Origin: Escherichia coli O157 typing phage 13
Strand: one strand, 5' to 3'
Sequence record: KP869111
DNA length: 64,000 nucleotides
Part shown: positions 1 to 64,000 of the stretch, piece by piece
Numbering within the stretch: position 1 is the first letter of the stretch
How the letters are laid out: each line of letters starts with the position of its first letter
The notes under the pieces: model-generated
What the model was told of the DNA's origin: nothing
The model's input: the letters and a program-made list of their open reading frames with translations, nothing else
The model's database searches: none
Made by a program: the position numbers and the translations under genes

Positions 1-626
1 TCTTTAACACCACGAACTTCTGCAATATCGCCGAGAGGACGCATAACATAAGCAATTTCGGATGCGAACTTTTCAAAATCTTCCGGGTTAACCGGTACAA
101 CTACTTCTACACCCGTACGGTCATCAGGACCCATCTTATCTACAAAGGTCGGCTTAATTTGTGGACCTGTGTCATCTTGGTAGATTACGTAACCACGAAC
201 TTCACCGTTGTGATAAGACGTAAGGTTAAACGTATCAGTATATGCTAATGGAGCTTTAGAACCGAGTCCGAATCCACCAATGAAATCGTTACTCGATGTT
301 TTAGTTGAAGCAAAATATGAGTTATAAATTCCTGGCTCTTCGTCATTACCTCGAATGGTGAAATCGCTCATACCAGGTCCAAAATCACGAACTACAAAAC
401 GTGGGTCTAAACGACCTGGAGCCTGAACAATAAACTTATCAGTGCAACCGTTAAGAATTTGTCCATCGATACAGTTTGTAATTAATTCACGTACACAAGC
501 CAATTCTTTGTTTGTATAAAGGTCATTAGACAAAATCTTATAAACTTTGCTATTGCCTTGAATAGTGAATGCTGTGCTCTTACCGCCTGAACCAATAATC
601 GTTTCTTTAGCCGTTTCAATAATCAT
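1..626 (-). CDS. rIIA: rIIA membrane-associated protein, N-terminal ~209 aa (3' end beyond window start)
   Basis: Own translation from ATG at 626: [17 protein letters not shown]...GPGMSDF..., closely matches T4 rIIA N-terminus as recalled; no stop before position 1. Confidence 0.8.
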
Positions 627-638
627 ATTTTTCTCTCA

Positions 639-839
639 TCACAAGTTACGTTTAAAAATTTCTGCTACTTCAAGAAGTTCTTCTTTAGTAGCTGTATCGG
701 TTTGTATTTTATATCGAATTTCTTTAAAGCGTTCTTTAAAGGACTCTGCTGACTCGATATCAAAAAATCTTTGGATAAGCCGGAATTCCCGGAGCACTGC
801 TTTATCAAAAAGTTCCAAGTCCACGTTATATGTTCTCAT
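639..839 (-). CDS. small protein, rIIA.1-like by position
   Basis: 66-aa ORF ending 12 nt upstream of rIIA ATG; position as T4 rIIA.1; weak SD. Confidence 0.4.
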   Translation of the reverse strand: MRTYNVDLELFDKAVLREFRLIQRFFDIESAESFKERFKEIRYKIQTDTATKEELLEVAEIFKRNL

Positions 840-931
840 AATATTCTCTTCAGTAGATTCCTAGGGCACTATTACTAAAGACCATATAATCTATCATCTT
901 ATGTGTAATAGTGCCTCAGGCGATTCAGGAT

Positions 932-2032
932 TTACGCTGTGAAGATTTTATCCCACATCGCAACAACTGCATCTCGGTTATACTTCTTCCATACTGCTTC
1001 AGCACGTTTAACTCGAGCTTCGTATGTGTCAGTGAATTCTAATACAGCTTTTGTGTAAAGCGCAACTACTTCTTTCTTAGGAGTAGAGGAATCAATTTCT
1101 ACACGCACAGTATCTGGGTCGTATTCGAATGTCGCATGAGGATAATCCTTAAAAACTAACTGGATTACAGGGACACCTTTAGAGATGGCTTCAATAGAAC
1201 TATTCTCTACCGTACCTGTGTCAGGACACGTATTAATAAGTGCTTTAGCTGTTTTAAGACGTTCCATAATTTCACTGTGTGGAGCATCAATAATAACAGG
1301 ATATTTAGCTGGTGGTGCCCATTTACTAGGACAGTATCCTGCACCATTTTCGCCTAGTGCTTTAATCGCTTCAAGAGCAACATCAGTACGACGCATTTTA
1401 GTGTCATAACGTTGTGCACTAATAATCAGATCAGTCGCCGGAAGAACTTCAGGTTTCTCATTCAAACAAATAACCGGATAATCTTCGGCTTCAAACAACG
1501 GATTTGCTCGCCAATAATCATAATCAATTTTGTCAGTCAGACCTGAAGTCATATAACAATATTTACGTTCAAATTCACGGAAGGCTTTAGTAGGAGCATA
1601 ACTCTTACCACCATTCTTATGAATTTGAATAGTCTGGTCCCAAATTTGAACAATGCCACGAGATACCGGTTCAAACGGTGTTGCCATAAAATTCTTATGA
1701 ACTTTAGAGAGACCTGCGTCTTTAATTGCCTGAACGGTTAGTTTAGTCGGTTCCATAGTAACAACGAAATCGTATTCATGGATGCCGGCTAGTTCAACAA
1801 TCTTACGAGCCATAGTATAACTCATACCTAGACTGAATTTAGTCAGATGACCAACAGGATGATGATTAACCTTCCAATCACCAAATGTGTCATTATCAAA
1901 ACCAATATAATCAATATCGGCACCGATAGAAACTAAATATTTCAACACATTTAAATGTACTGCTTCAAGACCACCTTGTACACGGTCAGGATTAAATGGG
2001 ACTGCACGAGATGGGATAAACATAACTTTCAT
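932..2032 (-). CDS. GT-B fold glycosyltransferase, candidate DNA 5-hmC glycosyl (arabinosyl-type) transferase
   Basis: 366 aa; C-terminal E-x4-E-A-I-S-K-G-V-P-V-I motif typical of GT4/GT-B donor-binding domain; ATG with AAGG SD; sits between gene 39 and rIIA where T4 has gene 60/mobA. Confidence 0.55.
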   Translation of the reverse strand: MKVMFIPSRAVPFNPDRVQGGLEAVHLNVLKYLVSIGADIDYIGFDNDTFGDWKVNHHPVGHLTKFSLGMSYTMARKIVELAGIHEYDFVVTMEPTKLTVQAIKDAGLSKVHKNFMATPFEPVSRGIVQIWDQTIQIHKNGGKSYAPTKAFREFERKYCYMTSGLTDKIDYDYWRANPLFEAEDYPVICLNEKPEVLPATDLIISAQRYDTKMRRTDVALEAIKALGENGAGYCPSKWAPPAKYPVIIDAPHSEIMERLKTAKALINTCPDTGTVENSSIEAISKGVPVIQLVFKDYPHATFEYDPDTVRVEIDSSTPKKEVVALYTKAVLEFTDTYEARVKRAEAVWKKYNRDAVVAMWDKIFTA

Positions 2033-2058
2033 AATTAAGCCTTATTAAAATTAAAATG

Positions 2059-2076
2059 AAGCTCCCAAAGGAGCTT
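2059..2076 (-). terminator. hairpin (AAGCTCC-TTTG-GGAGCTT) overlapping gp39 stop, followed by T-rich tract
   Basis: 7-bp perfect stem seen directly; downstream CATTTTAATTTTAAT on minus strand. Confidence 0.5.
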
Positions 2077-3892
2077 AGGACATCCATTCTTTACGAAGTT
2101 CTGAATCATCACCCAACAACATTTCAAAGAGTTCTTTCCAATTTTCAGGAAGTTTAACTACGTCGTACACAGGGTTCTGAATCATTTCACGATATTCTGA
2201 CTTTTCAAGGGAGCCTAATCCCTTGATGTATCGAATACTATGCTTAGGCAGTGTATCTTTAACTTCTTCATACTCAGCTACAGTATAAAACCATTTTTGA
2301 GCTTTGCCAATTTGTGCAATAATTACAGGCGTTTTAACAAAGCGAATACGTCCTTGTTCAAACAATTCAGGCCAATTACTAAAGAAAGCAAGCAAAGCCG
2401 GATAGATACTTCCAAGACCGTCGTGATCTGCATCAGTCATAATTGCAATATTACGATAGTTCGTATTCTCTGCCTTTTCACCAAGAATAAGACCTGTGAT
2501 AGCACAGATATCAAAGAGCTCTTTGTTCTTCATCATATCAGCATATGACATACCCCAGCTATTCATCACCTTACCACGTAATGGGAATCCGCCGTGTAGT
2601 TCACGGTCACGAACATCAATGAGATAACCAATTGCAGAATCACCTTCTGTTAAGAACAATGTCGTATCTGCATCTTTACCACATTGGTTAGCTTTAATAT
2701 GCTTATGAACCTTAGCTTTAGTTGCCTTTTTAGCTGCTTTAGTTTCTGCAGCCTTTTCTGCTGCCAATTTACGAGCTAATGCTGCTTCAACAATAGGCAT
2801 AATCAAGGCTTCGTTTTTAAGAAGTGCCTGAGCAATTTTCTTAGCATCTAATTGGATATGATTACGAATATCACCATACGTTGACGTTAAACGTTCTTTA
2901 GTCTGAGAATCAAAACGCATGTTGCTCATGTCTCTAATAAACATCAACATTGTGAGGCATTCTTTAACACGAGCTTTAGTGACTTCAATACCCTTATATT
3001 TCTTTTTAATACCCGGCAAAAGATGTTCGCAGATATCGTCCATTACACATTCAACATGATGACCACCATTTTTAGTATGGATGTTATTCACATAAGTTAA
3101 ATGACGGAAGCCATCTGGTGATGTTGTGAATGCTATAGAGACTTTATCATTTTCTTGAATGATGTTATCTTCACCAAATTGTTTAGCAAATCGTTTAAAA
3201 TTACCATCAACCTTTTTACCATTAAATGTGAACTTGATATCAGGATAAACGACTGCCAATGTTTGAAGTCGGTCTAAAGTAATATCTAAATAAATTTGAG
3301 ATAAATTATGCTCTTCAAATGAAGAGAAATCAGGAGTGAAGATTACTTTAGTGCCTTTACCTTTAGATTTCTTAGAAGACCATGATTTGTTTTCCATTCC
3401 GTTTGAACAGTTAACAGTGATTTCATTTTCGCCATCTGACGTGATGCCTGTAAACAACGTAGAGAAGATATTAGTTAAACTACTCCCGACGCCGTTCATA
3501 CCACCAGTCTTGCGTTCAGAATCATCGCCAAAGTTACCACCAGCTTTTGGAATAGTCCAGGCTGCTACAGGCCCAGGAATTTGTTCACCTGTTTGGTCGG
3601 TAACTAAACCTTGAGGAATACCACGTCCGTTATCTTCCACCGAAACTTGATTATTTTTAATTTGCACATCAATTTTATTTGCAAACTTAAATGATGTACG
3701 AATAGCTTCATCAACCGAGTTGTCAATAATCTCATCGATTAATTTAACCAGACCAGGAACATATTCAACTTGTTGATATTTACCAAACAAAAAACGCTCG
3801 TGGGCTTCTTTGGCCGAAGAACCAATATACATGCCACTACGTTTCTTAATATGTTCTACATCTGACAGTACCTTAATTTCATTTTTAATCAT
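2075..3892 (-). CDS. 39: DNA topoisomerase II large (ATPase, GyrB-like) subunit, single ORF covering the T4 gene 39 + gene 60 functions
   Basis: 605 aa; GHKL ATPase motifs (NGRGIP, GGxxGxG) and Toprim (EGDSA, DADHDG); strong GAGGAG SD; no hop or intron interruption. Confidence 0.9.
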   Translation of the reverse strand: MIKNEIKVLSDVEHIKKRSGMYIGSSAKEAHERFLFGKYQQVEYVPGLVKLIDEIIDNSVDEAIRTSFKFANKIDVQIKNNQVSVEDNGRGIPQGLVTDQTGEQIPGPVAAWTIPKAGGNFGDDSERKTGGMNGVGSSLTNIFSTLFTGITSDGENEITVNCSNGMENKSWSSKKSKGKGTKVIFTPDFSSFEEHNLSQIYLDITLDRLQTLAVVYPDIKFTFNGKKVDGNFKRFAKQFGEDNIIQENDKVSIAFTTSPDGFRHLTYVNNIHTKNGGHHVECVMDDICEHLLPGIKKKYKGIEVTKARVKECLTMLMFIRDMSNMRFDSQTKERLTSTYGDIRNHIQLDAKKIAQALLKNEALIMPIVEAALARKLAAEKAAETKAAKKATKAKVHKHIKANQCGKDADTTLFLTEGDSAIGYLIDVRDRELHGGFPLRGKVMNSWGMSYADMMKNKELFDICAITGLILGEKAENTNYRNIAIMTDADHDGLGSIYPALLAFFSNWPELFEQGRIRFVKTPVIIAQIGKAQKWFYTVAEYEEVKDTLPKHSIRYIKGLGSLEKSEYREMIQNPVYDVVKLPENWKELFEMLLGDDSELRKEWMS

Positions 3893-4455
3893 GTTGTCTC
3901 CTCGTTATGAAGGTATTCTATCATCCGAAATCTAAAGCAAANNNNNNNNNNNNNNNNNNNNNNNNNNNNNNNNNNNNNNNNNNNNNNNNNNNNNNNNNNN
4001 NNNNNNNNNNNNNNNNNNNNNNNNNNNNNNNNNNNNNNNNNNNNNNNNNNNNNNNNNNNNNNNNNNNNNNNNNNNNNNNNNNNNNNNNTTTTAACTGTAA
4101 TGACCACATCACCTGATACGATCACCGAACCATCAACAAATTCTATAGAGCCTTTTTTGAAATCGACAGCTGTATCTGGTTCCGGAACTTCTTCAAAGAA
4201 TTTAAATTCTGCACCATAAATCAGAATATCACCTTGCATACTAATGATTGTACGTCCAGGTCCATCGGTTTCAGCGGCAATCATTGAAACACCGTAGCCA
4301 ATCATCTCTTCTACAATAAAATCTCTTGATAATAAAACCGTATGCAGAGTAGTGTTAAGACGTTTACCAGTCGTATTAAGAATTCTCAAGAAATTATCTT
4401 CCTGTCCTTTGATAATACGATATTTCTTACCAACTTCAAAACCTTTAAAAGCCAT
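3889..4455 (-). CDS. hypothetical protein (ORF spans assembly gap)
   Basis: 188-codon ORF whose stop overlaps gp39 ATG (ATGA); middle 49 codons are N; C-terminal segment carries the gp39 SD. Confidence 0.4.
   Translation of the reverse strand: MAFKGFEVGKKYRIIKGQEDNFLRILNTTGKRLNTTLHTVLLSRDFIVEEMIGYGVSMIAAETDGPGRTIISMQGDILIYGAEFKFFEEVPEPDTAVDFKKGSIEFVDGSVIVSGDVVITVKXXXXXXXXXXXXXXXXXXXXXXXXXXXXXXXXXXXXXXXXXXXXXXXXXXCFRFRMIEYLHNEETT
3942..4088. other. assembly gap (147 N)
   Basis: run of n characters. Confidence 0.95.
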
Positions 4456-4457
4456 AA

Positions 4458-4637
4458 TTAACCCTTCTTAAGTAAGTCGTAAAAACCACCGTTCACATGT
4501 TTAGGAGCAGAAACCCGACGAGTAGACAGACGATGACATTCAGGGCAAACATCGTTTTCTCGTTCAGAAATCCTTTTAATTTTTTCATATTCATGACCAC
4601 AATCTTCAGATTGACATTTATAATCGTATAACGGCAT
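4458..4637 (-). CDS. small zinc-ribbon protein (CxxC-x18-CxxC)
   Basis: Own translation MPLYDYKCQSEDCGHEYEKIKRISERENDVCPECHRLSTRRV... 59 aa; not in ORF track (<60 aa); abuts neighbours without overlap. Confidence 0.45.
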   Translation of the reverse strand: MPLYDYKCQSEDCGHEYEKIKRISERENDVCPECHRLSTRRVSAPKHVNGGFYDLLKKG

Positions 4638-4639
4638 TA

Positions 4640-5050
4640 TTATTCCTTAAAATGTGCTTTCAACATTTGATACAAAGACCATGCCTGGTCATTATTTTTG
4701 ATAGTAATCGTCATCACAGGAAATTCAGACAATTCATCAAGTTCACCAGAATCTTGCTCTTCGGACGCTTGATATGGATTTCCAACTTCGTCAAAGAACT
4801 CTGCTTCATTAGTGGAGAGCCAAATAAAGTTTTCATCAAGAATATCACCGCCTGTTGCGTATCCAACTGTGCCAGTAGATGTCACAATTTTAGTAGGACG
4901 ACCAAGATGGTCAACATCTAATACTTTAAATGGTTCCATGCCAAGACGTCGTGCATAAATCCCATTATCAGTGTGGTCTTTAATAAACTCTTCTTGGGCA
5001 CGTTTATCTTTAAATTGGTACCATGAGTTAACGCGGAATTTATTAGCCAT
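4640..5050 (-). CDS. hypothetical protein
   Basis: ORF track 4640..5068 begins with TTG; first ATG (MANKF...) at 5050 with GGAAGGA upstream and TAATG overlap with upstream stop. Confidence 0.5.
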
Positions 5051-5277
5051 TAGTAAGTTTCCTTCCAATAAGTTGTACCGTTTTCAGTGATTTCACGGAA
5101 GATACCATAGATGGGCATTTCATCGCCAAGTTTTTCGTAAACGTAAACCACTTCGGTGTAGCATAAAAATTCGGTCCAGTTTTTCTGTACAACAACTAAA
5201 TCAGGATTAAACAGAACATCTTCAAACTCATCGATGTTTGAATCGGTAGTTACGTTTTTAATGATTTGACGTTTCAT
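5050..5277 (-). CDS. hypothetical protein
   Basis: Start moved to internal ATG (MKRQIIK...) preceded by AAGAGGAGA SD; the track's upstream extension lies inside the promoter hairpin. Confidence 0.5.
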
Positions 5278-5334
5278 AATATTCTCCTCTTGTTTTGATA
5301 GGTCTATAGTATCATAGACCATAGTTGTTGTACA

Positions 5335-5859
5335 TCATTTTAGCAAAATAAAATCAACTTGTTCTGCCAATGAACGTCTAAACATTAATTGACAACTTCC
5401 GAGTATGAAATCAGGTGCTTCATAGACCGCGATGTAGTATCCTTTAGCTTTCAAGAGTTCAACATCCACTTGGTCATCAAACCATGCATAAACCGCGTCA
5501 ACACTTTCAAATCCAAAATAGAACCCTTGAGCCCAATCTTCACTCAATTCAAATGTGTACTCAATTCTATGGTATCTTAAGATATTTTGTTCAAGGAGTT
5601 TGTCTTCATTTACTGTAGGACGATTAGGGACATTATAGTTGTCGCCGTGATGGTAGAAGTTACCTGAGAGTATTCCATGCTTATCAAGGAATTCCCATGT
5701 TTCTTCAGAGTTGTCGGTGCCTGACCAACCGTACGGCGAGCGAGGTTCTTTATTCCAAGAGGTTTCCCAAATTCTGACGGCTTTACCGTCTTCGATAGCA
5801 ATTCCTGGTAATGATTCACGTTGAGTACAAAAACTACGTTCTACGCGGTAAACTAACAT
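5335..5859 (-). CDS. hypothetical protein
   Basis: 174 aa; ATG preceded by GAGGAG SD and an early promoter at 5886-5914. Confidence 0.6.
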   Translation of the reverse strand: MLVYRVERSFCTQRESLPGIAIEDGKAVRIWETSWNKEPRSPYGWSGTDNSEETWEFLDKHGILSGNFYHHGDNYNVPNRPTVNEDKLLEQNILRYHRIEYTFELSEDWAQGFYFGFESVDAVYAWFDDQVDVELLKAKGYYIAVYEAPDFILGSCQLMFRRSLAEQVDFILLK

Positions 5860-5885
5860 ATTATTCTCCTCTGGTTGATATGGTT

Positions 5886-5914
5886 ATAATATCAAATCCA
5901 GAGGAGAAGTAAAC
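5886..5914 (-). promoter_or_regulatory. early-type sigma70 promoter, -35 GTTTAC / -10 TATTAT, with inverted repeat pairing to the downstream SD
   Basis: minus strand reads GTTTAC-TTCTCCTCTGGATTTGA-TATTAT...CCAGAGGAG; arms CTCCTCTGG / CCAGAGGAG. Confidence 0.55.
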
Positions 5915-5918
5915 AACT

Positions 5919-6338
5919 TTATGCGAAAGCAGCTGGGCTATATTTTTTAATTTGGAATTCAGGAACTACCATGAACTGTCCAGCGAAAACAATGTTATAA
6001 AGCTTAACACCATCTTCTACCCAACGGTCGCTAATAAATCCGGCGATTTGCTTAGTTTTCCACGGTGTTCCATCAGTTGCCGCAGCAATAGTGAATTCAT
6101 GGTCTTTTTCAACAGAAACTGATCTGCATAATCCCCATTTGAACGCTTTTTCTTCCGGTTCAATGAATTGGCTTTTAACGTAACCAATGTTACCATCAGC
6201 GTCACGAACTTTAACTTCGTTACGTCCAAAAACAGGATCACTCACAGAAAGAACTTCAACCAACTTCCCGGCAACTTTAGAGCGAGAAGCAACAGATACA
6301 TATACGTAATCACCTGTAGAGAGATTTACAATATTCAT
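5919..6338 (-). CDS. hypothetical protein, member of 3-gene tandem paralog family
   Basis: 139 aa; C-terminal motif ISDRWVEDGVKLYNIVFAGQFMVVP shared with the next two genes. Confidence 0.6.
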   Translation of the reverse strand: MNIVNLSTGDYVYVSVASRSKVAGKLVEVLSVSDPVFGRNEVKVRDADGNIGYVKSQFIEPEEKAFKWGLCRSVSVEKDHEFTIAAATDGTPWKTKQIAGFISDRWVEDGVKLYNIVFAGQFMVVPEFQIKKYSPAAFA

Positions 6339-6347
6339 AATAATTCC

Positions 6348-6803
6348 TTAAGCTTTACGAGGAGACACATAGCGAGTGATTTCAGATTCTTTAACAACTC
6401 GGAAGTCACCTAAGAATACGATATTGTATAACTTTTCACCATCTTCAACCCATTGGTCACTAATGAAGCCACACATGGTATCAGTTGTGCTTGGATAGCC
6501 GTATTCATCGATGAAGTCAAATTCTTTATCAGTCTGGAATTCAACACCTTTACACAAGGCCCATTTGAACTGTACATTAGGTTCAGTAGAAGCAAAATGA
6601 GCGCTCACATGAGTTTCCAAGAATTTAGGACTTACGTAAGCATATTGAGTATCCTGACGTCCAAAACTAGGAATGATTCGAACTTTAACTTCTTTAATAC
6701 GTCCCATGCCATTTGTGCGAAGTCCGACAACTTCAACCAGACGACCTGCGGCTTTAGAACGGGATGCAGTTGATACACGCTTAATTTCACCAATAGTAAT
6801 CAT
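6348..6803 (-). CDS. hypothetical protein, tandem paralog family member
   Basis: 151 aa; C-terminal ISDQWVEDGEKLYNIVFLGDFRVV. Confidence 0.6.
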   Translation of the reverse strand: MITIGEIKRVSTASRSKAAGRLVEVVGLRTNGMGRIKEVKVRIIPSFGRQDTQYAYVSPKFLETHVSAHFASTEPNVQFKWALCKGVEFQTDKEFDFIDEYGYPSTTDTMCGFISDQWVEDGEKLYNIVFLGDFRVVKESEITRYVSPRKA

Positions 6804-6831
6804 AATTTCTCTCTTTGTTTAAATTGAATTC

Positions 6832-6860
6832 ACTATACTCCATCCATCCTTGGATGTACA
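6832..6860 (-). promoter_or_regulatory. early-type promoter (TGTACA -35, TATAGT -10) with conserved CCAAGGATGG spacer
   Basis: minus strand TGTACA-TCCAAGGATGGATGGAG-TATAGT. Confidence 0.45.
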
Positions 6861-6863
6861 ACA

Positions 6864-7358
6864 TTAATTTAGAATATTAACCACAGCACTACGTGGAACT
6901 ACACTAAAATCACCTGCATGAACAACGTTCAGAAGTTCAACACCGTCTTCAATCCACTGGTCAGTTACCCAGCCACTTACCGGTCCAGCGAATGGTCGAC
7001 GAATTGAAACTGCTTTACACAACAAGTCTGTAGGCTCGATAGGTTTAACTAAAGTACCGTACATAGAAGCGATGTCCATATCAAAGTGGAGACCATCTTT
7101 AACAGGTGCTTCTCCAATCAACAGTTCAAAGTCGGTGCTTGGAAGGGCGGTAGTAGAAATTGTACCATATGAATTTTTAATTTCTAAGAATAACCAAGGG
7201 CCTTCAGCTTGTTTGATGAAGTTAACAATAGTGAAACTATTACCTTGAGTGGCACCTAAAATTTCACAAAACTTTTCATAAGCTCGCACTGAAGCACCGT
7301 ACCAGTTGATTTGTTTTTCGTCTTTCAGGATGTAAGTGGCCGTAGTATTGATATTCAT
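6864..7358 (-). CDS. hypothetical protein, tandem paralog family member
   Basis: Track ORF begins with TTG inside the promoter; first ATG (MNINTT...) at 7358; C-terminal VTDQWIEDGVELLNVVHAGDFSVVP. Confidence 0.55.
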   Translation of the reverse strand: MNINTTATYILKDEKQINWYGASVRAYEKFCEILGATQGNSFTIVNFIKQAEGPWLFLEIKNSYGTISTTALPSTDFELLIGEAPVKDGLHFDMDIASMYGTLVKPIEPTDLLCKAVSIRRPFAGPVSGWVTDQWIEDGVELLNVVHAGDFSVVPRSAVVNILN

Positions 7359-7388
7359 AATGGTTTCCAGTTTGGTTAAGATAGAAAG

Positions 7389-7418
7389 ATTATACTCCAA
7401 CCATCCTTGGTTGTAAAC
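7389..7418 (-). promoter_or_regulatory. early-type promoter GTTTACA-N17-TATAAT with conserved spacer ACCAAGGATGGTTGGAG
   Basis: near-identical copies at 49400-49429 and 50419-50448. Confidence 0.55.
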
Positions 7419-7423
7419 TGTTT

Positions 7424-8101
7424 TTATCGCTGTTTTACACTTAACGGGTCAGGATTCTCAGGGACATCTTCAAGGCCAAGCGCATAACGCTGAGCATATT
7501 TTAACATCAAAATATCTTTAGCACAATCATGAATACTATCATGGGCAACGAATCCTTTTAGCGTACCCATCGGTAATGGACACATACTTAATCCTCGTGT
7601 CAACGAGTAAGCTTCGATTGCTGTACGAATATCACGTTGAGCCCAGAATTTAACCGGTTCTAATTTATCAGTATCAATATCTGGTTCAAGAACACCTTCA
7701 TCACGATAGAGGTCACGAATCAAATCGACCAAGATCGGGAAGTCAAAGCTCATACCACGGCACCACATCTGTGATTTCCATTGGTCAACTTTATTAGCTC
7801 GACAATAATCTAAAAAGATTTTAATGCCTTCAAGCGTAGTGACATCGTCTTCAGACGGAGCCAAGTTTTTACGTGCTTCAGCCGATTGTTCTTTCCACCA
7901 TTTCATAGTGGATTTAGCGAAAACTCGCTTCCCTTTCTGAGAAGCTAAATTAAATTTAATTCGCTTACCTCGTTGAACAAGTTCTTCAAATGATTCAACA
8001 ACTTCAGGGTCGGAATTATATGCAATAACCGCAAGGTCAATAACAGCCGCTTTTGATGTATTGCCGAATGTTTCAAAGTCTATAATAACATCAGTGCTCA
8101 T
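7424..8101 (-). CDS. dexA: exonuclease A (3'-5' DNA exonuclease)
   Basis: 225 aa; MSTDVIIDFETFG...DSIHDCAKDI matches T4 DexA as recalled. Confidence 0.85.
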   Translation of the reverse strand: MSTDVIIDFETFGNTSKAAVIDLAVIAYNSDPEVVESFEELVQRGKRIKFNLASQKGKRVFAKSTMKWWKEQSAEARKNLAPSEDDVTTLEGIKIFLDYCRANKVDQWKSQMWCRGMSFDFPILVDLIRDLYRDEGVLEPDIDTDKLEPVKFWAQRDIRTAIEAYSLTRGLSMCPLPMGTLKGFVAHDSIHDCAKDILMLKYAQRYALGLEDVPENPDPLSVKQR

Positions 8102-8110
8102 AATTTTCTC

Positions 8111-9424
8111 TCAAATAAAATGGACGTCAAAACGACCACGAGTCGTGCCGACATACAATAACTGTTTAGCTAATTCTGAATCGGCATAATGGATACACGG
8201 TGTATAAACAAAGGCCGTGTCAACAGACATACCCTGGGCCTTATGGAAGGTTGATACAGGTAGTGCCTTCACCTTAGTGAACATACGTTTAGCATCCCAG
8301 AATTCGCTCCATGGAGCTTTACCGCCTTTATTCCAGAATTTATATGTTTCTGCGGTCTTAGCCAAAAACAAATTGAATTTATAAAGCTCTTCTTCAGAAG
8401 AAATAACCTTTATATCTTCACGGATGTATTCTTCATCATCACTATATGTTTCTACTGTAAGATTCCAGTATCGTATCATATATTCGCCTGAAACACCGCG
8501 TGCTTTAACGAATGTAGACGTTTCTACAGCATCTCGAATACGAACGAATTGCCCGTTATTGAAAAGCATTTCGGTCATATTTTTGCCATCTAGCTTATAT
8601 GTCTTAGTAAATGGCTCTTGTAGAACAATGACTTCGTCTTTAATAAATGGCTTTTCTGTTTCGAGAAGTTTTCGGCGAATAATTGAATTTAACTTGTCCA
8701 CCGACTTATTTGTGAATGCCATCATTCGATTTTCGAAAAGGTCTTCAGGAGTTTTAACGACGTTAAAATAGTTCATCATATACGATTTAAGGTCTGTATA
8801 TCCATGAACACCGTGCCCATCAACTACTTTATCGTAAATCCATTTGCCATTACGAATATCAGTCGCAACATCAATAATTGGCGCATTGCTACGTTTAACT
8901 TCTGTAAGGTTGCATTGCACGAAGTCTTTGTGAGTGAAGAAAGGACTTAGATACGCAGTTGATTCGCCTGGGTCTACCGGACGAATCTGGCATCGGTCGC
9001 CGATTCCAATTACTGTGCACCATTTAGGGATACTAGCTAACATTATTTTAAACAGAGGACGGTCGCACATTGACGCTTCATCAAATAACAGTACACGACA
9101 CAAGGCTAAGTCGGGAACCTTTTTCTGTTCAAACAATACGTTTTCTTCGTATGTAGTTGGGTTGATTTTAAGAATGCTATGAATAGTCGATGCTTCTTGA
9201 CCCGCAAGTTTGCTTAGAACCTTTTTAGCAGCATGTGTAGGGGCTGCTAAAATAATACCTGATTCTCCGGCAGAAATAAGAGCTTCAACGATGAATCTAG
9301 TAAGGGTTGTTTTACCTGTACCAGCAGGCCCATTAATAGTTACGTGATGTTTCTTTTCTTTAATAGCGTTCATAACAACGTTGAAGGCGTTTTTCTGGCC
9401 TTCAGTCAAATCATCAAATGTCAT
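8111..9424 (-). CDS. dda: Dda DNA helicase (SF1B)
   Basis: 437 aa; MTFDDLTEGQKNAF...GPAGTGKTT Walker A; very close to T4 Dda as recalled. Confidence 0.9.
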   Translation of the reverse strand: MTFDDLTEGQKNAFNVVMNAIKEKKHHVTINGPAGTGKTTLTRFIVEALISAGESGIILAAPTHAAKKVLSKLAGQEASTIHSILKINPTTYEENVLFEQKKVPDLALCRVLLFDEASMCDRPLFKIMLASIPKWCTVIGIGDRCQIRPVDPGESTAYLSPFFTHKDFVQCNLTEVKRSNAPIIDVATDIRNGKWIYDKVVDGHGVHGYTDLKSYMMNYFNVVKTPEDLFENRMMAFTNKSVDKLNSIIRRKLLETEKPFIKDEVIVLQEPFTKTYKLDGKNMTEMLFNNGQFVRIRDAVETSTFVKARGVSGEYMIRYWNLTVETYSDDEEYIREDIKVISSEEELYKFNLFLAKTAETYKFWNKGGKAPWSEFWDAKRMFTKVKALPVSTFHKAQGMSVDTAFVYTPCIHYADSELAKQLLYVGTTRGRFDVHFI

Positions 9425-9732
9425 CGTAAAGTCCCTGCAATTGGAATACTAACAATACGGCCTGTGTCCAGGATTCGTTGATACAATCTTTGCGTCTCCG
9501 CATCTAGTTTAACGTGTTTCATTTCAAGCTTATTAAACCAGAACTTACGCGGAGTTTCGACCATTCTTAGAACTCCCATTTTTAAATCTGTTTTATACTG
9601 TGTTTTCAAAGTATCGAAAACTTTATCTGCAATATCCTTTCTAAAAAATACTGCAGGACGATGCTCATCAAGTGGAACCGGGACAGTAAATCCTTCCATA
9701 TCTCGATAAACTATTGCATATACATAAACCAT
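9421..9732 (-). CDS. hypothetical protein (dda.1 position)
   Basis: 103 aa; stop overlaps dda ATG (ATGA); AAAGG SD. Confidence 0.5.
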   Translation of the reverse strand: MVYVYAIVYRDMEGFTVPVPLDEHRPAVFFRKDIADKVFDTLKTQYKTDLKMGVLRMVETPRKFWFNKLEMKHVKLDAETQRLYQRILDTGRIVSIPIAGTLR

Positions 9733-9734
9733 AA

Positions 9735-10481
9735 TTAACCTTTAATCAGTTGGAATAATGATGCGCTAAGTGGTAAGCCACGTTTCAATTTTAATTTACC
9801 AATGAAACCAATCTTTTCAAAACGTTGCAGACCTTGGATAACTTTATCATATGTATCGAAAAGCGATTCAGCGTCAGTTAATTTAGTTTTAGTTTTCCAG
9901 TCAGAGCCTTTAAGAAGAACGTTGAGTTTAGTAAGTTCATGGCCTTCTGCTTGATGTGAGCCATTAATGCGTGCTTTCAAAGCAACAATTCTAAGTTTAG
10001 ATTCGTTAGATAAAGGTTGATTTTTCATCATGTTCGCCATATGCTTAACACGATTTTCACGTTTTGCTCGGATTTTTAAAATAGTACCATAAACCTTTTT
10101 GATTTGGGCCCATTTCTTCTCGTCGAGATTAAGTTTCTCTACTTTACGGGCCGAAGGATTGGCGATACGTCTTGCAATGGCATCGCGTTTCCCAATAAGC
10201 TCTTCTAATGTTAAATCAGAACGAGCGGTGTTATATTTTTTCTTAACCGGGATAACATTACCTTTAATGTAGCCTATATCATTATTAAAACGTTCTAAGG
10301 ATAATTTCTCACCTTCAACAGAGTTATTAAAAGATTCACCTGAGTAAGCGCAGACCTTTTGATCAAGAATGTTTTTAAGGTAATTAAAGTCTAAGTTAAA
10401 ATCCTTAGAGCGTCTCTTCGCAGAAGCTCTGGTGTGGTCAAGACGACGATTGATTTTGTTAATTTTATTATTTGATAACAT
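9735..10481 (-). CDS. hypothetical basic protein, Srd-like by synteny only
   Basis: 248 aa; AGAGGA SD; occupies the T4 srd position between modA and dda.1. Confidence 0.4.
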   Translation of the reverse strand: MLSNNKINKINRRLDHTRASAKRRSKDFNLDFNYLKNILDQKVCAYSGESFNNSVEGEKLSLERFNNDIGYIKGNVIPVKKKYNTARSDLTLEELIGKRDAIARRIANPSARKVEKLNLDEKKWAQIKKVYGTILKIRAKRENRVKHMANMMKNQPLSNESKLRIVALKARINGSHQAEGHELTKLNVLLKGSDWKTKTKLTDAESLFDTYDKVIQGLQRFEKIGFIGKLKLKRGLPLSASLFQLIKG

Positions 10482-10634
10482 AATATTTTCCTCTGTCTTA
10501 CGGACGTTAAGGTCATTTAGCTGATAAGCTTATAATATCATGCCCTCAGGTAGTGTACACTCTTTTTTCGTAAAATGCTTTAATTTTTTATGTGTTATAA
10601 TGGTTCTGAGTTCCATCCGGTTATTCCAATTCAG

Positions 10635-11243
10635 TCAGTAACTGACAATAGACAGATTCCAGATTGTATAACGTCCATCTTGAATAATAGAATCTACACG
10701 CAGTGTAGTCCCTATAGGGAGCATAAATTCACATTCGTCAGATATAAGTCTAGCATTAGACCGTCTTGTCGCTTCAGGGAAAGCTCCATTGAACTCACAA
10801 GATGGCGCAGCCAGAATCATGTTAAGCATATGTTCACGGAAGTTGAAAGCAAATGGTGCATCTTTGATGCAGAACATATTAAATGTTCCGTAAAAATTAT
10901 ACGAAGCAAAGTTACGTGCTACACCGAACACTGGACTGAAGCTCATTACTCTGTCAAATTTAATAATACTACCAATGCCTTTATCATCAAGTGTAGCCAT
11001 AGTTTTCTTAGAGATTCCACGATACATTGTCTCAGGAACAGAAGACGACCAATTTCTACGAACAATTGCACTTAAATCTTTTTGGATGCTATCAGGCTTG
11101 TTTTCCATACACTGCCATAGTACACTTTGTTCAATGTCACTGAATTGCTCATCGATTTTGTACTGAAGCATATCTTGATAATCCGGGCATTGAGCACGAC
11201 GAACCATTTCTTCAATTTCACACTCGTTATACGGCATAAACAT
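10635..11243 (-). CDS. ADP-ribosyltransferase, ModA/ModB family
   Basis: 202 aa; SSVPETMYRG motif paralogous to next gene; AGGAGA SD; synteny with T4 modA. Confidence 0.6.
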   Translation of the reverse strand: MFMPYNECEIEEMVRRAQCPDYQDMLQYKIDEQFSDIEQSVLWQCMENKPDSIQKDLSAIVRRNWSSSVPETMYRGISKKTMATLDDKGIGSIIKFDRVMSFSPVFGVARNFASYNFYGTFNMFCIKDAPFAFNFREHMLNMILAAPSCEFNGAFPEATRRSNARLISDECEFMLPIGTTLRVDSIIQDGRYTIWNLSIVSY

Positions 11244-11300
11244 TTAGGTTTCTCCTGTGGTTGATAAAGGTATAGTATCATCATCGGAAGAGTTTGTACA

Positions 11301-11882
11301 CTAAAAATTCAACATTTTCAAATGAATGATTTTGTATAATCGAGATAAAGGGTCATATTCTAAGTCTTCAATTTCCACAATCTCAAATCTAGAGATACCT
11401 GAGACCATGTACTCTTGTTCAGATTCAATCATATCTAGGACGTCAACACGCGTTTCTTCCATAACATGCTTAGGGTTCTTTCCGGCGAGTACAATGTTAA
11501 TCATGTTTTGGTAGTAATCAAAAATGAATGGAGCATTCCTGAGACTAAGAATAGTGTACGTCTGATACTCCCAACTCCCAGAGAATTGACGAGCTGTACT
11601 GAAATCAGTTGTGAACGATGTTACTCGTCCAGGAGACCAATGGCATCCAACAGAAAGAAGGGAAAGACGTTCTACTTCTTCTGGAGTTACACCACGGTAG
11701 AGTTCTACTGGTACTGTAGAAGACATATGCTTACGAACAAGATGGTCTAATTCATAGTGGAAATCCGGGTCTTCCTTAGAATCGGTGCAAGCCCAGAGAA
11801 TGTTTTGTTCTTGGCGGGTGAATTTGCTATCAATCAGATTTGTTAGGTATTCGCGTTCTTGAAGTTCAGATTGACATGTCAT
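11301..11882 (-). CDS. ADP-ribosyltransferase, ModA/ModB family (second paralog)
   Basis: 193 aa; STVPVELYRG motif; GGAGG SD inside promoter hairpin; synteny with T4 modB. Confidence 0.6.
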   Translation of the reverse strand: MTCQSELQEREYLTNLIDSKFTRQEQNILWACTDSKEDPDFHYELDHLVRKHMSSTVPVELYRGVTPEEVERLSLLSVGCHWSPGRVTSFTTDFSTARQFSGSWEYQTYTILSLRNAPFIFDYYQNMINIVLAGKNPKHVMEETRVDVLDMIESEQEYMVSGISRFEIVEIEDLEYDPLSRLYKIIHLKMLNF

Positions 11883-11925
11883 GATAGACCTCCATTTAAA
11901 GATAAGCCTATCATAACACGAGAGG

Positions 11926-12102
11926 AGGGAATGTAAACTACTTTTTAAGCTTTCCTACTAAAGGTCCATCAGGACCAGGTTGTTCTAACATGAATAACGA
12001 TGCTTTAAAAAGCAATGCCAACCCTTTCACCATTCGATACCATGTCTCAAAGTCTTTTTCCTTGATTTCTAGTAAGAATTTCTCTTTCAATTTCTCTTTC
12101 AT
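11926..12102 (-). CDS. small Lys-rich protein (about 58 aa)
   Basis: Own translation MKEKLKEKFLLEIKEKDF...; ATG overlaps upstream stop as ATGA; not in track; coordinates approximate. Confidence 0.3.
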
Positions 12103-12287
12103 TTCCAAGGACTCCATGGCGGAGGGTCGTCATAATAAGAGGCAAGGTCTTTCAGGGCTTCAACAGGTAAACTAAAGCCGTGTCGTTGTATAATACTATC
12201 TAGTTCATCGACAAGTTCACTACGATGAACTTTAGGAGCCTCAACTTCAGGCTCATCAAACATACTCATCAAGTCCATATTATTCAC
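12099..12287 (-). CDS. small acidic protein
   Basis: 62-aa ORF in the chain of coupled small genes between modB-like and soc. Confidence 0.4.
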   Translation of the reverse strand: MNNMDLMSMFDEPEVEAPKVHRSELVDELDSIIQRHGFSLPVEALKDLASYYDDPPPWSPWK

Positions 12288-12744
12288 CGAGATAAAAACT
12301 AGCCGGTTCAGAAAATGTTTCTAGTGCTACACCTTTTGTCTTAAAAAATTTCCAAATAGCTCGTTGCAAATGGATTAAATCTGCTAATGACGTAATAAAG
12401 TATTTTTTGGCAAAATACTTATGGTCTCGCTTTTCAAACAAGTCTAAACGCTTTTCAGGATTCACATAAACGGCATTTTCCGTAGATTCATAACCTAAGT
12501 CCTTTATGCCTTCTTCAAGACTAAACGGAGAATTTTTAGAATGAGTAATAGCTCCAACTCGCTCTACACGAATTTTGTAACCTTTAGGAATCTGCAATTT
12601 GCAGAATTCTTCTACGATATATTGCGGATTATTTAGACTTTTGTTAATGAGAATAGCTATTTCTAGTGGAGTCTTATCTTCCACTGGTATATGTTTAAAT
12701 GACTTGGCTTCAAGCAAATACATTTTAAATAGCATAGCATCCAT
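12280..12744 (-). CDS. hypothetical protein (mrh region by synteny)
   Basis: 154 aa; TAATG overlap with upstream gene. Confidence 0.5.
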   Translation of the reverse strand: MDAMLFKMYLLEAKSFKHIPVEDKTPLEIAILINKSLNNPQYIVEEFCKLQIPKGYKIRVERVGAITHSKNSPFSLEEGIKDLGYESTENAVYVNPEKRLDLFEKRDHKYFAKKYFITSLADLIHLQRAIWKFFKTKGVALETFSEPASFYLGE

Positions 12745-12923
12745 TATAATTTCCTCGATGGTTCACCCATATAAAGTTTTACAATACGTTCGCCTTCATC
12801 TTCGACGAGCTTTTCTTCATGTTTCTGGAATTCTTTAGCCATATTCTCTTCAAGAACATCCAGCCAATCTTCTGGACCGACACCATCGTCCCAGCTTTTA
12901 AACCATTTAACTATCTTGTTCAT
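12744..12923 (-). CDS. small acidic protein
   Basis: Track ORF trimmed to ATG (MNKIVKWF...) that forms an ATGA overlap with the upstream stop. Confidence 0.4.
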   Translation of the reverse strand: MNKIVKWFKSWDDGVGPEDWLDVLEENMAKEFQKHEEKLVEDEGERIVKLYMGEPSRKL

Positions 12924-13120
12924 TCGCAGCTCCCTGAGCTTGAACCACAATCAGAATAACTTGACCCGGAATCACCAGGCCAAGACGATACGTATGAATG
13001 ATTATAACTTGAAGAGCTTGAAGCATTAACCTGTTTTGTTTTTTGACGAACAACTTCTTCCATCATGCCGTCACCGATATATTCCCAACTTTTTTCGTGT
13101 GTATCAGGAATAGGCATCAT
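12920..13120 (-). CDS. small Ser/Gly/Cys-rich protein
   Basis: Track ORF trimmed to MMPIPD... to avoid a 100-nt overlap with the upstream gene; start uncertain. Confidence 0.35.
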   Translation of the reverse strand: MMPIPDTHEKSWEYIGDGMMEEVVRQKTKQVNASSSSSYNHSYVSSWPGDSGSSYSDCGSSSGSCE

Positions 13121-13133
13121 ACCTTCGCCTGGT

Positions 13134-13361
13134 TTAACAGCAAACAACTTCTTCAGTATCGTAAGCATTAATTGTTCCTCGAACAAAACGAACACCACCG
13201 TCATCCCAGCGGATTTCAGCATTAAATTTGACGTCTTCACCATCCATCATGAATGAGTGTACGACTACATCATCGTAATATCCAAGACCGTATTTCAACG
13301 AAACTTCTTGAGCAATCAAAGCACCTAATGTGTTATTAGGTTTAATCCAACGATTTAACAT
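13134..13361 (-). CDS. hypothetical protein (soc.1 position)
   Basis: Start at internal ATG (MLNRWIK...) preceded by GAGGAG SD and a GTTTAC promoter; the track's N-terminal extension overlaps the promoter. Confidence 0.5.
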   Translation of the reverse strand: MLNRWIKPNNTLGALIAQEVSLKYGLGYYDDVVVHSFMMDGEDVKFNAEIRWDDGGVRFVRGTINAYDTEEVVCC

Positions 13362-13427
13362 ATTGTTCTCCTCTTGAGTAAGTAAGAATATCTTAACACA
13401 GTTTTTAGTGGTTGTAAACTGTAGAAA

Positions 13428-13456
13428 CAAAAAAAAAGGAATCCCGAAGGATTCCT
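13428..13456 (-). terminator. rho-independent terminator after soc (GGAATCC-UUCG-GGAUUCC + U9)
   Basis: perfect 7-bp stem, UUCG tetraloop, 9-T run on minus strand. Confidence 0.7.
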
Positions 13457-13464
13457 TAAATTAT

Positions 13465-13701
13465 TTAACCACTTACTGGTGTAGGGGTAAACATTGCAGC
13501 GTTCTTAGTTTTCCAAGTTGCTGCATCAGAAACGACATCAGAATAAGCTGCCTTTTCTGACGGAAAGATTTGGTAATGAGAATCAGCAATCCGATGTTCG
13601 TTTGAATAAATCTCAAACGGAACAGAAACTTCCATACCTTTAACTTCTTTGCCTTCACCAGCAGGATGCGTAAAGGTTTTTATGTTTACATAACCACCCA
13701 T
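13465..13701 (-). CDS. soc: small outer capsid protein Soc
   Basis: 78 aa; GYVNIKTF...YQIFPSEKAAYS matches T4 Soc; AAGGAG SD. Confidence 0.85.
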   Translation of the reverse strand: MGGYVNIKTFTHPAGEGKEVKGMEVSVPFEIYSNEHRIADSHYQIFPSEKAAYSDVVSDAATWKTKNAAMFTPTPVSG

Positions 13702-13703
13702 AA

Positions 13704-14042
13704 TTAACTCCTTTGTTGTTTAATTACAGGTGTATTTATAATGAATTCCTGTGGAACAGTAAAATATCCGAATTTAGCTAATACAACAACATCACCATTA
13801 ATGATTACTGGAGAATAATCATCTGAGTTATTAAATTTCCAATGAAGCCTGTCATCATATCCATCAGAACCAAATGCTCGAGTAGCCGGTCTCCCGGCTT
13901 TTTGCCATGCATAAAAATCAAGTTTCATTTGCAACCCAATCAACCATATGTAGATGGTCTGATAATTGACTAACATGCTGAAGCTGATTAGACAGGAGCT
14001 TACAAATAAGCTCACTGTTATCATTTTTAAATAGTTGGTCAA
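13704..14042 (-). CDS. hypothetical protein with hydrophobic N-terminus
   Basis: 112-aa ORF between 56 and soc (position of segF in T4, but no GIY-YIG features); start uncertain. Confidence 0.4.
   Translation of the reverse strand: MTNYLKMITVSLFVSSCLISFSMLVNYQTIYIWLIGLQMKLDFYAWQKAGRPATRAFGSDGYDDRLHWKFNNSDDYSPVIINGDVVVLAKFGYFTVPQEFIINTPVIKQQRS
13733..13740 (-). promoter_or_regulatory. T4-type late promoter TATAAATA upstream of soc
   Basis: exact TATAAATA on minus strand about 30 nt upstream of soc ATG. Confidence 0.5.
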
Positions 14043-14090
14043 TACGTTTCTTATGAGCTTTCTTAAGCTGACGTTTATTTAAACGAGCCA

Positions 14091-14612
14091 TTAATAACCT
14101 CGGTCTTGACGAGCAAAGTTTTCAGCATTCTTCAGATAATACAGTTTAAAGATTTCTTCAGCAGAAAGACCCAGACCTTGGAACATGTTCAGAACGAAGT
14201 GCAGAATATCAATCATTTCGAATTTAATTTCGAGCTGGTCTTCGGGAGACAGTTCATCAATACGACGATTACGATATTCAGCATGTTGTGCTTTCCATGG
14301 CTTCCACACAGAGCTGGCAGCTTTTTCACCGTTGGACATACCACCAAGTGAAGTCAGCAGTTCACGGAATTCATCATCAATATAATCTTTCTGATTACGC
14401 AGCCAATCAACAACATCGCCAGCAGTAGCCAATTCATCAGGATGTTTGTTATGTTCAGGCTTGTCATTTGCCAGACGAACCTGTAAAGATTTCTGCATAT
14501 CAAGCATTACCTGCAGTGGGTCTTTATCTTCGTGAATCAGAGCATTAAAATAAGCTTCTTCTGCTTTATCAACACCAGAAATAAGTTGTGAACATTCGTT
14601 AAAGTGTGCCAT
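14091..14612 (-). CDS. 56: dCTP pyrophosphatase (dCTPase/dUTPase)
   Basis: MAHFNECSQLISGVDKAE... matches T4 gp56; start at ATG with AAAGGA SD (track ORF extends 5 codons upstream). Confidence 0.85.
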   Translation of the reverse strand: MAHFNECSQLISGVDKAEEAYFNALIHEDKDPLQVMLDMQKSLQVRLANDKPEHNKHPDELATAGDVVDWLRNQKDYIDDEFRELLTSLGGMSNGEKAASSVWKPWKAQHAEYRNRRIDELSPEDQLEIKFEMIDILHFVLNMFQGLGLSAEEIFKLYYLKNAENFARQDRGY

Positions 14613-14700
14613 TATTTTTCCTTTCAATTCAGTATAAGAGAATTAATTCTAACATTAATTTTATAAAGCGTAATAAATAATAGGTAACTAAGGAGATATT

Positions 14701-14898
14701 ATGTTTAAACTTCCATCGTTAATCAACGCTATTAAAGGCAATAAAAAGAAAACTGCTATCGCTGCAATAGTTGTAGGTGGCATTATTTCATGGAACTTCG
14801 GGATTGCACCATTGTTAGTTGCCCATGGTATTATAGTTCCTTCTGTTCCATTGGATACTGTAGTTGATTTGGCCTTTGCTATTATAGGGCTTGTTTAA
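14701..14898 (+). CDS. small hydrophobic (membrane) protein, only plus-strand gene candidate
   Basis: 65 aa; strong SD TAAGGAG 6 nt before ATG; two hydrophobic segments; 3' end overlaps gp61 stop convergently. Confidence 0.5.
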   Translation: MFKLPSLINAIKGNKKKTAIAAIVVGGIISWNFGIAPLLVAHGIIVPSVPLDTVVDLAFAIIGLV

Positions 14899-15917
14899 AT
14901 CTTCGAATAACGAGATAATCTCATTTTAGCATGCAACCCACTTGAAATATTCTGTTTCATATATTCTAAAATTTCTTGTGGTGTTGCATTTTCTTTCATT
15001 ACCATATCATTCACATCCTTTGATCTCCATGGAGCTCGATCCCAGAACATGACACGTTCGCCTGCATCAACTAATCGCTTCATGCGAGCTATAGTATCTG
15101 GATGCCTAGGTTCATTATCCATTACCCATACCCGACGTTCTTTAAATGGTACCACATCTAAATCTATTGAGCCGCCTGTAATAGCGATTGCATTGGGTAT
15201 GAATAAACTATCAATAGGGCCTTCCATTACCCAGACGTCTCCTTCCTTAACACGTTCAACACCATAAATTTTTGTTGCAGACTCAAACGCTTTAATAGTG
15301 ATATATTTCTGAGGAGCATCTTTGCGAAGTGCACGTCCTTGAAATGACTCAGCCTTCCCGTCTTTATTAAAAATAGGAATCACTAAACGTGGTTCGGGAA
15401 TCTCTTTCTTATACGTACCAGGTTGAATCTTGTTGACCAATTTAGGCCATTCTAATGTGAACCATAATCTGTTCCACGATTCTTTAGGAATACACCGAGA
15501 CTTAACATATTTCACAATAGGATGCTCTTCAGGCAGCTTGTCCAGACGAGAACAAGACGGCAAAGAATTTATAGTCTTTTTCTCCGGTTCTGGTTTATGT
15601 TCAGGAACCTTTTCAATCTTTGGTTCCATTCTAGCTTTTTCTTTACGAACTTCCATTAGATATTCGCGATAAAGCTCTTCATCATACTCTTTTAAGTATC
15701 CAGAAATTGTATTGTGGTATTGACAGTTATAGCAATGCACATTACCTGGAGTACCACCGTAATACCATCCGCGAGCTTTCATTGCATCTGTCTGGGAGTC
15801 GCCACAAACTGGACAACGAAACGTTAATTTAAATGTGCTTGAATTATTGATTTGTCTAAAACGAGGGAGGTGAGAAAACGCACGATAAGCAAATTCATTA
15901 TCTATCCATTCAGCCAT
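14895..15917 (-). CDS. 61: DNA primase
   Basis: 340 aa; zinc-ribbon CPVCGDS...CYNC plus Toprim; matches T4 gp61. Confidence 0.85.
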   Translation of the reverse strand: MAEWIDNEFAYRAFSHLPRFRQINNSSTFKLTFRCPVCGDSQTDAMKARGWYYGGTPGNVHCYNCQYHNTISGYLKEYDEELYREYLMEVRKEKARMEPKIEKVPEHKPEPEKKTINSLPSCSRLDKLPEEHPIVKYVKSRCIPKESWNRLWFTLEWPKLVNKIQPGTYKKEIPEPRLVIPIFNKDGKAESFQGRALRKDAPQKYITIKAFESATKIYGVERVKEGDVWVMEGPIDSLFIPNAIAITGGSIDLDVVPFKERRVWVMDNEPRHPDTIARMKRLVDAGERVMFWDRAPWRSKDVNDMVMKENATPQEILEYMKQNISSGLHAKMRLSRYSKI

Positions 15918-15956
15918 AGTATTCTCCAGAGGCCTTAAATTAATAAGGCCATCATA

Positions 15957-16424
15957 TCACAACTTATTAATATTTACTTTAATTCGCTTTCTTTTCTTGG
16001 AAGGAATTTGTTCTGGACCTTTATTTACGACTGCACCTGTAGTTGTTCCTGATGCAATAGCTTGAGGGCTGCCACCTGAATCACCAGCCACCATATCCTC
16101 AAATAAAGGGAGTTCTTTAAATATTTCTTTCTGTTGTTCTTCTGTAATGTTATAGCGGGATGCTACGGCACTCCAGGCAGACATCATTGAGGCCATTCCA
16201 TTAAGACCTGGAACAGTGCTCATCATTCGCTTCATTGAACGAACTGAAGCATGAAAAGGTGTATAAGCCGCTTTCTCTTCAGGAGTGGAAGGACGTTTAA
16301 GAACACTTCCACGTTCATCGATGATTTTGGCTTCGTATGCTTTCCATTCGGTAAAAGGTTTTTGCATTAGTCGAATAAACTTATATGCATAAACAGAATC
16401 TATTGCAGTGTTAATAATACCCAT
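15957..16424 (-). CDS. hypothetical protein
   Basis: Track ORF begins TTG; first ATG (MGIINTAIDS) has AGGAGG SD. Confidence 0.5.
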   Translation of the reverse strand: MGIINTAIDSVYAYKFIRLMQKPFTEWKAYEAKIIDERGSVLKRPSTPEEKAAYTPFHASVRSMKRMMSTVPGLNGMASMMSAWSAVASRYNITEEQQKEIFKELPLFEDMVAGDSGGSPQAIASGTTTGAVVNKGPEQIPSKKRKRIKVNINKL

Positions 16425-16443
16425 AGGTACCTCCTGAGTATAT

Positions 16444-16641
16444 TTAATCAATTACAAAGATTGCTTTGTCACCATTTATATCTGTGACTTCATATGTAGT
16501 GCCTTCATACTGTGGAATATTCCAAATTACACCGTCATTAGCTTTTACGCTAATATGGCATTGGTGTTTTGAAACAACTTCATAATCTTCAAAACTTGTA
16601 AAAACACTAATTTTAGAACCAGTGCAAATTGCAGTAGTCAT
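16444..16641 (-). CDS. hypothetical small protein
   Basis: 65-aa ORF, ATG start, packed between neighbours. Confidence 0.45.
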   Translation of the reverse strand: MTTAICTGSKISVFTSFEDYEVVSKHQCHISVKANDGVIWNIPQYEGTTYEVTDINGDKAIFVID

Positions 16642-16642
16642 T

Positions 16643-17293
16643 TTAACCTCGATTCATAAATGCATTAAATATTTGGTCATCAACAGAAATTTCTAATTCG
16701 ACTTCAATTGCTTCGGCCTTTTCTTCAGGTGGTAATTCGTATCCACACACTACAATTTTTTCATCGATATCAAAATATACAGAAGCAATACGATTAATGT
16801 TATTTTCAGTTAAGTCCAAATCAACATCAACATCTTTTTGGCCTACACTTAGAGGATAACTAATACGGGTTATTTTATTATCTTTAACAAAGAGTCCACC
16901 AACATACTCTGTACTACGTTTGAAGTTTACACGTTTCCGAATTGAAAGATATGATACATCTTTACCGTGAGCTCGGCTCATAGGACATAATGAATAGCTA
17001 GAATAAGAGATGTCAAATCCTACACCTTCAATATGAGCCAACGCGTCATGATTAAACCAATTATAATCATATGCCAAATCCATTATATTGTAATATGTGA
17101 AAGGCACAGGATTAACATCATATGTTGTACCTTTAAAATCTGCCCAGGCAACGATTTCGTTATCTTTAACAATTACAAAAATTACACCAATATGGTATCC
17201 TTTATTATTTTCATTCGGCGTTATATTATAACATTGTGCATTAGGAAATTTACCATATTTAAATGGTGCGTTTTTGTGCATATAATAAATCAT
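16643..17293 (-). CDS. hypothetical protein
   Basis: Track M1 is GTG; ATG (MIYYMHK) follows the upstream stop (GAATAATATG). Confidence 0.5.
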   Translation of the reverse strand: MIYYMHKNAPFKYGKFPNAQCYNITPNENNKGYHIGVIFVIVKDNEIVAWADFKGTTYDVNPVPFTYYNIMDLAYDYNWFNHDALAHIEGVGFDISYSSYSLCPMSRAHGKDVSYLSIRKRVNFKRSTEYVGGLFVKDNKITRISYPLSVGQKDVDVDLDLTENNINRIASVYFDIDEKIVVCGYELPPEEKAEAIEVELEISVDDQIFNAFMNRG

Positions 17294-17294
17294 A

Positions 17295-17588
17295 TTATTC
17301 ACCTGTGATTTCGGTTACGATATCTTTGTTATCGAAATTAGGGTCACAATACAAAACATAGTTGTACTGCATGATACCGCCAGACTTAAGTTGTTCAACA
17401 ACTTTATTAACCATATTAGGACGGTCTCGTTTAGTGATGTTCATGATATCAGAGAAGATTTGTTGTTCAACATCTTCTTGATTTGCAGTCATTGACCACT
17501 CACAGAGGTCTTTATCATAACCTGCCGTAACTGGAGCCGGTGCACATGATACTGCAAGTAAGATTGCTGCCAATGATAACTTTTTCAT
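17295..17588 (-). CDS. putative lipoprotein
   Basis: 97 aa; signal peptide MKKLSLAAILLAVSC with lipobox-like LAVSC. Confidence 0.5.
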   Translation of the reverse strand: MKKLSLAAILLAVSCAPAPVTAGYDKDLCEWSMTANQEDVEQQIFSDIMNITKRDRPNMVNKVVEQLKSGGIMQYNYVLYCDPNFDNKDIVTEITGE

Positions 17589-17651
17589 TTTAACTCCTTA
17601 GTTGATTTGATAGGACTACTATACTATAGTCCATCTATAATGTAAACAAGT

Positions 17652-17900
17652 TTATTCTTTTTCGCGAATAATAATTACTTGTTGAGGCTGCTGAGCCGAT
17701 TTCTTTTCGGCAACGATAGACCAAATTAAAGTTCCAATCCAACCAATCATCGTCCAGTTAAAGAGTAAAGATACAAAGAAGATTGCTGTTGTGCTTTTTG
17801 TGCCACGAATAAGTGCGATTACCCAAGGCAACATGTAAATGATGATTGAACCAATACCTGCGATTAAAACTGCTACTGAACTAGCTACGAATAATTCCAT
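17652..17900 (-). CDS. small inner-membrane protein (2 predicted TM helices)
   Basis: 82 aa; two long hydrophobic stretches; own GTTTAC promoter at 17929-17958. Confidence 0.5.
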   Translation of the reverse strand: MELFVASSVAVLIAGIGSIIIYMLPWVIALIRGTKSTTAIFFVSLLFNWTMIGWIGTLIWSIVAEKKSAQQPQQVIIIREKE

Positions 17901-17928
17901 GTTAATTTCCTCTTGATTTGTTATGTTT

Positions 17929-17958
17929 ATAATATCTTGTTTTAACTTTGGCGTAAAC
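17929..17958 (-). promoter_or_regulatory. early-type promoter GTTTAC-N18-TATTAT
   Basis: seen on minus strand upstream of 17652..17900. Confidence 0.45.
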
Positions 17959-17961
17959 CAA

Positions 17962-18330
17962 TTAATTAAATTTGTTTAAACGTTCAATACACTGGACGTA
18001 GTTATTCGCGATTTGTTTCTGGGTAGGCTCTTTACCAGTTGTTTCAACATAACGAATGAATGCGATTTCAGTAGCCTGTAGACAATGTTCTTTAACGCGT
18101 TGTTCTTTTGACAATGCTACAGTATCAGAGTCACGATAACGTTGAGCATGGGCATCAGCTTGAATCATTCGATTACCTACAGTAACCGGGTCTTCCACTT
18201 CAACTTTAGGTTGGTCGTACTGTTTAACATTCGGATTGTAAATCAATTGGCCAACGTTATTAGGGATAAAGCCATGGGCACCACATCCGGTTAATCCAAA
18301 TACCATTGCTAAAGCGATTAATTTTTTCAT
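17962..18330 (-). CDS. putative lipoprotein
   Basis: 122 aa; signal peptide with lipobox LTGC; AGAGGAAA SD; GTTTAC promoter upstream. Confidence 0.55.
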   Translation of the reverse strand: MKKLIALAMVFGLTGCGAHGFIPNNVGQLIYNPNVKQYDQPKVEVEDPVTVGNRMIQADAHAQRYRDSDTVALSKEQRVKEHCLQATEIAFIRYVETTGKEPTQKQIANNYVQCIERLNKFN

Positions 18331-18401
18331 TTCAATTTCCTCTGTAGTTGATAGAAAGATAGTAACACAGTATGTGGGGCTTGTAAACAGTTATTTTAAA
18401 A

Positions 18402-18590
18402 TTATCGAAAATCTGCTTCGAAAACTTTCTCGTCATTAACAAATGCTTTAACTAATGCTTTGTTCACTTCAGCAAGTTGTACCGTAACCCACTCGATTTC
18501 TTCGCGATCACCTGATAACATGATATCTTTAGTGAACATCTCACCGCTTTTAAACCAACCGATAAAAGTAACTTTAGTTAATTTGCTCAT
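18402..18590 (-). CDS. hypothetical small protein
   Basis: Start at ATG (MSKLTKV...) overlapping upstream stop as ATGA. Confidence 0.4.
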   Translation of the reverse strand: MSKLTKVTFIGWFKSGEMFTKDIMLSGDREEIEWVTVQLAEVNKALVKAFVNDEKVFEADFR

Positions 18591-18904
18591 ATTTCCTCGC
18601 AAAATGCCCATTCAGCGTGATAAACTGTAGCGCCTTTAGTATCATTCATTTGAACTACATCTACCGGAGAAATTACTCGATAGAGACGTGGTTCACCTCC
18701 ATAAGAGCGTGCTGCTCGTCCTGCATAAATCTTTGCTAAACCGATATCTTCAGTAAAGAATACACGATCCAAGTTTTTCTTACGTCCAGTTTCAGACAGA
18801 ACTCCTGTTTCTTCAGGAGGACAAAGCATGTTTTCGATGTTAGCTGAACTACTTGAACCGTGATAAAAAATCTTAAATTCTGCTTTACAATCAATGGTTT
18901 TCAT
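18587..18904 (-). CDS. hypothetical protein
   Basis: 105 aa; SD GGAG lies in downstream arm of promoter hairpin. Confidence 0.5.
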   Translation of the reverse strand: MKTIDCKAEFKIFYHGSSSSANIENMLCPPEETGVLSETGRKKNLDRVFFTEDIGLAKIYAGRAARSYGGEPRLYRVISPVDVVQMNDTKGATVYHAEWAFCEEI

Positions 18905-18930
18905 TTTGTTCTCCGGTAGTTGATAGGTCT

Positions 18931-18959
18931 ATAATAACACAACTACCGGAGAAGTAAAC
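18931..18959 (-). promoter_or_regulatory. early-type promoter GTTTAC-N17-TATTAT flanked by 12-bp perfect inverted repeat (CTCCGGTAGTTG / CAACTACCGGAG)
   Basis: arms at 18911-18922 and 18940-18951; downstream arm contains SD GGAG. Confidence 0.6.
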
Positions 18960-19334
18960 TTAAAAACGTAATTTAGATATATCTGCGTTGATTTCGTTTT
19001 GGTTTGCGTCGTATGCAATTAAACGAACCGCTTTAGATGGGTCATTCAATGCATAGAAATGATGGAACATTGCTCGAACGATATCACCATTTACGAGTTC
19101 TACCTGGATAGGAGAACCTTTTTCGAGTTGGAAATGTTCATAAGCTTTGATGGTTCGCAGATAATCAAGTTTTTGATTTCCAGCTCCAACAATTTGTACG
19201 ATACGTTTGCCCATGTTTTCCATACGAGATACAATAGTTTTAGGAGCAAGAATAACGTAGGTTGCCAGTGGAGAAACTACTTCAACAGTTGTGTTTTCGG
19301 TGATTGCAGTAAAAATTGCTTGAGACATATTCAT
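18960..19334 (-). CDS. hypothetical protein
   Basis: 124 aa; preceded by GTTTAC promoter at about 19345-19395. Confidence 0.5.
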   Translation of the reverse strand: MNMSQAIFTAITENTTVEVVSPLATYVILAPKTIVSRMENMGKRIVQIVGAGNQKLDYLRTIKAYEHFQLEKGSPIQVELVNGDIVRAMFHHFYALNDPSKAVRLIAYDANQNEINADISKLRF

Positions 19335-19400
19335 AATGTTTTCCTCTTGGTTGGTGTAAGTACATCATATCATGCCTAGAGGAAGATGTAAACCCAGAAA

Positions 19401-19416
19401 GGAGACCGAAGTCTCC
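19401..19416 (-). terminator. hairpin GGAGAC-UUCG-GUCUCC downstream of gene 41 (possibly bidirectional)
   Basis: 6-bp stem; on plus strand followed by TTTTTATT, on minus strand by TTTCTGGGTTT. Confidence 0.5.
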
Positions 19417-19422
19417 TTTTTA

Positions 19423-20865
19423 TTAAAATTTTAACTCATTGGCTAAGCTATCTAGGTCAGCACGTGTTGCTTTGGCTTTACCTACGCGTTCCGTACGATT
19501 CACCTCTGCCTGACGCATCTGAGCACCTGCGTTTTCATTTACTGTGTTAGGTGTGTTCATGCCTTCTTGCTCAATCTCAATCCATTTCTGGTTGCCTTTA
19601 CGTACACCCATCAGGAATTTATTCCACTTATTCTTATCGCCGTATCGTGATTTGATTTGTTTGATAAGTTGTTGTTCAGCTTGTGCAAGTTCTTCGGTTT
19701 CAATTACAGCCAACATGAAATCCGCCGTTGCTGGTAAACCTGCTGATTCTGCAATATCACTCATGTTCATGTCTGAAGCATCCCATGCTGCACGTCCTAC
19801 TTGAGCTGCAGTCCATAGAACTGTTTCAGATTCTACTGCTAATGCACGAAGTTCTTCTGCGATAGCTTTAACTAATGTGTAGCTATTTTCAGTGTAAACT
19901 CTGATACGACAAGACCCACAAATACCTAAGTAATCAACCATGATTACAGATGGTACAAAGTTCTTCTTAAGTTTTAACTCATTAAGCAATGCACGAAATG
20001 TATTAGCATTAGCTCCACCAGTAGGATACTGTTTAACTACTAAACGTCCTAATGTTGTTTTTGAACGCCATTTTTCCATCTTGGCTTTATATTCAGCATA
20101 AGATACGTTACCATCATCAATATCATCAAGTGATACGTCAAGCATGTTTGCATCTATACGCTTAGCACAAACTTCTTCAGCCATTTCCATAGAAATATAA
20201 AGAACGTTATGACCTGTTTGAAGATAATCTGCAGCAAGTGAACAAAGGCCTAAAGATTTACCAACGTTAACACCGGCCATTAAAACGTTCAGTGTACCTG
20301 TTTCTGCACCACCTTTGGTGATTTTATTCAGAATGTTTAATTTGAACGGGACCTTACGTGCTTTATTTAGATAAGAAAGCCAGCGTGCTTCATAATCTTC
20401 CATCCAGTCATGGCCAACATAACTATCAAACGAAATTGAAAGTGCTTGACGCATAATATCAGGAATAGCTCCTACGTCAGGCATTTTCTTGTTACGTTGT
20501 TCTGGAGGTAGTTCAGCATTAGACTGAATCTCAATGATTTTGGATGTAGCATTATACATCGCTTTTTGCTGGACATATTTCTCAGTTTCTTTAACCAACC
20601 ATTCATGGTCTTCAGGAGTATCAGCCAATTTTTCAATTAGGTCTGAAGTTCCTTTATATTCGGCTTCAGTTAAAGAACTGTTATCTAAAGCCACCTTTAA
20701 CGCATTGATAGATGGCATTGCATTATATTCGTTAACGTGGCTCTTTATAATTTTAAAGACATTTTTTGCCGGTCCACGCTCAAAATACTCAGAATCCATA
20801 TAAGGCCAGACCTTAGAAAAATAAGCCTGGTCATATACGAGATGAGACAAAATAATTTCTACCAC
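19423..20865 (-). CDS. 41: replicative DNA helicase (DnaB-like)
   Basis: 480 aa; Walker A GVNVGKS; matches T4 gp41. Confidence 0.9.
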   Translation of the reverse strand: MVEIILSHLVYDQAYFSKVWPYMDSEYFERGPAKNVFKIIKSHVNEYNAMPSINALKVALDNSSLTEAEYKGTSDLIEKLADTPEDHEWLVKETEKYVQQKAMYNATSKIIEIQSNAELPPEQRNKKMPDVGAIPDIMRQALSISFDSYVGHDWMEDYEARWLSYLNKARKVPFKLNILNKITKGGAETGTLNVLMAGVNVGKSLGLCSLAADYLQTGHNVLYISMEMAEEVCAKRIDANMLDVSLDDIDDGNVSYAEYKAKMEKWRSKTTLGRLVVKQYPTGGANANTFRALLNELKLKKNFVPSVIMVDYLGICGSCRIRVYTENSYTLVKAIAEELRALAVESETVLWTAAQVGRAAWDASDMNMSDIAESAGLPATADFMLAVIETEELAQAEQQLIKQIKSRYGDKNKWNKFLMGVRKGNQKWIEIEQEGMNTPNTVNENAGAQMRQAEVNRTERVGKAKATRADLDSLANELKF

Positions 20866-20874
20866 GATAACTCC

Positions 20875-21216
20875 TTAAAAGAATTTAAATTTTTTCTTGG
20901 TTCGTTCATTAAAAGCTTGTTGTACTTGCATTGTAACACATTTTTCAACATGTGGTGCAAGTTCTGCTTTTCTGTCCTGGTCAAGAACTGCAAAGTCCAT
21001 TACGATTTTACCATCAACCCAGTCTAGTTTTGTAATATAGACTATATGATGAGAACCATCTTCAAGTGTAATCAGAATCTCTTGAATGACATTTTCCATT
21101 GCTGAACGGATAATTTTAAGAGATTCATTAAACACTCGTTCTTTGCGAATGTCTTCCCCTTCCGAAGAAGGGGATTCATCAACGATTTCTAGATTTAAAT
21201 CATCGAGATTATTCAT
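20875..21216 (-). CDS. hypothetical protein (gene 40 position by synteny)
   Basis: ORF between uvsX and 41; start taken at second ATG to limit overlap with uvsX. Confidence 0.45.
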   Translation of the reverse strand: MNNLDDLNLEIVDESPSSEGEDIRKERVFNESLKIIRSAMENVIQEILITLEDGSHHIVYITKLDWVDGKIVMDFAVLDQDRKAELAPHVEKCVTMQVQQAFNERTKKKFKFF

Positions 21217-22381
21217 CGAAATCTTCCATTTCGTCAAGGTCGTTTTCTATATCTGCTGCAGACGGAGCATCAGAAGTTTTAACCGGAACTTTAGTTGTTG
21301 CTTTGCAATTAATAAGGTCGTTAACAGCGTCATCAACTTCTTTAATAGAAGAGATAGCACCTAGTTTATATTTAGTTTCAATTGCATCTCGGAAAGGTTT
21401 GTGTTTAAACAAAGGTCCCCAGAATTCTACACAATCGGTAGCTTTAGCACGCCATGATTTCTCTTCACGAATCATTTCGCCTGTTTCTTCGTCAAGGAAT
21501 TCGCGAGCATACCACCCGGCTTTAGGCTTAACAACAAATCCAATTTCAGTTGCCATTTCTAACAAGCCACTGAATGGGTCAATACCGCCATCAAAATTAA
21601 CCGTGATCGGGAAAGTAGATTTCTCTTTAACTGTACGAGATTTTTCCGCTTTCAACGTAAAGTCATAACCGGTCAATTCTGTACCTTCTTTAACCTGACG
21701 TTTAGAGATAAAAAATACCGTGTTGGCAGAATAAAGAATACCTGTACCACCGCCCATAATCTCTTTAGGATACAATCCGCCGATTTCCATTGCTGTATGG
21801 TTGATTGCAACACATGGAATATCTTTAATAGTCAGATAAGGAGTCACAATGCGGAACAGAGATTTAAGTGCCTTAGCACGAGACATATCACCTACAACTT
21901 TCTCGTTCAATGCATCTTCGGTTTCTTTCTTAGATGCAGTATTACCAATCGAGTCAATAAAGATAATAACTTTATCACCGCGTTCAATAGCGTCAAGCTG
22001 ATTAGTCATATCAACTTTAAGTTGTTCGACAGATTGAATCGGAGTATGAACTACACGGTCTAAATCAACACCCATTGAACGAAAATAAGATTCCGAAGCA
22101 CCGAATTCTGAGTCATAAAACAAACAGATTGCATCTTTATATTTCTTCATATACGCTGCAACCATAGTTAGTCCAAACAACGTTTTAAAGTGTTTAGAAG
22201 GAGCAGCAAAAATAGTTAAGCCTGATTGCAACCCGGCATTCAGTGCACCACCTAATGCAATATTCAACATCGGAATACGAGTAGGGACTTCATCGCGATT
22301 ATTAAACAGCTTAGACTTAGTCAAGTCTGCAGTCATTTTAGAAGTAGAAGCTTTAATCAGACGAGATTTTAAATCAGACAT
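21209..22381 (-). CDS. uvsX: UvsX recombinase (RecA-like)
   Basis: 390 aa; MSDLKSRLIKASTSK... closely matches T4 UvsX. Confidence 0.9.
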   Translation of the reverse strand: MSDLKSRLIKASTSKMTADLTKSKLFNNRDEVPTRIPMLNIALGGALNAGLQSGLTIFAAPSKHFKTLFGLTMVAAYMKKYKDAICLFYDSEFGASESYFRSMGVDLDRVVHTPIQSVEQLKVDMTNQLDAIERGDKVIIFIDSIGNTASKKETEDALNEKVVGDMSRAKALKSLFRIVTPYLTIKDIPCVAINHTAMEIGGLYPKEIMGGGTGILYSANTVFFISKRQVKEGTELTGYDFTLKAEKSRTVKEKSTFPITVNFDGGIDPFSGLLEMATEIGFVVKPKAGWYAREFLDEETGEMIREEKSWRAKATDCVEFWGPLFKHKPFRDAIETKYKLGAISSIKEVDDAVNDLINCKATTKVPVKTSDAPSAADIENDLDEMEDFDE

Positions 22382-22434
22382 TGTATTTTTCCATAGGCAT
22401 CATTATATTTTACTCATGTTTAAAAGATAAGATG

Positions 22435-22461
22435 ATTATATACTAAGGGTTATACAGCATT
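22435..22461 (-). promoter_or_regulatory. candidate T4 middle promoter (MotA-box-like AATGCTGTA + 12 bp + TATAAT) upstream of uvsX
   Basis: one mismatch to TGCTT core; spacing fits the middle promoter rule. Confidence 0.35.
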
Positions 22462-22479
22462 TAAAACTTTAAATGACTC

Positions 22480-23028
22480 TTAACGAGCCCATTTGATGAT
22501 TTCTGTAATCAAATCATTACGTTCGCTTGCATTAAATCCTATAACTTTGTTAGCACCATCATGATTAAGTAATTGATACGTTTGGATTTTGTTATGAATT
22601 GCAAACTCTTCAAAATGTGAAATGACTGTATTAAAACCGAATGAAGACAAAGTGATAAGGTCGTCTTCAAAACTTTCAGTCATTTCGTTACGTGTTAAAA
22701 TAATTGTGAACACATCATGGTTTTGGCAAAGACGAACATAATCCTGTTCATAAACGTCAAGAACCGAGTCCGCATCTTGTCGAATACGTCCATAAACCCA
22801 GTTACTAATATATCCACGGTCTAACAGATAAATCTTAGTAGGGTCTAAATAATTCAACATCGTTTCGAAACAGCCAACTTCATTTCGAGACTTAACATCG
22901 AAACGTCCATCAACTGTTCGTTTAGGGAAATCAATCTTTACATATCTTTCACTAATTTCCATTATGTCATTAATGAAAGTTGTTTTACCAGCATTATCCG
23001 GGCCATCTACTAAAATAATTTTAGCCAT
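22480..23028 (-). CDS. P-loop kinase (NMP-kinase / thymidylate-kinase-like fold), substrate unknown
   Basis: 182 aa; Walker A LVDGPDNAGKTTF; GAGGAA SD; no T4 counterpart recognised at this position. Confidence 0.5.
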   Translation of the reverse strand: MAKIILVDGPDNAGKTTFINDIMEISERYVKIDFPKRTVDGRFDVKSRNEVGCFETMLNYLDPTKIYLLDRGYISNWVYGRIRQDADSVLDVYEQDYVRLCQNHDVFTIILTRNEMTESFEDDLITLSSFGFNTVISHFEEFAIHNKIQTYQLLNHDGANKVIGFNASERNDLITEIIKWAR

Positions 23029-23029
23029 T

Positions 23030-23929
23030 TTATTCCTCGATTACGACATCTTCATATTTAGGTATATTATACGGTGAAGAAATTAAAGCATTAAAGTAGA
23101 TGAACTCACCAAGACCTGGATGAAATACTTCTTCAGGATTTTCGAAATATTGAATCTTCGGACGTCCTTTAAGAATTTGATAGTACTCAGTTTTAGTTGG
23201 TTTAAAAATTCGAATCAACGCTTCTTCAGGATACTTATTTCTGTCGAAGCTATTATTTGGATCGGTTATATAAAGCGGTTGACCTAATTGAATTGCGCAT
23301 TCAACAACTTGTTCAAAACGATAGCATGGGTCACTAATTCGAAATGGATGAAAAATACCATCTAGATGAATAGGAGCCAAATCACCTACAAGACGCTGCA
23401 TGATGGAAGGACGTATAACTTTCTGCGTTACGATAATCTTATTACCATCTGCACCTGCGTTAACCAGCACTTCTTTTTGACGTTCATTCAACACAGTAGT
23501 TTGAAGTGAACGATTAACCGACAACATATCAGTTTTTAAGAATTCGTCAATATAAAAACGTGGTTTATTAGGGTCTGCAGTGATATTGAAATTGAATTCC
23601 ACATCAAAAGCGCCGTCATATCCAGTGATATCTGTGATTAAAAAATCACAATCATAATAAGCAATTAATGAATCAACAACAAATTCATTTTCAGACCAGA
23701 AATATTTACGAGTGTTATACGCGTTATCTTTATACCATAATGGAACAAACTTAAATTCTGGAAAAAGACGTTCGCATTCTTTAATATCAGATGCATTACG
23801 TGGATATGTAATCACATCACCCGGATTAGCACGGTGCAAATGAAGTTGGAAGTTGCCATCCTTAAGGATAGCATACTGTCCAGTTTCATAAGACCGCATA
23901 CTCAAGATTGGTACGCGGAAAATAGCCAT
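23030..23929 (-). CDS. hypothetical protein, possible second glycosyltransferase (beta-gt position)
   Basis: 299 aa; C-terminal EQVVECAIQLGQPLYI loosely resembles GT-B EA..G.P(V/L) motif; TAATG overlap with upstream gene. Confidence 0.45.
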   Translation of the reverse strand: MAIFRVPILSMRSYETGQYAILKDGNFQLHLHRANPGDVITYPRNASDIKECERLFPEFKFVPLWYKDNAYNTRKYFWSENEFVVDSLIAYYDCDFLITDITGYDGAFDVEFNFNITADPNKPRFYIDEFLKTDMLSVNRSLQTTVLNERQKEVLVNAGADGNKIIVTQKVIRPSIMQRLVGDLAPIHLDGIFHPFRISDPCYRFEQVVECAIQLGQPLYITDPNNSFDRNKYPEEALIRIFKPTKTEYYQILKGRPKIQYFENPEEVFHPGLGEFIYFNALISSPYNIPKYEDVVIEE

Positions 23930-24645
23930 TAGTCAAGGAATCCTTTAACATAATCAAAATCACGTTCAAACACATGGGCACTTACCATGGTATGAGTATA
24001 ATCACCAACTTCTACCCCACATTCGTTAGCGATATAATGAAGTAATTTTCCTTGGAGATAAAAATCCAACTGCATAACAACAGCACAGTTCTGAGAACGC
24101 ATATGACAGTGGGTATAAAGCTTACCATCACGAATATAATAAGTCACTGAGTCAGTACATGGATATTCAAGCGTTTCGTCCGAATCAAGCAAAGCCTGAT
24201 CAGAACTTTCTAGAATTTGGAACACAACTCTTCGAGAGTTAGGCTTCTCTTTAAGTTCTTTTAGAAGAGCTGGTAATTGGGCCGCAATGCGAGGACCATA
24301 GAAAGTGTTGAAGTTCGCCGGCAAAACATCTGATTTTGGTTTAGAAATAAATTTAGCGACATTAGGATATGCCTTAAACGCTTCTTCTGCGTTGGTACCA
24401 CCAGAAATCATAAACTTCCAGAAGTCTTCGGCATATTCATAAGAGATGCGGTTAATACGTGGGTCGGTCATTTTGAATGATGATGGAGTGTCAACAACTA
24501 CTGTCATAGACCCAATTTCATTACAACGTCCAATACGAGAATCAGTTACGAATTCCGGGTTTTCTAAAATTTCACGATTGACTGCTTTAAATGCGGTTTG
24601 AAAATCTGCGGCTTTGATATATTTCATTGTGTTATGTTTTCCCAT
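23929..24645 (-). CDS. pyrimidine hydroxymethylase of thymidylate synthase superfamily (dCMP hydroxymethylase, gene 42-like but divergent)
   Basis: 238 aa; NSRRVVFQI, YPCTDSVTYYIRDGKL (catalytic Cys), MRSQNC, SAHVFERDF align to T4 gp42 / TS motifs; GAGGT SD. Confidence 0.6.
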   Translation of the reverse strand: MGKHNTMKYIKAADFQTAFKAVNREILENPEFVTDSRIGRCNEIGSMTVVVDTPSSFKMTDPRINRISYEYAEDFWKFMISGGTNAEEAFKAYPNVAKFISKPKSDVLPANFNTFYGPRIAAQLPALLKELKEKPNSRRVVFQILESSDQALLDSDETLEYPCTDSVTYYIRDGKLYTHCHMRSQNCAVVMQLDFYLQGKLLHYIANECGVEVGDYTHTMVSAHVFERDFDYVKGFLD

Positions 24646-24687
24646 GTTTACCTCAATACAATTTATTATATACTCAATTCGTAAAGC

Positions 24688-24927
24688 TTATTTGAATTTC
24701 TTGACAATGTTGATATAACGTAAAGCTTCAGCATCGATACTTCCAAGAACACTATGAAGAAATGCATCAGCGTAGTATTCCAATTGAACAGGTTCTTTAA
24801 TCACTTTAGCCGCTTTAGTTTCAAACAGGCCCATCAGGGCCTTTTTAAGAATTTGTTCGTTGCTGTTAATTTTCATAGTCAAAATCTCTTCATTAAGTTG
24901 GTGGTTAAAAGTTTTTCTAGAAATCAT
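24688..24927 (-). CDS. small acidic protein (weak carrier-protein-like LGSID motif)
   Basis: 79-aa ORF; ATGA overlap with upstream gene. Confidence 0.4.
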   Translation of the reverse strand: MISRKTFNHQLNEEILTMKINSNEQILKKALMGLFETKAAKVIKEPVQLEYYADAFLHSVLGSIDAEALRYINIVKKFK

Positions 24928-26084
24928 TCCGGGTACCTCAAAGCGTCATCAGAGTTAGTTATATCAATAATAGATATAGAGTTTTCTGCTAACCCGTTTT
25001 TAGATAATTGACGTTTATAATATCTTTCACAATATGTACACGTCGTCCCGCAGATTTCATTAGCACAATCGAAATCTGGATGTCTGAACCACCTTTTTTC
25101 TAAAAAGCCATCTAACAAAGAGGTTTCAATATTTACTGTATGTGAAAACTCAGTTTCGTTTTCAAGAGTGAAAATAGTCTCTAAAGGCTTCCACAGTTCT
25201 AACAAATTACCTTCAAACTTTTCAGAAGCGTATGCTTCAAGAACTTTCAAAATGTAGTCTGTGCTACCTGTACGTCCTGAAACTTTGAATTGAGTGATAC
25301 CAATATCATTATAAAGTTTCAAATCTTGAGGACGAACAAAACGAGTTCTCAACCAGTTAAATGGGTCTGTATCACGAGCTTTAATACAGTGCTGCATAGG
25401 ATATCCGTTTAAGGATTTAGCATCATCAGCTGTAACATCAGTACTATGGAAAATATAGCAAGAGTCACGATAGCTACAATGTGTTGTATACCCTTTACCA
25501 GCATTAGAACAGAACTCATTTACAAGAACTTCAAATATTATATTGTTCTTATTGCAAAACTCTGCTGCACGCTTCAGGAAAGAAACTGAACGGTTCTTAT
25601 GAATTCCACAGCAGACCTTTTTGATATTATACTGGTCATGCAAGTATTTGATTTGAGTTACAGCATCGACATGTAGAATTGTTGAAACTTCAATCTCAAT
25701 GTCTTTATTGACTTCACGAACAATTTCCATAACAACAGGGTTAGCGATAGTAATACGCCATACGCCTATTGACCAAAGATACTGAACATAATCCTGAATA
25801 GCTTTCTTCTTCCACCCAACTAGTTCTCTTTTTGAACCAGGATTTATCGTGTTGAGTGTATAGTTAAAGCAAATACCTAATTCGTTACAACGTTTAACGT
25901 AATCTTCTAACATCTTTTTGTCAACGTCAGGAAGCCTAAAATCAGGTCTGGCTGCTACAAAAGCCATTTCTCTTGTAGAGCCGTATACTTCGTTTATCAA
26001 GCTATTAGGATAAGTTTTATTGAGCTCTACGATTTTATCAAGAAGAGCTAAATCAAAATTCGTTCCAATTTTAAAAGTATTCAT
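24924..26084 (-). CDS. Cys-rich protein of uncertain family (possible Fe-S enzyme; peptidase-U32-like or radical-SAM-like features)
   Basis: Track M1 is GTG; ATG at MNTFKIG; Cys clusters EFCSNAGKGYTTHCSYRDSC and C-terminal CANEICGTTCTYC (CxxxCxYC spacing). Confidence 0.45.
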   Translation of the reverse strand: MNTFKIGTNFDLALLDKIVELNKTYPNSLINEVYGSTREMAFVAARPDFRLPDVDKKMLEDYVKRCNELGICFNYTLNTINPGSKRELVGWKKKAIQDYVQYLWSIGVWRITIANPVVMEIVREVNKDIEIEVSTILHVDAVTQIKYLHDQYNIKKVCCGIHKNRSVSFLKRAAEFCNKNNIIFEVLVNEFCSNAGKGYTTHCSYRDSCYIFHSTDVTADDAKSLNGYPMQHCIKARDTDPFNWLRTRFVRPQDLKLYNDIGITQFKVSGRTGSTDYILKVLEAYASEKFEGNLLELWKPLETIFTLENETEFSHTVNIETSLLDGFLEKRWFRHPDFDCANEICGTTCTYCERYYKRQLSKNGLAENSISIIDITNSDDALRYPE

Positions 26085-26140
26085 TTTTTTGCATCTCACG
26101 TTAATTGATGCGATGGTTTTTGCAGGTCTTACTTAAATTA

Positions 26141-26527
26141 TTATAGATTCGGTTTATATGATTTAAATGTTTCGAATTCGCCTTTATTCATAAGAGCTTT
26201 GAATTCGTCAGGACGCATAGCTTTGTCGTCGATAATCCAATCATATACTGGTTTATGTGTTAGCAAATTATGGTACTTCAAACCAATGTTTTCCAAGTTC
26301 TGAATCAGACTTGGGAGAATGTCAATTGCTATACGACCAGGACCTACTGACTTCATACCGCGAGCAGTGTAAAGCGTTATGGTATGCCCTGCATCATACA
26401 GGGCATTAATAGCAGTCACCATTTCGACGTCTGGTTTGAAGTTCACGTAATCACGATTGTTATTCCACTCTGTTATACAATCATCGACATCAAAACAAAG
26501 ATTAAGCATGTTTTCTACACGGTGCAT
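26141..26527 (-). CDS. HAD-superfamily-like small phosphatase
   Basis: FDVDDC (motif I-like DxD), conserved K, IIDD (motif IV-like); start at ATG overlapping upstream stop. Confidence 0.5.
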   Translation of the reverse strand: MHRVENMLNLCFDVDDCITEWNNNRDYVNFKPDVEMVTAINALYDAGHTITLYTARGMKSVGPGRIAIDILPSLIQNLENIGLKYHNLLTHKPVYDWIIDDKAMRPDEFKALMNKGEFETFKSYKPNL

Positions 26528-28212
26528 TAGATTCGTTCCCATTGATGAGTGATATCGCCACCGATTGGACGATAAGAAACACCAGTTTCTTTATCAGTTA
26601 GTACCCATTTACCAGGATTTTTTGTAATCAGAGTAGCCGTTACAGGTTCTGCTACGTCATAACTAATAGAGCCGTCCTGAAGTACACGGCCCATGTTACG
26701 TAATTGCTTAGTCAGAAGTTCCATACCTTTATAATATGCGGCTACCGCTTTAAGTGGATTATTCTTGAAATAACCACCTAATGCAATCCAGATAATTGCT
26801 ACAGCCAAATGATGATACTCGTTAAACGAACTCATCTTTCCATATTTGTAAACTAATGGATTGATGTTAATAGTCACATTACAAGTTGTTTCGTCAATAG
26901 TAAACTGTCCCCAGGTCGGATTAGCGTTGAATTCATCATAACCTGAAACAGCATAAAGCACTTTAGCTTCATCATACAATTTTGGCCCGTAAATCTTGGT
27001 TTCGCCAAAATATCCACGAGGGTCGATAAACTTGACTTCGCCGTTATCAGTAATCATAGTATTACTGAAGTTCGGGTCACCGTGAATAACAGAGTACTGT
27101 CCCTGAGAACGGGTATGATAACGAATAAGATGTTCTAAAGCTTGCTTCAGCATTGGCTTCAGACGTCCAATCTTAGTGTAGTTCACGTGTGTGATTTTAC
27201 CAAATGAATCAATCAATGGCTGAATGCTTTCACAACGATCAATAACTTTCGTATAGAACTCTTTAGTGAAATCACGGCGAACAGTTTCAGGACTTACAAA
27301 ATAAGTGTCTGTGCTGAATTTCAGTGCATCTAAAATTGCATCAACAATTTGTGGACGAGCAAGACTTGATTTGGATTTAATATATTCAAATGCTGGCTTA
27401 CCTTTAATACGTTCCATTTCAAAATTATTTTCATTTACCGAAACTAACTGAGGAACTGAATCTGATTTCACTTTCAAATACCATGAAATCTCATCTTTTT
27501 GAAGAGCTCGACCTTGTTCGGTTAACGCGAATTTAGTTACAGTTTCTTCGCCAATTTCAACTGCATTAAAACTACGATTAAGTTCACGAACTTCATGAGC
27601 TTTTTCAAGTTTAGGCATATCACCTAAATCAATTAGATTCATAAGCTCTGATTTATTGAATGCACTGCCGTAAAGGAATTCTACGAAATCACGTCCTTTG
27701 CAGTATTCATGAATTTCCTCATCAGTAGAACCCATGTAGAATTCCCAGTCTTTGAACTGATAAATTCCTACAACATTACCGCCTGTTGAACCTACGTTAG
27801 TGATATTTTCACCATCGAAATTATATCGACATTCATCACCCTTAACATAGATTGCGTTAACATTCCAAGACCATGAACCAAAATCAGGAATAATATCACA
27901 CCAGTTAACAATTACGTTATGGCCATCTAAATCTTTGTATAATTTAGCAAGAGCATAAGCAGAACCATACGCTTCATCAACTGTACGAATAGTCACATTG
28001 AACCCTTCTTGCTCGCAATAAGCTCGAACAGTTTCAGCAAATTTTGAATGAACTACTACAATAATTTCATCTGCGCCAAGGTCAGAATAAATTGTATACA
28101 AATTGCTCAGAATAGTGTCTTGTTTATAGTTAACAAGAACTTTTGGAATATGATGCGTTATTGGATACAAACGAGTTGCCAGTCCAGCACCAAGAATAAC
28201 AGCTTTTTTCAT
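26527..28212 (-). CDS. bifunctional sugar-1-phosphate nucleotidyltransferase (N-term) / small-molecule kinase of APH-choline-kinase fold (C-term)
   Basis: 561 aa; N-terminal ILGAGLATRLYPIT (RmlA/GlmU-like); C-terminal HGDPNFSNTMI...IDP (Brenner kinase motif); GAGGA SD. Confidence 0.65.
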   Translation of the reverse strand: MKKAVILGAGLATRLYPITHHIPKVLVNYKQDTILSNLYTIYSDLGADEIIVVVHSKFAETVRAYCEQEGFNVTIRTVDEAYGSAYALAKLYKDLDGHNVIVNWCDIIPDFGSWSWNVNAIYVKGDECRYNFDGENITNVGSTGGNVVGIYQFKDWEFYMGSTDEEIHEYCKGRDFVEFLYGSAFNKSELMNLIDLGDMPKLEKAHEVRELNRSFNAVEIGEETVTKFALTEQGRALQKDEISWYLKVKSDSVPQLVSVNENNFEMERIKGKPAFEYIKSKSSLARPQIVDAILDALKFSTDTYFVSPETVRRDFTKEFYTKVIDRCESIQPLIDSFGKITHVNYTKIGRLKPMLKQALEHLIRYHTRSQGQYSVIHGDPNFSNTMITDNGEVKFIDPRGYFGETKIYGPKLYDEAKVLYAVSGYDEFNANPTWGQFTIDETTCNVTININPLVYKYGKMSSFNEYHHLAVAIIWIALGGYFKNNPLKAVAAYYKGMELLTKQLRNMGRVLQDGSISYDVAEPVTATLITKNPGKWVLTDKETGVSYRPIGGDITHQWERI

Positions 28213-28253
28213 GTTGTGGTCCTCATTGGTAAGTAGGTGTATTGTACACTATT

Positions 28254-28397
28254 CTAGTTAAAGCATTCATACTTTGCTTGTAGTCCAATCATAATCCATC
28301 CAATTACAAGTGTTGGAATCATTACTGGAGCCGTTAAGCTCCAGTAGATAGTCATGACAAGCATCAATAGTAAAAGTCCTATTGTTATTGCTTTCAT
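28254..28397 (-). CDS. small hydrophobic membrane protein (47 aa)
   Basis: Own translation MKAITIGLLLLMLVMTIYW...; ATG overlaps SIS-gene stop (ATGA); not in ORF track. Confidence 0.4.
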   Translation of the reverse strand: MKAITIGLLLLMLVMTIYWSLTAPVMIPTLVIGWIMIGLQAKYECFN

Positions 28398-29029
28398 TGT
28401 TCGCCTCGTAACATGGCACCTAGTGCACCGCCTGGATGGAACTTAAGAAAGTCATTAGAGGTAAATCCACGTTCAGACGAAAGGTTGATAGCAAACGTAT
28501 CGATAAGCGCTAACAACAATGTAGTGGACATAGTCGGAGCCAGAGAATTCTCATCAACCTCTACCGCGATGCCTGTACAGAAAGAGTAATCAAAAAGGGC
28601 TTCATTTTCTTGCGGAATGTCTGGGTTACAATGCAACAGAATCTGTTTGACATTTGGACGAATCATTTTAAGATGCTTAGCCACGCCTATCATTTCTTCA
28701 GTCTTACCAGAACGACTAATATGAATCAACACATCATTAGGCGCAATGAATCCTGCATCACCGTGAGAATAATGCCCAGTGTTCAAGTACATACTCGGGA
28801 TACCGAGTGAAGCAAATGTCTCAGAAGCTTTAGTTGCAATATTAGCATTCTTACCAACACCTGTAATAATTACTCGGCTTTCATAATTACTAAGTCCAGG
28901 GCGTCGAAGAGTTTCTAGAATAGCATTATAACGAGCAGGGTTTTGACTAATTACTTTGGCCATAGCGGCCAAAGAAGAAGCTTGTTTTATGATTGCGTCA
29001 ATAGCGATAGTAATAGGAGTAGTTTTCAT
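28394..29029 (-). CDS. SIS-domain sugar-phosphate isomerase (arabinose-5-phosphate isomerase KpsF/GutQ-like, no CBS domains)
   Basis: 211 aa; ITGVGKNANIATK...HGDAGFIAPNDVLIHISRSGKTEE...APTMSTT...HPGGALG match the API/SIS signature. Confidence 0.7.
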   Translation of the reverse strand: MKTTPITIAIDAIIKQASSLAAMAKVISQNPARYNAILETLRRPGLSNYESRVIITGVGKNANIATKASETFASLGIPSMYLNTGHYSHGDAGFIAPNDVLIHISRSGKTEEMIGVAKHLKMIRPNVKQILLHCNPDIPQENEALFDYSFCTGIAVEVDENSLAPTMSTTLLLALIDTFAINLSSERGFTSNDFLKFHPGGALGAMLRGEQ

Positions 29030-29069
29030 ATTTCTCTCATTTAATTAGTTTACCGTCCATGACATTATA

Positions 29070-31781
29070 TCAAAAATCGAACATATCGAACAGAGATGCT
29101 TTCTTCTCGTAATCGAGTTTCGCTGCTGATGTGAATCCTTCAAGTGGTTTAATAAATGTCTTCTCAAGGAGAACAGTGTAGTCCATCCAATGAAGTACGT
29201 CATCTTTAATTAAATCTGTGATTTCAGTACCAGAAGGCCATGCGATACATTTATCACCGAACGGGTTTCCTTCACGTAAAGGCAGAACATATACTTTTTC
29301 ACCTTCTACAACTTGTGGAGCATCAATATTACCTTTGATAGCTCTGTTATATGTCAGAATTCCACGAATATGGAACGGACATTTAGGACCAGGGAATCCA
29401 CCTACATCATATTTAGCAATGTTATTCGCAGAAGATACCGACGCGATGCTAATATAATTCAATTGACGGAATTCTTTTTCAAACTCTTTAAAATATTCTT
29501 GTAATGATTCTTCACCTTCTTGAAGCATACGACGAATACATTCTTTAAGAGCTTTCTGTACTGCTTTAGGGGTCGAAGATTTCTGAGTCTCTAGACCCAT
29601 GATTTTGAGTTTAGGCTCAGCGTAACGAGTACCTTCCATATCCCACACGTTTAATGCGTAACGTTTCTTACCAGTCCAGAATCCACCAATACCTTTAGAA
29701 CCGAGCGGAGGACCAGCGATAGCTTCTCGGTCCATGAACATTAAGTGTTGTTTATTGTTCATGTATTCACACATTTCACGGAAACCTCTATCAATAGCAG
29801 GTTCCATACGTTCACGAGCGAACTTATCTAAGAAGTCTACCCAATGGTTGGTATCACGGAATTTAGATTCACCAACCTTATCGATAATTTTATCAGCAGA
29901 TACGTAAATAGAGTCTGTATCACCATAAAGAACGAAAGCTTCACCTTCTGTACCACAAACTTCGTTCAGATATTCATTAACTTTACGTTCAATCCACTGT
30001 AAAGCCATTTGACCAAATGTTGTGATTGCAGTAGCATTACGCAAATCGTAATAACGGAACCAAACGTTGCCAAGTGCACCATAAAGTGAGTTGATAAGCA
30101 ATTTACGGTTAATTTGTGCAGTCATACCTGCAACTTCAGTACGTTGAGCTCTAAACAACATTTCATTAAGAGATTTAGCAGACAACTTTTTAATCTTTTC
30201 TTTAATCTCGTCAGTGAAGTCGAAACGATAATCAACATCTAATGGTTCGTCAACAGAAAGATTAGGATTATGCAACGCCTCTTTAATTATTTCACCATTA
30301 CGTTGAGCCGCAAGCATATAACCTTTATGTTCTTTACGTTGATTAAAGACCTTAGTGATTTCAGTTGGAACTACACCATCACGGTCTTTATAATACATCA
30401 TGCCATTAGGAGAACAACTGTACACATCTGAAGGACGTTCAGCGATTGCGTTAATATAATCATGCAGTGGAGCTACTTTAAACGTTCCTGCTATTGTTTC
30501 CGGGCTAATATTCACTTGGCGAATAATACTTGGATACAGAGATGTAAGGTCGAAACTCATTACATATTTGTATCGATTTGGAATAGGTTCCTTAACAAAA
30601 GCGCCAGGATAAGGTTGAACCGGGTGAGAACGACCTTGTGGAATCACCTTGTTCTGCTCTTTAAGGCTATTAAAAATAATAGCATCCCATGTTTTAATTG
30701 GGCTAAACACAGATTGAATCTGTATCTTAGCATAATAACCCATGTCCAAACTCAAGTTGATGAACTGACGCTTAGCATCAATTTGCAATACACGATACAC
30801 GTCGATAATGTTATAAGAAATATATCGTTGGTGATTGCTTTCACGAAGCTTAGAAATAGGGCCGTCATATTTCAGTTTACCAACGTTCAATTCAAATTCT
30901 GAAATGTAATCTAGAGAATACGACGGTTGATTGGTAAAAGAGAATTTTTTGTAAAGGTCGATATAATCAAGAACAGAGATACCGAACAATGTAATGATTT
31001 CACGAGAACCATACATGTTTTCGATAACTTTAACACGAGTTTTACGATGCGGTGATAAACGTTTCGCAGTAGATTCGCCAAAAATATTCTTGATTCGGTT
31101 ATACACATATGGAATATCAAATGACTCAACGTTCCATCCAGTCAAAATGACAGGAGTTTTCTGTTGCCAGAAGTTGAGATATTCCATCAACAATTCTTTT
31201 TCGTTATCGAACGGCATATAAATGATTTTATCGATAATTTCAGATGGAACTTCATCACCGCCTTGTTCTTGAAGCTTAGCAGCGATTTCAATAGACCATT
31301 CTTCTACATTACCATATGGAGAATTCAATAGATCAAATACGTAGAACCTGTCGTCAATTGAGTCATAATGGGTGATAGCATCAATCGGATGTTTTGCTTG
31401 TGATGGCTCAGGGAACCCATCCGGAGATGTTACTTCGATGTCGAAGTTAGCCACACGAATTTTTGTATGGTCGTATTTGATTTCATAGTTATAAGTGTCA
31501 GACAAATACGCCAATTTGAAATCGTCCATGCCAAGTGCTTCAAGTCCGATATCTTCCATGCGTTTAATCCATTGGGAGGCATCACGCATATTAGCGAACA
31601 ACTTACGAGTACACGGCTTACCGTAGATATCGAAATATTTCGTAGCCTGACTTTCCGGACAATGAGCAAACAGTGATGGTTTATATTCTACTTCACGAGT
31701 ACGTTCACGGCCATTAGAATCGATGTAACGTTCAAAAATTGAATCACCAATCTGTTCAACCGTTAAGTAAAATTCTTTCAT
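29070..31781 (-). CDS. 43: DNA polymerase (family B) with 3'-5' exonuclease
   Basis: 903 aa; exo motifs FDIE, polymerase motifs SLYPS, K...YG, YGDTDS; N-terminus MKEFYLTVEQIGDSIFERYID matches the RB69 gp43 sequence as I recall it. Confidence 0.95.
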   Translation of the reverse strand: MKEFYLTVEQIGDSIFERYIDSNGRERTREVEYKPSLFAHCPESQATKYFDIYGKPCTRKLFANMRDASQWIKRMEDIGLEALGMDDFKLAYLSDTYNYEIKYDHTKIRVANFDIEVTSPDGFPEPSQAKHPIDAITHYDSIDDRFYVFDLLNSPYGNVEEWSIEIAAKLQEQGGDEVPSEIIDKIIYMPFDNEKELLMEYLNFWQQKTPVILTGWNVESFDIPYVYNRIKNIFGESTAKRLSPHRKTRVKVIENMYGSREIITLFGISVLDYIDLYKKFSFTNQPSYSLDYISEFELNVGKLKYDGPISKLRESNHQRYISYNIIDVYRVLQIDAKRQFINLSLDMGYYAKIQIQSVFSPIKTWDAIIFNSLKEQNKVIPQGRSHPVQPYPGAFVKEPIPNRYKYVMSFDLTSLYPSIIRQVNISPETIAGTFKVAPLHDYINAIAERPSDVYSCSPNGMMYYKDRDGVVPTEITKVFNQRKEHKGYMLAAQRNGEIIKEALHNPNLSVDEPLDVDYRFDFTDEIKEKIKKLSAKSLNEMLFRAQRTEVAGMTAQINRKLLINSLYGALGNVWFRYYDLRNATAITTFGQMALQWIERKVNEYLNEVCGTEGEAFVLYGDTDSIYVSADKIIDKVGESKFRDTNHWVDFLDKFARERMEPAIDRGFREMCEYMNNKQHLMFMDREAIAGPPLGSKGIGGFWTGKKRYALNVWDMEGTRYAEPKLKIMGLETQKSSTPKAVQKALKECIRRMLQEGEESLQEYFKEFEKEFRQLNYISIASVSSANNIAKYDVGGFPGPKCPFHIRGILTYNRAIKGNIDAPQVVEGEKVYVLPLREGNPFGDKCIAWPSGTEITDLIKDDVLHWMDYTVLLEKTFIKPLEGFTSAAKLDYEKKASLFDMFDF

Positions 31782-31839
31782 TTAATTTCCTTTAGACGAG
31801 TTATTGTCTTTTGTTTGTTGATGAACTTATTATACTCCA

Positions 31840-31859
31840 AATGGGACCGAAGTCCCATT
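31840..31859 (-). promoter_or_regulatory. RNA hairpin (AAUGGGAC-UUCG-GUCCCAUU) between regA and gene 43, followed by TGGAGTATAAT
   Basis: 8-bp stem with UUCG loop directly after regA stop; no U-tract; possible terminator, processing site or operator. Confidence 0.4.
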
Positions 31860-31862
31860 GCT

Positions 31863-32231
31863 TTAATTACCAATTGTATATTTTGCTTTCAAAGTCCAGT
31901 CATCTTTCTGTTTAAAAGAGATAACACGGAAGTTATTAGTCAGGCCAAACAGATCTTCACGAGCAGAGTCTTCAATAACAATCAATCCCCAGTCTTCAAG
32001 CAACTGAGCAATCGAATCACGTCGCTGATAGTCTTCACCATCAATATCAACCTGACGTCCGTCCATACGCAGCATTTCTTTAAAGTGGACGATGTAATAT
32101 TTACCTTGCTTTTGGAGGATATGACAAGACTGGTAAAGGACTTTATCCTTGTTATTAGCGATGCCCATACGGGTTAGAGTCTCTTTGACTTTCAGAAAAT
32201 CTTCAGGGTTCTTCAATTTAATTTCAATCAT
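31863..32231 (-). CDS. regA: RegA translational repressor
   Basis: MIEIKLKNPEDFLKVKETLTRMGIANNKDKVLYQSCHIL matches T4 RegA; start at MIEI (track ORF extends 3 codons). Confidence 0.85.
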   Translation of the reverse strand: MIEIKLKNPEDFLKVKETLTRMGIANNKDKVLYQSCHILQKQGKYYIVHFKEMLRMDGRQVDIDGEDYQRRDSIAQLLEDWGLIVIEDSAREDLFGLTNNFRVISFKQKDDWTLKAKYTIGN

Positions 32232-32233
32232 TT

Positions 32234-32797
32234 TTACCATTCCAATGCTAATTTTTTAAATTGTTTTTGTTCTTTTACGTTTTTAGTAACTTCTTTGAGA
32301 AATTCATCAGTGACCATGGCCTTCAGTTCTTTAAGGACTATTGGCAGCTTGTTATTTTTTTCAAGGAGCCGCTTATACTCGGTAGCATCATTCATGTTGA
32401 TTGTGTAATGTTTCATCAACAGTTTGATAACTAGTAACTCTGAAGTGTCTTCGACTAGTTTAGCCCATTTAGAGAATCGACGACCACGCGGAATTGCCGC
32501 CATCATATAGTTGAAGTGCGCTTCATCACTTAATTCAGAACCGACTAAGTTCATCATGTAAACGGCTGGCATACATTCTGGAAACTGGGATAACGAGTTC
32601 TCAACCATAAATTTTGAGTAGTCGACCTGAGCAATTGACATAGATTTCTTTTCATTAATAGCATTAATGATTTTAAAGAATTCATTCTCAGGTTTTTCTT
32701 TAAACATATCAGCACATTTTTGAATCGCATCAGCGTCATTAGACTTCCATGCAATTTGGTGCTCGTTAAGCTGGACGTCATCATCGAATAAGTTCAT
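32234..32797 (-). CDS. 62: clamp loader small subunit
   Basis: 187 aa; matches T4 gp62 along its length. Confidence 0.85.
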
Positions 32798-32798
32798 A

Positions 32799-33761
32799 TT
32801 ATTTCCAAGTCAGTTCACAGGTCAGTTGAAGAAGCATATACATAACATGTAATTCAATATTACTTGCTAGTCCATGAAACTTATTATTTTCGCCTGCAAT
32901 TTCGTAAAGCGAAATAATACTTTTACCAGGTGCAACTTGGTCATAACATTCTGAAACTAATTTATCTATGAACCATGAATAATCTGCAGCATATTTTGGA
33001 GCTAATGCACGAAGTTGTTTGATATCTTTGTTCTTCATTGCTTCGATAACATCAGAGACTGTGCCACGGTCATTAGTTACGATAGACAGAATACCTGCAT
33101 CAAGAACACCTTTAGACGAGTACTGGTCTAATTGGCCAATTGTACGACGAAAGTCTGGGAAGTTCTTTTTAACCAGAGCTGCAACAACTTTCATATCAGC
33201 GATTTCGATATTTTCGTTCTTACAGATTTCAACCATACGATGAATCATTTTCTTCATCATCGAGATTTTATCTTCTTCAGTCGGACGACCGAATTCTATA
33301 ACTCGACAACGGCTACGTAATGGTTCAATAATTCCATCAATGTTGTTGGCAGTAATAATAATAGAACAGTTACTAGAGAATTCTTCCATAAACGTACGAA
33401 GGTGACGTTGTGATTCGGCGAGGCCACTACGGTCAAATTCATCAATAACAATAACTTTAGGCTTGCCTTCCATTGAGACTGAACGAGCGAATGCAGTTAA
33501 CGGACCACGCACAAAATCAATCTTACAATCAGAACCGTTGACGAACATCATTTCGGCATTGATATCATTACATAATGCTTTTGCTACGGTTGTTTTACCT
33601 GTACCAGGAGAAGGAGAGTGCAAAATAATATGAGGAAGTTTTCCTTTAGATACTAAAGACTTGAATGTTTCATGGTCATACGCAGGCAGAATACATTCGT
33701 CAATGGAAGAAGGACGATATTTCTGTTCTAGAATGTGTTCTTTGGAATTGATAGTAATCAT
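32799..33761 (-). CDS. 44: clamp loader large subunit (AAA+)
   Basis: 320 aa; Walker [11 protein letters not shown]; matches T4 gp44. Confidence 0.9.
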
Positions 33762-33788
33762 GTAATTTTCCTCATTATCATTAAACTG

Positions 33789-33804
33789 GAGGATTTCTCC
33801 TCCA
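33789..33804 (-). promoter_or_regulatory. hairpin GGAGGA-GAAA-UCCUCC in 45-44 intergenic region
   Basis: 6-bp stem seen; no U-tract; upstream of gene 44 SD. Confidence 0.3.
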
Positions 33805-33836
33805 TAATCGTATCACATTAAACGTAAATCTTTGTC

Positions 33837-34523
33837 TTAGAAGTCGTGAGTAGAATCGGCTTCCATTGCAATAACATAACTTACTTGAGAGCTTTCAAAC
33901 TTGGCTGCAACTTTATCACCAGCTCCCCACAACATTACTTTATAGTTACCTGGCTGGATTTTCATATTAGCCATATTGATTACAAAGTTAAAGTTATTAG
34001 AACCATCATAATCGGTAAGAGTCAAAGAATACTTAGGACGAGTTAGTCCGGAATCTTCAACTTTATTGTAACCGTTGATAACAATTTTACCATCTTTATT
34101 TGTAATAGCAATTGTATCAATCTGGAGACCACGTGAAACTCGAAGCAATTGTTGAAGGTCTTCAGCTTTAATTTCAGTAATCACAGAAGCCACCGGGAAT
34201 TGAATTGGCTTATTAGGAAAAACAATGGTGCTCTTGTCGGCAGCAGGCCAATAAACTGTGGAACGTGTATCTGCAATTTTAATATTGCCATCGGTGTGCA
34301 TTGAAATTTCAGCATCATCAGACACTAGACTCAAAATGCTTAAGAAGCTATTCAAATCATAAAGTGCTACGTCAAAATCAATTTCATCGGAGATATTTGC
34401 TTCTGCATAAGTGGTGCCATTAACTGCACGGGTCATAATAAATTTACCTTGACTCAGCAGAATGCCGGAGTTAATAGAGGCAAAGTTTTTCAGAATAGCG
34501 ATAGTATCTTTAGACAGTTTCAT
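33837..34523 (-). CDS. 45: sliding clamp
   Basis: MKLSKDTIAILKNFASINSGI... matches T4 gp45; start at MKLSKD (track ORF extends 5 codons). Confidence 0.85.
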   Translation of the reverse strand: MKLSKDTIAILKNFASINSGILLSQGKFIMTRAVNGTTYAEANISDEIDFDVALYDLNSFLSILSLVSDDAEISMHTDGNIKIADTRSTVYWPAADKSTIVFPNKPIQFPVASVITEIKAEDLQQLLRVSRGLQIDTIAITNKDGKIVINGYNKVEDSGLTRPKYSLTLTDYDGSNNFNFVINMANMKIQPGNYKVMLWGAGDKVAAKFESSQVSYVIAMEADSTHDF

Positions 34524-34565
34524 TTTATTTCCTTTCAAGACAATTCAAAGTTTATAACAAATTTA

Positions 34566-34982
34566 TTATGCAGCAACCATCTGCTTTTTAATAGCTTCAG
34601 GCAGTGATTCAATATATTCTGGAATTTTAGAAGCAACAATTTCGCCAGCTGCAATTAATTGTTCATCGGCATCAACACAGTAGAAATCTTCCAGACGCTC
34701 AGAACCATCTTTATCAAGAACGATTTTTCCACCTGCTTCAATAGAATCTTTATAGTGCTTACGCATCAGATGAATCCACATATCAGATACATCGTTATCA
34801 ATAAAACCATAAATCATAAAACGAGTTTCTTGTGGCAAAGATTGAAGCTTTTTAGCACTTGCGTCATCACAATGCAGGACCCATGCTTTACGAACACGAT
34901 TATGGTTATGCGGGTTAGCGTCAGTACGGATAGAAGTAACTTTCAGATCAGCAGCAGTGAAACCTTTAGCAGTAGTAAACAT
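34566..34982 (-). CDS. hypothetical protein, RpbA-like by synteny
   Basis: 138 aa between genes 45 and 46. Confidence 0.45.
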   Translation of the reverse strand: MFTTAKGFTAADLKVTSIRTDANPHNHNRVRKAWVLHCDDASAKKLQSLPQETRFMIYGFIDNDVSDMWIHLMRKHYKDSIEAGGKIVLDKDGSERLEDFYCVDADEQLIAAGEIVASKIPEYIESLPEAIKKQMVAA

Positions 34983-34994
34983 ATTATTTCTCTC

Positions 34995-35195
34995 TTATTC
35001 GTAGAAGTCAGTAACTGTCCATGCGGAATTGCGATTAGACATTATTTTATTATACTCATCTTTAAAAGCAGATTTGAGCATTTGTTCAGTAACAATATGT
35101 TCTTCACCTGAAAACGTATTGGTCAAAACATATTTTTTAATTTCAGGGACAACAAGAAGATGTTGTCCGGTTGAATACTCCATGTTGTTCTCCAT
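34995..35195 (-). CDS. hypothetical small protein
   Basis: 66-aa ORF between rpbA-like and gene 46. Confidence 0.4.
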   Translation of the reverse strand: MENNMEYSTGQHLLVVPEIKKYVLTNTFSGEEHIVTEQMLKSAFKDEYNKIMSNRNSAWTVTDFYE

Positions 35196-35237
35196 TTAAT
35201 TTGATGTGGTCATTATAACCACATCGTGTTAAAGCGT

Positions 35238-36926
35238 TTATGAAACAGTCATTACAGTAAATCGTCCAACTTTGCTCATTTGAAGATGTTGTCCATAACG
35301 TTGAGGGTCATGGTCTCTATGAGAAATAATGAACACGTTAGTATTTTGTAAACTTCCAAGAATGGTATCTATAGCCTTAACAGCCTCAGAATCTACAGCG
35401 CCGTCAAAAACTTCGTCAAGAATAAGAGTGTTGATTTTAACACCAGAGACCTTTTCAGCAATATCTCGCCATGTAAACAACAATGCGATATCGATACGTG
35501 CCTTTTCACCTTGACTAAATGAAGCATAACTAAAATCTTCACGACCACGTGATTTTATAGATTCATTGAATTCTTCATCAATAGAAAACACGTAATCGGC
35601 TTCCATGATTTTAAGATAATGGTTAATCTGCTTGTTGAACAGAGGCACATATTTTTTAATGATAGCACCTTTAATACCAGAATCTTTTAACATATCTGTG
35701 ATAATACCACGATGGTATTTTTCAAGAACGATATCCGATTTTGTTTTAATGATTTTATCAAGTTCTTTTTGAAGCAAAGCTATCTCATCGGCATGGTCGA
35801 TAAATTCCGCCGAGGCTTGTTCTATTGCAGCTTTAACTTTCTTAGCTTTATCAATAGTGGCAATCATTGCTTGTTTCTTGGTACGAATATCAGATGCAAG
35901 GTCCTGCTTAGTCTTAACATTAGCTCTATATTCGTCCACTAGGACACTCAGATTATCTCTGTGGCAGGTAAGTTGCTCGAATGAGTGATTACATTCATGA
36001 AGCTTATCGGTAATCTTAGAGACAATAGGGTCACCCTGGTGCAACTGTGATGCGCAAGTAGGACATGTACCGCCATCATGATACATCTTAATAACTTTGT
36101 TATATGAGTCAATTTTAGATTTAATCAAGAATGCTTCTTGTCCTATCTTGTTGAATGCCTCAGTAGGGTCTTCGTCAAGAACGATATTAAGTAGACGCTC
36201 GTTAGCTTCTTCGATTTCTGCTTTTAATGACCGAGCTTCTTTGGCTAGGTCGTCGTACATATTCTGTAGACGCGCTACATTATCACCAGATAATTTCTTT
36301 TGACGTTCGATGTTCTCATTATAAATCTTAATTTGTTGGATAATACCATCTTTCTTGGCATCGAGAACTTGTCCCTGGGAATTAAGTTCTCGAACTTGAG
36401 ACTTATTGATTTTATCCATTTCAGCGAGTGTGCCAACTTCTAATAAGTCTTCAACAAGCTTTCTGCGAGCAGGGGTGCTAAGAGCCATGAAAGGGGTATA
36501 CCCTGCCGTCCCAAGCACAACGATTTGTTTAAAAGACGCGTATGACATTCCGATGCTACGTTCAAATTCTTCTTGGAAGTCACGACTGCTGGCAGATTCA
36601 TCAAGACGAACACCGTCAACGGAGATTTCGAAAATATTGGGCTTTTGGCCACGTTTAATGAAGTATTTTTTACCATCGAATTCCATCCAAAGCTCAACTA
36701 AGAGCTCTTTCTTGTTCGTGCTATTAATGATTTGTCCTTTCTTAACATCACGAAATGGTTTACCGAAAAGTCCGAAAGTGATGGCTTCTAACATCGTAGA
36801 TTTACCACCGCCGTTTTTACCAGTGATTAATGTCTTTTGGACTTTATCTAATTGGATATCAATAGGATTCCCACCTACCGACATGATGTTTTGATAACGA
36901 ACACGATTTAATTTAAATGATTTCAT
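35238..36926 (-). CDS. 46: recombination endonuclease subunit (Rad50/SbcC-like ATPase)
   Basis: 562 aa; Walker A GKNGGGKST, coiled-coil with CPTC zinc hook, signature and D-loop at C-terminus. Confidence 0.85.
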   Translation of the reverse strand: MKSFKLNRVRYQNIMSVGGNPIDIQLDKVQKTLITGKNGGGKSTMLEAITFGLFGKPFRDVKKGQIINSTNKKELLVELWMEFDGKKYFIKRGQKPNIFEISVDGVRLDESASSRDFQEEFERSIGMSYASFKQIVVLGTAGYTPFMALSTPARRKLVEDLLEVGTLAEMDKINKSQVRELNSQGQVLDAKKDGIIQQIKIYNENIERQKKLSGDNVARLQNMYDDLAKEARSLKAEIEEANERLLNIVLDEDPTEAFNKIGQEAFLIKSKIDSYNKVIKMYHDGGTCPTCASQLHQGDPIVSKITDKLHECNHSFEQLTCHRDNLSVLVDEYRANVKTKQDLASDIRTKKQAMIATIDKAKKVKAAIEQASAEFIDHADEIALLQKELDKIIKTKSDIVLEKYHRGIITDMLKDSGIKGAIIKKYVPLFNKQINHYLKIMEADYVFSIDEEFNESIKSRGREDFSYASFSQGEKARIDIALLFTWRDIAEKVSGVKINTLILDEVFDGAVDSEAVKAIDTILGSLQNTNVFIISHRDHDPQRYGQHLQMSKVGRFTVMTVS

Positions 36927-37162
36927 ATGTATTCTCTTCGAATGAAGTCCTCTACATATTTTAACATGTCATCTCTATCAGCAAAATACTCATCTAGTTC
37001 TGCATACATAACAACACCCGGTGCGTACTCACAGGTAACATACATTGTTCCAAAGAAACGAGGAGTTGTCTCCTCATAATTCTCAGTCCATTCAACGATA
37101 CCAATATAACCGTCACCAATACTAAATTCGTGACGATGGATTTCATAGTCAGTCTTCGTCAT
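36923..37162 (-). CDS. hypothetical small protein
   Basis: ORF between 47 and 46; start uncertain. Confidence 0.4.
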   Translation of the reverse strand: MTKTDYEIHRHEFSIGDGYIGIVEWTENYEETTPRFFGTMYVTCEYAPGVVMYAELDEYFADRDDMLKYVEDFIRREYI

Positions 37163-37406
37163 TATACGCATCCTCGATACATGCTTCAGCCATTTTAAGA
37201 ATAGAGCCAGGAGTATCGTTGTCCATTATATTAAAGCTAAATTCAATAGCCCAGTCGGTACAGACATGAACGGCTTTAACTTCATTGCCTTCAACGCGTA
37301 ATGGCTCAATCCAATACTTGATAGTGTTCTCGAATCCATCATCATCTTTAACGTCTATTTCAACTTCAAGCCCAAGCCCGGCATTGTTAAATTCATCTAA
37401 AGTCAT
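37149..37406 (-). CDS. hypothetical small acidic protein
   Basis: 85 aa; ATG overlaps gene 47 stop. Confidence 0.4.
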   Translation of the reverse strand: MTLDEFNNAGLGLEVEIDVKDDDGFENTIKYWIEPLRVEGNEVKAVHVCTDWAIEFSFNIMDNDTPGSILKMAEACIEDAYNDED

Positions 37407-38422
37407 TGTGTTGCCTCAATATAAAGTTCGTTAGAATATTTGACCAGCGCTTCTCTGTCTTCGTCTGAGATATCTGGAATCGCGTCAATATATTCTTTAA
37501 TGATATCTTGAAGTGATTTAATCTCGATTTCCTGGTCGTCATCAGATTCAACACTGTTATCAACTTTAGAAACCATACGAAGAGAGTGAACTACTTTTTC
37601 AAGTTCAGATTCAAACTTAGTCAACTCTGAATCAATTTCTGATACTATAACACGTACGGCTAGATTAGTATAATCAGAATAATTGATTTTGCCTTTAAAC
37701 GGATAAGTGATTCTTCGATGCCATGTTGTTTCATTAGGAATAAATTCCATACGTTCAACATCAGTGTCAAATACCCAGAATCCACGCGGGTCGTTCTCAT
37801 CACCTGCAGTAAGGGTCCACGGTGTTCCAATATATTTGACGTTAGCAGCTTCAGAGATTGTGTGGAAGTGGCCTGACCAGACTTGTTTATAAGTCTTTAA
37901 GAAATCAGGTTCAAGCCCATGAGACTTCATCCCTTTATAGAAATAAAAGCCGTTCAGTTCCCAGTGCCCAACACAATACGCAGCAGAAGAAGTCTTGATG
38001 TGCTCTAAGATTTCACCTGTATTTTCTTCACACATCCATGGAACGATATCAATCAGACATCCGTCAAAATCTACAGTAGTCGGATGCTCATAAATAGTAA
38101 AGTTTTCAAATTGAGTTAACAATTCAGAAACAGTGTTAGGTGTTATTGTATTCTTAAACGCCATGTCATGGTTTCCTATCGTGACATGAACGTGAATGCC
38201 TGCTTTAGAAATCATATCAACGATTTCACGATTGAATTCCATTGTACGATGTGTTATTGCTTTACGGACGTCAAACCAATCACCGTACTGAATCCAAGTT
38301 TTAATCCCGTGTTTCTTAGAGTATTCAATTGCTTGTCGAATACCATCACGTTGAATATCTTGAACCCATGGGTCGTCTTGTTTGACTCCGATATGGAAGT
38401 CGCCTAAGTGCAAAATTTTCAT
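37403..38422 (-). CDS. 47: recombination endonuclease subunit (Mre11/SbcD-like phosphoesterase)
   Basis: 339 aa; MKILHLGDFH, GNHD phosphoesterase motifs; matches T4 gp47. Confidence 0.85.
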   Translation of the reverse strand: MKILHLGDFHIGVKQDDPWVQDIQRDGIRQAIEYSKKHGIKTWIQYGDWFDVRKAITHRTMEFNREIVDMISKAGIHVHVTIGNHDMAFKNTITPNTVSELLTQFENFTIYEHPTTVDFDGCLIDIVPWMCEENTGEILEHIKTSSAAYCVGHWELNGFYFYKGMKSHGLEPDFLKTYKQVWSGHFHTISEAANVKYIGTPWTLTAGDENDPRGFWVFDTDVERMEFIPNETTWHRRITYPFKGKINYSDYTNLAVRVIVSEIDSELTKFESELEKVVHSLRMVSKVDNSVESDDDQEIEIKSLQDIIKEYIDAIPDISDEDREALVKYSNELYIEATQ

Positions 38423-38473
38423 ATTATTTCCTCATTAGTTAATTCATTTTATCATCCGTTTATAAAGCAAAAA

Positions 38474-38493
38474 AGGAACTCCGAAGAGTTCCT
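38474..38493 (-). terminator. rho-independent terminator (AGGAACUC-UUCG-GAGUUCCU + U6)
   Basis: 8-bp stem, UUCG loop, T6 tract on minus strand. Confidence 0.65.
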
Positions 38494-38665
38494 ATCCACA
38501 TAGTACACCGTACAGAGGCTCATTTGAACTTTTAAATCGAATTGGCTTGTACGTAATAGTTCCTTCGGCTTTAGCTTTATCATAAGACTCTTTAAAACGT
38601 CTCATTCTTTCTGCTTTGCCTTTACGGATTTTATCGAAATTTTCAGAAGTCGGGATGTTCGTCAT
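38492..38665 (-). CDS. small protein (57 aa)
   Basis: Own translation MTNIPTSENFDKIRKGKAER...; stop immediately before the terminator hairpin; not in track. Confidence 0.35.
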   Translation of the reverse strand: MTNIPTSENFDKIRKGKAERMRRFKESYDKAKAEGTITYKPIRFKSSNEPLYGVLCG

Positions 38666-38704
38666 GCATAAGCACCTCTCAGAAAATGCCTAAATCAATT
38701 TCTC

Positions 38705-38926
38705 TCATCGTTTCCACCATTTCTTAACTTGAAATGAATCGGCCCACACGAGTTGTTTTGGGTCTGCCTTTACAATAGGCGGACAAATTTCTGTAATAGA
38801 ACCGTCGTGATATTCCTTTTCAGAAATTTTAACACAAAGAGGACCTCCCAATTTAAGGGTGAACCCTGCGTTCAGCTTCAGACGTTTAAACTTTGTTTGA
38901 ACTAGCGCCATTAATGATGTCCTCAA
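38705..38926 (-). CDS. hypothetical small protein
   Basis: 73-aa ORF; start uncertain. Confidence 0.35.
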   Translation of the reverse strand: MRTSLMALVQTKFKRLKLNAGFTLKLGGPLCVKISEKEYHDGSITEICPPIVKADPKQLVWADSFQVKKWWKR

Positions 38927-39209
38927 TAGCCTGACGAGTAGTAACCCACTGGATTTTAATTAACTTGTCATTGTATGGTTGTCGTAGAATATCCCGAGAT
39001 TTCTTAATAGCATATTCGTAAGCTTCGAAGTTGTTTTGAATTGCTGCTTCTTGAGCATGAGCATAAAGACGGTTTAGTTCAAAACGATTCTTTTTAAGAA
39101 TCTTTTCGGATTTTTTACGTGCTTCAGCTTCATTTTTCTTTTGGATTTCTTGTAGCATTTTAGCTACTGCATCTTCTGCTTCTTTATTTTCAATAATCTC
39201 GGTAGTCAT
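38886..39209 (-). CDS. hypothetical protein (Lys/Glu-rich helical)
   Basis: 107-aa ORF. Confidence 0.45.
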   Translation of the reverse strand: MTTEIIENKEAEDAVAKMLQEIQKKNEAEARKKSEKILKKNRFELNRLYAHAQEAAIQNNFEAYEYAIKKSRDILRQPYNDKLIKIQWVTTRQAIEDIINGASSNKV

Positions 39210-39210
39210 A

Positions 39211-39426
39211 TTATCTCATTAAATTAAAATAAAAACGTCCATCCTCTTCAATACAGAACTCATACTCAACTGGAGTCCCATTTATCGAAAATGACACGTC
39301 ATGTGGGTTCAAAGGGTCGATGTCAAAATTAATTTTAAATTCACGACCCAACAGTTTTACCAAATAAGGGATTGCTTCGTCAAAAGGTTCTTCTAAGTAG
39401 TTAGAGATGTCAATTGTCATCCTCAT
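39211..39426 (-). CDS. hypothetical small protein
   Basis: Track ORF trimmed to internal ATG just downstream of gene 55 stop. Confidence 0.4.
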
Positions 39427-39967
39427 ATAAAAAATCCAAACTAGGCGAATCGCTAACAACTTCCTTCTTTTCAGCCCCAGGAGCTTTATAAGCGGATTCT
39501 TCATAATGCGTCATTTTATCGTAGATGTCTTGAATAAACGTTTCATCTACTAACGCTACCATATCATCGTCATGACTGTCGTAGACATTATGAACGAAGT
39601 AACTATATTTCTTTGCAACTTCCTTACGTTCTTTTTTGATACGTTGGACAAAAGCATTAAAACAAGCTCGAGTTATGTATGCATGTGGGTTATTGTACTT
39701 AGTTTCGTCGAAATTATGAAGTCCCTTAATAGAGGCTTCAATCCCATCTGCAATCATCTCCTGCTTCCAAGACTGGGTATATCCTGAAAAGTTGAAACGT
39801 TTGGACAGGCCTTCGGCGATAAGCATAATTGCTAAACCGATGGTATCATTCTGACGAATAATTTTGTTTGGGTCTTTATTATTTAAGAGCTCCTTTTTCC
39901 ACTCGATTATAGCGGCGAGAAGCTCTTTATTATTCACATAGTTATTTTTAGGTTTTTGTTCAGTCAT
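39410..39967 (-). CDS. 55: late-transcription sigma factor
   Basis: [17 protein letters not shown]...matches T4 gp55; track M1 is TTG; ATG preceded by AAGAGG. Confidence 0.85.
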
Positions 39968-40039
39968 AAGTACCTCTTGGCTCAATTCATAGGTCTATTA
40001 TATCATAATATTTAGAGACCTATCTTAAAGCACGAGATA

Positions 40040-40309
40040 CTATCGGAGCAAACAATAAGCCTGAAACACTTTTTCCATTAAACGTTTGAACTCATGGATA
40101 TCGATATAAAGCTCAGTAAGACCTGCATTATAAAGAAAATCTAAAAAGTTCTCATGTGTTTCGTTATAGTCGCCTTCGTTTAATTGAGATACATGAGTTT
40201 CCCAAAAACCAACACCTTTAACGAATGGAAAATACGTGACTTTCATGTATTCGTCAACATAAAATTCGCCCAGCTTTTCTTCAGTTATACTGATTCGAGT
40301 TAATTTCAT
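40040..40309 (-). CDS. hypothetical protein
   Basis: 89-aa ORF upstream of gene 55. Confidence 0.45.
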   Translation of the reverse strand: MKLTRISITEEKLGEFYVDEYMKVTYFPFVKGVGFWETHVSQLNEGDYNETHENFLDFLYNAGLTELYIDIHEFKRLMEKVFQAYCLLR

Positions 40310-40533
40310 TCTAGTTCCTTTGCTGCTTCAAGAGCAGCATCCAGCGAATCAAATTGGTCAACGAAATCAATATTCAACGCATCGTCAACCGTAGCATATA
40401 ACCACCATTGTTTGAATTCGTATTCAAGAATAAATCCAGGACCTTCAATCTGAGGAAGACCTAGGCTATTTGTACCAACTTCGTAACCAGCTAGACGCAG
40501 GTCATTAATCAAAGTTTCTGTTAATACGCTCAT
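40306..40533 (-). CDS. hypothetical acidic protein
   Basis: 75-aa ORF, ATGA coupling with downstream gene. Confidence 0.45.
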   Translation of the reverse strand: MSVLTETLINDLRLAGYEVGTNSLGLPQIEGPGFILEYEFKQWWLYATVDDALNIDFVDQFDSLDAALEAAKELE

Positions 40534-40862
40534 TTTGCCGCCTTAACAATTTTCAGGTCAACGAATTTTTTCTTACGTTGATTTTTCATACGACGGATAG
40601 TCTTTTCAGAGATTTCATGTTTCTGATAAGCTTTAGATTCAACACCAAATGCAGCAACGTCAAATTCAGAAAGAATATATTGTACTAGAATTTCACGAAT
40701 AGAATTACGTCCAATTTTCTGGTCGTGTTTTTGCATGATTTCATAAAGACGGAATTCCCACGCATCAAGAACTTGAGGAGTAACAATATTGCCAGATTCC
40801 AGAAGAGCAACAACTTTATCGAAAGCGAAAGAATTAACTACGTTTTTGATTTTAGTAGACAT
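40530..40862 (-). CDS. hypothetical protein
   Basis: Start at internal ATG (MSTKIKN) with GAGGAA SD. Confidence 0.45.
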   Translation of the reverse strand: MSTKIKNVVNSFAFDKVVALLESGNIVTPQVLDAWEFRLYEIMQKHDQKIGRNSIREILVQYILSEFDVAAFGVESKAYQKHEISEKTIRRMKNQRKKKFVDLKIVKAAK

Positions 40863-40928
40863 ATTATTTTCCTCGGTTATTTTATTATCCAACGAGGGCA
40901 TTATACTCTGCTCTCAAGAGTCTGTACA

Positions 40929-41168
40929 CTATTTTTTAAGCATGAAAAGCAAGTAATTTGTATCGCGTGGGCTGATATCGACACCCATATCAAAGATACC
41001 TTTATATATTGGGTATTTGTTTTCGGTTGTATCGAAGCTGAAACTATTTCCATCACAACTAACAGTAATAGCATCTGTTAAAATGTCATACTCAATCCTA
41101 ACAATTGAATCCCCAATTTTAACGTCGAGGTGTTTTTTGAATTTGATAAAATCTAATTCTTGGGCCAT
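40929..41168 (-). CDS. hypothetical small protein
   Basis: 79-aa ORF. Confidence 0.45.
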   Translation of the reverse strand: MAQELDFIKFKKHLDVKIGDSIVRIEYDILTDAITVSCDGNSFSFDTTENKYPIYKGIFDMGVDISPRDTNYLLFMLKK

Positions 41169-41231
41169 GATATTTTCCTCATTTTAAGACGATAGGAAGT
41201 CATGTTATTATCTTCCTATCGTTGTATATTA

Positions 41232-41444
41232 TTAACCGAACTTTTTAGCGCCTTTCCAGCCTTCGTACATAACTGCGCAAGTCAATAGCACGGCATGTTG
41301 GCATTCTTTGTATTTGTAAATCCAGAACCAGCGTAAAAAGTCTTCATCCTCAACACCGTTGAGTTTCATATTGGCAAAGAATTCGGCACGTTCTTCACGA
41401 AGTTGCCATGACACAATATTTTCAGGATTCATTTTGTGTTCCAC
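41232..41444 (-). CDS. hypothetical small protein
   Basis: 70-aa ORF. Confidence 0.4.
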   Translation of the reverse strand: MEHKMNPENIVSWQLREERAEFFANMKLNGVEDEDFLRWFWIYKYKECQHAVLLTCAVMYEGWKGAKKFG

Positions 41445-41570
41445 GCCCCATTTTCATCGATGAACTTAATCCAGTCATTTACAGACCATTTAGTTGTATC
41501 ACCCTTTGGATTAACATTTAAAGTATATAATCCCTGCTTAAAAAGCATTCGTTTGATATTCATAATTTCC

Positions 41571-41864
41571 TCAACTGTAACGATAACATTCGTTAGCTTT
41601 ACGTTTGGCTTCAGTATGAGAAGTATTATAATCATACTCTTCTTTACTGTAAACATCTTTTTTCAACTTACGAACTTCTTTGCGGAGTTGTCGATTCATT
41701 TCGTTCTTGACTTCAGAATCAACGCCTTTCATACGCTTCCATTTATCAGAGCGGAATATGTTTTCAACCATGTCTTTGTGGCTAACACCGTCAGGAGCTT
41801 TACGTTTACCAAAATAGTCATAATCGCGAACTTTCAAATCTTTACGACGATACGTTTTACCCAT
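41571..41864 (-). CDS. hypothetical basic protein
   Basis: Track ORF trimmed to MGKTYRRK to avoid overlap with upstream gene. Confidence 0.4.
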   Translation of the reverse strand: MGKTYRRKDLKVRDYDYFGKRKAPDGVSHKDMVENIFRSDKWKRMKGVDSEVKNEMNRQLRKEVRKLKKDVYSKEEYDYNTSHTEAKRKANECYRYS

Positions 41865-41871
41865 AAGTACC

Positions 41872-42120
41872 TCAGAGGTTGATTGATACAACGCGTTTGA
41901 TAAAATTCACTTCACTTACTGAAAGGTCTTTAAGACCGATTGATTCTAAACGCTGAGTAAGCGTCAACATCGGGATATAATCCCAATGAGTTTTATTTGC
42001 TTGATAAGTACGAACGCCATTAGCAATTTCAACATGCAAATCGGAAATGGTAACGAATACCGGACGTTCGTCATTAACTTTAAGGGTTAGAACAACTTTC
42101 TTTGAATCTAAACTAATCAT
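41872..42120 (-). CDS. hypothetical small protein
   Basis: 82-aa ORF. Confidence 0.45.
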   Translation of the reverse strand: MISLDSKKVVLTLKVNDERPVFVTISDLHVEIANGVRTYQANKTHWDYIPMLTLTQRLESIGLKDLSVSEVNFIKRVVSINL

Positions 42121-42338
42121 GACTTAATTTCCTTCGCAATTGAACAGAAGATACCACGGTCACAAAGCATTTCACCAATTTCTGGATATTTGATTGAACG
42201 GTACCAAACATCCAGGCTTGAAACTCTGGTTATCTGTACTGCATTACCGTTGACAGAATAGTACTGGTCAACCTTAATTTCTTTATCTTCAATTGTCATT
42301 TTATTTTCCTCTGTGGTAGATGGTGTTAATCTTAACAT
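42117..42338 (-). CDS. hypothetical small protein
   Basis: 73 aa; GTTTAC-N17-TAAGAT promoter and AGAGGAAAA SD upstream. Confidence 0.45.
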   Translation of the reverse strand: MLRLTPSTTEENKMTIEDKEIKVDQYYSVNGNAVQITRVSSLDVWYRSIKYPEIGEMLCDRGIFCSIAKEIKS

Positions 42339-42440
42339 ATCTATCGAGGATGTAAACTGGTTTTATGAAAATATTTTTGATTTGAGAGGGGCACAAGGAG
42401 ATAGTGAAGTGAAGATTCCAATGGATTATATTAGAAATGA

Positions 42441-42459
42441 GATAAAGAAGACCAGGCGG
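42441..42459 (-). terminator. hairpin GACCAGG-UGCCG-CCUGGUC followed by U-rich tract
   Basis: 7-bp stem downstream of the glutaredoxin-like gene stop. Confidence 0.4.
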
Positions 42460-42466
42460 CACCTGG

Positions 42467-42790
42467 TCAATCTTCTATGATATCAGAGTCGTATCCTAAT
42501 GAAATCAAGGACTTTTTAAACTCTGCAATATTCTTTTGTTTCTTATCATTTAAAAATATGACAGGATAACGAATATTAAGTGAAGTGAATCCTGCACGTT
42601 TAGCAAGAGATACGATTAAAGGTCGGTCATATTCAATCTTACCATTATTAGTGAGGACTTTATAAAATGTATAAGGAGCATTGAGCTCCTTTAAAAGTTT
42701 TGTAACAGTATAACATCCTGGACAACGTCCTACTTCTTCAGGGATGCCATAAATTTCAATCTTGTTCTTTAAGTTCGAGTTTTGTTCCAC
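42467..42790 (-). CDS. glutaredoxin/thioredoxin-like protein (CPGC active site), NrdH-like
   Basis: Track ORF N-terminus is hydrophobic read-through; proposed GTG start with AAGGA SD; CPGC motif. Confidence 0.45.
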   Translation of the reverse strand: MEQNSNLKNKIEIYGIPEEVGRCPGCYTVTKLLKELNAPYTFYKVLTNNGKIEYDRPLIVSLAKRAGFTSLNIRYPVIFLNDKKQKNIAEFKKSLISLGYDSDIIED

Positions 42791-43073
42791 GAGAAATAAT
42801 TCCTTGGTAAGCCCAATAAGGAGGATTAACAGAATCCTCGCCAGAGTTTTCTTCAGGAAAATAAACCTGGATAACAAATCCAGATGCATCAAAGGTAAAA
42901 TAAACCGTAGGCAGTTCACCTAACAATTCGGCACGAGCATTAATTTCTTCGAGATCTCGTTCACGTCCAGCCCAAAAACTAGGATTTAGATTACATTCGT
43001 AAAAATAATAGTCATTACCGAACATATCAAACCCCTTCCAACTCTCTACCACATACCGCTCAAAACTAATCAT
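42756..43073 (-). CDS. hypothetical protein
   Basis: 105-aa ORF overlapping the 3' neighbour by about 35 nt. Confidence 0.4.
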   Translation of the reverse strand: MISFERYVVESWKGFDMFGNDYYFYECNLNPSFWAGRERDLEEINARAELLGELPTVYFTFDASGFVIQVYFPEENSGEDSVNPPYWAYQGIISRGTKLELKEQD

Positions 43074-43075
43074 AA

Positions 43076-43291
43076 TTAAGCCTTTTTATCAAGAACAGAA
43101 TTCAGTTTATTAGTAATTTTGTCCAAACGTTCATTGAATTCGCTGGAGGATAAACCCTTTTCCGGAGAAATTAAACTAATCACGAAAAATACACCAGTAA
43201 AAGGAATAAGAAAAATAGCTCCAACTGCCATAAACAAAAAGAACGTTACAGTTGTAAGAAAATCAGCTAAACCTTTACGAAATTTATACAT
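43076..43291 (-). CDS. small membrane protein
   Basis: 71 aa with central hydrophobic helix pair. Confidence 0.4.
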   Translation of the reverse strand: MYKFRKGLADFLTTVTFFLFMAVGAIFLIPFTGVFFVISLISPEKGLSSSEFNERLDKITNKLNSVLDKKA

Positions 43292-43402
43292 ATTTACCCT
43301 TAATTAATTAACCAAGCATTGATAAGCAAACCATATTGCGAATAAAATTCTGGACCAAAATGAAAAATCATATCATTTATAGTATCCATAATGTAGTTCA
43401 AT

Positions 43403-43873
43403 TTAATCATGTTTCCACACCCCATTGGTATTCGACCAAAGTCGCTGATTATCTGATCCTCGCCACAGTTTTTTGGTCGGAAGATTTTTCTCATACTTCC
43501 CATCAATAATAACATCAACATATTTAAGCATTTCTAGTTGTTTAATATCTTCAAACTTATATCCTGTCCACAACCAAATGCTTTTATTGGGATAAATATT
43601 TTTTACTGTTTGAACAATGCAATGAACAACATCTCTATTATCAGGATAGAGAGGGTCGCCTCCGGTTATAGTCAATCCTTCTATATAATCATTATTCAAA
43701 CATTCAATTAATTGTTCTAGTGTCTCTCCAGTGAATGGAGCACCATTTCTAGCGTTCCATGTTGATTTATTATAACACCCTTCACATTTATGCAAACAAC
43801 CTGTAACGAAAAGAACGACCCTGCAACCAGGGCCATTCACAAAATCGCAAGGATAAAATCTATCATAATTCAT
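43403..43873 (-). CDS. nrdG: anaerobic ribonucleotide reductase activating protein (radical SAM)
   Basis: 156 aa; CLHKCEGC radical-SAM cluster motif; matches T4 NrdG. Confidence 0.85.
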   Translation of the reverse strand: MNYDRFYPCDFVNGPGCRVVLFVTGCLHKCEGCYNKSTWNARNGAPFTGETLEQLIECLNNDYIEGLTITGGDPLYPDNRDVVHCIVQTVKNIYPNKSIWLWTGYKFEDIKQLEMLKYVDVIIDGKYEKNLPTKKLWRGSDNQRLWSNTNGVWKHD

Positions 43874-45687
43874 TGGTGTTTAACCCTATGCATGATTTCT
43901 TTATTTTTACCGAGATTAAATCCGCGTTCGTTCGGATTTCCCAAATAACCGCATGTTCTTCTTATGGTGTTCATCTTTTTAGGATCAGTTTCTCCGCAAA
44001 CTGAACAAACAAATCCGTTTTCAGTAGGAGTCATTTCATGGGTACTTCCACATGTAAAACATTTATCTACTGGCATATTAACACCAAAATAATCTAAATG
44101 TTGTGCAGCATAATCCCAGACAGCCTCAAGTCCCTTTAAATTGTTTTTCATATCTGGAAGTTCAACATAAGAAATGTGACCACCTGTCGCAATGAAATGA
44201 TATGGCGCTTCACGAGAAATCTTTTCAAACGGAGTAATATTTTCTTCTACTGAAACATGGAAACTATTAGTGTACCAGCCTTTATCTGTAACATCTTTTA
44301 CACTTCCATATTTTTCTGTGTCTAGTTTACAGAAACGATAACAAAGGTTTTCAGCAGGTGTAGAATACAAGCTAAAAGCAAACCCAGTTCTTTCAGTCCA
44401 TTGTTTAAGAAGAGCATTCATTTTAGTTAAAATTTCTTGTCCAATATCACGTCCGACAAGAATATTCAATTCGTGGATACCAATGTATCCTAAAGACACT
44501 GAACTTCTACCGTTTTTAAATAACTCAATTATGTCGTCATCAGGTTTAAGACGAACCCCGAATGCACCTTCTTGGTAAAGAATAGGAGCAACAGTCGCTT
44601 TAACTCCTTTTAAGGAACTAATTCTACACATCAAGGCTTCAAAACACAGATCCATACGTTCATTGAATAATTCAACAAATTTCTGTTCATTGAACTGTGT
44701 TCCAATATAAGAATCTAATGCGATACGAGGAAGATTCAGTGTTACAACACCGAGATTATTACGTCCATCAAGAATTTCATTACCAGTCGAATCTTTCCAT
44801 ACGCTCAAGAAACTACGGCAACCCATTGGAGAAACTGGAACTGAAGAACCAGTAATAGCTTTATTATTCTTAGCTGAAATAATATCAGGATACATTCTTT
44901 TGCTTGCGCACTCTAGAGCAAGCTGCTTAATATCATAGTTCGGATCGTCTTTATAAAGATTAACACCTTCTTCAACGAACATAACAAGCTTAGGGAAAAT
45001 AGGAGTTATTCCATCACGACCAAGACCTTTAATGCGGTTTTTAAGAATTGCCTTCTGAATCATTCGTTCAGTCCAATCGGCCCCCGTACCAAATGTAATT
45101 GTTACAAAAGGTGTTTGTCCGTTTGAACTAAAGAGAGTATTTACTTCATATTCATAAGCTTGGAACGCGTCATAGACATCTTTTTCTGTTTTGGATTGAG
45201 CATAATTCAACGCATCAGCGATTTGCCATTTTTCCGCATCTTCAACATGTTTAGCGTATGTGCGTTTAACATAAGGAGAAAGAACTTTATCGACATTTGC
45301 AAATGTAGTTCCGCCATACTGATGTGAAGCAACTTGTGCAGTAATTTGTGCCATAATTGCAGTAGCAACACCAATCGATTTAGGCGTTTCAATTTGAGCA
45401 TTGCCTAATTTAAATCCGTTCTCAAGCATCCCCTTTAAATCGACTAAACAACAATTAGTAAACGGAAGAGCAGGAGAATAATCAATATCATGCATGTGGA
45501 TAATTCCACTTTCATGCGCATTCATAATAAAAGACGGGACCATATTTTTGGCAATGTGCTTAGACACAATACCAGCCATAAGGTCCCGTTGAGTTGGAAA
45601 AACACGAGAATCTTTATTAGCATTCTCGTTTAAAAGGTCTTTATTAGTTTTATGAATTAATCCTTCAATTTCTTTTTCAATTTTCAT
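43870..45687 (-). CDS. nrdD: anaerobic ribonucleoside-triphosphate reductase (glycyl radical enzyme), uninterrupted
   Basis: 605 aa; C-terminal RRTCGYLG glycyl radical motif and Cys zinc site; no intron. Confidence 0.9.
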   Translation of the reverse strand: MKIEKEIEGLIHKTNKDLLNENANKDSRVFPTQRDLMAGIVSKHIAKNMVPSFIMNAHESGIIHMHDIDYSPALPFTNCCLVDLKGMLENGFKLGNAQIETPKSIGVATAIMAQITAQVASHQYGGTTFANVDKVLSPYVKRTYAKHVEDAEKWQIADALNYAQSKTEKDVYDAFQAYEYEVNTLFSSNGQTPFVTITFGTGADWTERMIQKAILKNRIKGLGRDGITPIFPKLVMFVEEGVNLYKDDPNYDIKQLALECASKRMYPDIISAKNNKAITGSSVPVSPMGCRSFLSVWKDSTGNEILDGRNNLGVVTLNLPRIALDSYIGTQFNEQKFVELFNERMDLCFEALMCRISSLKGVKATVAPILYQEGAFGVRLKPDDDIIELFKNGRSSVSLGYIGIHELNILVGRDIGQEILTKMNALLKQWTERTGFAFSLYSTPAENLCYRFCKLDTEKYGSVKDVTDKGWYTNSFHVSVEENITPFEKISREAPYHFIATGGHISYVELPDMKNNLKGLEAVWDYAAQHLDYFGVNMPVDKCFTCGSTHEMTPTENGFVCSVCGETDPKKMNTIRRTCGYLGNPNERGFNLGKNKEIMHRVKHQ

Positions 45688-46157
45688 TTTAAACTCTTTC
45701 TAAGCTGCTTTTTGAATGAAGCTATTAATTGTGTTTTAGTATCAGATTCATTATATTCAAATCCTCTTTGAAGCATCTCAGTCATCATTTCCTCTTTACC
45801 TAGTCTTGAGAACTCTTTAGTTTTGTCTGGAACAAAATTAGGATGGATATTATTATCAGAATAATCTTGTTTCAAATAAGCAAGAAGAGCTTCAAGCCAT
45901 TCGAGGTAATCAACGTTTTGACCTTTAAGACCAGAACGGTTGAACTTATGCTTCATTTGACCTTCTGCTGCATTGCACAGGTTACATAGTAAACCACGAA
46001 CCTTACCAGCTTTTGGCCCGTTTAATTCATGGTCGTGGTCAAGATGGTTACCTTGAACATCAGGGTCTAATTCACGGTGGCAAATAGGACACTTACCATT
46101 CTGTGCATCATAAAATTTTTGTTTTTCTTCTTTATATTTTGCGCCTGATAATAACAT
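45684..46157 (-). CDS. 49: endonuclease VII (Holliday junction resolvase)
   Basis: 157 aa; near-identical to T4 gp49 as recalled. Confidence 0.9.
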   Translation of the reverse strand: MLLSGAKYKEEKQKFYDAQNGKCPICHRELDPDVQGNHLDHDHELNGPKAGKVRGLLCNLCNAAEGQMKHKFNRSGLKGQNVDYLEWLEALLAYLKQDYSDNNIHPNFVPDKTKEFSRLGKEEMMTEMLQRGFEYNESDTKTQLIASFKKQLRKSLK

Positions 46158-46186
46158 GATAAACCCTTACCTTAAATAGATAAGGG

Positions 46187-46194
46187 TATTTATA
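46187..46194 (-). promoter_or_regulatory. T4-type late promoter TATAAATA upstream of gene 49, adjacent to hairpin that includes the gene 49 SD
   Basis: exact TATAAATA on minus strand; hairpin CCCTTA...TAAGGG at 46163-46187. Confidence 0.5.
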
Positions 46195-46196
46195 AT

Positions 46197-46289
46197 TTAG
46201 TAAACGTTATAAAAGTCTCGATGGAAACGCTTATACTGACGAATCATTCTTTTAGTAGGACGAGTTTCTGAAATAATTGAAGTCCTCAT
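46197..46289 (-). CDS. small basic peptide (30 aa) with RPTKR...KR.HR.FY motif
   Basis: Own translation MRTSIISETRPTKRMIRQYKRFHRDFYNVY; weak SD; paralogous motif in 46800..46970. Confidence 0.3.
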   Translation of the reverse strand: MRTSIISETRPTKRMIRQYKRFHRDFYNVY

Positions 46290-46384
46290 ATTTGGATTGT
46301 TTGGGGCCCAATCATAATAAATTTCCAGGATTTTTGCCCATTTTTTCTTTCGCCATAAAATAGTTCAGTTTTCATAATAAGCCC

Positions 46385-46798
46385 TTAACTTAAACGTCTT
46401 TCTAAATATTCAATGTATTCCGCGGCGGCTTGCATCAGATTACCTTCATAACCGTCATTATTTTCTTGACCGGCTAATTTAGCTAAAGCATAAGAAATAC
46501 GTTCACCTTCGAATTCGCCAAGACCACCATCACAAACTACTTGGTCAATTTCTTCGAGTTCATCTATTGAATGGGATTCCCAGAAGCACCAAAGAGAAGT
46601 ATCACGGTCATAGATGCAAAGTTTCTCACCTGTGTTCAACATCACTTCGATAATGCCATGGTCGCCATAACCATCTTCGGTAGTAGTACCAATTACCTTG
46701 ATGATTGTTCCTTTCTTTAATTCAGGAAACTTGACTTGTAGTTCTTCATCTTCTTTAACAATCTTGAACCATTTACCGCGAGTTTCAGAAATATTCAT
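46385..46798 (-). CDS. hypothetical protein, Pin-like by synteny
   Basis: Track ORF 46385..46936 has hydrophobic read-through N-terminus; internal ATG MNISETRGKW chosen; position of T4 pin between 49 and nrdC. Confidence 0.4.
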   Translation of the reverse strand: MNISETRGKWFKIVKEDEELQVKFPELKKGTIIKVIGTTTEDGYGDHGIIEVMLNTGEKLCIYDRDTSLWCFWESHSIDELEEIDQVVCDGGLGEFEGERISYALAKLAGQENNDGYEGNLMQAAAEYIEYLERRLS

Positions 46799-46799
46799 A

Positions 46800-46970
46800 T
46801 CAATATTCTCTATAAAAGTTACGATGAGAACGTTTAGCTTTGCGAAGCTGACGTTTAGTAGGACGAACTGTAAATGGTTGTCCAGAGAAAAAATTCGGAT
46901 CGGTTTTAATAAGCAAATACCAATCATGTTTGCCATTTTTTAATAAACGGTACAATAATTTAACTTGCAT
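46800..46970 (-). CDS. small basic protein with RPTKRQLRKAKRSHRNFY motif
   Basis: Start at ATG (MQVKLLY) with GGGAAGAG SD and GTTTAC promoter upstream. Confidence 0.4.
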   Translation of the reverse strand: MQVKLLYRLLKNGKHDWYLLIKTDPNFFSGQPFTVRPTKRQLRKAKRSHRNFYREY

Positions 46971-47098
46971 AATAATCTCTTCCCATTTCCATATCAATTA
47001 ATTCATTTATTGAAGGTTCATCATAACACGTTTCTTCGTCGTTGTAAACTGTTTCGACGTCTGGCTCGACCGTCTCCCATCGAGCCGAATACCACGGT

Positions 47099-47455
47099 TT
47101 AACCGCGGAGTTTATTGATCTCTTCATAATCAACCCAGGATTCTAGCCCAGATGGCAAATCAGATTCAATTTCCCAAAGAAGCTCTTCAATGGCTTGCAG
47201 GCGATTATATTCTTCAACGGTAATGGTAACCATTGGTGCAACCGGTTCTGCCTTTTTAACAATCATATCGTTCATCAGGATGTAAAGGTCATCACGAACG
47301 ACAGTGTCGTTCCAACCCCATGATTTGGCTTCATAAGCTAATGATGAAGGGAGCACATTTAAAACTTCAATAATAGTTGGAGCATCAGGACCAAGTTCAT
47401 TGGCACAAACTTCGTATACATCTTGGAAATCTTTAAGATTTAATGAATATGTCAT
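47099..47455 (-). CDS. hypothetical acidic protein
   Basis: 118-aa ORF. Confidence 0.5.
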   Translation of the reverse strand: MTYSLNLKDFQDVYEVCANELGPDAPTIIEVLNVLPSSLAYEAKSWGWNDTVVRDDLYILMNDMIVKKAEPVAPMVTITVEEYNRLQAIEELLWEIESDLPSGLESWVDYEEINKLRG

Positions 47456-47715
47456 TTAAAATATTCTCGTAGTTGGTCAAAGCCACCGATCGAAGTTCCA
47501 TCAGGAGCAAACACTTGAGGCATAGTCAATCCAACTTGTGATTCACGTCCAAGCTTAACCAGAAGCTCAGCAATTTTCTCATCATCAAAAACACCTTTTT
47601 CTGGCATAACGTTAATGAATTCGAATGGTTGTTTCTTAACAGTCAGCAATCGTTTCGCATTATCACAATAAATGCATTTATGAATAGTAGAGTCATACCC
47701 GTACACTTTAAACAT
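47452..47715 (-). CDS. nrdC: thioredoxin/glutaredoxin NrdC
   Basis: MFKVYGYDSTIHKCIYCDNAKRLL... matches T4 NrdC; CxxC active site. Confidence 0.8.
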   Translation of the reverse strand: MFKVYGYDSTIHKCIYCDNAKRLLTVKKQPFEFINVMPEKGVFDDEKIAELLVKLGRESQVGLTMPQVFAPDGTSIGGFDQLREYFK

Positions 47716-48121
47716 TATTTTTCCTTTCATCGATTAAATATGCAACGCCAAATACAATACATGTAATAAAACCTGTGATACAGATAGAAACCAACAACAC
47801 TGTACCAAAGAACCAAATCAGGTTATCTTTAGTAGTTTGTTTTATATCCATCTCACGAATTTCTATAGCTATAGTATCACCTTTATTCAGAAGCGTATAA
47901 AACGACGGTGATACATGCCTGTCAAAAACTCGTCCTTGCTCATCTTTATAGACTGCAATAAATTCTAATTTAGAATATTTTCCTGTAGATTGACCTGAGA
48001 TTAATTCCACTACCTCCACAGGAATTACTTTAGTTTCCATGTAAGTATTCTGACTGTTCCAAATGAATGGAATAATAGCAAAAACTAAAGCTGCGATAAA
48101 ACAACGAAGGCTATATCTCAT
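47708..48121 (-). CDS. membrane protein (N- and C-terminal TM helices)
   Basis: 137-aa ORF. Confidence 0.45.
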   Translation of the reverse strand: MRYSLRCFIAALVFAIIPFIWNSQNTYMETKVIPVEVVELISGQSTGKYSKLEFIAVYKDEQGRVFDRHVSPSFYTLLNKGDTIAIEIREMDIKQTTKDNLIWFFGTVLLVSICITGFITCIVFGVAYLIDERKNNV

Positions 48122-48426
48122 TATAATGTTCTCTCAAATTTGTGGAAGCATTTACGGCATTTCAATTTCAAGTTATCACTGGTCCAGTTAACCAGTTGGA
48201 CTTGGATAGTTCCACATTCCGGACATGGATGTTTTGCTGCCGATTTGGCAGCATTTTCACGTCGTTCAACCATTTTCATGATTTCGTTCCATGCTGGAGG
48301 AACGAACTCTTCTTCACCGTGGATTTTATCTCGCTGAACAAATTCAATCTTTGAACTATCGTCAATAAACTTAACCAAGCGGTGATTAGTGTTCATATCA
48401 ATATCCTCTAAAAGACGTAGTTTCAT
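48121..48426 (-). CDS. hypothetical protein with C-terminal zinc-ribbon (CPEC...CRKC)
   Basis: 101-aa ORF. Confidence 0.45.
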   Translation of the reverse strand: MKLRLLEDIDMNTNHRLVKFIDDSSKIEFVQRDKIHGEEEFVPPAWNEIMKMVERRENAAKSAAKHPCPECGTIQVQLVNWTSDNLKLKCRKCFHKFERTL

Positions 48427-49370
48427 TATAACACCTCAATGGCATTTCGTAAACCATCCGCTTTCGCATTCAGAGCTTTTAACGATTTAGTCTGTTCTTT
48501 AATCTGGGCTTCGACTTCTTTCAGACGAGATTTGAGATATTCGCGTTCTTCGGCCATGATATCGACCTTTTCTGCTTTAGGTTCTTTAATAGGCTTAAAC
48601 ACATTAGGGTTCTTCAGTTTAATTTTAATTCGAGAACTGAATAACATTGAACCGTTATCTTCGGTTTCGTCGAACATTTCAACAACATCCATAGTCTGTA
48701 ACATCATGCGAAGTTTATAAGACAGAGAACGAATGGTTTTGTTGCGCTTATTAATTTCTTCGGCTTTCATGGTACCGAGATTACGTGAGTAATAATAAGG
48801 AACCTGGATATCAATTGATAACGATGCGTTACCATTACCAGTTGGTTTGAATACTGCAGTAACCCAATCTTTAACATGAACTTTATTTGTACGACCATCG
48901 CCGCCTGTGAATAATTTACGTGAATGTTTAAAAAGCATATTCACTTGGTTATTGAATTCACAAGCAAATTTATCAGCAAATTTAGTTTCAGGAATGGTGG
49001 AGAACCAATCAGCTAAATGAGTCTTTTTAACATCATTAACAATAGTGAATTCAACCAAATCGGTTTTAGATGTCACAGATTTAATAAAGCTCGGTTTCAT
49101 AAAGTTTTTAATGTTATCACGAGCCACAGTAGAAGATAATAAACGAGAACGTTTGAACCATTGAAGCAACGTCCCTAATGAATGAGAATATGCATTTTGA
49201 GTATCTTTACAGATATGATTTTCTTGGCCTGTGTATGTACCAAAATCGCGAAGAATACCACTTACTACATCTCGGTGTGGAACATCAAATCCTAATGAAC
49301 CAGAAGCACGTTGGGCATGAACGTTAGCGATAAGACCTGCAAAGTATTCAATGTAATGTGAACGTGTCAT
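48426..49370 (-). CDS. hypothetical protein with C-terminal coiled coil
   Basis: 314 aa; own conserved promoter at 49400-49429. Confidence 0.55.
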   Translation of the reverse strand: MTRSHYIEYFAGLIANVHAQRASGSLGFDVPHRDVVSGILRDFGTYTGQENHICKDTQNAYSHSLGTLLQWFKRSRLLSSTVARDNIKNFMKPSFIKSVTSKTDLVEFTIVNDVKKTHLADWFSTIPETKFADKFACEFNNQVNMLFKHSRKLFTGGDGRTNKVHVKDWVTAVFKPTGNGNASLSIDIQVPYYYSRNLGTMKAEEINKRNKTIRSLSYKLRMMLQTMDVVEMFDETEDNGSMLFSSRIKIKLKNPNVFKPIKEPKAEKVDIMAEEREYLKSRLKEVEAQIKEQTKSLKALNAKADGLRNAIEVL

Positions 49371-49399
49371 AATATTTTCCTCTCGTTAAGATAGATTCA

Positions 49400-49429
49400 T
49401 TATACTCCAACCATCCTTGGTTGTAAACT
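49400..49429 (-). promoter_or_regulatory. early-type promoter, conserved copy (GTTTACAACCAAGGATGGTTGGAGTATAAT)
   Basis: identical core to 7389-7418. Confidence 0.55.
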
Positions 49430-49432
49430 ATT

Positions 49433-50392
49433 TTATGATTTTAACGCATTCATTGCGTTAAAAAGTTTAGAATACTGCAACTGGAGATTCGTTACAACAC
49501 TTTGAGCATCACGAAGCTTAGCTTGTGCTTTGTCAAGTTCAACAGACAGTTGGTCCATAGTGGCCTTGATTTGATTGTAATGGTAATCTTCGGCCGGAAG
49601 AAGGTCATTAGAAACATTTAGTTTTACTGCAGACAGTTTGCACACATTTGGCAAACCTTTAAACATTGATTTACCCGAAGTAGAATAAGCACTTAGGACT
49701 TCGGCCTGTTCAATTGGGGTCCCAGTAAGCGATGCTTCAAACAATGCATTTTCCTTTTTAAGATTTTGATAATATTCGGAGTCTTTGTGCCACCATGGCG
49801 CAGGAACCTTTTTACCAATAGATACACGAGCCTGGATAGCGATATGGCCCTTATTCTTGATAAGGTCGATAATATTAAGCTCACGAGAATAAATCGCTTT
49901 AATCTGGTGGATATTATCACCTAAAACTTCCAACGCTTGGTGGAATACACGAGCGACATTATCATTCTTAGGTTTATACGTAAGAGTGAACTCATTCTCA
50001 CTGATAACCATGATTTCCAACTTATCGTAAGTATATTTCAAATGTTTCATGTTAATTGCTTGAGGACGAATACGAGAAGCAATGGCCATCAGATTGTTAA
50101 GGTTATTCCGGAACTGCTTAGCGAAATATTGTCCTTCACCGCCAATACAAAAATTACGAAGTTTCTGTTTGGCCAATAAACGGCTGAACTCACCATTTTT
50201 AATGAACTCTTTAACGGGTGTGTTAGTAACGCATTCAAATTGAGTAAACTTACGAGAAGTAATCCCATAATATGAACAGATTTCCTCAATCTCTTCAGGA
50301 GTCTTTACAGGCATACGGATAGGATTAGGTCCTGGAGTATATGCGTTCGAGGTAAATTCTTTGATAAGTTCTCTACGTGTAATAAAAGCCAT
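49433..50392 (-). CDS. hypothetical protein with C-terminal coiled coil
   Basis: 319 aa; GAGGAA SD; own conserved promoter. Confidence 0.55.
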   Translation of the reverse strand: MAFITRRELIKEFTSNAYTPGPNPIRMPVKTPEEIEEICSYYGITSRKFTQFECVTNTPVKEFIKNGEFSRLLAKQKLRNFCIGGEGQYFAKQFRNNLNNLMAIASRIRPQAINMKHLKYTYDKLEIMVISENEFTLTYKPKNDNVARVFHQALEVLGDNIHQIKAIYSRELNIIDLIKNKGHIAIQARVSIGKKVPAPWWHKDSEYYQNLKKENALFEASLTGTPIEQAEVLSAYSTSGKSMFKGLPNVCKLSAVKLNVSNDLLPAEDYHYNQIKATMDQLSVELDKAQAKLRDAQSVVTNLQLQYSKLFNAMNALKS

Positions 50393-50418
50393 TTTATATT
50401 CCTCATGTTGAAAAATTT

Positions 50419-50448
50419 ATTATACTCCAACCATCCTTGGTTGTACAT
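50419..50448 (-). promoter_or_regulatory. early-type promoter, conserved copy (TGTACAACCAAGGATGGTTGGAGTATAAT)
   Basis: 26-nt identity with copies at 7389 and 49400. Confidence 0.55.
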
Positions 50449-51443
50449 CATTCCTTAAGAAGTTTTACTACCTGAATAAGATTAGCTCGTTCTGTTTTAT
50501 TTTTACCGTTTAAGCCTGCTAATCGTGAGATTTCATCGTCAGTCTGTTGAATAGTTACATTAAGTTCGTTAATCAAAGCTTCAAAGTATTTGATTTGCTC
50601 AGCATGTTTTGATTCAAATTTCTGAACCGGAATAACGTCTTGGTTCAGTTCATCAATAAGGTCTTTAAGAGCATCTTCTTGGTTGATATCATATTCAACT
50701 TCTTTTATTTCTTCAACGAGCTCGTCTTTATATCTAACGTCTTTTAGTCCTGGAGCTGGTCCTGAAATCTCTTCTTTAAGAGTACAAACATACCCAATAC
50801 GGTATCCAACGCCGTCTCGCTTGATATCAACTTCGTCGATAAATCCACAATGTTTAAGTCCAGAGCCGATTATGTCAAAATATCCTTGACGTCGTCCTTC
50901 AAACGTTACACGAACTACTAAGACGGTTTTGCCACCGACCTTTTGAAGCTCACATTTATAAAAGTTTGTTGAACCTGAATAACATGGATGAGTTTTAAAG
51001 TTCATCTGACGATCTAGGCCCATTTGTAAACGTGCTGTTACGGCCATAAAACGTGTTTGGTTCTCGTTAAGATGAGCAACAATCCATTTCAAAGGCATTT
51101 TACCCTGTTCACGGCCGAACAAATCAGTACGTCCTAGATTACGCAGGATGTTGTTAGAGTTAATCATCGACAGAACGTTAAGTTTATTCAGCGCGCTGAA
51201 GATTCCATCAGCCATTGATTTTCCATAACCTTTACACGCTTTAATAAGTGCTCGCGGCAGATTAGTATAGATTTCAGACGGCATATGAAAATCAAATTTA
51301 CTAGTCAGTAATTGATGAACTTGGATAGCAATTTGCTCATAATTAAGTGCTCTGCGATCGTTATGGTCTTTAAACCATACTTTAATCTGTGAAGCACATA
51401 AACCGTTAATTTCATGTTTTACCGCATCAGATGTAATGCTCAT
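50448..51443 (-). CDS. hypothetical protein with C-terminal coiled coil
   Basis: 331-aa ORF. Confidence 0.55.
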   Translation of the reverse strand: MSITSDAVKHEINGLCASQIKVWFKDHNDRRALNYEQIAIQVHQLLTSKFDFHMPSEIYTNLPRALIKACKGYGKSMADGIFSALNKLNVLSMINSNNILRNLGRTDLFGREQGKMPLKWIVAHLNENQTRFMAVTARLQMGLDRQMNFKTHPCYSGSTNFYKCELQKVGGKTVLVVRVTFEGRRQGYFDIIGSGLKHCGFIDEVDIKRDGVGYRIGYVCTLKEEISGPAPGLKDVRYKDELVEEIKEVEYDINQEDALKDLIDELNQDVIPVQKFESKHAEQIKYFEALINELNVTIQQTDDEISRLAGLNGKNKTERANLIQVVKLLKE

Positions 51444-51505
51444 AACTATTTCCTCGGATTGAATTGGAACTCAAAACCATTATAACCCGTCCTTGGGTAA
51501 AGCGT

Positions 51506-52033
51506 TTATGCGTGAACCGACTTTAAACGTTCTTCAAATTTCCGAAGAGTACTAATACGTTCTGCTTTCTGTTTTGTATAGTTTGCAATACGTTCTGAAG
51601 TGAGAGCGTATCGTTCGTTTACTGTTTCTTTCATGAAGTCAGGGATTTCACGAGAAGCTTTAATTTCATCAAACTTATCGAGTACTGCCTGGTCTTCAGC
51701 AATTAAATTTTCGTACATCTCGATATCTTTCTTGATGAAGTCGATATCTTCCTGGGTTACTTTGGATAAACGAGATGCTTTATCCTTTTTGTACTGCTCG
51801 TTAGTTTCACGAGACCAGAATAATGTACGTTTTTTGTTAGTGTTTTTGTAGACTTCCACAATTCCAACTGAATCGATGATAACAATCCAATTCCAGCGAG
51901 ATTTGAAAATCTGACCTCCGTCCACGGTAATCTCGTTACCATAAGCAATGTCATTAAAGAACTTACTTTGTGCTTCGGATTTAAATTTACCGTCGTTATA
52001 ATTTACCAGGTTGAAAATATCTTTAGCGTTCAT
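51506..52033 (-). CDS. hypothetical protein
   Basis: 175 aa; GTTTAC promoter hairpin at about 52040-52090 upstream. Confidence 0.5.
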   Translation of the reverse strand: MNAKDIFNLVNYNDGKFKSEAQSKFFNDIAYGNEITVDGGQIFKSRWNWIVIIDSVGIVEVYKNTNKKRTLFWSRETNEQYKKDKASRLSKVTQEDIDFIKKDIEMYENLIAEDQAVLDKFDEIKASREIPDFMKETVNERYALTSERIANYTKQKAERISTLRKFEERLKSVHA

Positions 52034-52091
52034 GTTTTACCTCCAGTAGTTGATAGGTCTATAATAACATAACCATAGACCTTGTAAACAA

Positions 52092-52379
52092 CTAAAAGAA
52101 ACTTTTTTCGGTATTTTTTCCACTGAACCAAACAGACTTCGGGATTTTTTGTAATTTTTCAGATTTAAGTTTCTCTTCCTGTTCTTTCTTATATACACCC
52201 TTGTCGTACTGGAGCATCTCTATGACATTCTTTTGCAAACGATCTAAGGTAATTAAGGCTTTAGTTTTTCCTTTCAAGGAAGAGTCCTGGCGAACCTCCT
52301 CGCTATATTGCATTGTAGAACTAACCATACGATGAGCATAGAGTTCGACTGCGGCTTTAATTTTTTGCATAAAATCCAT
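52092..52379 (-). CDS. hypothetical protein
   Basis: 95 aa; AGAGGA SD 8 nt before ATG. Confidence 0.45.
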   Translation of the reverse strand: MDFMQKIKAAVELYAHRMVSSTMQYSEEVRQDSSLKGKTKALITLDRLQKNVIEMLQYDKGVYKKEQEEKLKSEKLQKIPKSVWFSGKNTEKSFF

Positions 52380-52517
52380 AACATATCCTCTTTGATTTGT
52401 ACATCATTATTTTTAAATATTTCTATGCCCTCAGTAGGTTCCTGGTGTCCTTCTTTGAGGTAAGCCATATGATTATTCATCTTTATGGCTTTTGTTACCT
52501 CAGAACTTCCTATAAGC

Positions 52518-53519
52518 TTATTTCAGTAAAGTAACTTCCGAGATTTCTTCCCAACCATCTTTATCAGTTGAAATAAAATCTGCTACATAAAGAGCCGTAC
52601 GTAATGATACATTGCGAAGACGAGATACGTTAGCCTTCATCCAGGACAATGCTTTATACGTTTCTGCATCCGTCAGACCACGTTTCTGCATCATGTCAGT
52701 AGATAATATTACATCTTCAACTCGAACCATAATCTCTTCATTAGAGTGTACTCCAAGGTCGAGATACACTGAACGAGATACTAAAGCTTGAAGGTGTGGA
52801 GCAAGTTTCGAACCCCGTTCTAACTCTTTATCGATATCAACGTTTGTAATGAAAACGATAGTACCTTCAAACTCAAATTCTTTATCAATACCCTTATCCT
52901 CGAGATAAGATGACGCAGTGCTCCAACAAACTTTGCGTTTATCTCCGGTATCTAATGCTGCTTTAAGAAGGTTCAGGATGTCCATATCTGAGAATACGTC
53001 AACGTCATCGATTAAGAGAACGCTGTCTTCATCACGGTTGAGCCAAAGTTGTTCGTAAAGGCCAATACCAGAGATTTTACCATTAATGCTTTTGTATTTG
53101 ATGAAACCATTATCATTAGCATTATTAAGTGCTTTATCCAGAGAATACGTCTTACCAATACCAGCTGCACCTGAAATAATGAGTGAACGAATTTTGCCAT
53201 CGATAATGCCATTCGTCATCATGTTCATTACTTTAAAGCGTTTGTTGATACGGGTTTTCATATCTTCAGTGCTTTCAACAACTGCAACTGGTGATGTCTC
53301 AACTCCTTCCATTACGATGTCTGATTTGAAGACCCATACTCCACGTTCAGAACCATCAATCATAACGAAAATTTTACCATCACCTAAGTGGGAACATTCA
53401 GGATTAAGCTTTGCCGGGAACCAGGTCTTTGTGGCAACATAAGAACCAGAGATTTCGTTATTACGATAGATACCTTTTTTGATTTGAACGTTGAACATTT
53501 TATTCTCCAATTTACTCAT
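52518..53519 (-). CDS. P-loop ATPase (AAA-like) with N-terminal domain of unknown function
   Basis: 333 aa; Walker A ISGAAGIGKT, Walker B LLIDDVD. Confidence 0.5.
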   Translation of the reverse strand: MSKLENKMFNVQIKKGIYRNNEISGSYVATKTWFPAKLNPECSHLGDGKIFVMIDGSERGVWVFKSDIVMEGVETSPVAVVESTEDMKTRINKRFKVMNMMTNGIIDGKIRSLIISGAAGIGKTYSLDKALNNANDNGFIKYKSINGKISGIGLYEQLWLNRDEDSVLLIDDVDVFSDMDILNLLKAALDTGDKRKVCWSTASSYLEDKGIDKEFEFEGTIVFITNVDIDKELERGSKLAPHLQALVSRSVYLDLGVHSNEEIMVRVEDVILSTDMMQKRGLTDAETYKALSWMKANVSRLRNVSLRTALYVADFISTDKDGWEEISEVTLLK

Positions 53520-53595
53520 TTCGTTTCGATAGGTCTATAGTATCATATCCTAAAAGCATGTACACTACTTTTTAAAAATATTTTAACCCCCTAAA

Positions 53596-53612
53596 GGGAC
53601 CCGAAGGTCCCC
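53596..53612 (-). terminator. hairpin GGGGACC-UUCG-GGUCCC after secreted-protein gene
   Basis: GC-rich stem with UUCG loop; only a short U-tract. Confidence 0.4.
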
Positions 53613-53616
53613 ACAT

Positions 53617-53883
53617 TTACTTATCACACTTAGCAACATAATTAGGCATATCACAGAATACAGAGCGAGTAACTACTCGACCCTTTGACCATGCTTCAGT
53701 TGCTTGTCCGGCCGTGCTATTAATATAGCTTGATTTAATGTTCTCAATACCCTGAGAATGTGATGCATTTACCGAACCGTTAGAAGGCCCAGAAGACTGG
53801 TTACCACCAGCTCCTGCGCCCGTGGTAGCACCAACAGAGAATGCCATCATTACTGCGAATAAACCAATTACTAATTTTTTCAT
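53617..53883 (-). CDS. secreted Gly/Ser/Asn-rich small protein
   Basis: 88 aa; N-terminal signal peptide MKKLVIGLFAVMMAFSVGA. Confidence 0.45.
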   Translation of the reverse strand: MKKLVIGLFAVMMAFSVGATTGAGAGGNQSSGPSNGSVNASHSQGIENIKSSYINSTAGQATEAWSKGRVVTRSVFCDMPNYVAKCDK

Positions 53884-53914
53884 ATTTACCTCAAGTTAAT
53901 GGTTATTTATCTAT

Positions 53915-54904
53915 TTATTTATAGTAAGAATTATGATTTTCGAGATAGACTTGCTCAAGGAAGTCATCCCAGAAACTCATATCTACTTTTTGTTGCATAC
54001 CGTTCTTAGCGGCTTGTTCTGACGCATGTTCAACTTGGTCAACGATATCTTCTAGGAATTCTTGCACAGTTTTAAACGTATGTTTACCAAGCTTAACATC
54101 GAGAATAAATGGAGCATCCTGAAGTGGGTAAACCAGGTCGCCGGTTTTGTAAATTTCCAATAATTGAAGTCCACCACGACATGCATGACTCAATGCTTTC
54201 CAGTCAATACCTTCGTTAGCTTCTGCCTTACGAGCACGTTCGCCATAGTTCTCTTCCAGTTTAACCAGGATGGCATTGAACTCTTTATTGGTTAACGTAT
54301 CTTGGAATTTACGGTCTAACAGATTATAGAATGTTTGCTTACCTGTTTTCTCGTTTTCGGTTTCAACCCATGAAGCAAATTCACCTACAGGCAGAACATT
54401 CTTCATATGTGATAAACGAATTACTGCACCATTATCAAAGTATTGTCCCCATTCATTAGAACGTTTAAGGGCTTGACGAAGAACAGCCAGTCGAGAACCC
54501 TTGACACCGTATTTAGAAGCTTGCTTACGGACATACCCTAAATAAGATTTCATGTTAGTGGTATAGAAACGAGACCTGTTATCTTGAATATACTTCCATA
54601 CATCAGGCAAATCAGATTTAACTACTAGACTTTGTGGAGTGTGAAGCATATCTAATGCGACGGTTTCACCATCTGCAGCTAGTTTAAAGAAATATTTGAG
54701 ACTATATAACTCATGGTCCACGTCGTCTTTTGTGTTCTTAGAAGATGTGTTATTCGTGTTCTTGCTCATGTGTTCTTTAACGTTACCGGTCAAGATATCA
54801 CGAGCATGAGGGACATAAATTTCTTTAAAATCGACGTCAGATTCAGGAGTAGACGTTCCATAAAGGTGGCTACCAAAGTAGCCTTTCATAATTGTTTTCA
54901 TCAT
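53915..54904 (-). CDS. polymerase-beta-type nucleotidyltransferase-fold protein, function unknown
   Basis: 329 aa; N-terminal GSHLYGTSTPESDVDF fits the G[SG]x9-13 DxD NTase motif. Confidence 0.5.
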   Translation of the reverse strand: MMKTIMKGYFGSHLYGTSTPESDVDFKEIYVPHARDILTGNVKEHMSKNTNNTSSKNTKDDVDHELYSLKYFFKLAADGETVALDMLHTPQSLVVKSDLPDVWKYIQDNRSRFYTTNMKSYLGYVRKQASKYGVKGSRLAVLRQALKRSNEWGQYFDNGAVIRLSHMKNVLPVGEFASWVETENEKTGKQTFYNLLDRKFQDTLTNKEFNAILVKLEENYGERARKAEANEGIDWKALSHACRGGLQLLEIYKTGDLVYPLQDAPFILDVKLGKHTFKTVQEFLEDIVDQVEHASEQAAKNGMQQKVDMSFWDDFLEQVYLENHNSYYK

Positions 54905-55374
54905 TTAGCCTTATATTCAAGAGTAGGACAGACTTTTTCTTTACGAGCTTTAAGGTATTCGCCTATTAATGATTTCTTACGTTCAATAGGCTCAAGTCCA
55001 TTTTTAATTCGTTCTTGGTTTTGCGCAATGAGCTCAATTTCTTTATAATATTTTCTGTCGTTATATTTGTCTAACAACCAAGACGGACCAATTACCAACC
55101 CGGTAGCAATAAAAGCCATGACTGCTACAATTAAAATGCCTACACCAATTGAGGCTGGAACTAATGTCCATAGACTGCTAAAAACAAAGAATTTAGTTAA
55201 AATTTCCTGGCCAATGATTGTGACTGCTGCTAAAATCGCAAATCCAATAATTGAAACAGCCAATACCGGGATTAACGTTTTCCAAAAATAAGCACACAAC
55301 GTTTTCGGACGATTCCATGTACTATTGAACGCGGCATAAATTTTAAAGTGCCAAGAGTTTTCATTGATAATCAT
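54901..55374 (-). CDS. membrane protein (3-4 TM helices)
   Basis: 157-aa ORF; ATGA-type overlap with upstream gene. Confidence 0.45.
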   Translation of the reverse strand: MIINENSWHFKIYAAFNSTWNRPKTLCAYFWKTLIPVLAVSIIGFAILAAVTIIGQEILTKFFVFSSLWTLVPASIGVGILIVAVMAFIATGLVIGPSWLLDKYNDRKYYKEIELIAQNQERIKNGLEPIERKKSLIGEYLKARKEKVCPTLEYKAK

Positions 55375-55383
55375 AATAATTCC

Positions 55384-55914
55384 TTATTTCAAAGTTGGGA
55401 TAATAGAATCGAGATAAGCTTTAAGAGCAACTGCTTCATCTTTGTCTAATGTAACGATATGTTGACGAAGGTCATCAATTTGACGAATAACTACAACATC
55501 GCCATCTTCATAAGAAGGATTAACGCCTAGGACCGTTGTATAGTCAGGGCGGTCCTGATTTGTAATAAAAGCATTACGGCATTTAGCCCATTGAAGTTTG
55601 GCCTTTTTGGCTATTTCAGATTCCATTAATTCTTTCACCTTAGTGACGAATGTTTTCCAATTATTGATAGAAAGGCATTCATCTTCTGTTTCGATATTAA
55701 CCCCACTATAAAGACCGTGATAAAAACGAACTTGAAGGTCTTCATCGATGTTAATTACAGATGCATGGCCTGGCGGATTGAGTTTCAAAATCTTGTCCAG
55801 TTCCATAGGAAGAATAGTAACAGAATCATCTTCTTGTGTCAGAACGTAAGCATAACCACGTTTTTCGATACATAAATCACCAAACAACTCGGTTGTTTCA
55901 ATTACAATTTTCAT
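55384..55914 (-). CDS. hypothetical protein
   Basis: Track M1 is GTG; ATG at MKIVIE directly after the upstream stop. Confidence 0.5.
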   Translation of the reverse strand: MKIVIETTELFGDLCIEKRGYAYVLTQEDDSVTILPMELDKILKLNPPGHASVINIDEDLQVRFYHGLYSGVNIETEDECLSINNWKTFVTKVKELMESEIAKKAKLQWAKCRNAFITNQDRPDYTTVLGVNPSYEDGDVVVIRQIDDLRQHIVTLDKDEAVALKAYLDSIIPTLK

Positions 55915-55915
55915 A

Positions 55916-56095
55916 TTATTCACCAATTAAAGTTTCAACAAAATTCACCAAAGCATTCTGGCACGCATCAACCTGATTTTCATAAAAGTCTCCGTTATCA
56001 TTTACCGCGTGATAAGCTACATCATTCAAATCTGAATCGGCTTCACGTAGGTCACGGATAAGGTCCATCAATTTATTAGCTTGTTCACGGGTCAT
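55916..56095 (-). CDS. small acidic protein (59 aa)
   Basis: Own translation MTREQANKLMDLIRDL...; not in track. Confidence 0.3.
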   Translation of the reverse strand: MTREQANKLMDLIRDLREADSDLNDVAYHAVNDNGDFYENQVDACQNALVNFVETLIGE

Positions 56096-56259
56096 TTTAC
56101 CATACTCGTTTCAATAAGATTCACTATGCCGTTTACCATGTTATAAGTAAACATCGGATAATTGTATTGTACTACAACATAAGCGATAAGCAAAAGTTTC
56201 ATTTTGTTCTCCGTTTGTTTTGGTAGGACTACTATAACATAGTCCTACCAAGATGTAAA

Positions 56260-56466
56260 CTACCGATTGTGTTTTAAATGTTGATAAAGTTCTTCAACTT
56301 GTTTTGGGTCTAAAACAATTAGGTCATTTTCTTGGCGAAGATAAATCCATCCCTTATCCCCAGGACCATTTTTACAAAACATTGCCACCATATCATCATC
56401 TTCAGCGCTTTCAGGTAAAAGTTCAAGCACACCGTCTTCAGATTTTCTAGTATAATCGTAAAGCAT
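56260..56466 (-). CDS. hypothetical small acidic protein
   Basis: Start at ATG (MLYDYTRK) with GAGGA SD. Confidence 0.4.
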   Translation of the reverse strand: MLYDYTRKSEDGVLELLPESAEDDDMVAMFCKNGPGDKGWIYLRQENDLIVLDPKQVEELYQHLKHNR

Positions 56467-56473
56467 AATATCC

Positions 56474-56653
56474 TCACATAATCTCGTTAACATACATTTG
56501 CAATTCAGTGTGGGCGTCGGCCATCTTTTTCATAGCTCTGTTAATGTCGATGTCTCCATCTTCGCACCCATGAGCATTTTCCCAATCAGATACCGCATTA
56601 GCATACTCTTCAATCAAAAACATCAACTTAGAAATCTTTTCTTTACGTGTCAT
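56474..56653 (-). CDS. small protein (59 aa)
   Basis: Own translation MTRKEKISKLMFLIEEYANA...; AGGAGA SD; GTTTAC promoter hairpin upstream; not in track. Confidence 0.35.
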   Translation of the reverse strand: MTRKEKISKLMFLIEEYANAVSDWENAHGCEDGDIDINRAMKKMADAHTELQMYVNEIM

Positions 56654-56754
56654 AGCGTTCTCCTATAGTAAGTAAGGACTACTATAACACAACCTGAGGA
56701 GAAGTAAACTGATAGATGCCAAAAAGCCCCAACCATAAGGAAGGGGCTAGTAAA

Positions 56755-57057
56755 TTAGATAGATGTAGGCTCTAATTTTATTTTCATGAACTCGGCAAAT
56801 TGTCTGGCAGTTTTTATGCCTTGTTCATGACATTCAAATGCATCATCACAGGGACTATTTTTGTAATGCTTTGCCATATACTTATAGAATTTTTCAGAAT
56901 TCTCGACATTTTGAATTTCAAACAAAGTATATACGTTTTTAATCCCTGATTCCATAAAGTTATCAAAATATGGGTCGATATATGCAGTACCAACGATAGG
57001 AGTTGTTGCTGCAAAAAACCCCAGCATCGCCATGACAGCTATCGCTCTTAAGGCCAT
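56755..57057 (-). CDS. rI: lysis inhibition regulator rI (periplasmic antiholin-binding protein)
   Basis: 100 aa; MALRAIAVMAMLGFF...DPYFDNFMESGIKNVYTLFE matches T4 RI. Confidence 0.75.
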   Translation of the reverse strand: MALRAIAVMAMLGFFAATTPIVGTAYIDPYFDNFMESGIKNVYTLFEIQNVENSEKFYKYMAKHYKNSPCDDAFECHEQGIKTARQFAEFMKIKLEPTSI

Positions 57058-57069
57058 ATAGGCCTCCTG

Positions 57070-57282
57070 TTAATTTTGGCCAGTATTTATTTTTCGCCTT
57101 TGGACGGCCTTAACATCTGTGAGGTATTTTTCCAGCTTGCGCTTGCGTGTATAATCAGCTTTAGAACCAGTTTGACGGATATCCTCGTTTAAATGAGAAA
57201 TAGAATGTCCTAATTCTCTTCGGATTTCATCCAATTGGGTTACAGTAAGATTACGAAGTTGTCTTTCGTTTAATTGCTGCAT
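57070..57282 (-). CDS. hypothetical small basic protein (rI.1 position)
   Basis: 70-aa ORF. Confidence 0.4.
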
Positions 57283-57309
57283 ATATACCTCTTGGTTAGA
57301 TATTAGTAT

Positions 57310-57891
57310 TTATAACAACCCTGTCAAATCATTCCAATGCTTCCGGCATAATGACACGTATCTATCGGTATCACCAATTTCAATTTGACTGCCATCTGTA
57401 ATTGGAAGTCCGTCTTCCGTGACTCTAGCTACCATTGTGGCCTTTTTACCGCAATGACAGACACCTTTAAGTTCAACAAGCTTATCGGCAATAGCCATTA
57501 ATGCTTGAGAACCTTCAAATAGATTACCTTTAAAATCTGTTCGTAGTCCATATGCCATTACTGGCACATTGTATACGTCAACAATACGACTAAGTTGATA
57601 CACCTTTTCAGTAGTTAAGAACTGAGCTTCGTCAACAAATACACAGTGAATATCCTTTTGTGCTGCAGCCCATTTATAGAATTCAAAGATATCCATGTCT
57701 TTTGTAATTATATTGGCATCCTGACGAATACCAATACGAGAGACTATTTCACCTTTTGAATCACGAGTATCAATAGCCGGTTTAAGAACTAATACACCCA
57801 TGCCACGTTCTTTATAGTTATGTGCGGCAGTAAGTAATGAAGAAGACTTACCAGCGTTCATAGCGGCATATGTAAAAATTAAACTAGCCAT
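57310..57891 (-). CDS. tk: thymidine kinase
   Basis: 193 aa; MASLIFTYAAMNAGKS P-loop, C-terminal zinc site CHCGKKAT; matches T4 Tk. Confidence 0.9.
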   Translation of the reverse strand: MASLIFTYAAMNAGKSSSLLTAAHNYKERGMGVLVLKPAIDTRDSKGEIVSRIGIRQDANIITKDMDIFEFYKWAAAQKDIHCVFVDEAQFLTTEKVYQLSRIVDVYNVPVMAYGLRTDFKGNLFEGSQALMAIADKLVELKGVCHCGKKATMVARVTEDGLPITDGSQIEIGDTDRYVSLCRKHWNDLTGLL

Positions 57892-57900
57892 AAGAGTCCC

Positions 57901-58083
57901 TTATAGTGAATTCACGTAGTCAATGAGTTCTTGTTCTTTCCTGTCAAATGATTCCAACAATGCTTGATATTCTTCATCTGTTAAAGGAGCATATTCATCG
58001 TACGCATTGGTGGCTGCTTGCTCATCCAATAGGTCATGGATAAGTTCGAATAGTTTAGCTTTCTCTTCTTTAGTTAATTTCAT
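57901..58083 (-). CDS. hypothetical small acidic protein
   Basis: 60-aa ORF. Confidence 0.4.
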   Translation of the reverse strand: MKLTKEEKAKLFELIHDLLDEQAATNAYDEYAPLTDEEYQALLESFDRKEQELIDYVNSL

Positions 58084-58307
58084 TTAGGTTCACCTTCTTT
58101 AACGAAATCTGGGTAAGGGTAAAATCCTGAGTAAAACCCTTCACCTTTATGATTGCTACAACCTTTGTTCGAACAGTAACACCAATAATCAAAATCACAA
58201 GCCATTTCGTCATTGCATAAAGCAAAAACTACAGGCCATTCGCATTTTTCGCATTTAGCACCTGTAAGAATTTTTGTTTGACTCATAACCATGTCACCTT
58301 TAAGCAA
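58080..58307 (-). CDS. small Cys-rich protein
   Basis: 75 aa with 8 Cys (putative zinc binding). Confidence 0.4.
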   Translation of the reverse strand: MLKGDMVMSQTKILTGAKCEKCEWPVVFALCNDEMACDFDYWCYCSNKGCSNHKGEGFYSGFYPYPDFVKEGEPK

Positions 58308-58510
58308 TATTCTTCTACATGTTGTTTACGGCCTTTCTTATCAATAAAGGTATATTCAACGAATGTTCCGATGTAGTCTTTATCTACATCATGTGGACTA
58401 TTAATTGGACATTTGGTACGACAAATGCGTTCCCATTGACGAATAATTACTGCCTTATTCTTTGGGTCATATGGATGTGGATAATGTATATTCATAATAA
58501 CGGTTCCCAA
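58283..58510 (-). CDS. hypothetical small protein
   Basis: 75-aa ORF. Confidence 0.4.
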   Translation of the reverse strand: MGTVIMNIHYPHPYDPKNKAVIIRQWERICRTKCPINSPHDVDKDYIGTFVEYTFIDKKGRKQHVEEYCLKVTWL

Positions 58511-58989
58511 TCAACAATCACAATTTCTAGTTTAGTGGAATACGTATCTAAAATCTCTTCGATGACATCCCAGTTTCCGCCACCGATACCTGCACCAATT
58601 CTTGGCATATAAATTACAGGCTTTGTTATCTTATTCTTTCCGAATTCATTTAATTCTATTATACAATTCATTAAAGCAGAGTACTCAAAATTAGGTCCCG
58701 GCTCAAACTGCGTATAAAGATTAAAGCAATAAGCTTTATGGGTCTTAAAATATTTTTCATAAACCGAATAAGTCCCGAGTTTAGACTCGTCTCCGAATTC
58801 GGTTTGAAGTTTATCGGCTTCCAGAATTTTTGGATAAGCCTTTGCTAATTGTCCTGCCACACCGGCGCCCATTGTATGAAAACAATTACACCCATGAGCA
58901 ATATTATTACCTTTAGAAAACAGGGCGACAATATCGCCCTTGATATAGTTTTTAATCACTTGCTGCAAGTCCTCTAGTATAAGAGTCAA
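58492..58989 (-). CDS. macro-domain-like protein (putative ADP-ribose binding / ADP-ribosyl hydrolase)
   Basis: 165 aa; motifs NIAHGCNCFHTMGAGVAGQL and PRIGAGIGGG resemble macro domain glycine-rich loops. Confidence 0.45.
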   Translation of the reverse strand: MTLILEDLQQVIKNYIKGDIVALFSKGNNIAHGCNCFHTMGAGVAGQLAKAYPKILEADKLQTEFGDESKLGTYSVYEKYFKTHKAYCFNLYTQFEPGPNFEYSALMNCIIELNEFGKNKITKPVIYMPRIGAGIGGGNWDVIEEILDTYSTKLEIVIVDWEPLL

Positions 58990-59299
58990 CTAGACGGTCC
59001 ACCATAGAATTGCATGCTGCCTTATCTTTAGGTTCCGCCACCGAGCATTCTAATATTTGCCATTTTTTATAGTATCTTTTAATTAAGGTAGACGCCTTGA
59101 ACCTACTAGACGCCCCATCTTTTTCTCCGTCTTTATACGCGTATAACAATTTTTGTGAAAAATCTACTTTACACTCTTGACTTTTACCACAATAATCAGA
59201 CGCCGTTCTGTTTGTATACTCCGTTACATCAGTATATGTAGTATTAGCAAGAGCGTTAAATGAAACCAAGCTAACTATTAAAGCCAACATTTTGGTCAT
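58952..59299 (-). CDS. secreted Cys-containing protein
   Basis: 115 aa; signal peptide MTKMLALIVSLVSFNALA. Confidence 0.4.
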   Translation of the reverse strand: MTKMLALIVSLVSFNALANTTYTDVTEYTNRTASDYCGKSQECKVDFSQKLLYAYKDGEKDGASSRFKASTLIKRYYKKWQILECSVAEPKDKAACNSMVDRLVDSYTRGLAASD

Positions 59300-59838
59300 T
59301 CTTTTATTTCCAGTAGTTTATTTGATTTAAGGTAATTAGCCTTTTCTAGGACTTCAGAAGCATATTTACTTCCAGCACTTGTCTTCCATCCCGCATTATA
59401 TGAGGATATGGCTTTTCTTATATCCCCGTTATGTATATTTAACCAATAAGAAAATTCGATATAAGCCCATCTGGCTGAATTAGACCGCTTAGATAGCATT
59501 TTCTTAATTTGGGCATCAGTCATATTATAACCAAGCTGGTTAATTCTTGCCCTCATTGTTGGTAGATAGTTTTGGAACATTCCATACGCATGGTGACCTT
59601 TCTTATCTTTAAGATTAATACCGGCAGATGATTCTTGCCATAGTATTGCGGCCATTATGTATCCAAGTCCTTTCTTATGCATATTTTCATGCGTTTTAAA
59701 TTTTCCATCCTTAGAAAACTGTTCCCCAAACTGATAAGCATAATTCAAGTTATCGAGTTGGACATTACTAAAAGTATGCTCGGAGCTATGTGCTGATAAC
59801 GAAAGAGCAAATAGACCAGCGAGTAGTGCTTTTCTCAT
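59296..59838 (-). CDS. secreted lytic-transglycosylase-like (SLT domain) protein
   Basis: 180 aa; signal peptide; WQESS...AYGMFQ resembles the SLT catalytic E-S and GLMQ motifs. Confidence 0.55.
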   Translation of the reverse strand: MRKALLAGLFALSLSAHSSEHTFSNVQLDNLNYAYQFGEQFSKDGKFKTHENMHKKGLGYIMAAILWQESSAGINLKDKKGHHAYGMFQNYLPTMRARINQLGYNMTDAQIKKMLSKRSNSARWAYIEFSYWLNIHNGDIRKAISSYNAGWKTSAGSKYASEVLEKANYLKSNKLLEIKE

Positions 59839-59846
59839 GTTTACCT

Positions 59847-60305
59847 CTAGATTTTAATCACTGCTTTAGAAGCTTTTCCTGGTAGTCGTTTACTGTTAAT
59901 AATAGCCATTCTGCATTGAAGAGTCTTCATTTTGAATGCTGGATTTTCGCGACAAACTGTAAGTCCTAACCAAAGATTTCCATCAGTTATTTCTAAACGG
60001 CCTGGGCGATATTCGACACCTTCGACAAAATCTTCATCAACATCTGGACGGGCTGGCATTGATAAAAATTCTGCAACTTCTTTAACATGATTTTTTACTT
60101 TATGAAATAATTCAAAAACGTAATTCTCATCTATTTCTCTCTGGATGGCACGATCTAAGAGATGTTGAGAATACTTGATATGAAAGCCTGGTAGTCCAAG
60201 AGACTTTGCAGCATCTTTTATACTGGCATTTATTTTGCGGAACTCCGTTTCAAAGATTCGACGGAGTTTATTGCGGCGGATAAAAACGTCTGAATTGATA
60301 GTCAT
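59847..60305 (-). CDS. regB: RegB site-specific endoribonuclease
   Basis: 152 aa; MTINSDVFIRRNKLRR...KYSQHLLDRAIQREIDE matches T4 RegB. Confidence 0.85.
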   Translation of the reverse strand: MTINSDVFIRRNKLRRIFETEFRKINASIKDAAKSLGLPGFHIKYSQHLLDRAIQREIDENYVFELFHKVKNHVKEVAEFLSMPARPDVDEDFVEGVEYRPGRLEITDGNLWLGLTVCRENPAFKMKTLQCRMAIINSKRLPGKASKAVIKI

Positions 60306-60333
60306 TTTGATTTCTCCTCTAGTTGACAGGTCT

Positions 60334-60362
60334 ATAGTAACACAACTAGAGGAGAAGTAAAC
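60334..60362 (-). promoter_or_regulatory. early-type promoter GTTTAC-N17-TACTAT within inverted repeat (CCTCTAGTTG / CAACTAGAGG) pairing with regB SD
   Basis: arms at 60315-60324 and 60343-60352. Confidence 0.55.
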
Positions 60363-60661
60363 TACTCTTTGAAAGGAATTAACTTTTTAACTGCTTTAGA
60401 TACTTCGTCACGAACCTGGTGGAAGTTCTTGAGCTGTTCAAGGCGTTGTTCGTAATACGCAATCTCATCTTCTTCAAGACAATCGTCAGCGTCTTCTTTC
60501 AGATATGCCTTGTACTCATTAAAGAGGGCCCATAGGCGGTTCTCAAAGTCATCAAGGCTTTGAATTTTCTTGTGCTTCGGAACAAGGCCAAAAGGATTGC
60601 TTTCAGTTATGCGTCGAGATGCTTCATAATGAGTTCCAAAGCCTGATAGGATTTGAGCCAT
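60362..60661 (-). CDS. hypothetical protein
   Basis: Track ORF trimmed to MAQILSG with TAATG coupling. Confidence 0.4.
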
Positions 60662-60906
60662 TAGTATTTTTCCTCTGGTTGAAATACCGCACGACAAGCC
60701 CACATACTAGCTTCCTTTAGGCGTTCTTTAGCACAGTTCAATTGGGACAAAGCTGTCAAAGCTTCAGGAGTATTCGCAGACAACGCTTCTTCCGCCAAGG
60801 CATCGAAAATAAGCCCTAATCGAACTTCTGCATCTTTAATAGCGTTCACTTTACCGATTTTATCATCGGTATGCGGCTTGTAGCCTTTGATGTCTTCAAT
60901 CGACAT
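60661..60906 (-). CDS. hypothetical small protein
   Basis: Internal ATG (MSIEDIK) with GAGGAA SD; resolves overlap with 60896..61120. Confidence 0.35.
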
Positions 60907-61120
60907 AAGGAATTTCCTCATCGGTGGCAAGGTCATATTCGACCAATTGGATAGGCTCATTAATACCATATCCACGTACAGTGATATCGGTTGTCGGATA
61001 TTTTCCAGTAATATCACCCATTCTAAATGCTTCAGTGAATGATTGCTCGCCTGAGCAACTAAACCAGGCGGCAAAACATTTTAAAACATCTTCAGACCCT
61101 TCTATAATCAATTTAGCCAT
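60896..61120 (-). CDS. hypothetical small acidic protein
   Basis: 74 aa; TAATG coupling to GrcA-like gene. Confidence 0.4.
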   Translation of the reverse strand: MAKLIIEGSEDVLKCFAAWFSCSGEQSFTEAFRMGDITGKYPTTDITVRGYGINEPIQLVEYDLATDEEIPYVD

Positions 61121-61482
61121 TATAGACTCTCAGTAAAGGTACGAGCGATAACGTCGCGCTGCTGTTCCGGGGTCAGAGAGTTAAAGCGAACTGCATAACC
61201 GGATACACGGATGGTCAGCTGTGGATATTTTTCCGGATGCTTAACTGCATCTTCCAGAGTTTCGCGACGCAGAACGTTAACGTTCAGATGTTGACCACCT
61301 TCAATTTTAACTTTAGGTTGATGTTCAATTTCAATTTCACGGGCATTCAAACCGTAGAAAATTTCCGGGTCTACAATAGCGTCTTCTTTAAAAGTCTTAG
61401 AGACGATAATCCGGGCTTGAGTACCGTCTTCAAAATAAATAGTGCCTTTATGTGCACCTTCAAGAATTTGATATGCTTTCAT
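61120..61482 (-). CDS. autonomous glycyl radical cofactor (GrcA/YfiD-like; T4 Y06I-type)
   Basis: 120 aa; C-terminal [59 protein letters not shown] with RVSGY glycyl radical motif, essentially as in enterobacterial GrcA. Confidence 0.75.
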
Positions 61483-61488
61483 ATAACC

Positions 61489-61797
61489 TCAATTAGAAAA
61501 TAAATTTATCCAAGTTTTTTCTTTAATCAAAAATGGGTCAGAACTAAACGCCATTAAACTTTGAGTGATTAATCCCTTAAATGGCCCATCAATAAATTCC
61601 ATTTTGAAATGCGGAATACTAGTCATCAACCGTGCGTTAGGAGCAGTACAAAGAACCTGCTGCCCTGCGAACGGACCTTTAGTCAAACGGTATCGTTTAG
61701 GTTTAAAATGGTAAATCTCGTAATTTTCTACAAGAGCCCTTTTATTGCATACTGGGCTGTTATAACAATATTCAAAAACTTCAATAGTGGTCATCAT
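61489..61797 (-). CDS. hypothetical protein
   Basis: 102-aa ORF. Confidence 0.45.
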   Translation of the reverse strand: MMTTIEVFEYCYNSPVCNKRALVENYEIYHFKPKRYRLTKGPFAGQQVLCTAPNARLMTSIPHFKMEFIDGPFKGLITQSLMAFSSDPFLIKEKTWINLFSN

Positions 61798-62333
61798 TGC
61801 ATTCCAATCACAAAAAATTGAGGACGAGCATTACCGCCGATGCAATATTTGCTTTTGCAGCAGTACTGTACTGTTTTAATATGGACATTGTAAATCTTAT
61901 CCATATCAGGAGCTTTAATAGGCTCGTCAATTATATACAGAATACGAGAAAGCGTTAATCCACGGAATTTAGAACCTTCATTGCCAATAAAACTACGAAC
62001 AGAATCAGTAAATAAACGGAATCGAATATCATCGCTAGAATAACGAGAAAATTCTTTTTCAATGTTACCAGCAGAAATTTTAGCATAAGCTGAAGTATTA
62101 GAAAGAACAATAACTGTTCCGCCATCATACAGCCAATTAGCAGCAAAGTTAGTCACAGCAATTGATTTACCGGATTGTCTGCCACCGTCTAAACGAAGTG
62201 TACAGTACTGCTTGAGTACGTCTTCAAACGGTGGGATATAACCGTTCTTACAAATTTCTTCTACTCTAGCATCAGAATGGTGTGTAAAAGCATTCATCAG
62301 GGATAGATAAGGTCCAGTTAAAAATGTTCTCAT
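61794..62333 (-). CDS. hypothetical P-loop-containing protein
   Basis: 179 aa; GGRQSGKS Walker-A-like. Confidence 0.45.
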   Translation of the reverse strand: MRTFLTGPYLSLMNAFTHHSDARVEEICKNGYIPPFEDVLKQYCTLRLDGGRQSGKSIAVTNFAANWLYDGGTVIVLSNTSAYAKISAGNIEKEFSRYSSDDIRFRLFTDSVRSFIGNEGSKFRGLTLSRILYIIDEPIKAPDMDKIYNVHIKTVQYCCKSKYCIGGNARPQFFVIGMQ

Positions 62334-62506
62334 TTAGTTTCTCTTTTATGTTGGGCCATTCCGTGGCACATGTTAGGTCCTTCGACTCGCTATGTAAACC
62401 CATTACCGCACTTGGGCTCGACATTATTACAGGTTGGAAAAGGTACATCACTCAGAGGACTCGACGTTCATGAGGAGAGGTTGCGTTTCCCTTTATTAGG
62501 CAAGAA

Positions 62507-62932
62507 TTATACTCTAGGCTTTTGAGCTTGTTTGGTATTGGATTCCCATGCGGCTTTGGTAATTTTGTTAGTGGCATAACCAAAGGCATTAGATAGAACA
62601 CCTTTAGAGTTGAATACATCCAATCCAATAAGTACACCGGCTGTGTTAAATTTAGGAGCAAAGTACGCATTAGTTTTAGAAAGAGCTTTTTTCAATTCNN
62701 NNNNNNNNNNNNNNNNNNNNNNNNNNNNNNNNNNNNNNNNNNNNNNNNNNNNNNNNNNNNNNNNNNNNNNNNNNNNNNNNNNNNNNNNNNNNNNAGGGTC
62801 TTGAACCAAACCATCAAAAACGCCTTTACTATTTACTTTATATGTTACTTTGGGATTTTTACCTTCTTCGATAGCAGCTTTCTGTTCCGCAGATAATGTA
62901 ACTTCAGTGATAAACTCCTGATATGTTTTCAT
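62507..62932 (-). CDS. head internal protein (IP) with capsid targeting sequence; ORF spans assembly gap
   Basis: N-terminus MKTYQEFITE is the T4 IP capsid-targeting signature; 32 codons are N. Confidence 0.5.
   Translation of the reverse strand: MKTYQEFITEVTLSAEQKAAIEEGKNPKVTYKVNSKGVFDGLVQDPXXXXXXXXXXXXXXXXXXXXXXXXXXXXXXXXELKKALSKTNAYFAPKFNTAGVLIGLDVFNSKGVLSNAFGYATNKITKAAWESNTKQAQKPRV
62699..62794. other. assembly gap (96 N)
   Basis: run of n characters. Confidence 0.95.
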
Positions 62933-62940
62933 TTTGTTCC

Positions 62941-63351
62941 TTAGTAAATTGATTTACCATAGTATTTGTACCAAGTCGGACGTTGAGCAATTTTTTCATC
63001 TAAGCGTGCTTGACTTATCGCAATGGACGCTTCGGACGGGACGTAATTATTACGAAATTCTACAGGAATGTCGGAAATATCCTGGACTGTCGTGTCCTTG
63101 ATTTTGAAACCACGTTTCAAGCATTCGGCGATTAGCTCGATTTGACGTAAACGTAAAAATTCGAGTTTGTCGTAAAAGAATGTTACGTGACCTGTGCCTA
63201 AGATAAATGTTGGAGAGATTTTAAAATCCTTTACACGTTTACCGTTTTGAACATGTTTACGGACTGCACCAAATACGCGTGGTAATTCACGATACTCAGC
63301 CATAAGATGTTGGTCGGACAGTTCAGAAACAAGTGTTAAATTGATACGAGT
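62941..63351 (-). CDS. denV: endonuclease V (pyrimidine dimer DNA glycosylase)
   Basis: [31 protein letters not shown] matches T4 DenV; start at MTRINL (track ORF extends 5 codons). Confidence 0.85.
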
Positions 63352-63381
63352 CATAATTTCCTCCAAGTAGTTGATGAATGT

Positions 63382-63411
63382 ATAGTATCAAAACTCTTGG
63401 AGGAAGTAAAC
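63382..63411 (-). promoter_or_regulatory. early-type promoter GTTTAC-N18-TACTAT with inverted repeat (CTCCAAG / CTTGGAG) around the denV SD
   Basis: seen on minus strand upstream of denV ATG. Confidence 0.5.
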
Positions 63412-63412
63412 A

Positions 63413-63694
63413 CTATTTTTCTGAAGCGCCTGAAATATATTTTTCAAGACGTTGTTTCATCAGCGAGCCGTTCTTAGCGATTTCTTCCGGTTTATCGCAC
63501 ATACGCAACAAGGCTTCAAGCTTAACGATATCACTGGTGCGCTCAAATTTGCGAGTATCTATCTTACTGGCAAGTTCAGAAATACGTGCTAATAGACTTT
63601 CAGCTTCAACCAAAGCTGCACCTAGCTTAGTTGCAAATGTGTCAGTAGCTTCGTTAAGAATAGATTCTGATAAAAATTCACTATATGTTTTCAT
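63413..63694 (-). CDS. head internal protein (IP) with capsid targeting sequence
   Basis: [10 protein letters not shown] at the N-terminus (track ORF begins 5 codons upstream); position of ipII/ipIII between denV and e. Confidence 0.5.
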
Positions 63695-64000
63695 ATATAC
63701 GCTTTCCAAGTTCCTGTTTTAAATGTTGAGATTACGCGTTTCGCTCGATTAGGTGTCTGACGGTACCATTTAGATTGGGCTAGATTTACTGCCGCTTCAT
63801 CCCAACGTTTCTGTTGAAGCATACGAAGAGAATTAGTAAAACCAGCGACGCCTGCTACACCCATTTGGAAGACCATATTGACCAATGCACATCGACGAAC
63901 CGCATCTAAAGAATCATATACCGGTTTAAGTTTAGCATTACCCAAGATTCCGCGAACGGCTTTATCAACGTCTTCATTAAATAGCTTTTCAGCCTCATCA
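63691..64000 (-). CDS. e: lysozyme (endolysin e), C-terminal part; 5' end beyond window
   Basis: [36 protein letters not shown]...[15 protein letters not shown] matches T4 lysozyme residues about 60-160; frame open to window edge. Confidence 0.85.

Follow-up and report, generated by a model that had tools for sequence, protein, structure and literature searches.

A phage pathway published in 2025-2026 replaces the cytosine of DNA with arabinose-decorated 5-hydroxycytosine, with a single arabinose reported in LC53 and Thanatos, two in RB69 and Bas46, and three in DLP3. A 5-hydroxy-dCMP synthase converts dCMP to 5-hydroxy-dCMP using flavin and O2, as established by experiment for RB69 gp48; the gp1-type kinase of RB69 phosphorylates the product to the diphosphate, and 5-hydroxy-dCTP enters DNA readily in vivo (PMC13326640). 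Upstream cluster genes produce UDP-arabinofuranose (UDP-Araf) from ribulose-5-phosphate. Addition on DNA has been demonstrated for the later arabinoses, and Lee et al. leave undecided whether the first is transferred to the nucleotide or to DNA; no single purified DLP3 transferase arabinosylated DNA containing 5-hydroxycytosine (5hoC-DNA) in their hands (PMC13326640).

The locus examined here has close counterparts in RB69 (gp45/gp46:47), DLP3 (gp78/gp79) and RL38J1 (gp214/gp215; PMC13326640), from which it shows no sequence-level difference other than the split transferase of the RB69 record, and in the afh cluster of HY126 (He et al. 2026), where the proteins are 97-99% identical and in the same order, and where solved structures cover the synthase and the 366-aa transferase (9iqc, 9ir2, 9iqu, 9iqz, 9ir0). 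The locus and the predictions for both proteins are already described by Lee et al. (NAR 2026), who reached both fold assignments independently and label the kinase only 'nucleotide kinase' (PMC13326640). Apart from He et al. (Nat Chem Biol 2026) and Mahler et al. (Cell Host Microbe 2025), the literature yielded no direct activity test of either protein, and a transposon-mutagenesis preprint on LC53 and Bas46 contains no essentiality data for these two genes.

Gene layout and cluster features

The window, a stretch of 64,000 nucleotides from Escherichia coli O157 typing phage 13 (KP869111), derives from a Mosigvirus; at this locus its DNA and that of E. coli O157 typing phages 3 and 6 are 100% identical. 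Two leftward-transcribed open reading frames of 182 and 299 codons lie between uvsX and a thymidylate-synthase homologue (Table 1). This is the genome position of beta-gt in T4-like hmC phages, T4 included, as the preliminary description had proposed; the coordinates and the gene order of Serratia phage PS2 (gp42, glucosyltransferases, uvsX) both agree. Because the two proteins match PHROG families (1.6e-45 for the 182-aa and 3.4e-156 for the 299-aa protein) and have tblastn homologues in 343 and 348 phage records respectively, both are genuine conserved genes and not chance reading frames. They are 98-99% identical to their RB69 and HY126 counterparts (179/182 and 297/299 residues in HY126; 99.3% for the 299-aa protein against RB69 ORF046c+047c), and the single intact reading frame in the window corresponds to the split gp46:47 of the RB69 record, a split due to a sequencing error. 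Public records label the pair 'hypothetical', 'RNA polymerase binding protein' or 'thymidylate kinase', and both genes are hypothetical in the HY126 GenBank record.

The genes are tightly packed, with the synthase stop codon overlapping the start of the 299-aa gene (TAATG) and one base separating the stop of the latter from the kinase ATG. A promoter and terminator scan found no terminator-like sites inside the kinase/299-aa/synthase stretch, the number of sites was not above that in shuffled sequence, and the composition profile of the region is unremarkable.

Table 1. Predicted features of the arabinosyl-5-hydroxycytosine locus and its flanks.
Coordinates	Strand	Feature	Homologue or basis
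932..2032	-	366-aa second arabinosyltransferase	RB69 ORF003c; PDB 9iqz/9ir0 at 7.8e-250
21209..22381	-	uvsX	
22480..23028	-	182-aa P-loop nucleotide kinase of thymidylate-kinase fold; predicted substrate modified dCMP	RB69 gp45, DLP3 gp78, RL38J1 gp214
23030..23929	-	299-aa minimal GT-B glycosyltransferase; predicted role, attaching the base-proximal (first) arabinofuranose to 5-hydroxycytosine	fold
23929..24645	-	5-hydroxy-dCMP synthase; thymidylate-synthase-fold hydroxylase, flavin + O2	RB69 gp48, HY126 enzyme
24688..24927	-	79-aa conserved protein within operon	ORF list, PHROG (phrog_8601)
24924..26099	-	391-aa peptidase-U32-family protein	RB69 gp50; PF01136 7.5e-11, phrog_5757
26141..26542	-	HAD-type phosphatase	RB69 gp51, HY126 AfhF; phrog_1238
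26527..28212	-	bifunctional sugar kinase + UDP-arabinose pyrophosphorylase	RB69 gp52:53, HY126 AfhE; domains, identity
28394..29029	-	arabinose-5-phosphate isomerase (SIS domain)	RB69 gp55; homologues in related loci

The thymidylate-synthase homologue matches PF00303 (2.3e-15) and the solved 5-hydroxy-dCMP synthase structures 9iqc/9ir2/9iqu (7.9e-161), and its active site carries C146 together with the substitutions D169N and N177D. This signature and the near-identity to the HY126 enzyme (9iqc) rule out the name 'dCMP hydroxymethylase' found in some GenBank records, and with it the earlier reading of this neighbour as a hydroxymethylase; they bear out the suggestion that the modification chemistry differs from that of T4.

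Genes for UDP-arabinose supply (isomerase, bifunctional kinase/uridylyltransferase and HAD phosphatase, 26141-29029) lie in the same operon as the pair. The bifunctional protein has an N-terminal NTP_transferase domain and a C-terminal APH-like domain, and 543 of its 562 residues are identical in HY126. In PMC13326640, HY126 AfhE is cited as a sugar kinase/UDP-arabinose pyrophosphorylase and AfhF as converting arabinose-1,5-bisphosphate to arabinose-1-phosphate. The HY126 counterpart of the isomerase is annotated D-arabinose-5-phosphate isomerase. The peptidase-U32-family protein has a weak UbiU match and no match among PDB sequences. The HY126 version of the distant 366-aa transferase has a solved structure (9iqz/9ir0). 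Mahler et al. call the RB69 ORF003c homologue Aat, and Bas46 with Aat deleted is viable.

The 299-aa protein has a GT-B fold

Homologues of the 299-aa protein include RB69 gp46:47, DLP3 gp79 and Thanatos TH1_063. As it has no Pfam (E<=0.1) or NCBIfam (E<=0.01) match and a PDB sequence search returned nothing usable, its assignment required fold comparison. The AF2 model (pLDDT 94.7) consists of two Rossmann-like beta/alpha/beta domains with a cleft between them, and by this model the protein has a GT-B glycosyltransferase fold, in line with the initial suggestion of a glycosyltransferase. The fold also rules out the UniRef name 'RNA polymerase binding protein'. The best structural matches are the GT4-family enzymes sucrose-phosphate synthase, BshA, MshA and PimA; T4 beta-glucosyltransferase is neither a sequence relative nor the closest fold, although the predicted activity would share with the T4 alpha- and beta-glucosyltransferases a GT-B fold, a UDP-sugar donor and, as acceptor, a C5-appended hydroxyl on cytosine. 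PDB sequence searches found no solved structure of either the 299-aa or the 182-aa protein.

In the family alignment the donor-binding half carries invariant FxPFRxSD, K246 and HPG..E elements; R197, K246 and the HPG at 270-272 do not vary and position 275 is always E or D. The conserved Arg/Lys and Glu of this half may correspond to the donor-binding residues of retaining GT4 glycosyltransferases, a basic residue for the diphosphate and a Glu for the ribose, but the protein lacks a Glycos_transf_1 or Glyco_trans_4 match and its C-terminal domain is truncated. Of the two glutamates in the GT4 EX7E motif only E275 is conserved, position 267 being E, K or T in homologues. Should the donor be the alpha anomer, the alpha linkage of the first arabinose would be consistent with a retaining mechanism. 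The motif EQVVECAIQLGQPLYI, from which a glycosyltransferase had first been suspected, is present at residues 206-221, but this is the start of the C-terminal domain and not near the C-terminus, and the resemblance of its 'EA..G.P' to a GT-B motif is due to chance, since these columns are not conserved among 35 homologues. The protein is acidic (pI 5.1). Enzymes that bind DNA would not be expected to be so, but the charge is too weak a clue to decide between a DNA and a nucleotide acceptor.

The 182-aa protein is a thymidylate-kinase-like nucleotide kinase

Fold comparison gives the 182-aa protein a thymidylate-kinase fold, consistent with its first description as thymidylate-kinase-like; the T4 gp1-type dNMP kinase (1dek) is not its closest fold. 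Its sequence has the P-loop GxDxxGK[ST], FPxR and DR(Y/H) motifs, and in a profile alignment with vaccinia thymidylate kinase GxDxxGKT, FPxR and DR all line up. These motifs, together with R113, persist in the clear family members at identities as low as 28-30%, and the DLP3 protein also belongs to the family. The lid is short, with an invariant F-x-D-D, and its region has one conserved Arg, as in thymidylate kinases.

The protein differs from thymidylate kinases (PF02223, TIGR00041) in several respects. Searches of PDB, Pfam and NCBIfam gave P-loop matches below threshold only, with no PF02223 match and a TIGR00041 score of 16.6 bits against a cut-off of 83.25. In the alignment, nothing corresponds to the helix by which thymidylate kinases stack on thymine and recognise its O4 (F72 and R76 in the human enzyme); the vaccinia reference sequence in this alignment agrees with the profile alignment where the two overlap. 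Loss of this base-packing helix suggests a more open pocket.

Like the 5-hmU DNA kinases (PF18748), the protein is a small phage P-loop kinase beside a thymidylate-synthase homologue in a hypermodification cluster. It belongs by profile to another family, as PF18748 (HMUDK_HMUD1) gives no match at E<=0.1 while the positive control, M6 gp54, matches at 7.7e-18; it has mononucleotide-kinase motifs and, at this locus, no transferase partner of the aGPT-Pplase type. Membership of the 5-hmU DNA kinase family is thereby ruled out.

Distribution and linkage of the module

Homologues of the 299-aa transferase occur in 348 phage records, with hosts among Serratia, Klebsiella, Yersinia, Proteus and Shewanella, and the kinase occurs in the same phage groups with near-equal record counts per genus. 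The range of the 366-aa transferase is narrower, at 211 records: one copy each in Escherichia, Shigella and a small number of related or unclassified records, and two copies in Acinetobacter phages. It occurs only in groups reported to carry two or three arabinoses.

Linkage was surveyed in 58 viral-contig loci plus reference loci. The triad of synthase (D169N), transferase and kinase is present in every complete locus with a transferase at least 33% identical. Some of these loci carry arabinose genes; others are environmental flavodoxin-synthase-transferase-kinase modules in which arabinose and other sugar-activation genes are absent within 8 kb. Residues 146/169/177 are C/N/D in the window synthase and in all kinase-bearing loci that have a thymidylate-synthase homologue. 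Even very distant phages keep transferase and kinase next to each other, and stop and start codons often overlap; Klebsiella and JS10-type phages retain the kinase too, but at another site and with identity down to 37-41%. In a Pootjesviridae-like group, a synthase (N169) and a related transferase occur with a thymidylate-kinase-like protein of 211 aa. In the hmC phage PS2, a distant transferase relative lies beside a true hydroxymethylase (D169), and the locus contains no kinase. A 551-aa transferase-like reading frame in one locus, checked as a transferase-kinase fusion, had no kinase-profile or Pfam match. Across these sequences kinase and modification module are strictly linked, contrary to the possibility raised at the outset of an ordinary dNMP kinase that takes no part in modification.

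Proposed roles of the pair

We propose, with a probability of roughly 70%, that the pair encodes the first arabinosyltransferase of the O-arabinosyl-5-hydroxycytosine pathway and the pathway's own modified-dCMP kinase. The two would be the last cistrons of a translationally coupled three-gene core in which the 5-hydroxy-dCMP synthase is followed by the GT-B transferase and then by the thymidylate-kinase-like kinase. The 299-aa protein would move arabinofuranose from UDP-Araf to the 5-hydroxyl of 5-hydroxycytosine as the base-proximal sugar, most likely after the base sits in DNA, and the 366-aa enzyme would then attach the second arabinose. We place the 299-aa enzyme first because its broad distribution, set against the narrower one of the 366-aa enzyme, matches the mono-, di- and tri-arabinosyl chemistry, and because Bas46 lacking Aat is viable. 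The 182-aa protein is probably catalytically competent as a nucleoside-monophosphate kinase, with its base pocket remodelled, and would serve as the module's own enzyme for conversion of 5-hydroxy-dCMP to the diphosphate. In T4-like phages it would duplicate or supplement the gp1-type dNMP kinase, and it looks redundant there since RB69 gp1-type kinase already handles 5-hydroxy-dCMP. This redundancy counts against the proposal, as do the null result of Lee et al. in vitro, the report of UDP-xylose formation by the Thanatos homologue (see below), the lack of a Pfam or NCBIfam match, the unconserved first Glu of EX7E and the acidity of the transferase.

A less probable arrangement, which still deserves consideration, has glycosylation precede replication: the 299-aa enzyme would arabinosylate free 5-hydroxy-dCMP, the kinase would be dedicated to arabinosyl-5-hydroxy-dCMP, a bulky substrate that gp1-type and host kinases would refuse, and the glycosylated triphosphate would be polymerised. 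This would explain both the failure of every single transferase on 5hoC-DNA, with the choice of nucleotide or DNA left undecided (PMC13326640), and the universal retention of a second, otherwise redundant dNMP kinase beside the transferase. The persistent adjacency of the two genes, the more open pocket suggested for the kinase, the acidity of the transferase and the small anionic acceptors used by its closest folds (sucrose-phosphate synthase, BshA, PimA) also favour it. Against it stand the ready in vivo incorporation of 5-hydroxy-dCTP and the addition of later arabinoses on DNA (PMC13326640). The PS2 transferase relative, moreover, lies among DNA glucosyltransferases without a kinase. To our knowledge all phage DNA glycosylations are post-replicative, following the T-even paradigm, which further disfavours this arrangement.

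That the 182-aa protein is an ordinary thymidylate kinase supplying dTDP, with no part in modification, as annotated in GenBank and PHROG, is improbable. Its fold, the same label in many records and the match to phrog_761 'thymidylate kinase' (1.6e-45) speak for this, whereas the TIGR00041 and PF02223 results, the missing thymine-binding helix, its occurrence in the same groups as the 299-aa transferase at near-equal counts per genus, and its absence from the matching PS2 locus speak against it. T4-like phages, furthermore, make dTDP with gp1.

We consider it very unlikely that the 299-aa protein is a UDP-pentose pyrophosphorylase acting in sugar activation, as reported for Thanatos TH1_063. 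In LC-MS/MS, Brandt et al. saw UDP-xylose form from UTP and xylose-1-phosphate in the presence of purified TH1_063, the Thanatos-2 orthologue of which is 47.5% identical to the 299-aa protein; a co-purified host uridylyltransferase would account for that assay. The cluster already contains an NTP-transferase domain, whose HY126 orthologue is reported as the UDP-arabinose pyrophosphorylase in PMC13326640. The GT-B fold is not a nucleotidyltransferase fold, and the environmental four-gene modules keep the 299-aa protein without other sugar-activation genes within 8 kb.

Hardly credible is the remaining reading, that the kinase phosphorylates the 5-hydroxyl of 5hoC in DNA to activate or mask it, by the analogy with 5-hydroxymethylpyrimidine DNA kinases that the preliminary description drew: both are small P-loop kinases and hhalign aligns the protein to M6 gp54 at 81% probability, but over the P-loop half only, and it fails the PF18748 test above, conserves the P-loop Asp (the contact of thymidylate kinases with the sugar 3'-OH) and the phosphate-binding FPxR and DR motifs of mononucleotide kinases, has no amino-acid:DNA transferase partner among seven neighbouring cluster proteins scanned with Pfam (0/7), and glycosyl transfer from a UDP-sugar needs no activated acceptor.

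Implications

Arabinosylated 5-hydroxycytosine shields many T4-like phages, whose hosts include E. coli, Klebsiella, Serratia and Acinetobacter, from DNA glycosylases, restriction enzymes and some CRISPR systems (PMC13326640, PMC13216743), and is therefore relevant to phage therapy and phage engineering. As a marker, the three-gene core can be used to predict O-glycosylated 5-hydroxycytosine when new phage genomes or viromes are read. Direct evidence on the step joining sugar to base, and on the role of the adjacent kinase, would complete the pathway and decide whether glycosylation can precede replication. If it does, the phage polymerase builds DNA directly from a glycosylated dNTP, and this would be, as far as we know, the first natural case of a sugar-bearing nucleotide polymerised into a genome.

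Organization of the locus

Both the predicted 182-aa kinase and the predicted 299-aa transferase are encoded by open reading frames where the preliminary description had placed them, and given their PHROG matches (E-values 1.6e-45 and 3.4e-156 respectively) and near-identical homologues, they are real and conserved genes. Their DNA shares 100% identity with E. coli O157 typing phages 3 and 6 and ~99% with many Mosigvirus genomes; phage HY126 shares 179 of the 182 kinase and 297 of the 299 transferase residues, and RB69 ORF046c and ORF047c, into which the RB69 record splits the gene, together have 99.3% identity to the transferase. Base composition is ordinary, a terminator scan finds no terminator-like site within the stretch, and the three upstream-to-downstream gene junctions are tight, with TAATG common to the synthase stop and transferase start, and a single base separating the transferase stop from the kinase ATG. 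Between this kinase's stop and the start of uvsX are 98 bases that contain AAATGCTGTA and, 12 bases later, TATAAT; these resemble a T4 MotA-dependent middle promoter, and thus uvsX may have a promoter of its own, apart from the modification operon.

Coordinates of features in the window and in the viral contigs and reference loci (L numbers) compared with it
Feature	Locus	Coordinates	Strand
Second transferase, 366 aa	window	932-2032	minus
uvsX, downstream of the pair	window	21209-22381	
Kinase stop to uvsX start	window	22382-22479	minus
Kinase, 182 aa	window	22480-23028	minus
Transferase, 299 aa	window	23030-23929	minus
Thymidylate-synthase homologue, upstream of the pair	window	23929-24645	minus
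Peptidase-U32-family protein, 391 aa, RB69 gp50 homologue	window, further upstream, same operon	24924-26099	minus
HAD phosphatase	window, further upstream, same operon		
Bifunctional sugar kinase/uridylyltransferase	window, further upstream, same operon		
Arabinose-5-phosphate isomerase	window, further upstream, same operon		
Environmental flavodoxin-type module	L002	6715-9555	
Environmental flavodoxin-type modules	L035-L048	e.g. L037 5102-7926	
Relocated kinase, Klebsiella phage kv_tblp8	L004	3629-4168	
Relocated kinase	L016-L020, L025		
Locus with kinase-like ORF, transferase relative and U32 gene	L055	7466-10051	
Locus with kinase-like ORF, transferase relative and U32 gene	L056	4301-6865	
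Locus with kinase-like ORF, transferase relative and U32 gene	L060	7439-9973	
Transferase relative FF83_gp042, 308 aa, hypothetical, phage PS2	L006	5001-5927	
Homing endonuclease gene, Escherichia phage NRG-P0074	L003	13183-13944	

The upstream neighbour had been taken for a hydroxymethylase but is not one: it matches the solved HY126 enzyme (9iqc, 9ir2, 9iqu) at 7.9e-161, and it has Cys146 together with the D169N and N177D replacements. The context differs from the hydroxymethyl-glucose system of T4. Synthases of this class yield 5-hydroxy-dCMP using flavin and O2, and RB69 DNA carries beta-D-Araf-(1-3)-alpha-D-Araf (Araf, arabinofuranose) ether-linked to 5-hydroxycytosine (Lee et al., PMC13326640). 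The HAD phosphatase, bifunctional enzyme and isomerase together give UDP-arabinofuranose (Lee et al. citing He et al., PMC13326640). The phosphatase and bifunctional enzyme genes overlap directly in the window, unlike in the close relative NRG-P0074, where a homing endonuclease gene lies between them.

The U32-type RB69 gp50 was named a 'sugar or heterocycle reductase' by Lee et al. (PMC13326640), and none of the papers searched mentions U32 proteins together with arabinosyl modification in phage. In the neighbourhood comparison its gene is found in Mosigvirus, Klebsiella, Yersinia, Pectobacterium, Serratia, Proteus and Shewanella phage loci and is missing from those of Acinetobacter and Pseudomonas phages and from environmental flavodoxin-type modules; JS10-type coliphage loci, however, lack it too. 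The U32 family includes the O2-independent C5 hydroxylases of RNA pyrimidines and of ubiquinone (RlhA, TrhP, UbiU/V; refs 65-66 in PMC13326640). Since the ThyA-like synthase depends on O2, an anaerobic route to 5-hydroxycytosine could run through the U32 protein.

Conservation of the gene neighbourhood

Fifty-eight viral-contig loci with a transferase alignment were fetched, reference loci were added, and all ORFs were scored against the window proteins and family profiles. In all complete loci with a transferase of 33% identity or more, synthase, transferase and kinase occur together, and each of these synthases has Asn169. The triads fall into two classes, those of T4-like phages with arabinose-supply genes and those of environmental contigs without them. 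The latter form four-gene modules in which the synthase (Asn169), transferase and kinase are joined by a PF02525 flavodoxin-like FMN reductase; within 8 kb of them there are no genes for arabinose supply. The synthase probably receives its reduced flavin from this reductase, and the added sugar could come from a host UDP-sugar; the modules may therefore represent new O-glycosyl-5-hydroxycytosine variants.

Klebsiella and JS10-type phages keep the kinase gene, but there it lies between the HAD phosphatase and U32 or synthase genes rather than after the transferase, and its product is 37-41% identical, against 67-69% for the transferase. This suggests that the gene was moved or replaced while its function was kept. 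A distant group resembling the Pootjesviridae of Lee et al. combines the synthase (Asn169) with a related transferase; at least one of its loci (L062) also encodes a 211-aa protein that matches the whole length of the thymidylate-kinase profile (4.8e-5). Three loci (L055, L056 and L060) have a kinase-like ORF, a transferase relative, a U32 gene and then an ORF of ~900 aa, the size of a DNA polymerase. No thymidylate-synthase homologue lies within 8 kb of these, and if the phages truly have none, their hydroxyl group may come from the U32 protein.

The hydroxymethylcytosine phage PS2 encodes a true dCMP hydroxymethylase (Asp169), then a distant transferase relative with no kinase near it, and then two glucosyltransferases (beta-alpha and beta). 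This relative, with 24% tblastn identity across 58% of the query and a family-profile E-value of 2e-24, may be an unrecognised third DNA glycosyltransferase. Kinase and transferase record counts per host genus are almost equal except in Serratia (14 versus 9), where PS2, a Muldoonvirus, is one record with a transferase relative and without a kinase. From this pattern and these counts, the kinase accompanies 5-hydroxycytosine chemistry and the first transferase, not a particular sugar and not general thymidylate metabolism.

The transferase and the order of transfer

Invariant residues in the family alignment of the transferase are SMRS (10-13), KDGN (23-26), TDxTGY (99-104), FxPFRxSD (193-200), TDPN (222-225), K246 and HPG..E (270-275). 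The EA..G.P motif (residues 206-221), previously read as resembling that of GT-B enzymes, occupies columns that vary within the family, and the likeness is fortuitous.

The second transferase is the solved 'phage HY126 glycosyltransferase' (9iqz/9ir0, 7.8e-250) and corresponds to the RB69 ORF003c or Aat type, the 2018 candidate. We judged which transferase acts first from their distributions over phage records. The 299-aa family occurs in 348 records, from phages of Escherichia, Acinetobacter, Klebsiella, Shigella, Serratia, Enterobacter, Proteus, Yersinia, Shewanella and others, and the 366-aa family in only 211, as a single copy in Escherichia, Shigella and a few related or unclassified records, as two copies in Acinetobacter, and not at all among Serratia, Klebsiella, Yersinia, Proteus and Shewanella phages. 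Reported arabinoses per base number one in LC53 and Thanatos, two in RB69 and Bas46 and three in DLP3, which the second-transferase copy number of zero, one and two across phage groups tracks, and Bas46 without Aat is viable. Being universal, the 299-aa protein is thus the probable base-proximal transferase, as Lee et al. also argued from synteny (PMC13326640).

The kinase and the proposed pathway

The P-loop GxDxxGKT, FPxR and DR motifs of the kinase align with those of vaccinia thymidylate kinase in the family profile, the whole-sequence match being below significance. The enzyme looks catalytically competent, because these motifs and Arg113 are kept in relatives at only 28-30% identity. In an alignment with the human, vaccinia and E. 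coli thymidylate kinases (the vaccinia sequence agrees with the profile alignment where they overlap), nothing corresponds to the thymine-stacking, O4-reading helix, and a short lid carries an invariant F-x-D-D.

Others have shown that the synthase converts dCMP to 5-hydroxy-dCMP, that the RB69 gp1-type kinase converts this to the diphosphate, that 5-hydroxy-dC is incorporated into DNA, that the upstream genes supply UDP-Araf and that later arabinoses are added at the DNA level. In our reading the 299-aa enzyme would attach the first arabinofuranose at the 5-hydroxyl, with DNA as the most likely acceptor, and the 182-aa enzyme would be the module's own monophosphate kinase for modified dCMP. 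We put the probability of this overall picture at roughly 70%, and are much less sure of the exact substrate of the kinase.

The chief competitor of this picture, which we consider unlikely, is that the transferase acts on 5-hydroxy-dCMP and the kinase exists for the bulky arabinosylated nucleotide. Lee et al. leave the first transfer undecided between nucleotide and DNA, and no single purified DLP3 transferase acted on 5-hydroxycytosine DNA (PMC13326640). These negative assays favour a nucleotide acceptor, as do the universal transferase-kinase coupling, the seeming redundancy of the kinase with gp1 and a base pocket that appears opened in the alignments; ready incorporation of 5-hydroxy-dCTP, the DNA-level action of later transferases, the T-even precedent and the PS2 transferase relative without a kinase speak for transfer on DNA. 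A UDP-pentose pyrophosphorylase role, as claimed for the Thanatos orthologue of the 299-aa protein, is a minor alternative that conflicts both with the fold and with the dedicated uridylyltransferase that the cluster already has. The kinase scores far under curated thymidylate-kinase thresholds, and an ordinary thymidylate kinase is likewise a minor reading, as is a DNA-base kinase: the profile of the 5-hmU DNA kinase family (PF18748) gives no match, with M6 gp54 as positive control at 7.7e-18, which rules out membership of that family.

Relation to previous work

The locus is already published. RB69 arabinosylation was reported in 2018, with no mention of the counterparts of the two ORFs, and Mahler et al. 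in 2025 and He et al. in 2026 reportedly described the 5-hydroxycytosine chemistry and gene cluster. These were also described by Lee et al., who call RB69 gp45 a 'nucleotide kinase' and gp46:47 'arabinosyltransferase 1' (PMC13326640), on the same kind of structural evidence as here. Added here are the match between second-transferase copy number and arabinose count, the finding that the predicted kinase is almost always kept alongside the first transferase, even in modules that lack arabinose genes, a test that excludes the 5-hmU DNA kinase family, and the apparent loss of the thymine-reading helix.

Public annotation lags and is inconsistent (L003, L005, L007, L066 and protein-cluster names). 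Records name the transferase 'RNA polymerase binding protein' or leave it hypothetical, and they call the kinase 'thymidylate kinase', the synthase 'dCMP hydroxymethylase', the HAD phosphatase 'phosphoheptose isomerase' and, in NRG-P0074, the bifunctional enzyme 'dCMP deaminase'; M6 gp54, a proven 5-hmU DNA kinase, is labelled 'terminase small subunit'.

The point that merits experiment is whether the first sugar is added before or after replication. With its own kinase for modified dCMP, the three-gene cassette would be self-sufficient on moving between phage lineages.

Follow-up and report, generated by a model that had tools for sequence, protein, structure and literature searches.

RB69 gp48 is an enzyme of the thymidylate synthase (TS) fold that converts dCMP to 5-hydroxy-dCMP, and the hydroxyl group is then arabinosylated in DNA (PMC13326640). 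When gp48 was expressed in Escherichia coli, 5hodC appeared in the host DNA, whereas T4 gp42 expressed in parallel gave 5hmdC; the product of gp48 was labelled by 18O2, which shows that the oxygen derives from O2, and FMN co-purified with the protein (PMC13326640). The same study gives D169N (E. coli ThyA numbering) as the diagnostic residue of 5-hydroxy-dCMP synthases (PMC13326640). A report of 2018 had read the DNA base of RB69 as arabinosyl-hydroxymethylcytosine (PMC6024577), a reading superseded by two later studies, including PMC13326640.

The corresponding enzyme of phage HY126, AfhB, was solved with dCMP and flavin, and the structures are deposited under titles such as 'Monooxygenase dependent on riboflavin with dCMP and FAD' (9iqc) and 'phage HY126 dCMP hydroxylase-AfhB' (9iqu). 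The primary structural paper on AfhB is reportedly that of He et al. (Nat Chem Biol 2026). The descriptions of the cofactor disagree, being FMN in one source (PMC13326640) and riboflavin or FAD in the PDB titles.

The DNA analysed here is a stretch of 64,000 nucleotides from E. coli O157 typing phage 13 (KP869111; hereafter the window), which represents an RB69-like Mosigvirus, with 100% identity to E. coli O157 typing phages 3 and 6 and 98.3% identity to RB69 over 8 kb. Its TS-like gene (Table 1) encodes a protein 99.2% identical to RB69 gp48, from which it differs by 2 of the 238 residues (N85D and V107A), both conservative and neither at a signature position, and about 98% identical to the crystallised AfhB (about five substitutions). 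A phmmer search of the PDB retrieved 9iqc, 9ir2 and 9iqu with E values between 1e-157 and 1e-161, and the AF2 model (pLDDT 87) was matched by Foldseek to 9iqc with a TM-score of 0.94 at 98% identity; after 9iqc and 9iqu, the next best structure was MilA (TM 0.85), followed by canonical TSs. The Pfam profile Thymidylat_synt (PF00303) assigned only the C-terminal half of the protein (residues 122-235, E 2.3e-15, 56.9 bits). Taken together, identity, predicted structure and signature residues argue that the gene encodes a 5-hydroxy-2'-deoxycytidylate synthase (dCMP 5-hydroxylase) of the RB69 type, dependent on flavin and O2, a reading to which we give a probability of about 0.93. The function of this type of enzyme is already known from work published in 2025-26, and its divergence from T4 gp42 is explained by that work. 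The name hydroxymethylase, used in the original prediction, is wrong, since the RB69 gp48 ortholog uses flavin and O2 and not methylene-tetrahydrofolate (PMC13326640). Equally incorrect are the names 'thyA', 'thymidylate synthase' and 'dCMP hydroxymethylase' under which the gene appears in GenBank, and their correction is a practical value of this analysis.

Because a TS-superfamily tree is unreliable at 25-30% identity and with few reference sequences, signature residues together with pairwise and profile scores were used in its place. The catalytic Cys and the RS(N/Q) motif, which the original prediction had already recognized, are both kept, the former as C163 (YPC163T) and the latter as R183-S184-Q-N186 (MRSQN). 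In ThyA numbering, C163, E160, N186 and D194 stand for C146 (kept), L143E, D169N and N177D, respectively; R126, R127, R166, S167 and H207 are also kept, and two further replacements are W80A and G173V. The signature residues, including Asn at 169 and the loss of the folate-contact Trp80, were present in all 120 of the 120 best database homologues, and relatives in IMG/VR carry them down to 45% identity, while a relative at 30% identity reverts to RSQD. The catalytic Cys and the dCMP-recognition Asp (Asp179 of T4 gp42) are common to gp42 and the hydroxylase clade, and the two cannot be told apart by them. As Asp stands at the position of ThyA N177, dCMP is probably still the substrate.

The same residue bears on the annotation carried by the records of the phage itself, 'thyA: thymidylate synthase', according to which the gene would encode a second thymidylate synthase converting dUMP to dTMP. 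The match to Thymidylat_synt agrees with such an enzyme, but Asp and not Asn occupies the pyrimidine-specificity position (ThyA 177), and the scores against the NCBIfam TS equivalogs are all far below the cut-offs (the best being 68 bits against a cut-off of 174, and 50 bits against 108). Moreover, a genuine td is found elsewhere: in the whole phage genome the TS superfamily comprises only this canonical td, which lies outside the window next to frd, and the TS-like gene, and td shows 45% identity to E. coli ThyA and a Pfam score of 326 bits. We therefore consider a second thymidylate synthase extremely improbable.

Most database records, as well as the RB69 paper of 2018, assume instead that the gene is a fast-evolving but true ortholog of T4 gene 42, whose product would form 5-hydroxymethyl-dCMP with methylene-tetrahydrofolate. 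The gene does lie, like gene 42 of T4, between uvsX and gene 43, its product has in common with gp42 the catalytic Cys, N177D, an acidic residue at 143 and Thr at 147, both proteins belong to PHROG 160, and several records annotate 'dCMP hydroxymethylase'. However, RB69 gp48, 99% identical, yields 5-hydroxy-dC with oxygen from 18O2 where T4 gp42 in parallel yields 5hmdC; the folate contacts Asp169 and Trp80, kept by T4 gp42, are Asn and Ala here and in every member of the family; and the crystal structure contains flavin. The lineage is also not fast-evolving: between this phage and an Acinetobacter Lazarusvirus, the enzyme shows 69% identity, and gp41 and gp43 show 59-60%. An orthologous hydroxymethylase is thus very unlikely. 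When a hidden gene 42 was sought in the window and in the genome, no T4-type gp42, alpha-gt or beta-gt was found in the whole phage genome; the gp1 kinase and the gp56 dCTPase are present.

The comparison with T4 upheld the central statement of the original prediction, namely that the TS-like gene is far more diverged than its neighbours. In BLASTP, the protein showed 25% identity to T4 gp42 over 218 aa with 13% gaps. All ORFs of the window were compared by tblastn with positions 1-100 kb of T4, and the 24.8% of the TS-like ORF was among the lowest identities of the ORFs with a T4 match, compared to 62-91% for the genes of the replication region: Dda 78%, gp41 85%, gp40 83%, UvsX 68%, gp43 62%, gp62 74%, gp44 78%, gp45 79%, gp46 83%, gp47 76%, gp55 91%, gp49 90% and gp56 70%. 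The closeness of Dda, UvsX and gp49 to their T4 counterparts, which had been stated in the original prediction, is borne out by these values, and an identity to gp42 comparable to that of the core genes was not what the alignment gave. The low resemblance had been placed in the N-terminal half, and in a global alignment that half (residues 1-120) is indeed only 25% identical to gp42, but the divergence is not confined to it, given that residues 121-238 reach only 28%; the C-terminal half looks more familiar because of short catalytic motifs only. A different substrate or product had also been suggested. The part on the product was right, with 5-hydroxy-dCMP predicted from the 99.2% identity to RB69 gp48, while the part on the substrate does not hold, since the Asp at ThyA 177 indicates that it is still dCMP.

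A further suggestion was that the gene had been acquired together with the surrounding island, and part of it stands: a block of 6.7 kb (22480-29029), in which the TS homolog at 25% identity is the only gene matched in T4, encodes the arabinosyl-5-hydroxycytosine pathway. From this one could propose that the low identity to gp42 stems from a modification island of foreign origin, gained horizontally in recent times in place of an ancestral T4-type gene 42, a proposal on the origin of the gene and not on its function. The block replaces segA, beta-gt, 42, imm and imm.1 of T4, of which imm and imm.1 are found elsewhere in the phage, and its sugar genes are similar to those for bacterial capsule and LPS. 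Several points speak against a recent transfer: the GC content of the block (0.34-0.39) does not depart from that of the rest of the window, the enzyme and a similar cluster are distributed across Tevenvirinae, Twarogvirinae and, more distantly, Pootjesviridae, and the divergence of the enzyme between genera tracks or lags that of the core replication genes. We consider a recent gain unlikely; judged from these sequence comparisons, the TS-like gene looks like an old conserved lineage, neither fast-evolving nor recently imported.

The genes around the TS-like gene match the published arabinosylation cluster, with 97.5-100% identity to RB69 (Table 1). The start codon of the putative arabinosyltransferase 1 (AraT1) gene overlaps the stop codon of the gp48 gene (TAATG), and in most of 51 IMG/VR loci the gene next after the TS-like one is AraT1-like. 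RB69 ORF047c corresponds to residues 1-181 of AraT1 and ORF046c to residues 184-299, at 99-100% identity; no Pfam match was found for this protein. In a similar way, residues 1-218 of the bifunctional protein correspond to RB69 ORF053c and residues 219-561 to ORF052c; in this protein, Pfam NTP_transferase is N-terminal and kinase-like matches fall at residues 354-409, and RB69 gp52:53 is described as making UDP-arabinofuranose (PMC13326640). The phosphatase is 97.7% identical to RB69 ORF051c, and RB69 gp51 has been given its phosphatase role in UDP-arabinose synthesis in the same study (PMC13326640). RB69 gp45 was assigned as a kinase on structural grounds (PMC13326640 Table 1), and a kinase of this type possibly phosphorylates the modified nucleotide. 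The putative arabinosyltransferase 2 lies apart from the block and shows 43% identity to a glycosyltransferase in the cluster of Acinetobacter phage Konradin; its RB69 counterpart, gp3, was assigned as DNA arabinosyltransferase 2 (PMC6024577, PMC13326640). For the small RB69 gp49-type protein, no Pfam match was found. A role for it as a diverged chorismate mutase was considered and rejected: it has no Pfam CM_2 match, it does not resemble the chorismate mutase encoded at the equivalent place in Serratia phage LC53, and Yersinia phages carry both a gp49-like gene and a chorismate mutase gene.

Table 1. Coordinates and assignments of the TS-like gene and of the related features in the window.
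Feature	Coordinates	Strand	Basis and remarks
Putative DNA arabinosyltransferase 2 (RB69 ORF003c / gp3)	932..2032	-	Between rIIA.1 and topoisomerase gene; 99.7% to RB69 ORF003c
gp56 dCTPase/dUTPase	14091..14612	-	70% identity to T4 gp56 over 173 aa
P-loop nucleotide kinase, thymidylate kinase-like (RB69 gp45)	22480..23028	-	99.5% to RB69 ORF045c; weak TIGR00041 dTMP-kinase N-terminal match
Putative DNA arabinosyltransferase 1 (RB69 gp46:47)	23030..23929	-	One 299-aa ORF; assignment per PMC13326640 Table 1
Predicted 5-hydroxy-dCMP synthase (dCMP 5-hydroxylase), RB69 gp48 / HY126 AfhB ortholog	23929..24645	-	238 aa; TS fold; identity, structure, signature residues
Small protein (RB69 gp49)	24688..24927	-	79 aa; PHROG 8601, function unknown; start overlaps U32 gene stop
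U32-family protein (RB69 gp50)	24924..26099	-	Pfam Peptidase_U32, 42.2 bits vs 22.4-bit cut-off
HAD-type sugar phosphatase (RB69 gp51, HY126 AfhF analogue), UDP-arabinose synthesis	26141..26542	-	TIGR01689 capsule-biosynthesis phosphatase, E 2e-13
Bifunctional sugar kinase + nucleotidyltransferase (RB69 gp52:53, HY126 AfhE analogue)	26527..28212	-	One 561-aa ORF
D-arabinose-5-phosphate isomerase (RB69 gp55)	28394..29029	-	KpsF/GutQ E 2e-32; KdsD E 7e-31; 100% to RB69 ORF055c

A pathway can be proposed from these assignments. The gp56 dCTPase would yield dCMP and keep dCTP out of DNA, the TS-like enzyme would hydroxylate dCMP at C5, and the phage dNMP kinase together with the host NDP kinase would then form 5-hydroxy-dCTP, which the gp43 polymerase would place in DNA instead of dC. 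The genes of the cluster would make UDP-arabinofuranose, from which the two glycosyltransferases would add one or two arabinoses to the 5-OH via an ether bond, and the arabinosylated DNA would resist many restriction enzymes. As for the chemistry, Cys163 presumably forms an adduct at C6 of dCMP, in the manner of TS and gp42, and the resulting C5 nucleophile may attack a flavin C4a-hydroperoxide and not a folate iminium, after which elimination of the thiol would restore the ring.

Nothing new emerges on the TS-like enzyme itself in this window, and only an association of the U32 gene with chorismate mutase and DAHP synthase genes might add knowledge. Proteins of the U32 family include O2-independent hydroxylases, namely RlhA, TrhP (ho5U34, tRNA) and UbiU/UbiV; a requirement for prephenate is documented for the family, and dual arrangements of an O2-dependent and a prephenate-dependent enzyme are documented for TrhO/TrhP and UbiIHF/UbiUV (PMC6599085, PMC5727448, PMC10990095). 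By analogy, it is possible, although we put it forward only tentatively, that the U32-family protein gp50 is an O2-independent, prephenate-dependent cytosine-5 hydroxylase and that the TS-fold enzyme covers only the aerobic branch of a dual pathway. RlhA, which forms ho5C2501 in 23S rRNA, carries out on cytosine C5 the same base chemistry as that proposed for gp50. More prephenate would be supplied in such a dual pathway by phage enzymes, namely a chorismate mutase encoded in related genera and a DAHP synthase whose gene lies in this phage but outside the window. If the proposal were true, gut phages could make 5-hydroxycytosine DNA without oxygen, and the obligately O2-requiring step would be provided for in anaerobic infection. 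The same phages also carry the anaerobic reductase NrdD/NrdG.

In IMG/VR loci, whenever the U32 gene is present it immediately precedes the TS-like gene, and a chorismate mutase gene lies between the two in 12 of the 16 loci that bear U32; this arrangement was also found in 54 phage records. In the window, the U32 gene is upstream of the gp49-gp48 pair, at a distance given as 40 nt. The genus profile of the U32 gene resembles that of the phage DAHP synthase, and its presence is uncoupled from that of the arabinose-5-phosphate isomerase gene; the U32 gene is missing from those Acinetobacter phages in which arabinosyl-5hoC is still made. With regard to hosts, the U32 gene is absent in phages of Acinetobacter, Pseudomonas and Rhizobium and present in phages of Enterobacterales and Shewanella, but the hydroxylase occurs without a U32 gene in JS98/VR5-type phages of E. 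coli, so the correlation with the oxygen lifestyle of the host is imperfect. The only NCBIfam match of gp50 is a weak one to UbiU, and the homolog in Serratia phage LC53 scores 44.5 bits against Peptidase_U32. The cysteines of gp50 (Cys197, Cys208, Cys214 and Cys238, plus an extra C-terminal CX4CX3CX2C) are atypical compared with the four-Cys 4Fe-4S motif: the first and third align with C169 and C193 of UbiU, the position of the second is Gly, with Cys208 five residues further on, and 'GYPMQHC238' resembles 'GYPTLC232' of UbiU. Solved relatives of gp50 sought by sequence in the PDB were not found, and no significant similarity to E. coli RlhA emerged from pairwise BLAST. In the literature we found no earlier report of a dual-pathway role for gp50, although He et al. 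(2026) and Mahler et al. (2025) may already assign one.

The enzyme of the gp48 type represents a real biochemical switch, in which the scaffold of a folate-dependent C1-transferase has turned into a flavin monooxygenase, and the switch gives a group of T4-like phages arabinosyl-5-hydroxycytosine in place of glucosyl-hydroxymethylcytosine. The altered base affects the outcomes of restriction, CRISPR and type IV defence, as well as phage annotation and the use of phages in therapy.

Among the known systems, RB69 gp48 and HY126 AfhB (PDB 9IQC, 9IR2, 9IQU) have the same length, signature residues, flanking genes and predicted fold as the protein of the window. With T4 gp42 (EC 2.1.2.8) it has in common the TS fold, the Asp at ThyA 177, the catalytic Cys, the acidic residue at 143, a short C-terminus and the genomic slot, and from it differs by Asp169 to Asn, Trp80 to Ala and Gly173 to Val, at 25% identity; T4 gp42 uses methylene-THF and gives a 5-CH2OH product, whereas the RB69 gp48 type uses flavin and O2 and gives a 5-OH product (PMC13326640). 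The closest structure outside the family is MilA, the CMP 5-hydroxymethylase of mildiomycin biosynthesis (PDB 5B6D, 5JNH), which aligns over the full length with TM 0.83-0.85 at 22-23% identity, but is folate-dependent, acts on the ribonucleotide CMP and forms a hydroxymethyl product. Canonical ThyA, of E. coli as well as the td of the phage, shares the phosphate-binding arginines, the Cys and the RS motif, with 30% identity over the C-terminal 115 residues; relative to it, the enzyme of the window has N177D, D169N and W80A, is only 17% identical in the N-terminal half, and possesses neither the small domain nor the C-terminal tail.

In the comparison of every ORF of the window with positions 1-100 kb of T4, the genes of replication and recombination spanned 62-91% identity (Dda 78%, gp41 85%, UvsX 68%, gp43 62%, gp44 78%, gp45 79%, gp46 83%, gp47 76%, gp49 90% and gp55 91%), whereas the thymidylate synthase (TS)-like ORF shared 24.8% with gp42, the T4 dCMP hydroxymethylase (25% over 218 residues by BLASTP). 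This finding confirms the original prediction, which described the enzyme as far more diverged from gp42 than its replication neighbors, and Dda, UvsX and gp49 as close to their T4 counterparts. The loss of resemblance had been placed in the N-terminal half; identity is indeed low there (25% for residues 1-120), but it is not concentrated there, as residues 121-238 reach 28%. The ORF occupies the uvsX-gene 43 interval, where T4 carries segA, beta-gt, 42, imm and imm.1. An 8-kb probe of the window was 100% identical to the E. coli O157 typing phages 3 and 6 (KP869101 and KP869104) and 98.3% identical to phage RB69, which assigns the window to Mosigvirus, within the Tevenvirinae. The ORF corresponds to RB69ORF048c, and its protein differs from RB69 gp48 by two residue changes (N85D and V107A).

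Sequence and structural models indicate that this ORF very probably (about 0.93) encodes a 5-hydroxy-dCMP synthase of the RB69 gp48 / HY126 AfhB type. A sequence search of the PDB retrieved three near-identical chains (9iqc, 9ir2 and 9iqu; E about 1e-160). The AlphaFold2 model of the window protein (pLDDT 87, 39 homologues) matched 9iqc, entitled 'Monooxygenase dependent on riboflavin with dCMP and FAD', with a TM of 0.94 and 98% identity, and also superposed on 9iqu, 'phage HY126 dCMP hydroxylase-AfhB with substrate dCMP'; the next structures by rank were the CMP hydroxymethylase MilA (TM 0.85) and ordinary thymidylate synthases. The DNA of RB69 and of Acinetobacter phage DLP3 contains 5-hydroxycytosine that bears arabinose, joined to C5 directly by an ether bond (Lee et al., NAR 2026, PMC13326640). 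Expression of RB69 gp48 with the phage dNMP kinase yielded 5-hydroxy-dC in E. coli DNA, the oxygen of the gp48 product came from 18O2, and FMN co-purified with the enzyme (PMC13326640). As described in that paper, the HY126 homologue has a structure with flavin and its reaction has been reconstituted (He et al., Nat Chem Biol 2026, via PMC13326640). A 2026 AEM paper gives the same account for another Mosigvirus, and according to it the reading of the RB69 base as arabinosyl-hydroxymethylcytosine, made in 2018 (PMC6024577), has since been revised. The earlier suggestion of a different substrate or product is thus borne out for the product, 5-hydroxy-dCMP as shown on orthologues, but not for the substrate, which is dCMP as for gp42. 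This type of enzyme is already known and is misannotated in public records. RB69ORF048c appears in GenBank merely as 'similar to dCMP hydroxymethylase, td', and the other public labels, 'thyA', 'thymidylate synthase', 'dCMP hydroxymethylase' and 'deoxycytidylate 5-hydroxymethyltransferase', are all four functionally wrong for the RB69 gp48-type clade, which PHROG 160 ('thymidylate synthase') pools with T4 gp42.

Alignment with E. coli ThyA and T4 gp42 (ThyA numbering) revealed that the nucleotide-binding and catalytic residues R126, R127, C146 (window C163), R166, S167 and H207 are conserved, including the catalytic Cys and RS motif recognized earlier; position 177 is Asp (window D194), the dCMP determinant, and position 143 is Glu (window E160). 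Position 169 is Asn (window N186), where both T4 gp42 and ThyA have the folate-binding Asp, and their Trp80 and Gly173 are replaced by Ala and Val. The same residues occur in all 120 of the 120 best database homologues (53-100% identity), LE[YF]PC...MRS[QE]N...LD is kept in IMG/VR relatives down to 45% identity, and a relative at 30% shows RSQD again. D169N was proposed and validated as a diagnostic residue by Lee et al. (PMC13326640). The window protein scores far under every NCBIfam thymidylate-synthase cut-off. In the complete phage genome, the one other TS-superfamily gene is a canonical td adjoining frd, neither a T4-type gp42 nor an alpha- or beta-glucosyltransferase was found, and gp1 dNMP kinase and gp56 dCTPase are encoded.

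Work on orthologues showed that the flavin-bound TS-fold enzyme hydroxylates C5 of dCMP with O2-derived oxygen, that the hydroxylated product is accepted by the dNMP kinase, and that 5-hydroxycytosine replaces C fully before being arabinosylated on DNA. Because the enzyme keeps the Cys, the arginines that bind phosphate and the Asp that binds the pyrimidine but has lost the folate contacts, we infer that Cys163 would add to C6, as in TS, that the activated C5 would attack a flavin C4a-hydroperoxide and not the methylene-folate iminium, and that the thiol would be eliminated last. Motifs of the N-terminal half that are invariant in and unique to the clade, such as L108-P-x-N-F-N-T-F-Y-G-P-R119 and G82-G-T84, are candidates for the new-cofactor site.

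The 6.7-kb uvsX-gene 43 interval encodes the remaining published pathway, 97.5-100% identical to RB69. ORF046c/047c and ORF052c/053c, split in the RB69 record, are each intact here, in line with the published interpretation of these splits as sequencing errors (PMC13326640).

Features of the window discussed in the text (gp46:47 to gp52:53 follow RB69 numbering)
Feature	Coordinates	Strand	Remarks
Second arabinosyltransferase, putative (RB69 ORF003c)	932-2032		outside the 6.7-kb block
imm, imm.1	17652-18330		adjoin sp/61.4
Kinase resembling thymidylate kinase	22480-23028
Arabinosyltransferase 1, putative (gp46:47)	23030-23929		single ORF, 299 aa
Hydroxylase (TS-like ORF, RB69ORF048c)	23929-24645	minus	238 aa
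gp49	24688-24927	minus
U32-family protein (gp50)	24924-26099	minus
HAD phosphatase	26141-26542
Bifunctional kinase/nucleotidyltransferase (gp52:53)	26527-28212		single ORF, 561 aa
Arabinose-5-phosphate isomerase	28394-29029
Stretch beside nrdG	43300-43521
nrdD	43870-45687
tk.3	58283-58495

The U32-family gene gp50, adjacent to the hydroxylase gene on its upstream side, deserves separate consideration. Its product scores above the Pfam Peptidase_U32 threshold, with UbiU as the sole NCBIfam match. U32 members include RlhA, required for 5-hydroxycytidine in 23S rRNA, TrhP, which acts in 5-hydroxyuridine formation in tRNA, and UbiU/V (PMC6599085, PMC5727448); all are O2-independent, and for UbiU/V prephenate was shown to donate the oxygen (PMC10990095). 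In Lee et al., which cites the RNA pathways with U32 unmentioned, gp50 is listed just as 'sugar or heterocycle reductase' (PMC13326640). The gene occurs in 221 phage genomes, those named being phages of Enterobacterales hosts or Shewanella, and in 16 of 51 IMG/VR loci, every time directly upstream of the TS-like gene and independently of the arabinose-5-P isomerase gene. Since it is absent from the Acinetobacter phage cluster and DLP3 makes tri-arabinosyl-5hoC (PMC13326640), the arabinose chemistry is independent of it. In Serratia phage LC53 (L009, 6158-6502), the ORF between the U32 and TS-like genes encodes a chorismate mutase of type II, which scores 44.6 bits with Pfam CM_2 (cut-off 27 bits; E 1.7e-11). 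This gene fills the same slot in 54 phage records (Serratia, Erwinia, Klebsiella, Yersinia, Enterobacter, Edwardsiella, Pectobacterium, Proteus, Providencia and Shewanella hosts) and in 12 of the 16 U32-bearing IMG/VR loci. It is absent from the complete genome of this phage and from the Mosigviruses, whose gp48-gp49 gap, the window included, is only 42 nt. Outside the window, the same phage carries a gene for a DAHP synthase of class I, which catalyzes the first step of the shikimate pathway (KP869101, 16211-17203, L014; Pfam 252 bits). This gene is present in 212 phage records, its distribution over genera resembles that of the U32 gene, and it had no match in T4 positions 1-100 kb. With nrdD and nrdG, also encoded in the window, the phage is equipped to grow without oxygen, a condition under which a hydroxylase that depends on O2 could not work. 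Taken together, the U32 family, the adjacency, the chorismate mutase, the DAHP synthase and nrdD/nrdG led us to propose, tentatively and as the less probable case, an O2-independent, prephenate-fed route to 5-hydroxycytosine parallel to gp48, with gp50 as candidate. Against it, JS98/VR5-type E. coli phages have the hydroxylase without a U32 gene, the Cys motif of gp50 is atypical, and pairwise gp50-RlhA similarity was not significant. What may be new here is confined to the association of the U32, chorismate mutase and DAHP synthase genes; if the proposal is true, gp50 could allow 5-hydroxycytosine to be made anaerobically.

The IMG/VR copies of JS98, VR5 and relatives (L026-L030 and L039) carry a hydroxylase that is 80% identical and has the N169 signature, lack the U32, chorismate mutase and arabinose-5-P isomerase genes, and have a nucleotidyltransferase/kinase only 43% identical. 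These phages probably attach a different sugar to 5-hydroxycytosine.

In T4, the genes imm and imm.1 lie beside gene 42; in the window they are relocated (65% and 32% identical to T4), so the gene-42 neighborhood was rearranged and not simply replaced. Amid the typical 60-85% identity to T4, patches of near-identity were observed in nrdD (99% over 425 aa), tk.3 (100%) and the stretch beside nrdG (96%). They suggest that T4-type phages have recently recombined with this lineage, perhaps in connection with the homing endonucleases present at these places in T4 (mobC, I-TevII).

Acquisition of the enzyme with a surrounding island had also been considered. It does sit in the 6.7-kb arabinosyl-pathway block, but neither base composition, which is ordinary, nor the comparison with Acinetobacter phage Konradin, of a different subfamily, gave signs of recent import. 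The enzyme is 69% identical to its Konradin counterpart, against 59-60% for gp41 and gp43, and it is about as distant from T4 gp42 (25%) as each of the two is from E. coli ThyA (25-30%). These comparisons argue that it is an old, well-conserved sister lineage in the gene-42 slot and not a rapidly diverging gp42.

Follow-up and report, generated by a model that had tools for sequence, protein, structure and literature searches.

The phage considered here, Escherichia coli O157 typing phage 13 (KP869111), is an RB69-like phage and belongs to Mosigvirus; the proteins of its DNA-modification island are 97.5-100% identical to their RB69 counterparts. The stretch that was analysed, called the window below, is 64,000 nucleotides long. 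By sequence comparison, the two open reading frames (ORFs) under study are homologues of RB69 gp50 (386 residues, U32 family) and gp49 (79 residues), and the RB69 names are used throughout. The relevant features are as follows.

22480..23028, (-) strand: gp45 homologue, thymidylate-kinase-like nucleotide kinase (phrog_761; PMC13326640 Table 1)
23030..23929, (-) strand: gp46:47 homologue, first DNA arabinosyltransferase (phrog_3891; PMC13326640)
23929..24645, (-) strand: gp48 homologue, ThyA-family flavin/O2-dependent 5-hydroxy-dCMP synthase (Pfam Thymidylat_synt; 99.2% identical to RB69 gp48)
24688..24927, (-) strand: gp49 homologue, 79-residue basic protein modelled as three helices (phrog_8601), translationally coupled to gp50
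24924..24927, (-) strand: ATGA overlap of the gp50 stop codon (TGA) and the gp49 start codon (ATG), visible in the sequence itself
24924..26084, (-) strand: gp50 homologue, 386-residue U32-family protein, proposed prephenate-dependent, O2-independent pyrimidine C5 hydroxylase
25029..25067, (-) strand: codons of C340-x4-C345-x3-C349-x2-C352 of gp50, putative second Fe-S (or metal) site
25386..25532, (-) strand: codons of E185 and of C192, C203, C209 and C233 (Cx10Cx5Cx23C) of gp50, U32-motif Glu and putative [4Fe-4S] ligands
26141..26542, (-) strand: gp51 homologue, AfhF-like phosphatase of the HAD type, directly upstream of gp50 (phrog_1238; PMC13326640)
26527..28212, (-) strand: gp52:53 homologue, bifunctional arabinose-phosphate kinase/nucleotidyltransferase, AfhE-like (Pfam NTP_transferase and a kinase-like C-terminus; PMC13326640)
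28394..29029, (-) strand: gp55 homologue, arabinose-5-phosphate isomerase with a SIS domain (Pfam SIS, phrog_5670; 100% identical to RB69 gp55)
43403-43873, (-) strand: NrdG, activase of the anaerobic ribonucleotide reductase (Pfam Fer4_12 and Radical_SAM)
43870-45687, (-) strand: NrdD, anaerobic ribonucleotide reductase (Pfam NRDD, E 1e-170, with Gly_radical)
43403..45687, (-) strand: NrdG and NrdD together

The gp46:47 and gp52:53 homologues are intact in this phage, each being a single ORF (299 and 561 residues, respectively). The presence of NrdD and NrdG suggests a phage equipped for anoxic replication. A scan of the island for promoters and terminators gave counts that were not above the shuffled expectation.

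The longest ORF of gp50 (24924..26099, (-) strand) opens with a GTG codon at 26099 and would encode 391 residues, and an ATG codon at 26084 gives the 386-residue protein beginning MNTFKIG. The ATG is likely the real start because the residues in front of it diverge (VRCKK in the studied phage versus MQK in RB69), the homologues begin with MNTFK or MxxxK, and the RefSeq annotation has the 386-residue form. Pfam PF01136 (Peptidase U32) matches residues 99-291 of the 391-residue form with 42.2 bits against a gathering cutoff of 22.4 (E 7.5e-11), and the same domain is precomputed on nearly all of the homologues. The fold of gp50 is the TIM-barrel-like fold of U32 proteins. The only U32 structure that it matches is Mk0906 (PDB 5D88), which is 14% identical, has no assigned function and is missing the Cys-rich extension at the C-terminus of gp50. 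A search of the PDB by sequence gave no match, and a search of NCBIfam gave only a sub-threshold match to UbiU (17.7 bits versus 440).

The cysteines of gp50 form two groups. The mid-protein motif, EFCSNAGKGYTTHCSYRDSC, covers residues 190-209 and contains C192, C203 and C209. The C-terminal motif, CANEICGTTCTYC, covers residues 340-352 and has the spacing Cx4Cx3Cx2C, within which CxxxCxxC is contained. C192, C203 and C233 are invariant in 100 homologues with identities down to 27%, and C209, C340, C345, C349 and C352 are at least 90% conserved in the same set; judged by this conservation, the motifs are not a product of chance. A preliminary description of the locus had noticed a Cys-rich 386-residue ORF with two cysteine motifs and had compared it, without calling the comparison secure, to the Fe-S hydroxylases of the U32 family, a view that it would have given up had the cysteines varied among homologues. 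Both the ORF and its motifs are real, the cysteines are kept, and the family likeness is now secure.

The cysteines of the U32 motif of gp50 align with C169/C176/C192 of RlhA, C170/C177/C193 of TrhP and C169/C176/C193 of UbiU, and E185 aligns with E162 of TrhP. The aligned Cys and Glu residues are essential in RlhA and TrhP (PMC5727448, PMC6599085), and the aligned cysteines of UbiU are cluster ligands (PMC6747719). The match to the canonical motif is partial: three of the four gp50 cysteines align with canonical positions, the spacing is Cx10Cx5Cx23C as against CX6CX15CX3/4C, and the canonical fourth cysteine (Cx3/4C) is missing, presumably replaced by a family-specific one. MAFFT and hhalign disagree on whether the first canonical cysteine is C192 or C203. 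This conflict and the departure from the canonical spacing weigh against a hydroxylase function of gp50.

When the gp50 family was compared with the E. coli paralogs by hhalign, RlhA was the closest (97.2%, E 4e-11, 200 columns), followed by TrhP (94.3%), UbiU (82.5%) and UbiV (1.5%). RlhA (YdcP), the synthase of 5-hydroxycytidine C2501 in E. coli 23S rRNA, has, like gp50, a U32 barrel, and the U32 motifs of the two proteins have the essential Glu and the Cys pair in common. RlhA hydroxylates cytosine at C5, requires prephenate and Fe-S biogenesis, and uses no O2. Both proteins have a C-terminal group of four cysteines, which in RlhA are C572/C580/C611/C614 (C580 and C611 being essential), but the spacings differ in this group (Cx4Cx3Cx2C in gp50, Cx7C...CxxC in RlhA) as well as in the mid-protein one (Cx10Cx5Cx23C versus Cx6Cx15Cx3C). 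RlhA is a 653-residue protein that carries DUF3656 and binds 50S precursors, whereas gp50 has 386 residues and no DUF3656. The possibility that gp50 is an RlhA orthologue was rejected on the absence of this domain and of any NCBIfam equivalog match, on length and on the C-terminal cysteine spacing. We propose, by analogy, that gp50 works like RlhA without being its orthologue, the substrate being a viral deoxynucleotide (or DNA) instead of rRNA.

The four U32 subfamilies whose role has been defined all serve as hydroxylation factors and carry Fe-S Cys motifs (PMC6747719, PMC10990095), and prephenate is the oxygen donor of U32 systems (PMC10990095). TrhP with TrhO, and UbiU-UbiV with UbiI/H/F, are pairs in which a U32/prephenate enzyme and an O2-using enzyme carry out one reaction, so that the whole range of oxygen levels is covered (PMC6599085, PMC6747719, PMC10990095). 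The adjacent genes of gp48 (flavin, O2) and gp50 (U32) would follow the same logic of pairing, with a presumed redundancy; the substrates of the host pairs, tRNA U34 and ubiquinone precursors, are unlike the one proposed for gp50. Each subunit of the UbiU/V heterodimer holds one cluster, whereas gp50 has two Cys groups in one chain.

The function of gp48 is established by experiment. RB69 gp48 makes 5hodCMP with oxygen derived from 18O2 (PMC13326640). RB69 gp48 and HY126, both flavin-dependent enzymes of the ThyA superfamily, make the product that is proposed for gp50; gp48 is encoded in the same island and supplies the downstream kinase and arabinosyltransferases that gp50 would also supply (PMC13326640). 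Gp48 and gp50 have unrelated folds and cofactors, gp48 having the ThyA fold and FMN and taking its oxygen from O2; the role of gp48 is proven, while that of gp50 is deduced. The preliminary description had taken this neighbour for a hydroxymethylase, an assignment superseded by its 99.2% identity to the RB69 5-hydroxy-dCMP synthase. RB69 introduces the hydroxyl group at the dCMP stage, ahead of replication, and the DNA product, mono- or di-arabinosyl-5-hydroxycytosine, is fully covered by gp48 together with the enzymes of arabinose activation and the glycosyltransferases (PMC13326640).

Prephenate is made by chorismate mutase. In all nine of the other U32-bearing T4-like lineages (genera) examined, a chorismate mutase of Pfam CM_2 follows the U32 gene, either directly or with one small ORF in between, the matches having E values of 8e-8 to 3e-12 and scores above the gathering threshold. 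The adjacency is kept in Shewanella phage Thanatos-2 despite a rearrangement of the island. The phage mutases keep the EcCM residues R11, R28, K39, E52, S84 and Q88; they are of the AroQ (type II) class, would supply prephenate, and occupy the slot and have roughly the size (79-128 residues) of gp49. By tblastn the mutase was present in 54 phage records, all 54 of them T4-like phages of Enterobacterales or Shewanella, which is the host range of the U32-bearing phages. The position of the U32 gene between those of the HAD phosphatase and gp48 is kept across at least 10 genera. Against this stands the studied lineage itself: a hidden Markov model of the nine phage mutases found no chorismate mutase among all ORFs of the 64-kb window, and tblastn found none in Mosigvirus records, both of which count against a prephenate-dependent gp50.

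The linkage extends beyond the T4-like phages. On non-T4 viral contigs and metagenome-assembled genomes (MAGs) with U32 proteins 44-58% identical to gp50, the U32 gene is followed directly by CM_2, by a fused DAHP-synthase::CM or by DAHP synthase alone; an Erysipelotrichales MAG also has CM_2 or DAHP synthase adjoining the gp50 homologue. The neighbours at 39 non-T4 U32 loci include gp46:47-like glycosyltransferases (17/39), AfhE-like enzymes (16/39) and arabinose-5-phosphate isomerase (9/39), and also dCMP deaminase, Tmk, dNK, NT5C or dUTPase. Only one of the 39 has a gp48/ThyA homologue, as a weak match, versus 25 of 25 T4-like loci. The chorismate mutase linkage and the viral clusters without gp48 suggest that a second route, independent of oxygen, leads to the same hydroxylation.

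We therefore favor, with a probability of about 0.6, the reading that gp50 hydroxylates C5 in a prephenate-dependent, O2-independent manner and gives the same 5-hydroxycytosine precursor as gp48. Family membership, fold, cysteine conservation and gene linkages are direct observations, from which we infer the substrate, the dependence on prephenate and the independence of oxygen. The enzyme would be a U32 Fe-S protein that hydroxylates cytosine at C5 in an O2-independent reaction, prephenate being the oxygen donor, and would have precedents in RlhA (ho5C in 23S rRNA), TrhP (ho5U in tRNA) and UbiU/V. Its substrate would most likely be deoxycytidylate, at the nucleotide level, and its product would enter the 5-hydroxy-dCMP pool that is also filled by gp48, in parallel to the host pairs. 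Synthesis of arabinosyl-5-hydroxycytosine DNA could then continue in anoxic hosts, for example in the gut. In related phages the mutase encoded beside the U32 gene would raise the supply of prephenate; the studied Mosigvirus would have lost it and would rely on PheA/TyrA of the host. The label of an 'anaerobic backup' may be too narrow for gp50 because RlhA and TrhP work in air too.

Several points from the literature count against the hydroxylase reading. The literature searched contained no biochemical or genetic test of gp50, and the U32 literature searched contained no in vitro reconstitution of U32 hydroxylase chemistry. Table 1 of PMC13326640 labels gp50 a 'sugar or heterocycle reductase', a label given without data. 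In the papers covered, which do not include those of He et al. (2026) and of Mahler et al. (2025), no oxygen-free hydroxylase role was assigned to gp50, and there was no link between U32 or prephenate and phage 5-hydroxycytosine. Of the older RB69 literature, Thomas et al. 2018 leaves gp49 and gp50 unmentioned, and a 2021 survey of Tevenvirinae lists gp49 as 'n/a' and gp50 as having 'homologs among peptidases'.

The alternative that survives best, although we consider it unlikely, is that gp50 carries out the same chemistry on the polymer, i.e. that unmodified cytosines of the phage DNA, and not dCMP, are hydroxylated after replication. The characterized nucleic-acid U32 enzymes, RlhA and TrhP, do act on polymers (PMC5727448, PMC6599085), RlhA is the closest paralog of gp50, and several viral U32 genes overlap a DNA glycosyltransferase-like gene. 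However, gp50 has no nucleic-acid-binding domain: both DUF3656 of RlhA and the C-terminal extension of TrhP are absent from its 386 residues (653 and 453 in RlhA and TrhP, respectively). Its neighbours act on nucleotides (gp48, kinases, dCMP deaminase, NT5C, dNK, dUTPase), and the timing of hydroxylation in RB69, described above, is against a modification of the finished DNA.

It is improbable that gp50 is some other redox enzyme that modifies the sugar or the base in an additional step. This idea was put forward in the preliminary description, which also saw a radical-SAM-like C-terminal spacing (CxxxCxxC), and is implied by the reductase label in PMC13326640. Gp50 has no Pfam Radical_SAM match and is not a member of that superfamily; its motif is C-terminal and has a fourth cysteine, and its fold is that of U32, so the radical SAM assignment was abandoned. 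The conserved fourth cysteine, C340, suggests a fully ligated cluster. The RB69 product carries no additional modification that would need such an enzyme and leaves no unexplained chemical step, which makes a step beyond glycosylation unlikely. Nor would such an enzyme explain why U32 genes are repeatedly linked to those of chorismate mutase and DAHP synthase.

We give still less credence to the proposal that gp50 is an RNA hydroxylase similar to TrhP or RlhA, which would tune translation by modifying tRNA or rRNA of the host or the phage, its position in the island being incidental. RNAs are the only known nucleic-acid substrates of U32 enzymes, and the hhalign similarity to RlhA and TrhP is consistent with such a role. 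The conserved order of HAD phosphatase, U32 and gp48 genes is not what an incidental position predicts, and the distant viral U32 genes travel with genes of DNA glycosylation and deoxynucleotide metabolism, not of translation. DUF3656, the TrhP extension and an NCBIfam equivalog match are all missing from gp50, and a tRNA scan found no tRNA genes within the window. That gp50 is a genuine collagenase-type U32 peptidase, processing for example a phage or host protein, is very improbable: database names such as 'peptidase' or 'collagenase-like protease' suggest it and the family was originally named for PrtC, but the U32 subfamilies of defined role are all hydroxylation factors (PMC6747719, PMC10990095), and the Cys groups, the nucleotide-metabolism context and the chorismate mutase linkage have no rationale in a protease.

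The distribution of the prephenate-dependent hydroxylase proposed here can be compared with the lifestyle of the hosts. The 221 phage records with a U32 gene all have facultative anaerobes as hosts. A gp48-type gene occurs in 57 Acinetobacter and 20 Rhizobium phage records and in one inspected Pseudomonas phage, none of which has a U32 match, and the Acinetobacter and Pseudomonas islands inspected contain neither U32 nor chorismate mutase. Genomic homologues of gp50 are found mostly in lineages of anaerobes (Oscillospiraceae, Erysipelotrichales, Tannerella, Phocaeicola). E. coli Dhakaviruses such as Bp7 have gp48 and lack both U32 and chorismate mutase; the module is thus not required for infecting a facultative anaerobe, which counts against the proposed function. 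The correlation with host lifestyle may also rest on few independent gains and losses.

A broader proposal, which we advance tentatively and at slightly less than even odds, is that the virus-specific U32 clade is an oxygen-independent, prephenate-fed hydroxylase that makes 5-hydroxypyrimidine 'handles' for DNA hypermodification. It would be the sole hydroxylase in phages of obligate anaerobes and would be kept beside the O2-dependent ThyA-type enzyme in T4-like phages of facultative anaerobes. In the former, U32 would travel with glycosyltransferases, sugar-activation genes, methyltransferases and genes of the shikimate pathway (chorismate mutase, DAHP synthase). The RB69-type arabinosyl-5-hydroxycytosine pathway was worked out only in 2025-2026 and its hydroxylation needs molecular oxygen, although RB69-type phages have the anoxic gut as their main habitat and encode an anaerobic ribonucleotide reductase. 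An oxygen-free gp50 would close this gap, and a gene conserved in over 200 sequenced phages would acquire a function. The enzyme would extend the recently recognized prephenate/U32 chemistry from RNA and quinones to DNA precursors, as the first use of prephenate as an oxygen donor for a DNA precursor, and would explain the chorismate mutase and DAHP synthase carried by phages, in what would be the first case of phages rewiring aromatic amino-acid metabolism for DNA modification. Many uncultured phages of anaerobes would be likely carriers of hypermodifications based on hydroxypyrimidines, and undiscovered 5-hydroxy- or 5-alkoxy-pyrimidine DNA would be predicted in gut phages. Such modifications are relevant to the evasion of restriction and CRISPR, to the behavior of therapeutic phages in the gut and to the enzymatic synthesis of modified DNA.

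The small gene downstream of gp50 is joined to it by the ATGA overlap, as the preliminary description had stated, and a GAGG sequence lies 9 nucleotides upstream of its ATG; gp49 would be produced by translational coupling with gp50. The protein had been described as acidic and is in fact basic (9 D/E versus 12 K/R, pI 9.26). It has no match in Pfam or NCBIfam. A profile search of 5.8 billion proteins placed the family in 40 clusters, all from T4-like phages, and gave neither distant homologues nor fusions beyond these phages. The conserved core consists of Y51, D54, F56, H58, S59, G62, E67 and R70. In its AF2 model (pLDDT 84.8) gp49 folds into three helices (4-18, 23-39 and 46-78) and resembles no chain in the PDB; the family is lineage-restricted. 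Gp49 may serve gp50 as an accessory protein, and any interaction between the two is one that we infer. The 79-residue chorismate mutase of Entb_45, which occupies the same slot, prompted the idea that gp49 is a diverged mutase. This was rejected, since gp49 gives no CM_2 match even at E <= 10, aligns none of the EcCM residues R11, R28, K39, E52, S84 and Q88, has no BLASTP similarity to the Entb_45 mutase and, again, has no fold match in the PDB. Gp49 instead has its homologues in Pectobacterium phage PM2 and Yersinia phage TG1, where they are additional small ORFs that coexist with the mutase.

The two open reading frames are named, like their neighbours, after the RB69 homologues (gp50 and gp49) and lie in a minus-strand modification island:

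Genes of the modification island, in minus-strand order
28394-29029 (-), arabinose-5-phosphate isomerase
26527-28212 (-), bifunctional nucleotidyltransferase/kinase
26141-26542 (-), HAD phosphatase
24924-26084 (-), U32 protein (gp50)
24688-24927 (-), 79-aa protein (gp49)
23929-24645 (-), ThyA homologue (gp48)
23030-23929 (-), glycosyltransferase (gp46:47)
22480-23028 (-), nucleotide kinase (gp45)
last in order, after the nucleotide kinase, uvsX

Over the 6.7 kb around gp50 and gp49, the sequence matches Escherichia coli O157 typing phages 3 and 6 (Mosigvirus) at 100% identity and RB69 at 98.4%; in RB69, gp50 is annotated 'peptidase' and gp49 is hypothetical. The island proteins are 97.5-100% identical to those of RB69 (gp48 99.2%, gp49 97.5%, gp50 99.2%). 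ORFs 46/47 and 52/53, annotated as split in RB69, are single intact minus-strand ORFs of 299 aa (23030-23929) and 561 aa (26527-28212) in the window, in agreement with the attribution of the splits to sequencing errors (PMC13326640).

RB69 DNA carries 5-hydroxycytosine bearing one or two arabinoses rather than hydroxymethylcytosine (Lee et al., NAR 2026, PMC13326640). The same paper showed that 5-hydroxy-dCMP is produced by the ThyA homologue gp48, which binds flavin and, according to 18O2 labelling, takes the oxygen atom of its product from O2; in-vitro confirmation with phage HY126 is credited there to He et al. 2026. The authors attribute UDP-arabinofuranose synthesis to the sugar genes and arabinosyl transfer to gp46:47 and gp3. 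In this paper gp50 appears in Table 1 only, as a 'sugar or heterocycle reductase' with structural match 5D88; gp49 goes unmentioned, and nowhere does the text use the words chorismate, prephenate, Fe-S or hydroxylase. In a 2021 survey the entries are 'n/a' for gp49 and 'homologs among peptidases' for gp50. No statement of a U32/prephenate role in phage DNA hypermodification was found in the searchable literature, a scope outside which two key subscription papers fall.

The longest gp50 frame starts with GTG at 26099 (391 aa), and an internal ATG at 26084 gives 386 aa. The residues before this ATG differ even between the window phage and RB69, homologues start with MNTFK/MxxxK and the RefSeq annotation is the 386-aa form, so the length of 386 aa in the preliminary description is right. 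Both Cys motifs (residues 190-209 and 340-352) and the ATGA stop/start overlap with gp49, preceded by GAGG 9 nt upstream, are present as it described. The small partner, however, is not acidic: gp49 holds 9 D/E against 12 K/R and has a pI of 9.26. A sigma-70-like TTTAAA-16-TATAAT sequence (10/12 matches; 26140-26167, minus strand) lies just 5' of the gp50 start; such sites are no commoner in the island than in shuffled sequence.

The resemblance of gp50 to U32 Fe-S proteins, at first a hunch, is strengthened by an above-threshold match to Pfam Peptidase_U32 and by the conservation of both Cys groups among 100 homologues. In this set, which extends down to 27% identity, C192, C203 and C233 never vary, and conservation is at least 90% at C209, C340, C345, C349 and C352; an upstream Glu and the NEFC context persist as well. 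Poor conservation of the Cys, which the preliminary description had named as refuting its reading, is thus not seen. The family comprises 1177 representatives at E <= 1e-3 and 109 at E <= 1e-30, and an AlphaFold2 model from the 100-sequence alignment has a pLDDT of 94.5 and a pTM of 0.92. In an alignment with the four E. coli U32 paralogs, the gp50 Cys fall on UbiU C169, C176 and C193, which are cluster ligands (PMC6747719); the equivalent positions are essential in RlhA (E161, C169, C176; PMC5727448) and TrhP (E162, C170, C177; PMC6599085). The gp50 spacing nevertheless departs from the canonical CX6CX15CX3/4C of U32 hydroxylases, and MAFFT and hhalign are at odds over the identity of the 'first' Cys, C192 or C203.

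E. coli U32 paralogs compared with the gp50 family by hhalign
RlhA: probability 97.2%, E 4e-11, 200 columns
TrhP: probability 94.3%, E 1e-7
UbiU: probability 82.5%, E 1e-5
UbiV: probability 1.5%, E 0.033

Alone among the paralogs, RlhA, which is required for 5-hydroxycytidine in 23S rRNA, carries another four-Cys group at its C-terminal end (C572, C580, C611, C614), mirroring gp50 C340-C352; its C580 and C611 are essential (PMC5727448). An RlhA orthologue gp50 is not: it has neither DUF3656 nor an equivalog match, and is 386 aa long against 653 aa. The radical-SAM-like spacing noted earlier does exist, as CxxxCxxC within the C-terminal motif, but this motif sits at the extreme C-terminus with a fourth conserved Cys and gp50 has no Radical_SAM profile match, so a radical-SAM assignment is rejected. 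Gp50 has the U32 fold and two four-Cys groups, both of them conserved.

Prephenate is the product of chorismate mutase. It is genetically required for U32-dependent hydroxylation by RlhA and TrhP (PMC5727448, PMC6599085) and donates the oxygen atom in the UbiU/V pathway (PMC10990095); U32/prephenate hydroxylases are already known as a kind. In Enterobacter phage Entb_45 the gp49 slot is filled by a 79-aa 'chorismate mutase' gene (Pfam CM_2, E 2.4e-10) that overlaps the U32 stop codon. Examination of this and eight more U32-bearing T4-like phages (Pectobacterium PM2, Klebsiella PhiKpNIH-6, Yersinia TG1, Proteus Pm5461, Serratia CHI14, Escherichia EcS1, Providencia PSTRCR_127 and Shewanella Thanatos-2) revealed the U32-mutase linkage in all of these lineages. 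The mutase lies directly 3' of the U32 gene or one small ORF further (CM_2 E 8e-8 to 3e-12, above the gathering score), and the pair is still together in the rearranged island of Thanatos-2. The catalytic residues of E. coli chorismate mutase (EcCM), R11, R28, K39, E52, S84 and Q88, are retained. By tblastn the mutase occurs in 54 phage records, all T4-like and with Enterobacterales or Shewanella hosts, as is the case for the U32-bearing phages; the 54 include no Mosigvirus, Dhakavirus or Acinetobacter phage. Neither an HMM of phage mutases run over the window ORFs nor tblastn found a chorismate mutase in the window phage, and its prephenate would therefore come from host PheA/TyrA.

The T4-like mutases are minimal AroQ proteins lacking an equivalent of EcCM R51, several with N-terminal extensions of 40-50 aa (loci L005-L013; L-numbers denote loci carrying gp50 homologues). 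In a T4-like 168.5-kb IMG/VR genome (L030:5992-7909) a ThyA homologue is directly 3' of U32, with neither a chorismate mutase nor a gp49-like ORF; evidently this slot gains and loses small genes freely.

Homologues 44-58% identical to gp50 occur in IMG/VR contigs, metagenome contigs of up to 466 kb and a few MAGs. About 6-9 kb around the U32 homologue was scanned with island-protein profiles in 39 non-T4 and 25 T4-like loci.

Island-type genes near U32 homologues (non-T4 loci; T4-like loci)
gp46:47-like glycosyltransferase: 17/39; 25/25
AfhE-like kinase/nucleotidyltransferase: 16/39; 25/25
arabinose-5-phosphate isomerase: 9/39; 15/25
chorismate-mutase domain: 9/39; 22/25
gp48/ThyA homologue: 1/39 (weak, E 2e-5); 25/25

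According to Pfam, a fused DAHP-synthase::chorismate-mutase (DAHP_synth_1 + CM_2) adjoins U32 in L042:4405-5427 and L044:4324-5379, DAHP synthase alone is directly 3' of it in L066:10145-10891, CM_2 is directly 3' in L049 and L054, and CM_2 is nearby in the Erysipelotrichales MAG L073. Phages with the first three loci therefore encode enzymes for the entry and the branch point of the shikimate pathway. The jumbo-phage/MAG mutases (L054:7104-7427, L073:11282-11566) have an insertion of roughly 12 aa absent from the T4-like ones, which makes them a different AroQ subtype and suggests separate recruitment. Further neighbours are dCMP deaminase, thymidylate-type kinases, deoxynucleoside kinase, 5'-nucleotidase, dUTPase/DCD, UDG-like proteins and UDP-galactopyranose mutase. 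The gp50-like clade travels with deoxypyrimidine, DNA-glycosylation and prephenate-pathway genes, and outside T4-like phages such clusters occur without the O2-dependent hydroxylase, apart from the one weak gp48/ThyA match in 39.

Several of these loci have features of their own. A Radical_SAM/SPASM gene is one or two genes from U32 in L069:6980-8011, L070:6972-8000, L003:12160-13185 and L002:1-249, and a frequent order in such non-T4 contigs is kinase, radical SAM, GT-like, U32. In L003, 4 kb downstream of the gp50-like gene and after the radical SAM/SPASM gene, there is a second, very divergent U32 paralog of 377 aa (13227-14360, the same gene at L071:13227-14360; phmmer E about 1e-17 to gp50); the two may be a UbiU/UbiV-like pair. 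In the cultured strict anaerobe Phocaeicola faecalis FXJYN30E22 (L078:3044-7137), U32 is preceded by a GP88-like phage gene, a guanylate-kinase::methyltransferase fusion and a 267-aa protein, which could be a hydroxylate-then-O-methylate (mo5-like) base-modification locus. L067:6777-15179 lacks a ThyA homologue and has glycosyltransferase-like genes, a dUTPase/DCD-family gene and UDP-galactopyranose mutase flanking U32, a set reminiscent of the galactofuranosyl-5hoC chemistry that has been reported for Rhizobium phage RL38J1 (PMC13326640).

Across lineages, the gp50 gene is linked to enzymes that make prephenate and to the 5-hydroxycytosine glycosylation toolkit. Based on these associations, we propose, with a probability of about 0.6, that it is a prephenate-using, O2-independent C5 hydroxylase for the 5-hydroxycytosine precursor. 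Gp50 would hold one or more Fe-S clusters and hydroxylate C5 of dCMP with prephenate, and the resulting 5hodCMP would join the kinase, polymerase and arabinosyltransferase route of the gp48 product. The main variant, action on DNA instead of dCMP, is unlikely: gp50 lacks a nucleic-acid-binding domain and is surrounded by nucleotide enzymes, both of which favour the nucleotide level. The preliminary description envisaged an extra step beyond glycosylation, but the published product already accounts for all the chemistry, and a second route to hydroxylation is more economical. If correct, the proposed hydroxylase role would resolve the oxygen paradox in a freshly described pathway and place a viral U32 clade in DNA-base hypermodification, beside phage-borne shikimate-pathway genes.

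The window also encodes an anaerobic ribonucleotide reductase (43403-45687, minus strand), consisting of NrdD (605 aa; Pfam NRDD, E 1e-170, and Gly_radical) and the radical-SAM activase NrdG (156 aa). This anaerobic-only dNTP supply indicates a phage built for replication in anoxic cells. The gp50 homologue occurs in 221 phage records, all at least 80% identical, whose hosts are Enterobacterales or Shewanella, facultative anaerobes. Of the 373 records with gp48-type genes, 57 are from Acinetobacter phages and 20 from Rhizobium phages, and neither of these two groups has a U32 match; both U32 and the mutase are absent from the Acinetobacter and Pseudomonas phage islands inspected. The module is also missing from E. 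coli Dhakaviruses (Bp7), and the correlation of U32 with host lifestyle may reflect few evolutionary events. Eight gp50 matches among 185,579 species genomes include the anaerobe lineages Oscillospiraceae, Erysipelotrichales, Tannerella and Phocaeicola faecalis. Since U32 enzymes work in air too, 'oxygen-independent' is safer wording than 'anaerobic-only'.

Gp49 is not a chorismate mutase, as it has no CM_2 match, no similarity to the Entb_45 mutase and none of the catalytic residues. A profile search of 5.8 billion proteins yielded a family of 40 clusters, confined to Mosigvirus, Mosugukvirus, Tegunavirus and a Kanagawavirus-like contig. Its gene is always directly 3' of the U32 gene, and 5' of the mutase where both occur. 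The translational coupling and strict co-occurrence hint that gp49 might be an accessory to gp50. The conserved core consists of Y51, D54, F56, H58, S59, G62, E67 and R70, and the model (pLDDT 84.8), predicted to form three helices, has no fold match among PDB chains; its first 20 residues are the least confidently modelled. Many database entries (clusters P0291-P0301) are 47-58 aa long instead of 79 aa, owing either to a different choice of start codon (in-frame candidates are M18 and M32) or to truncation of the allele.
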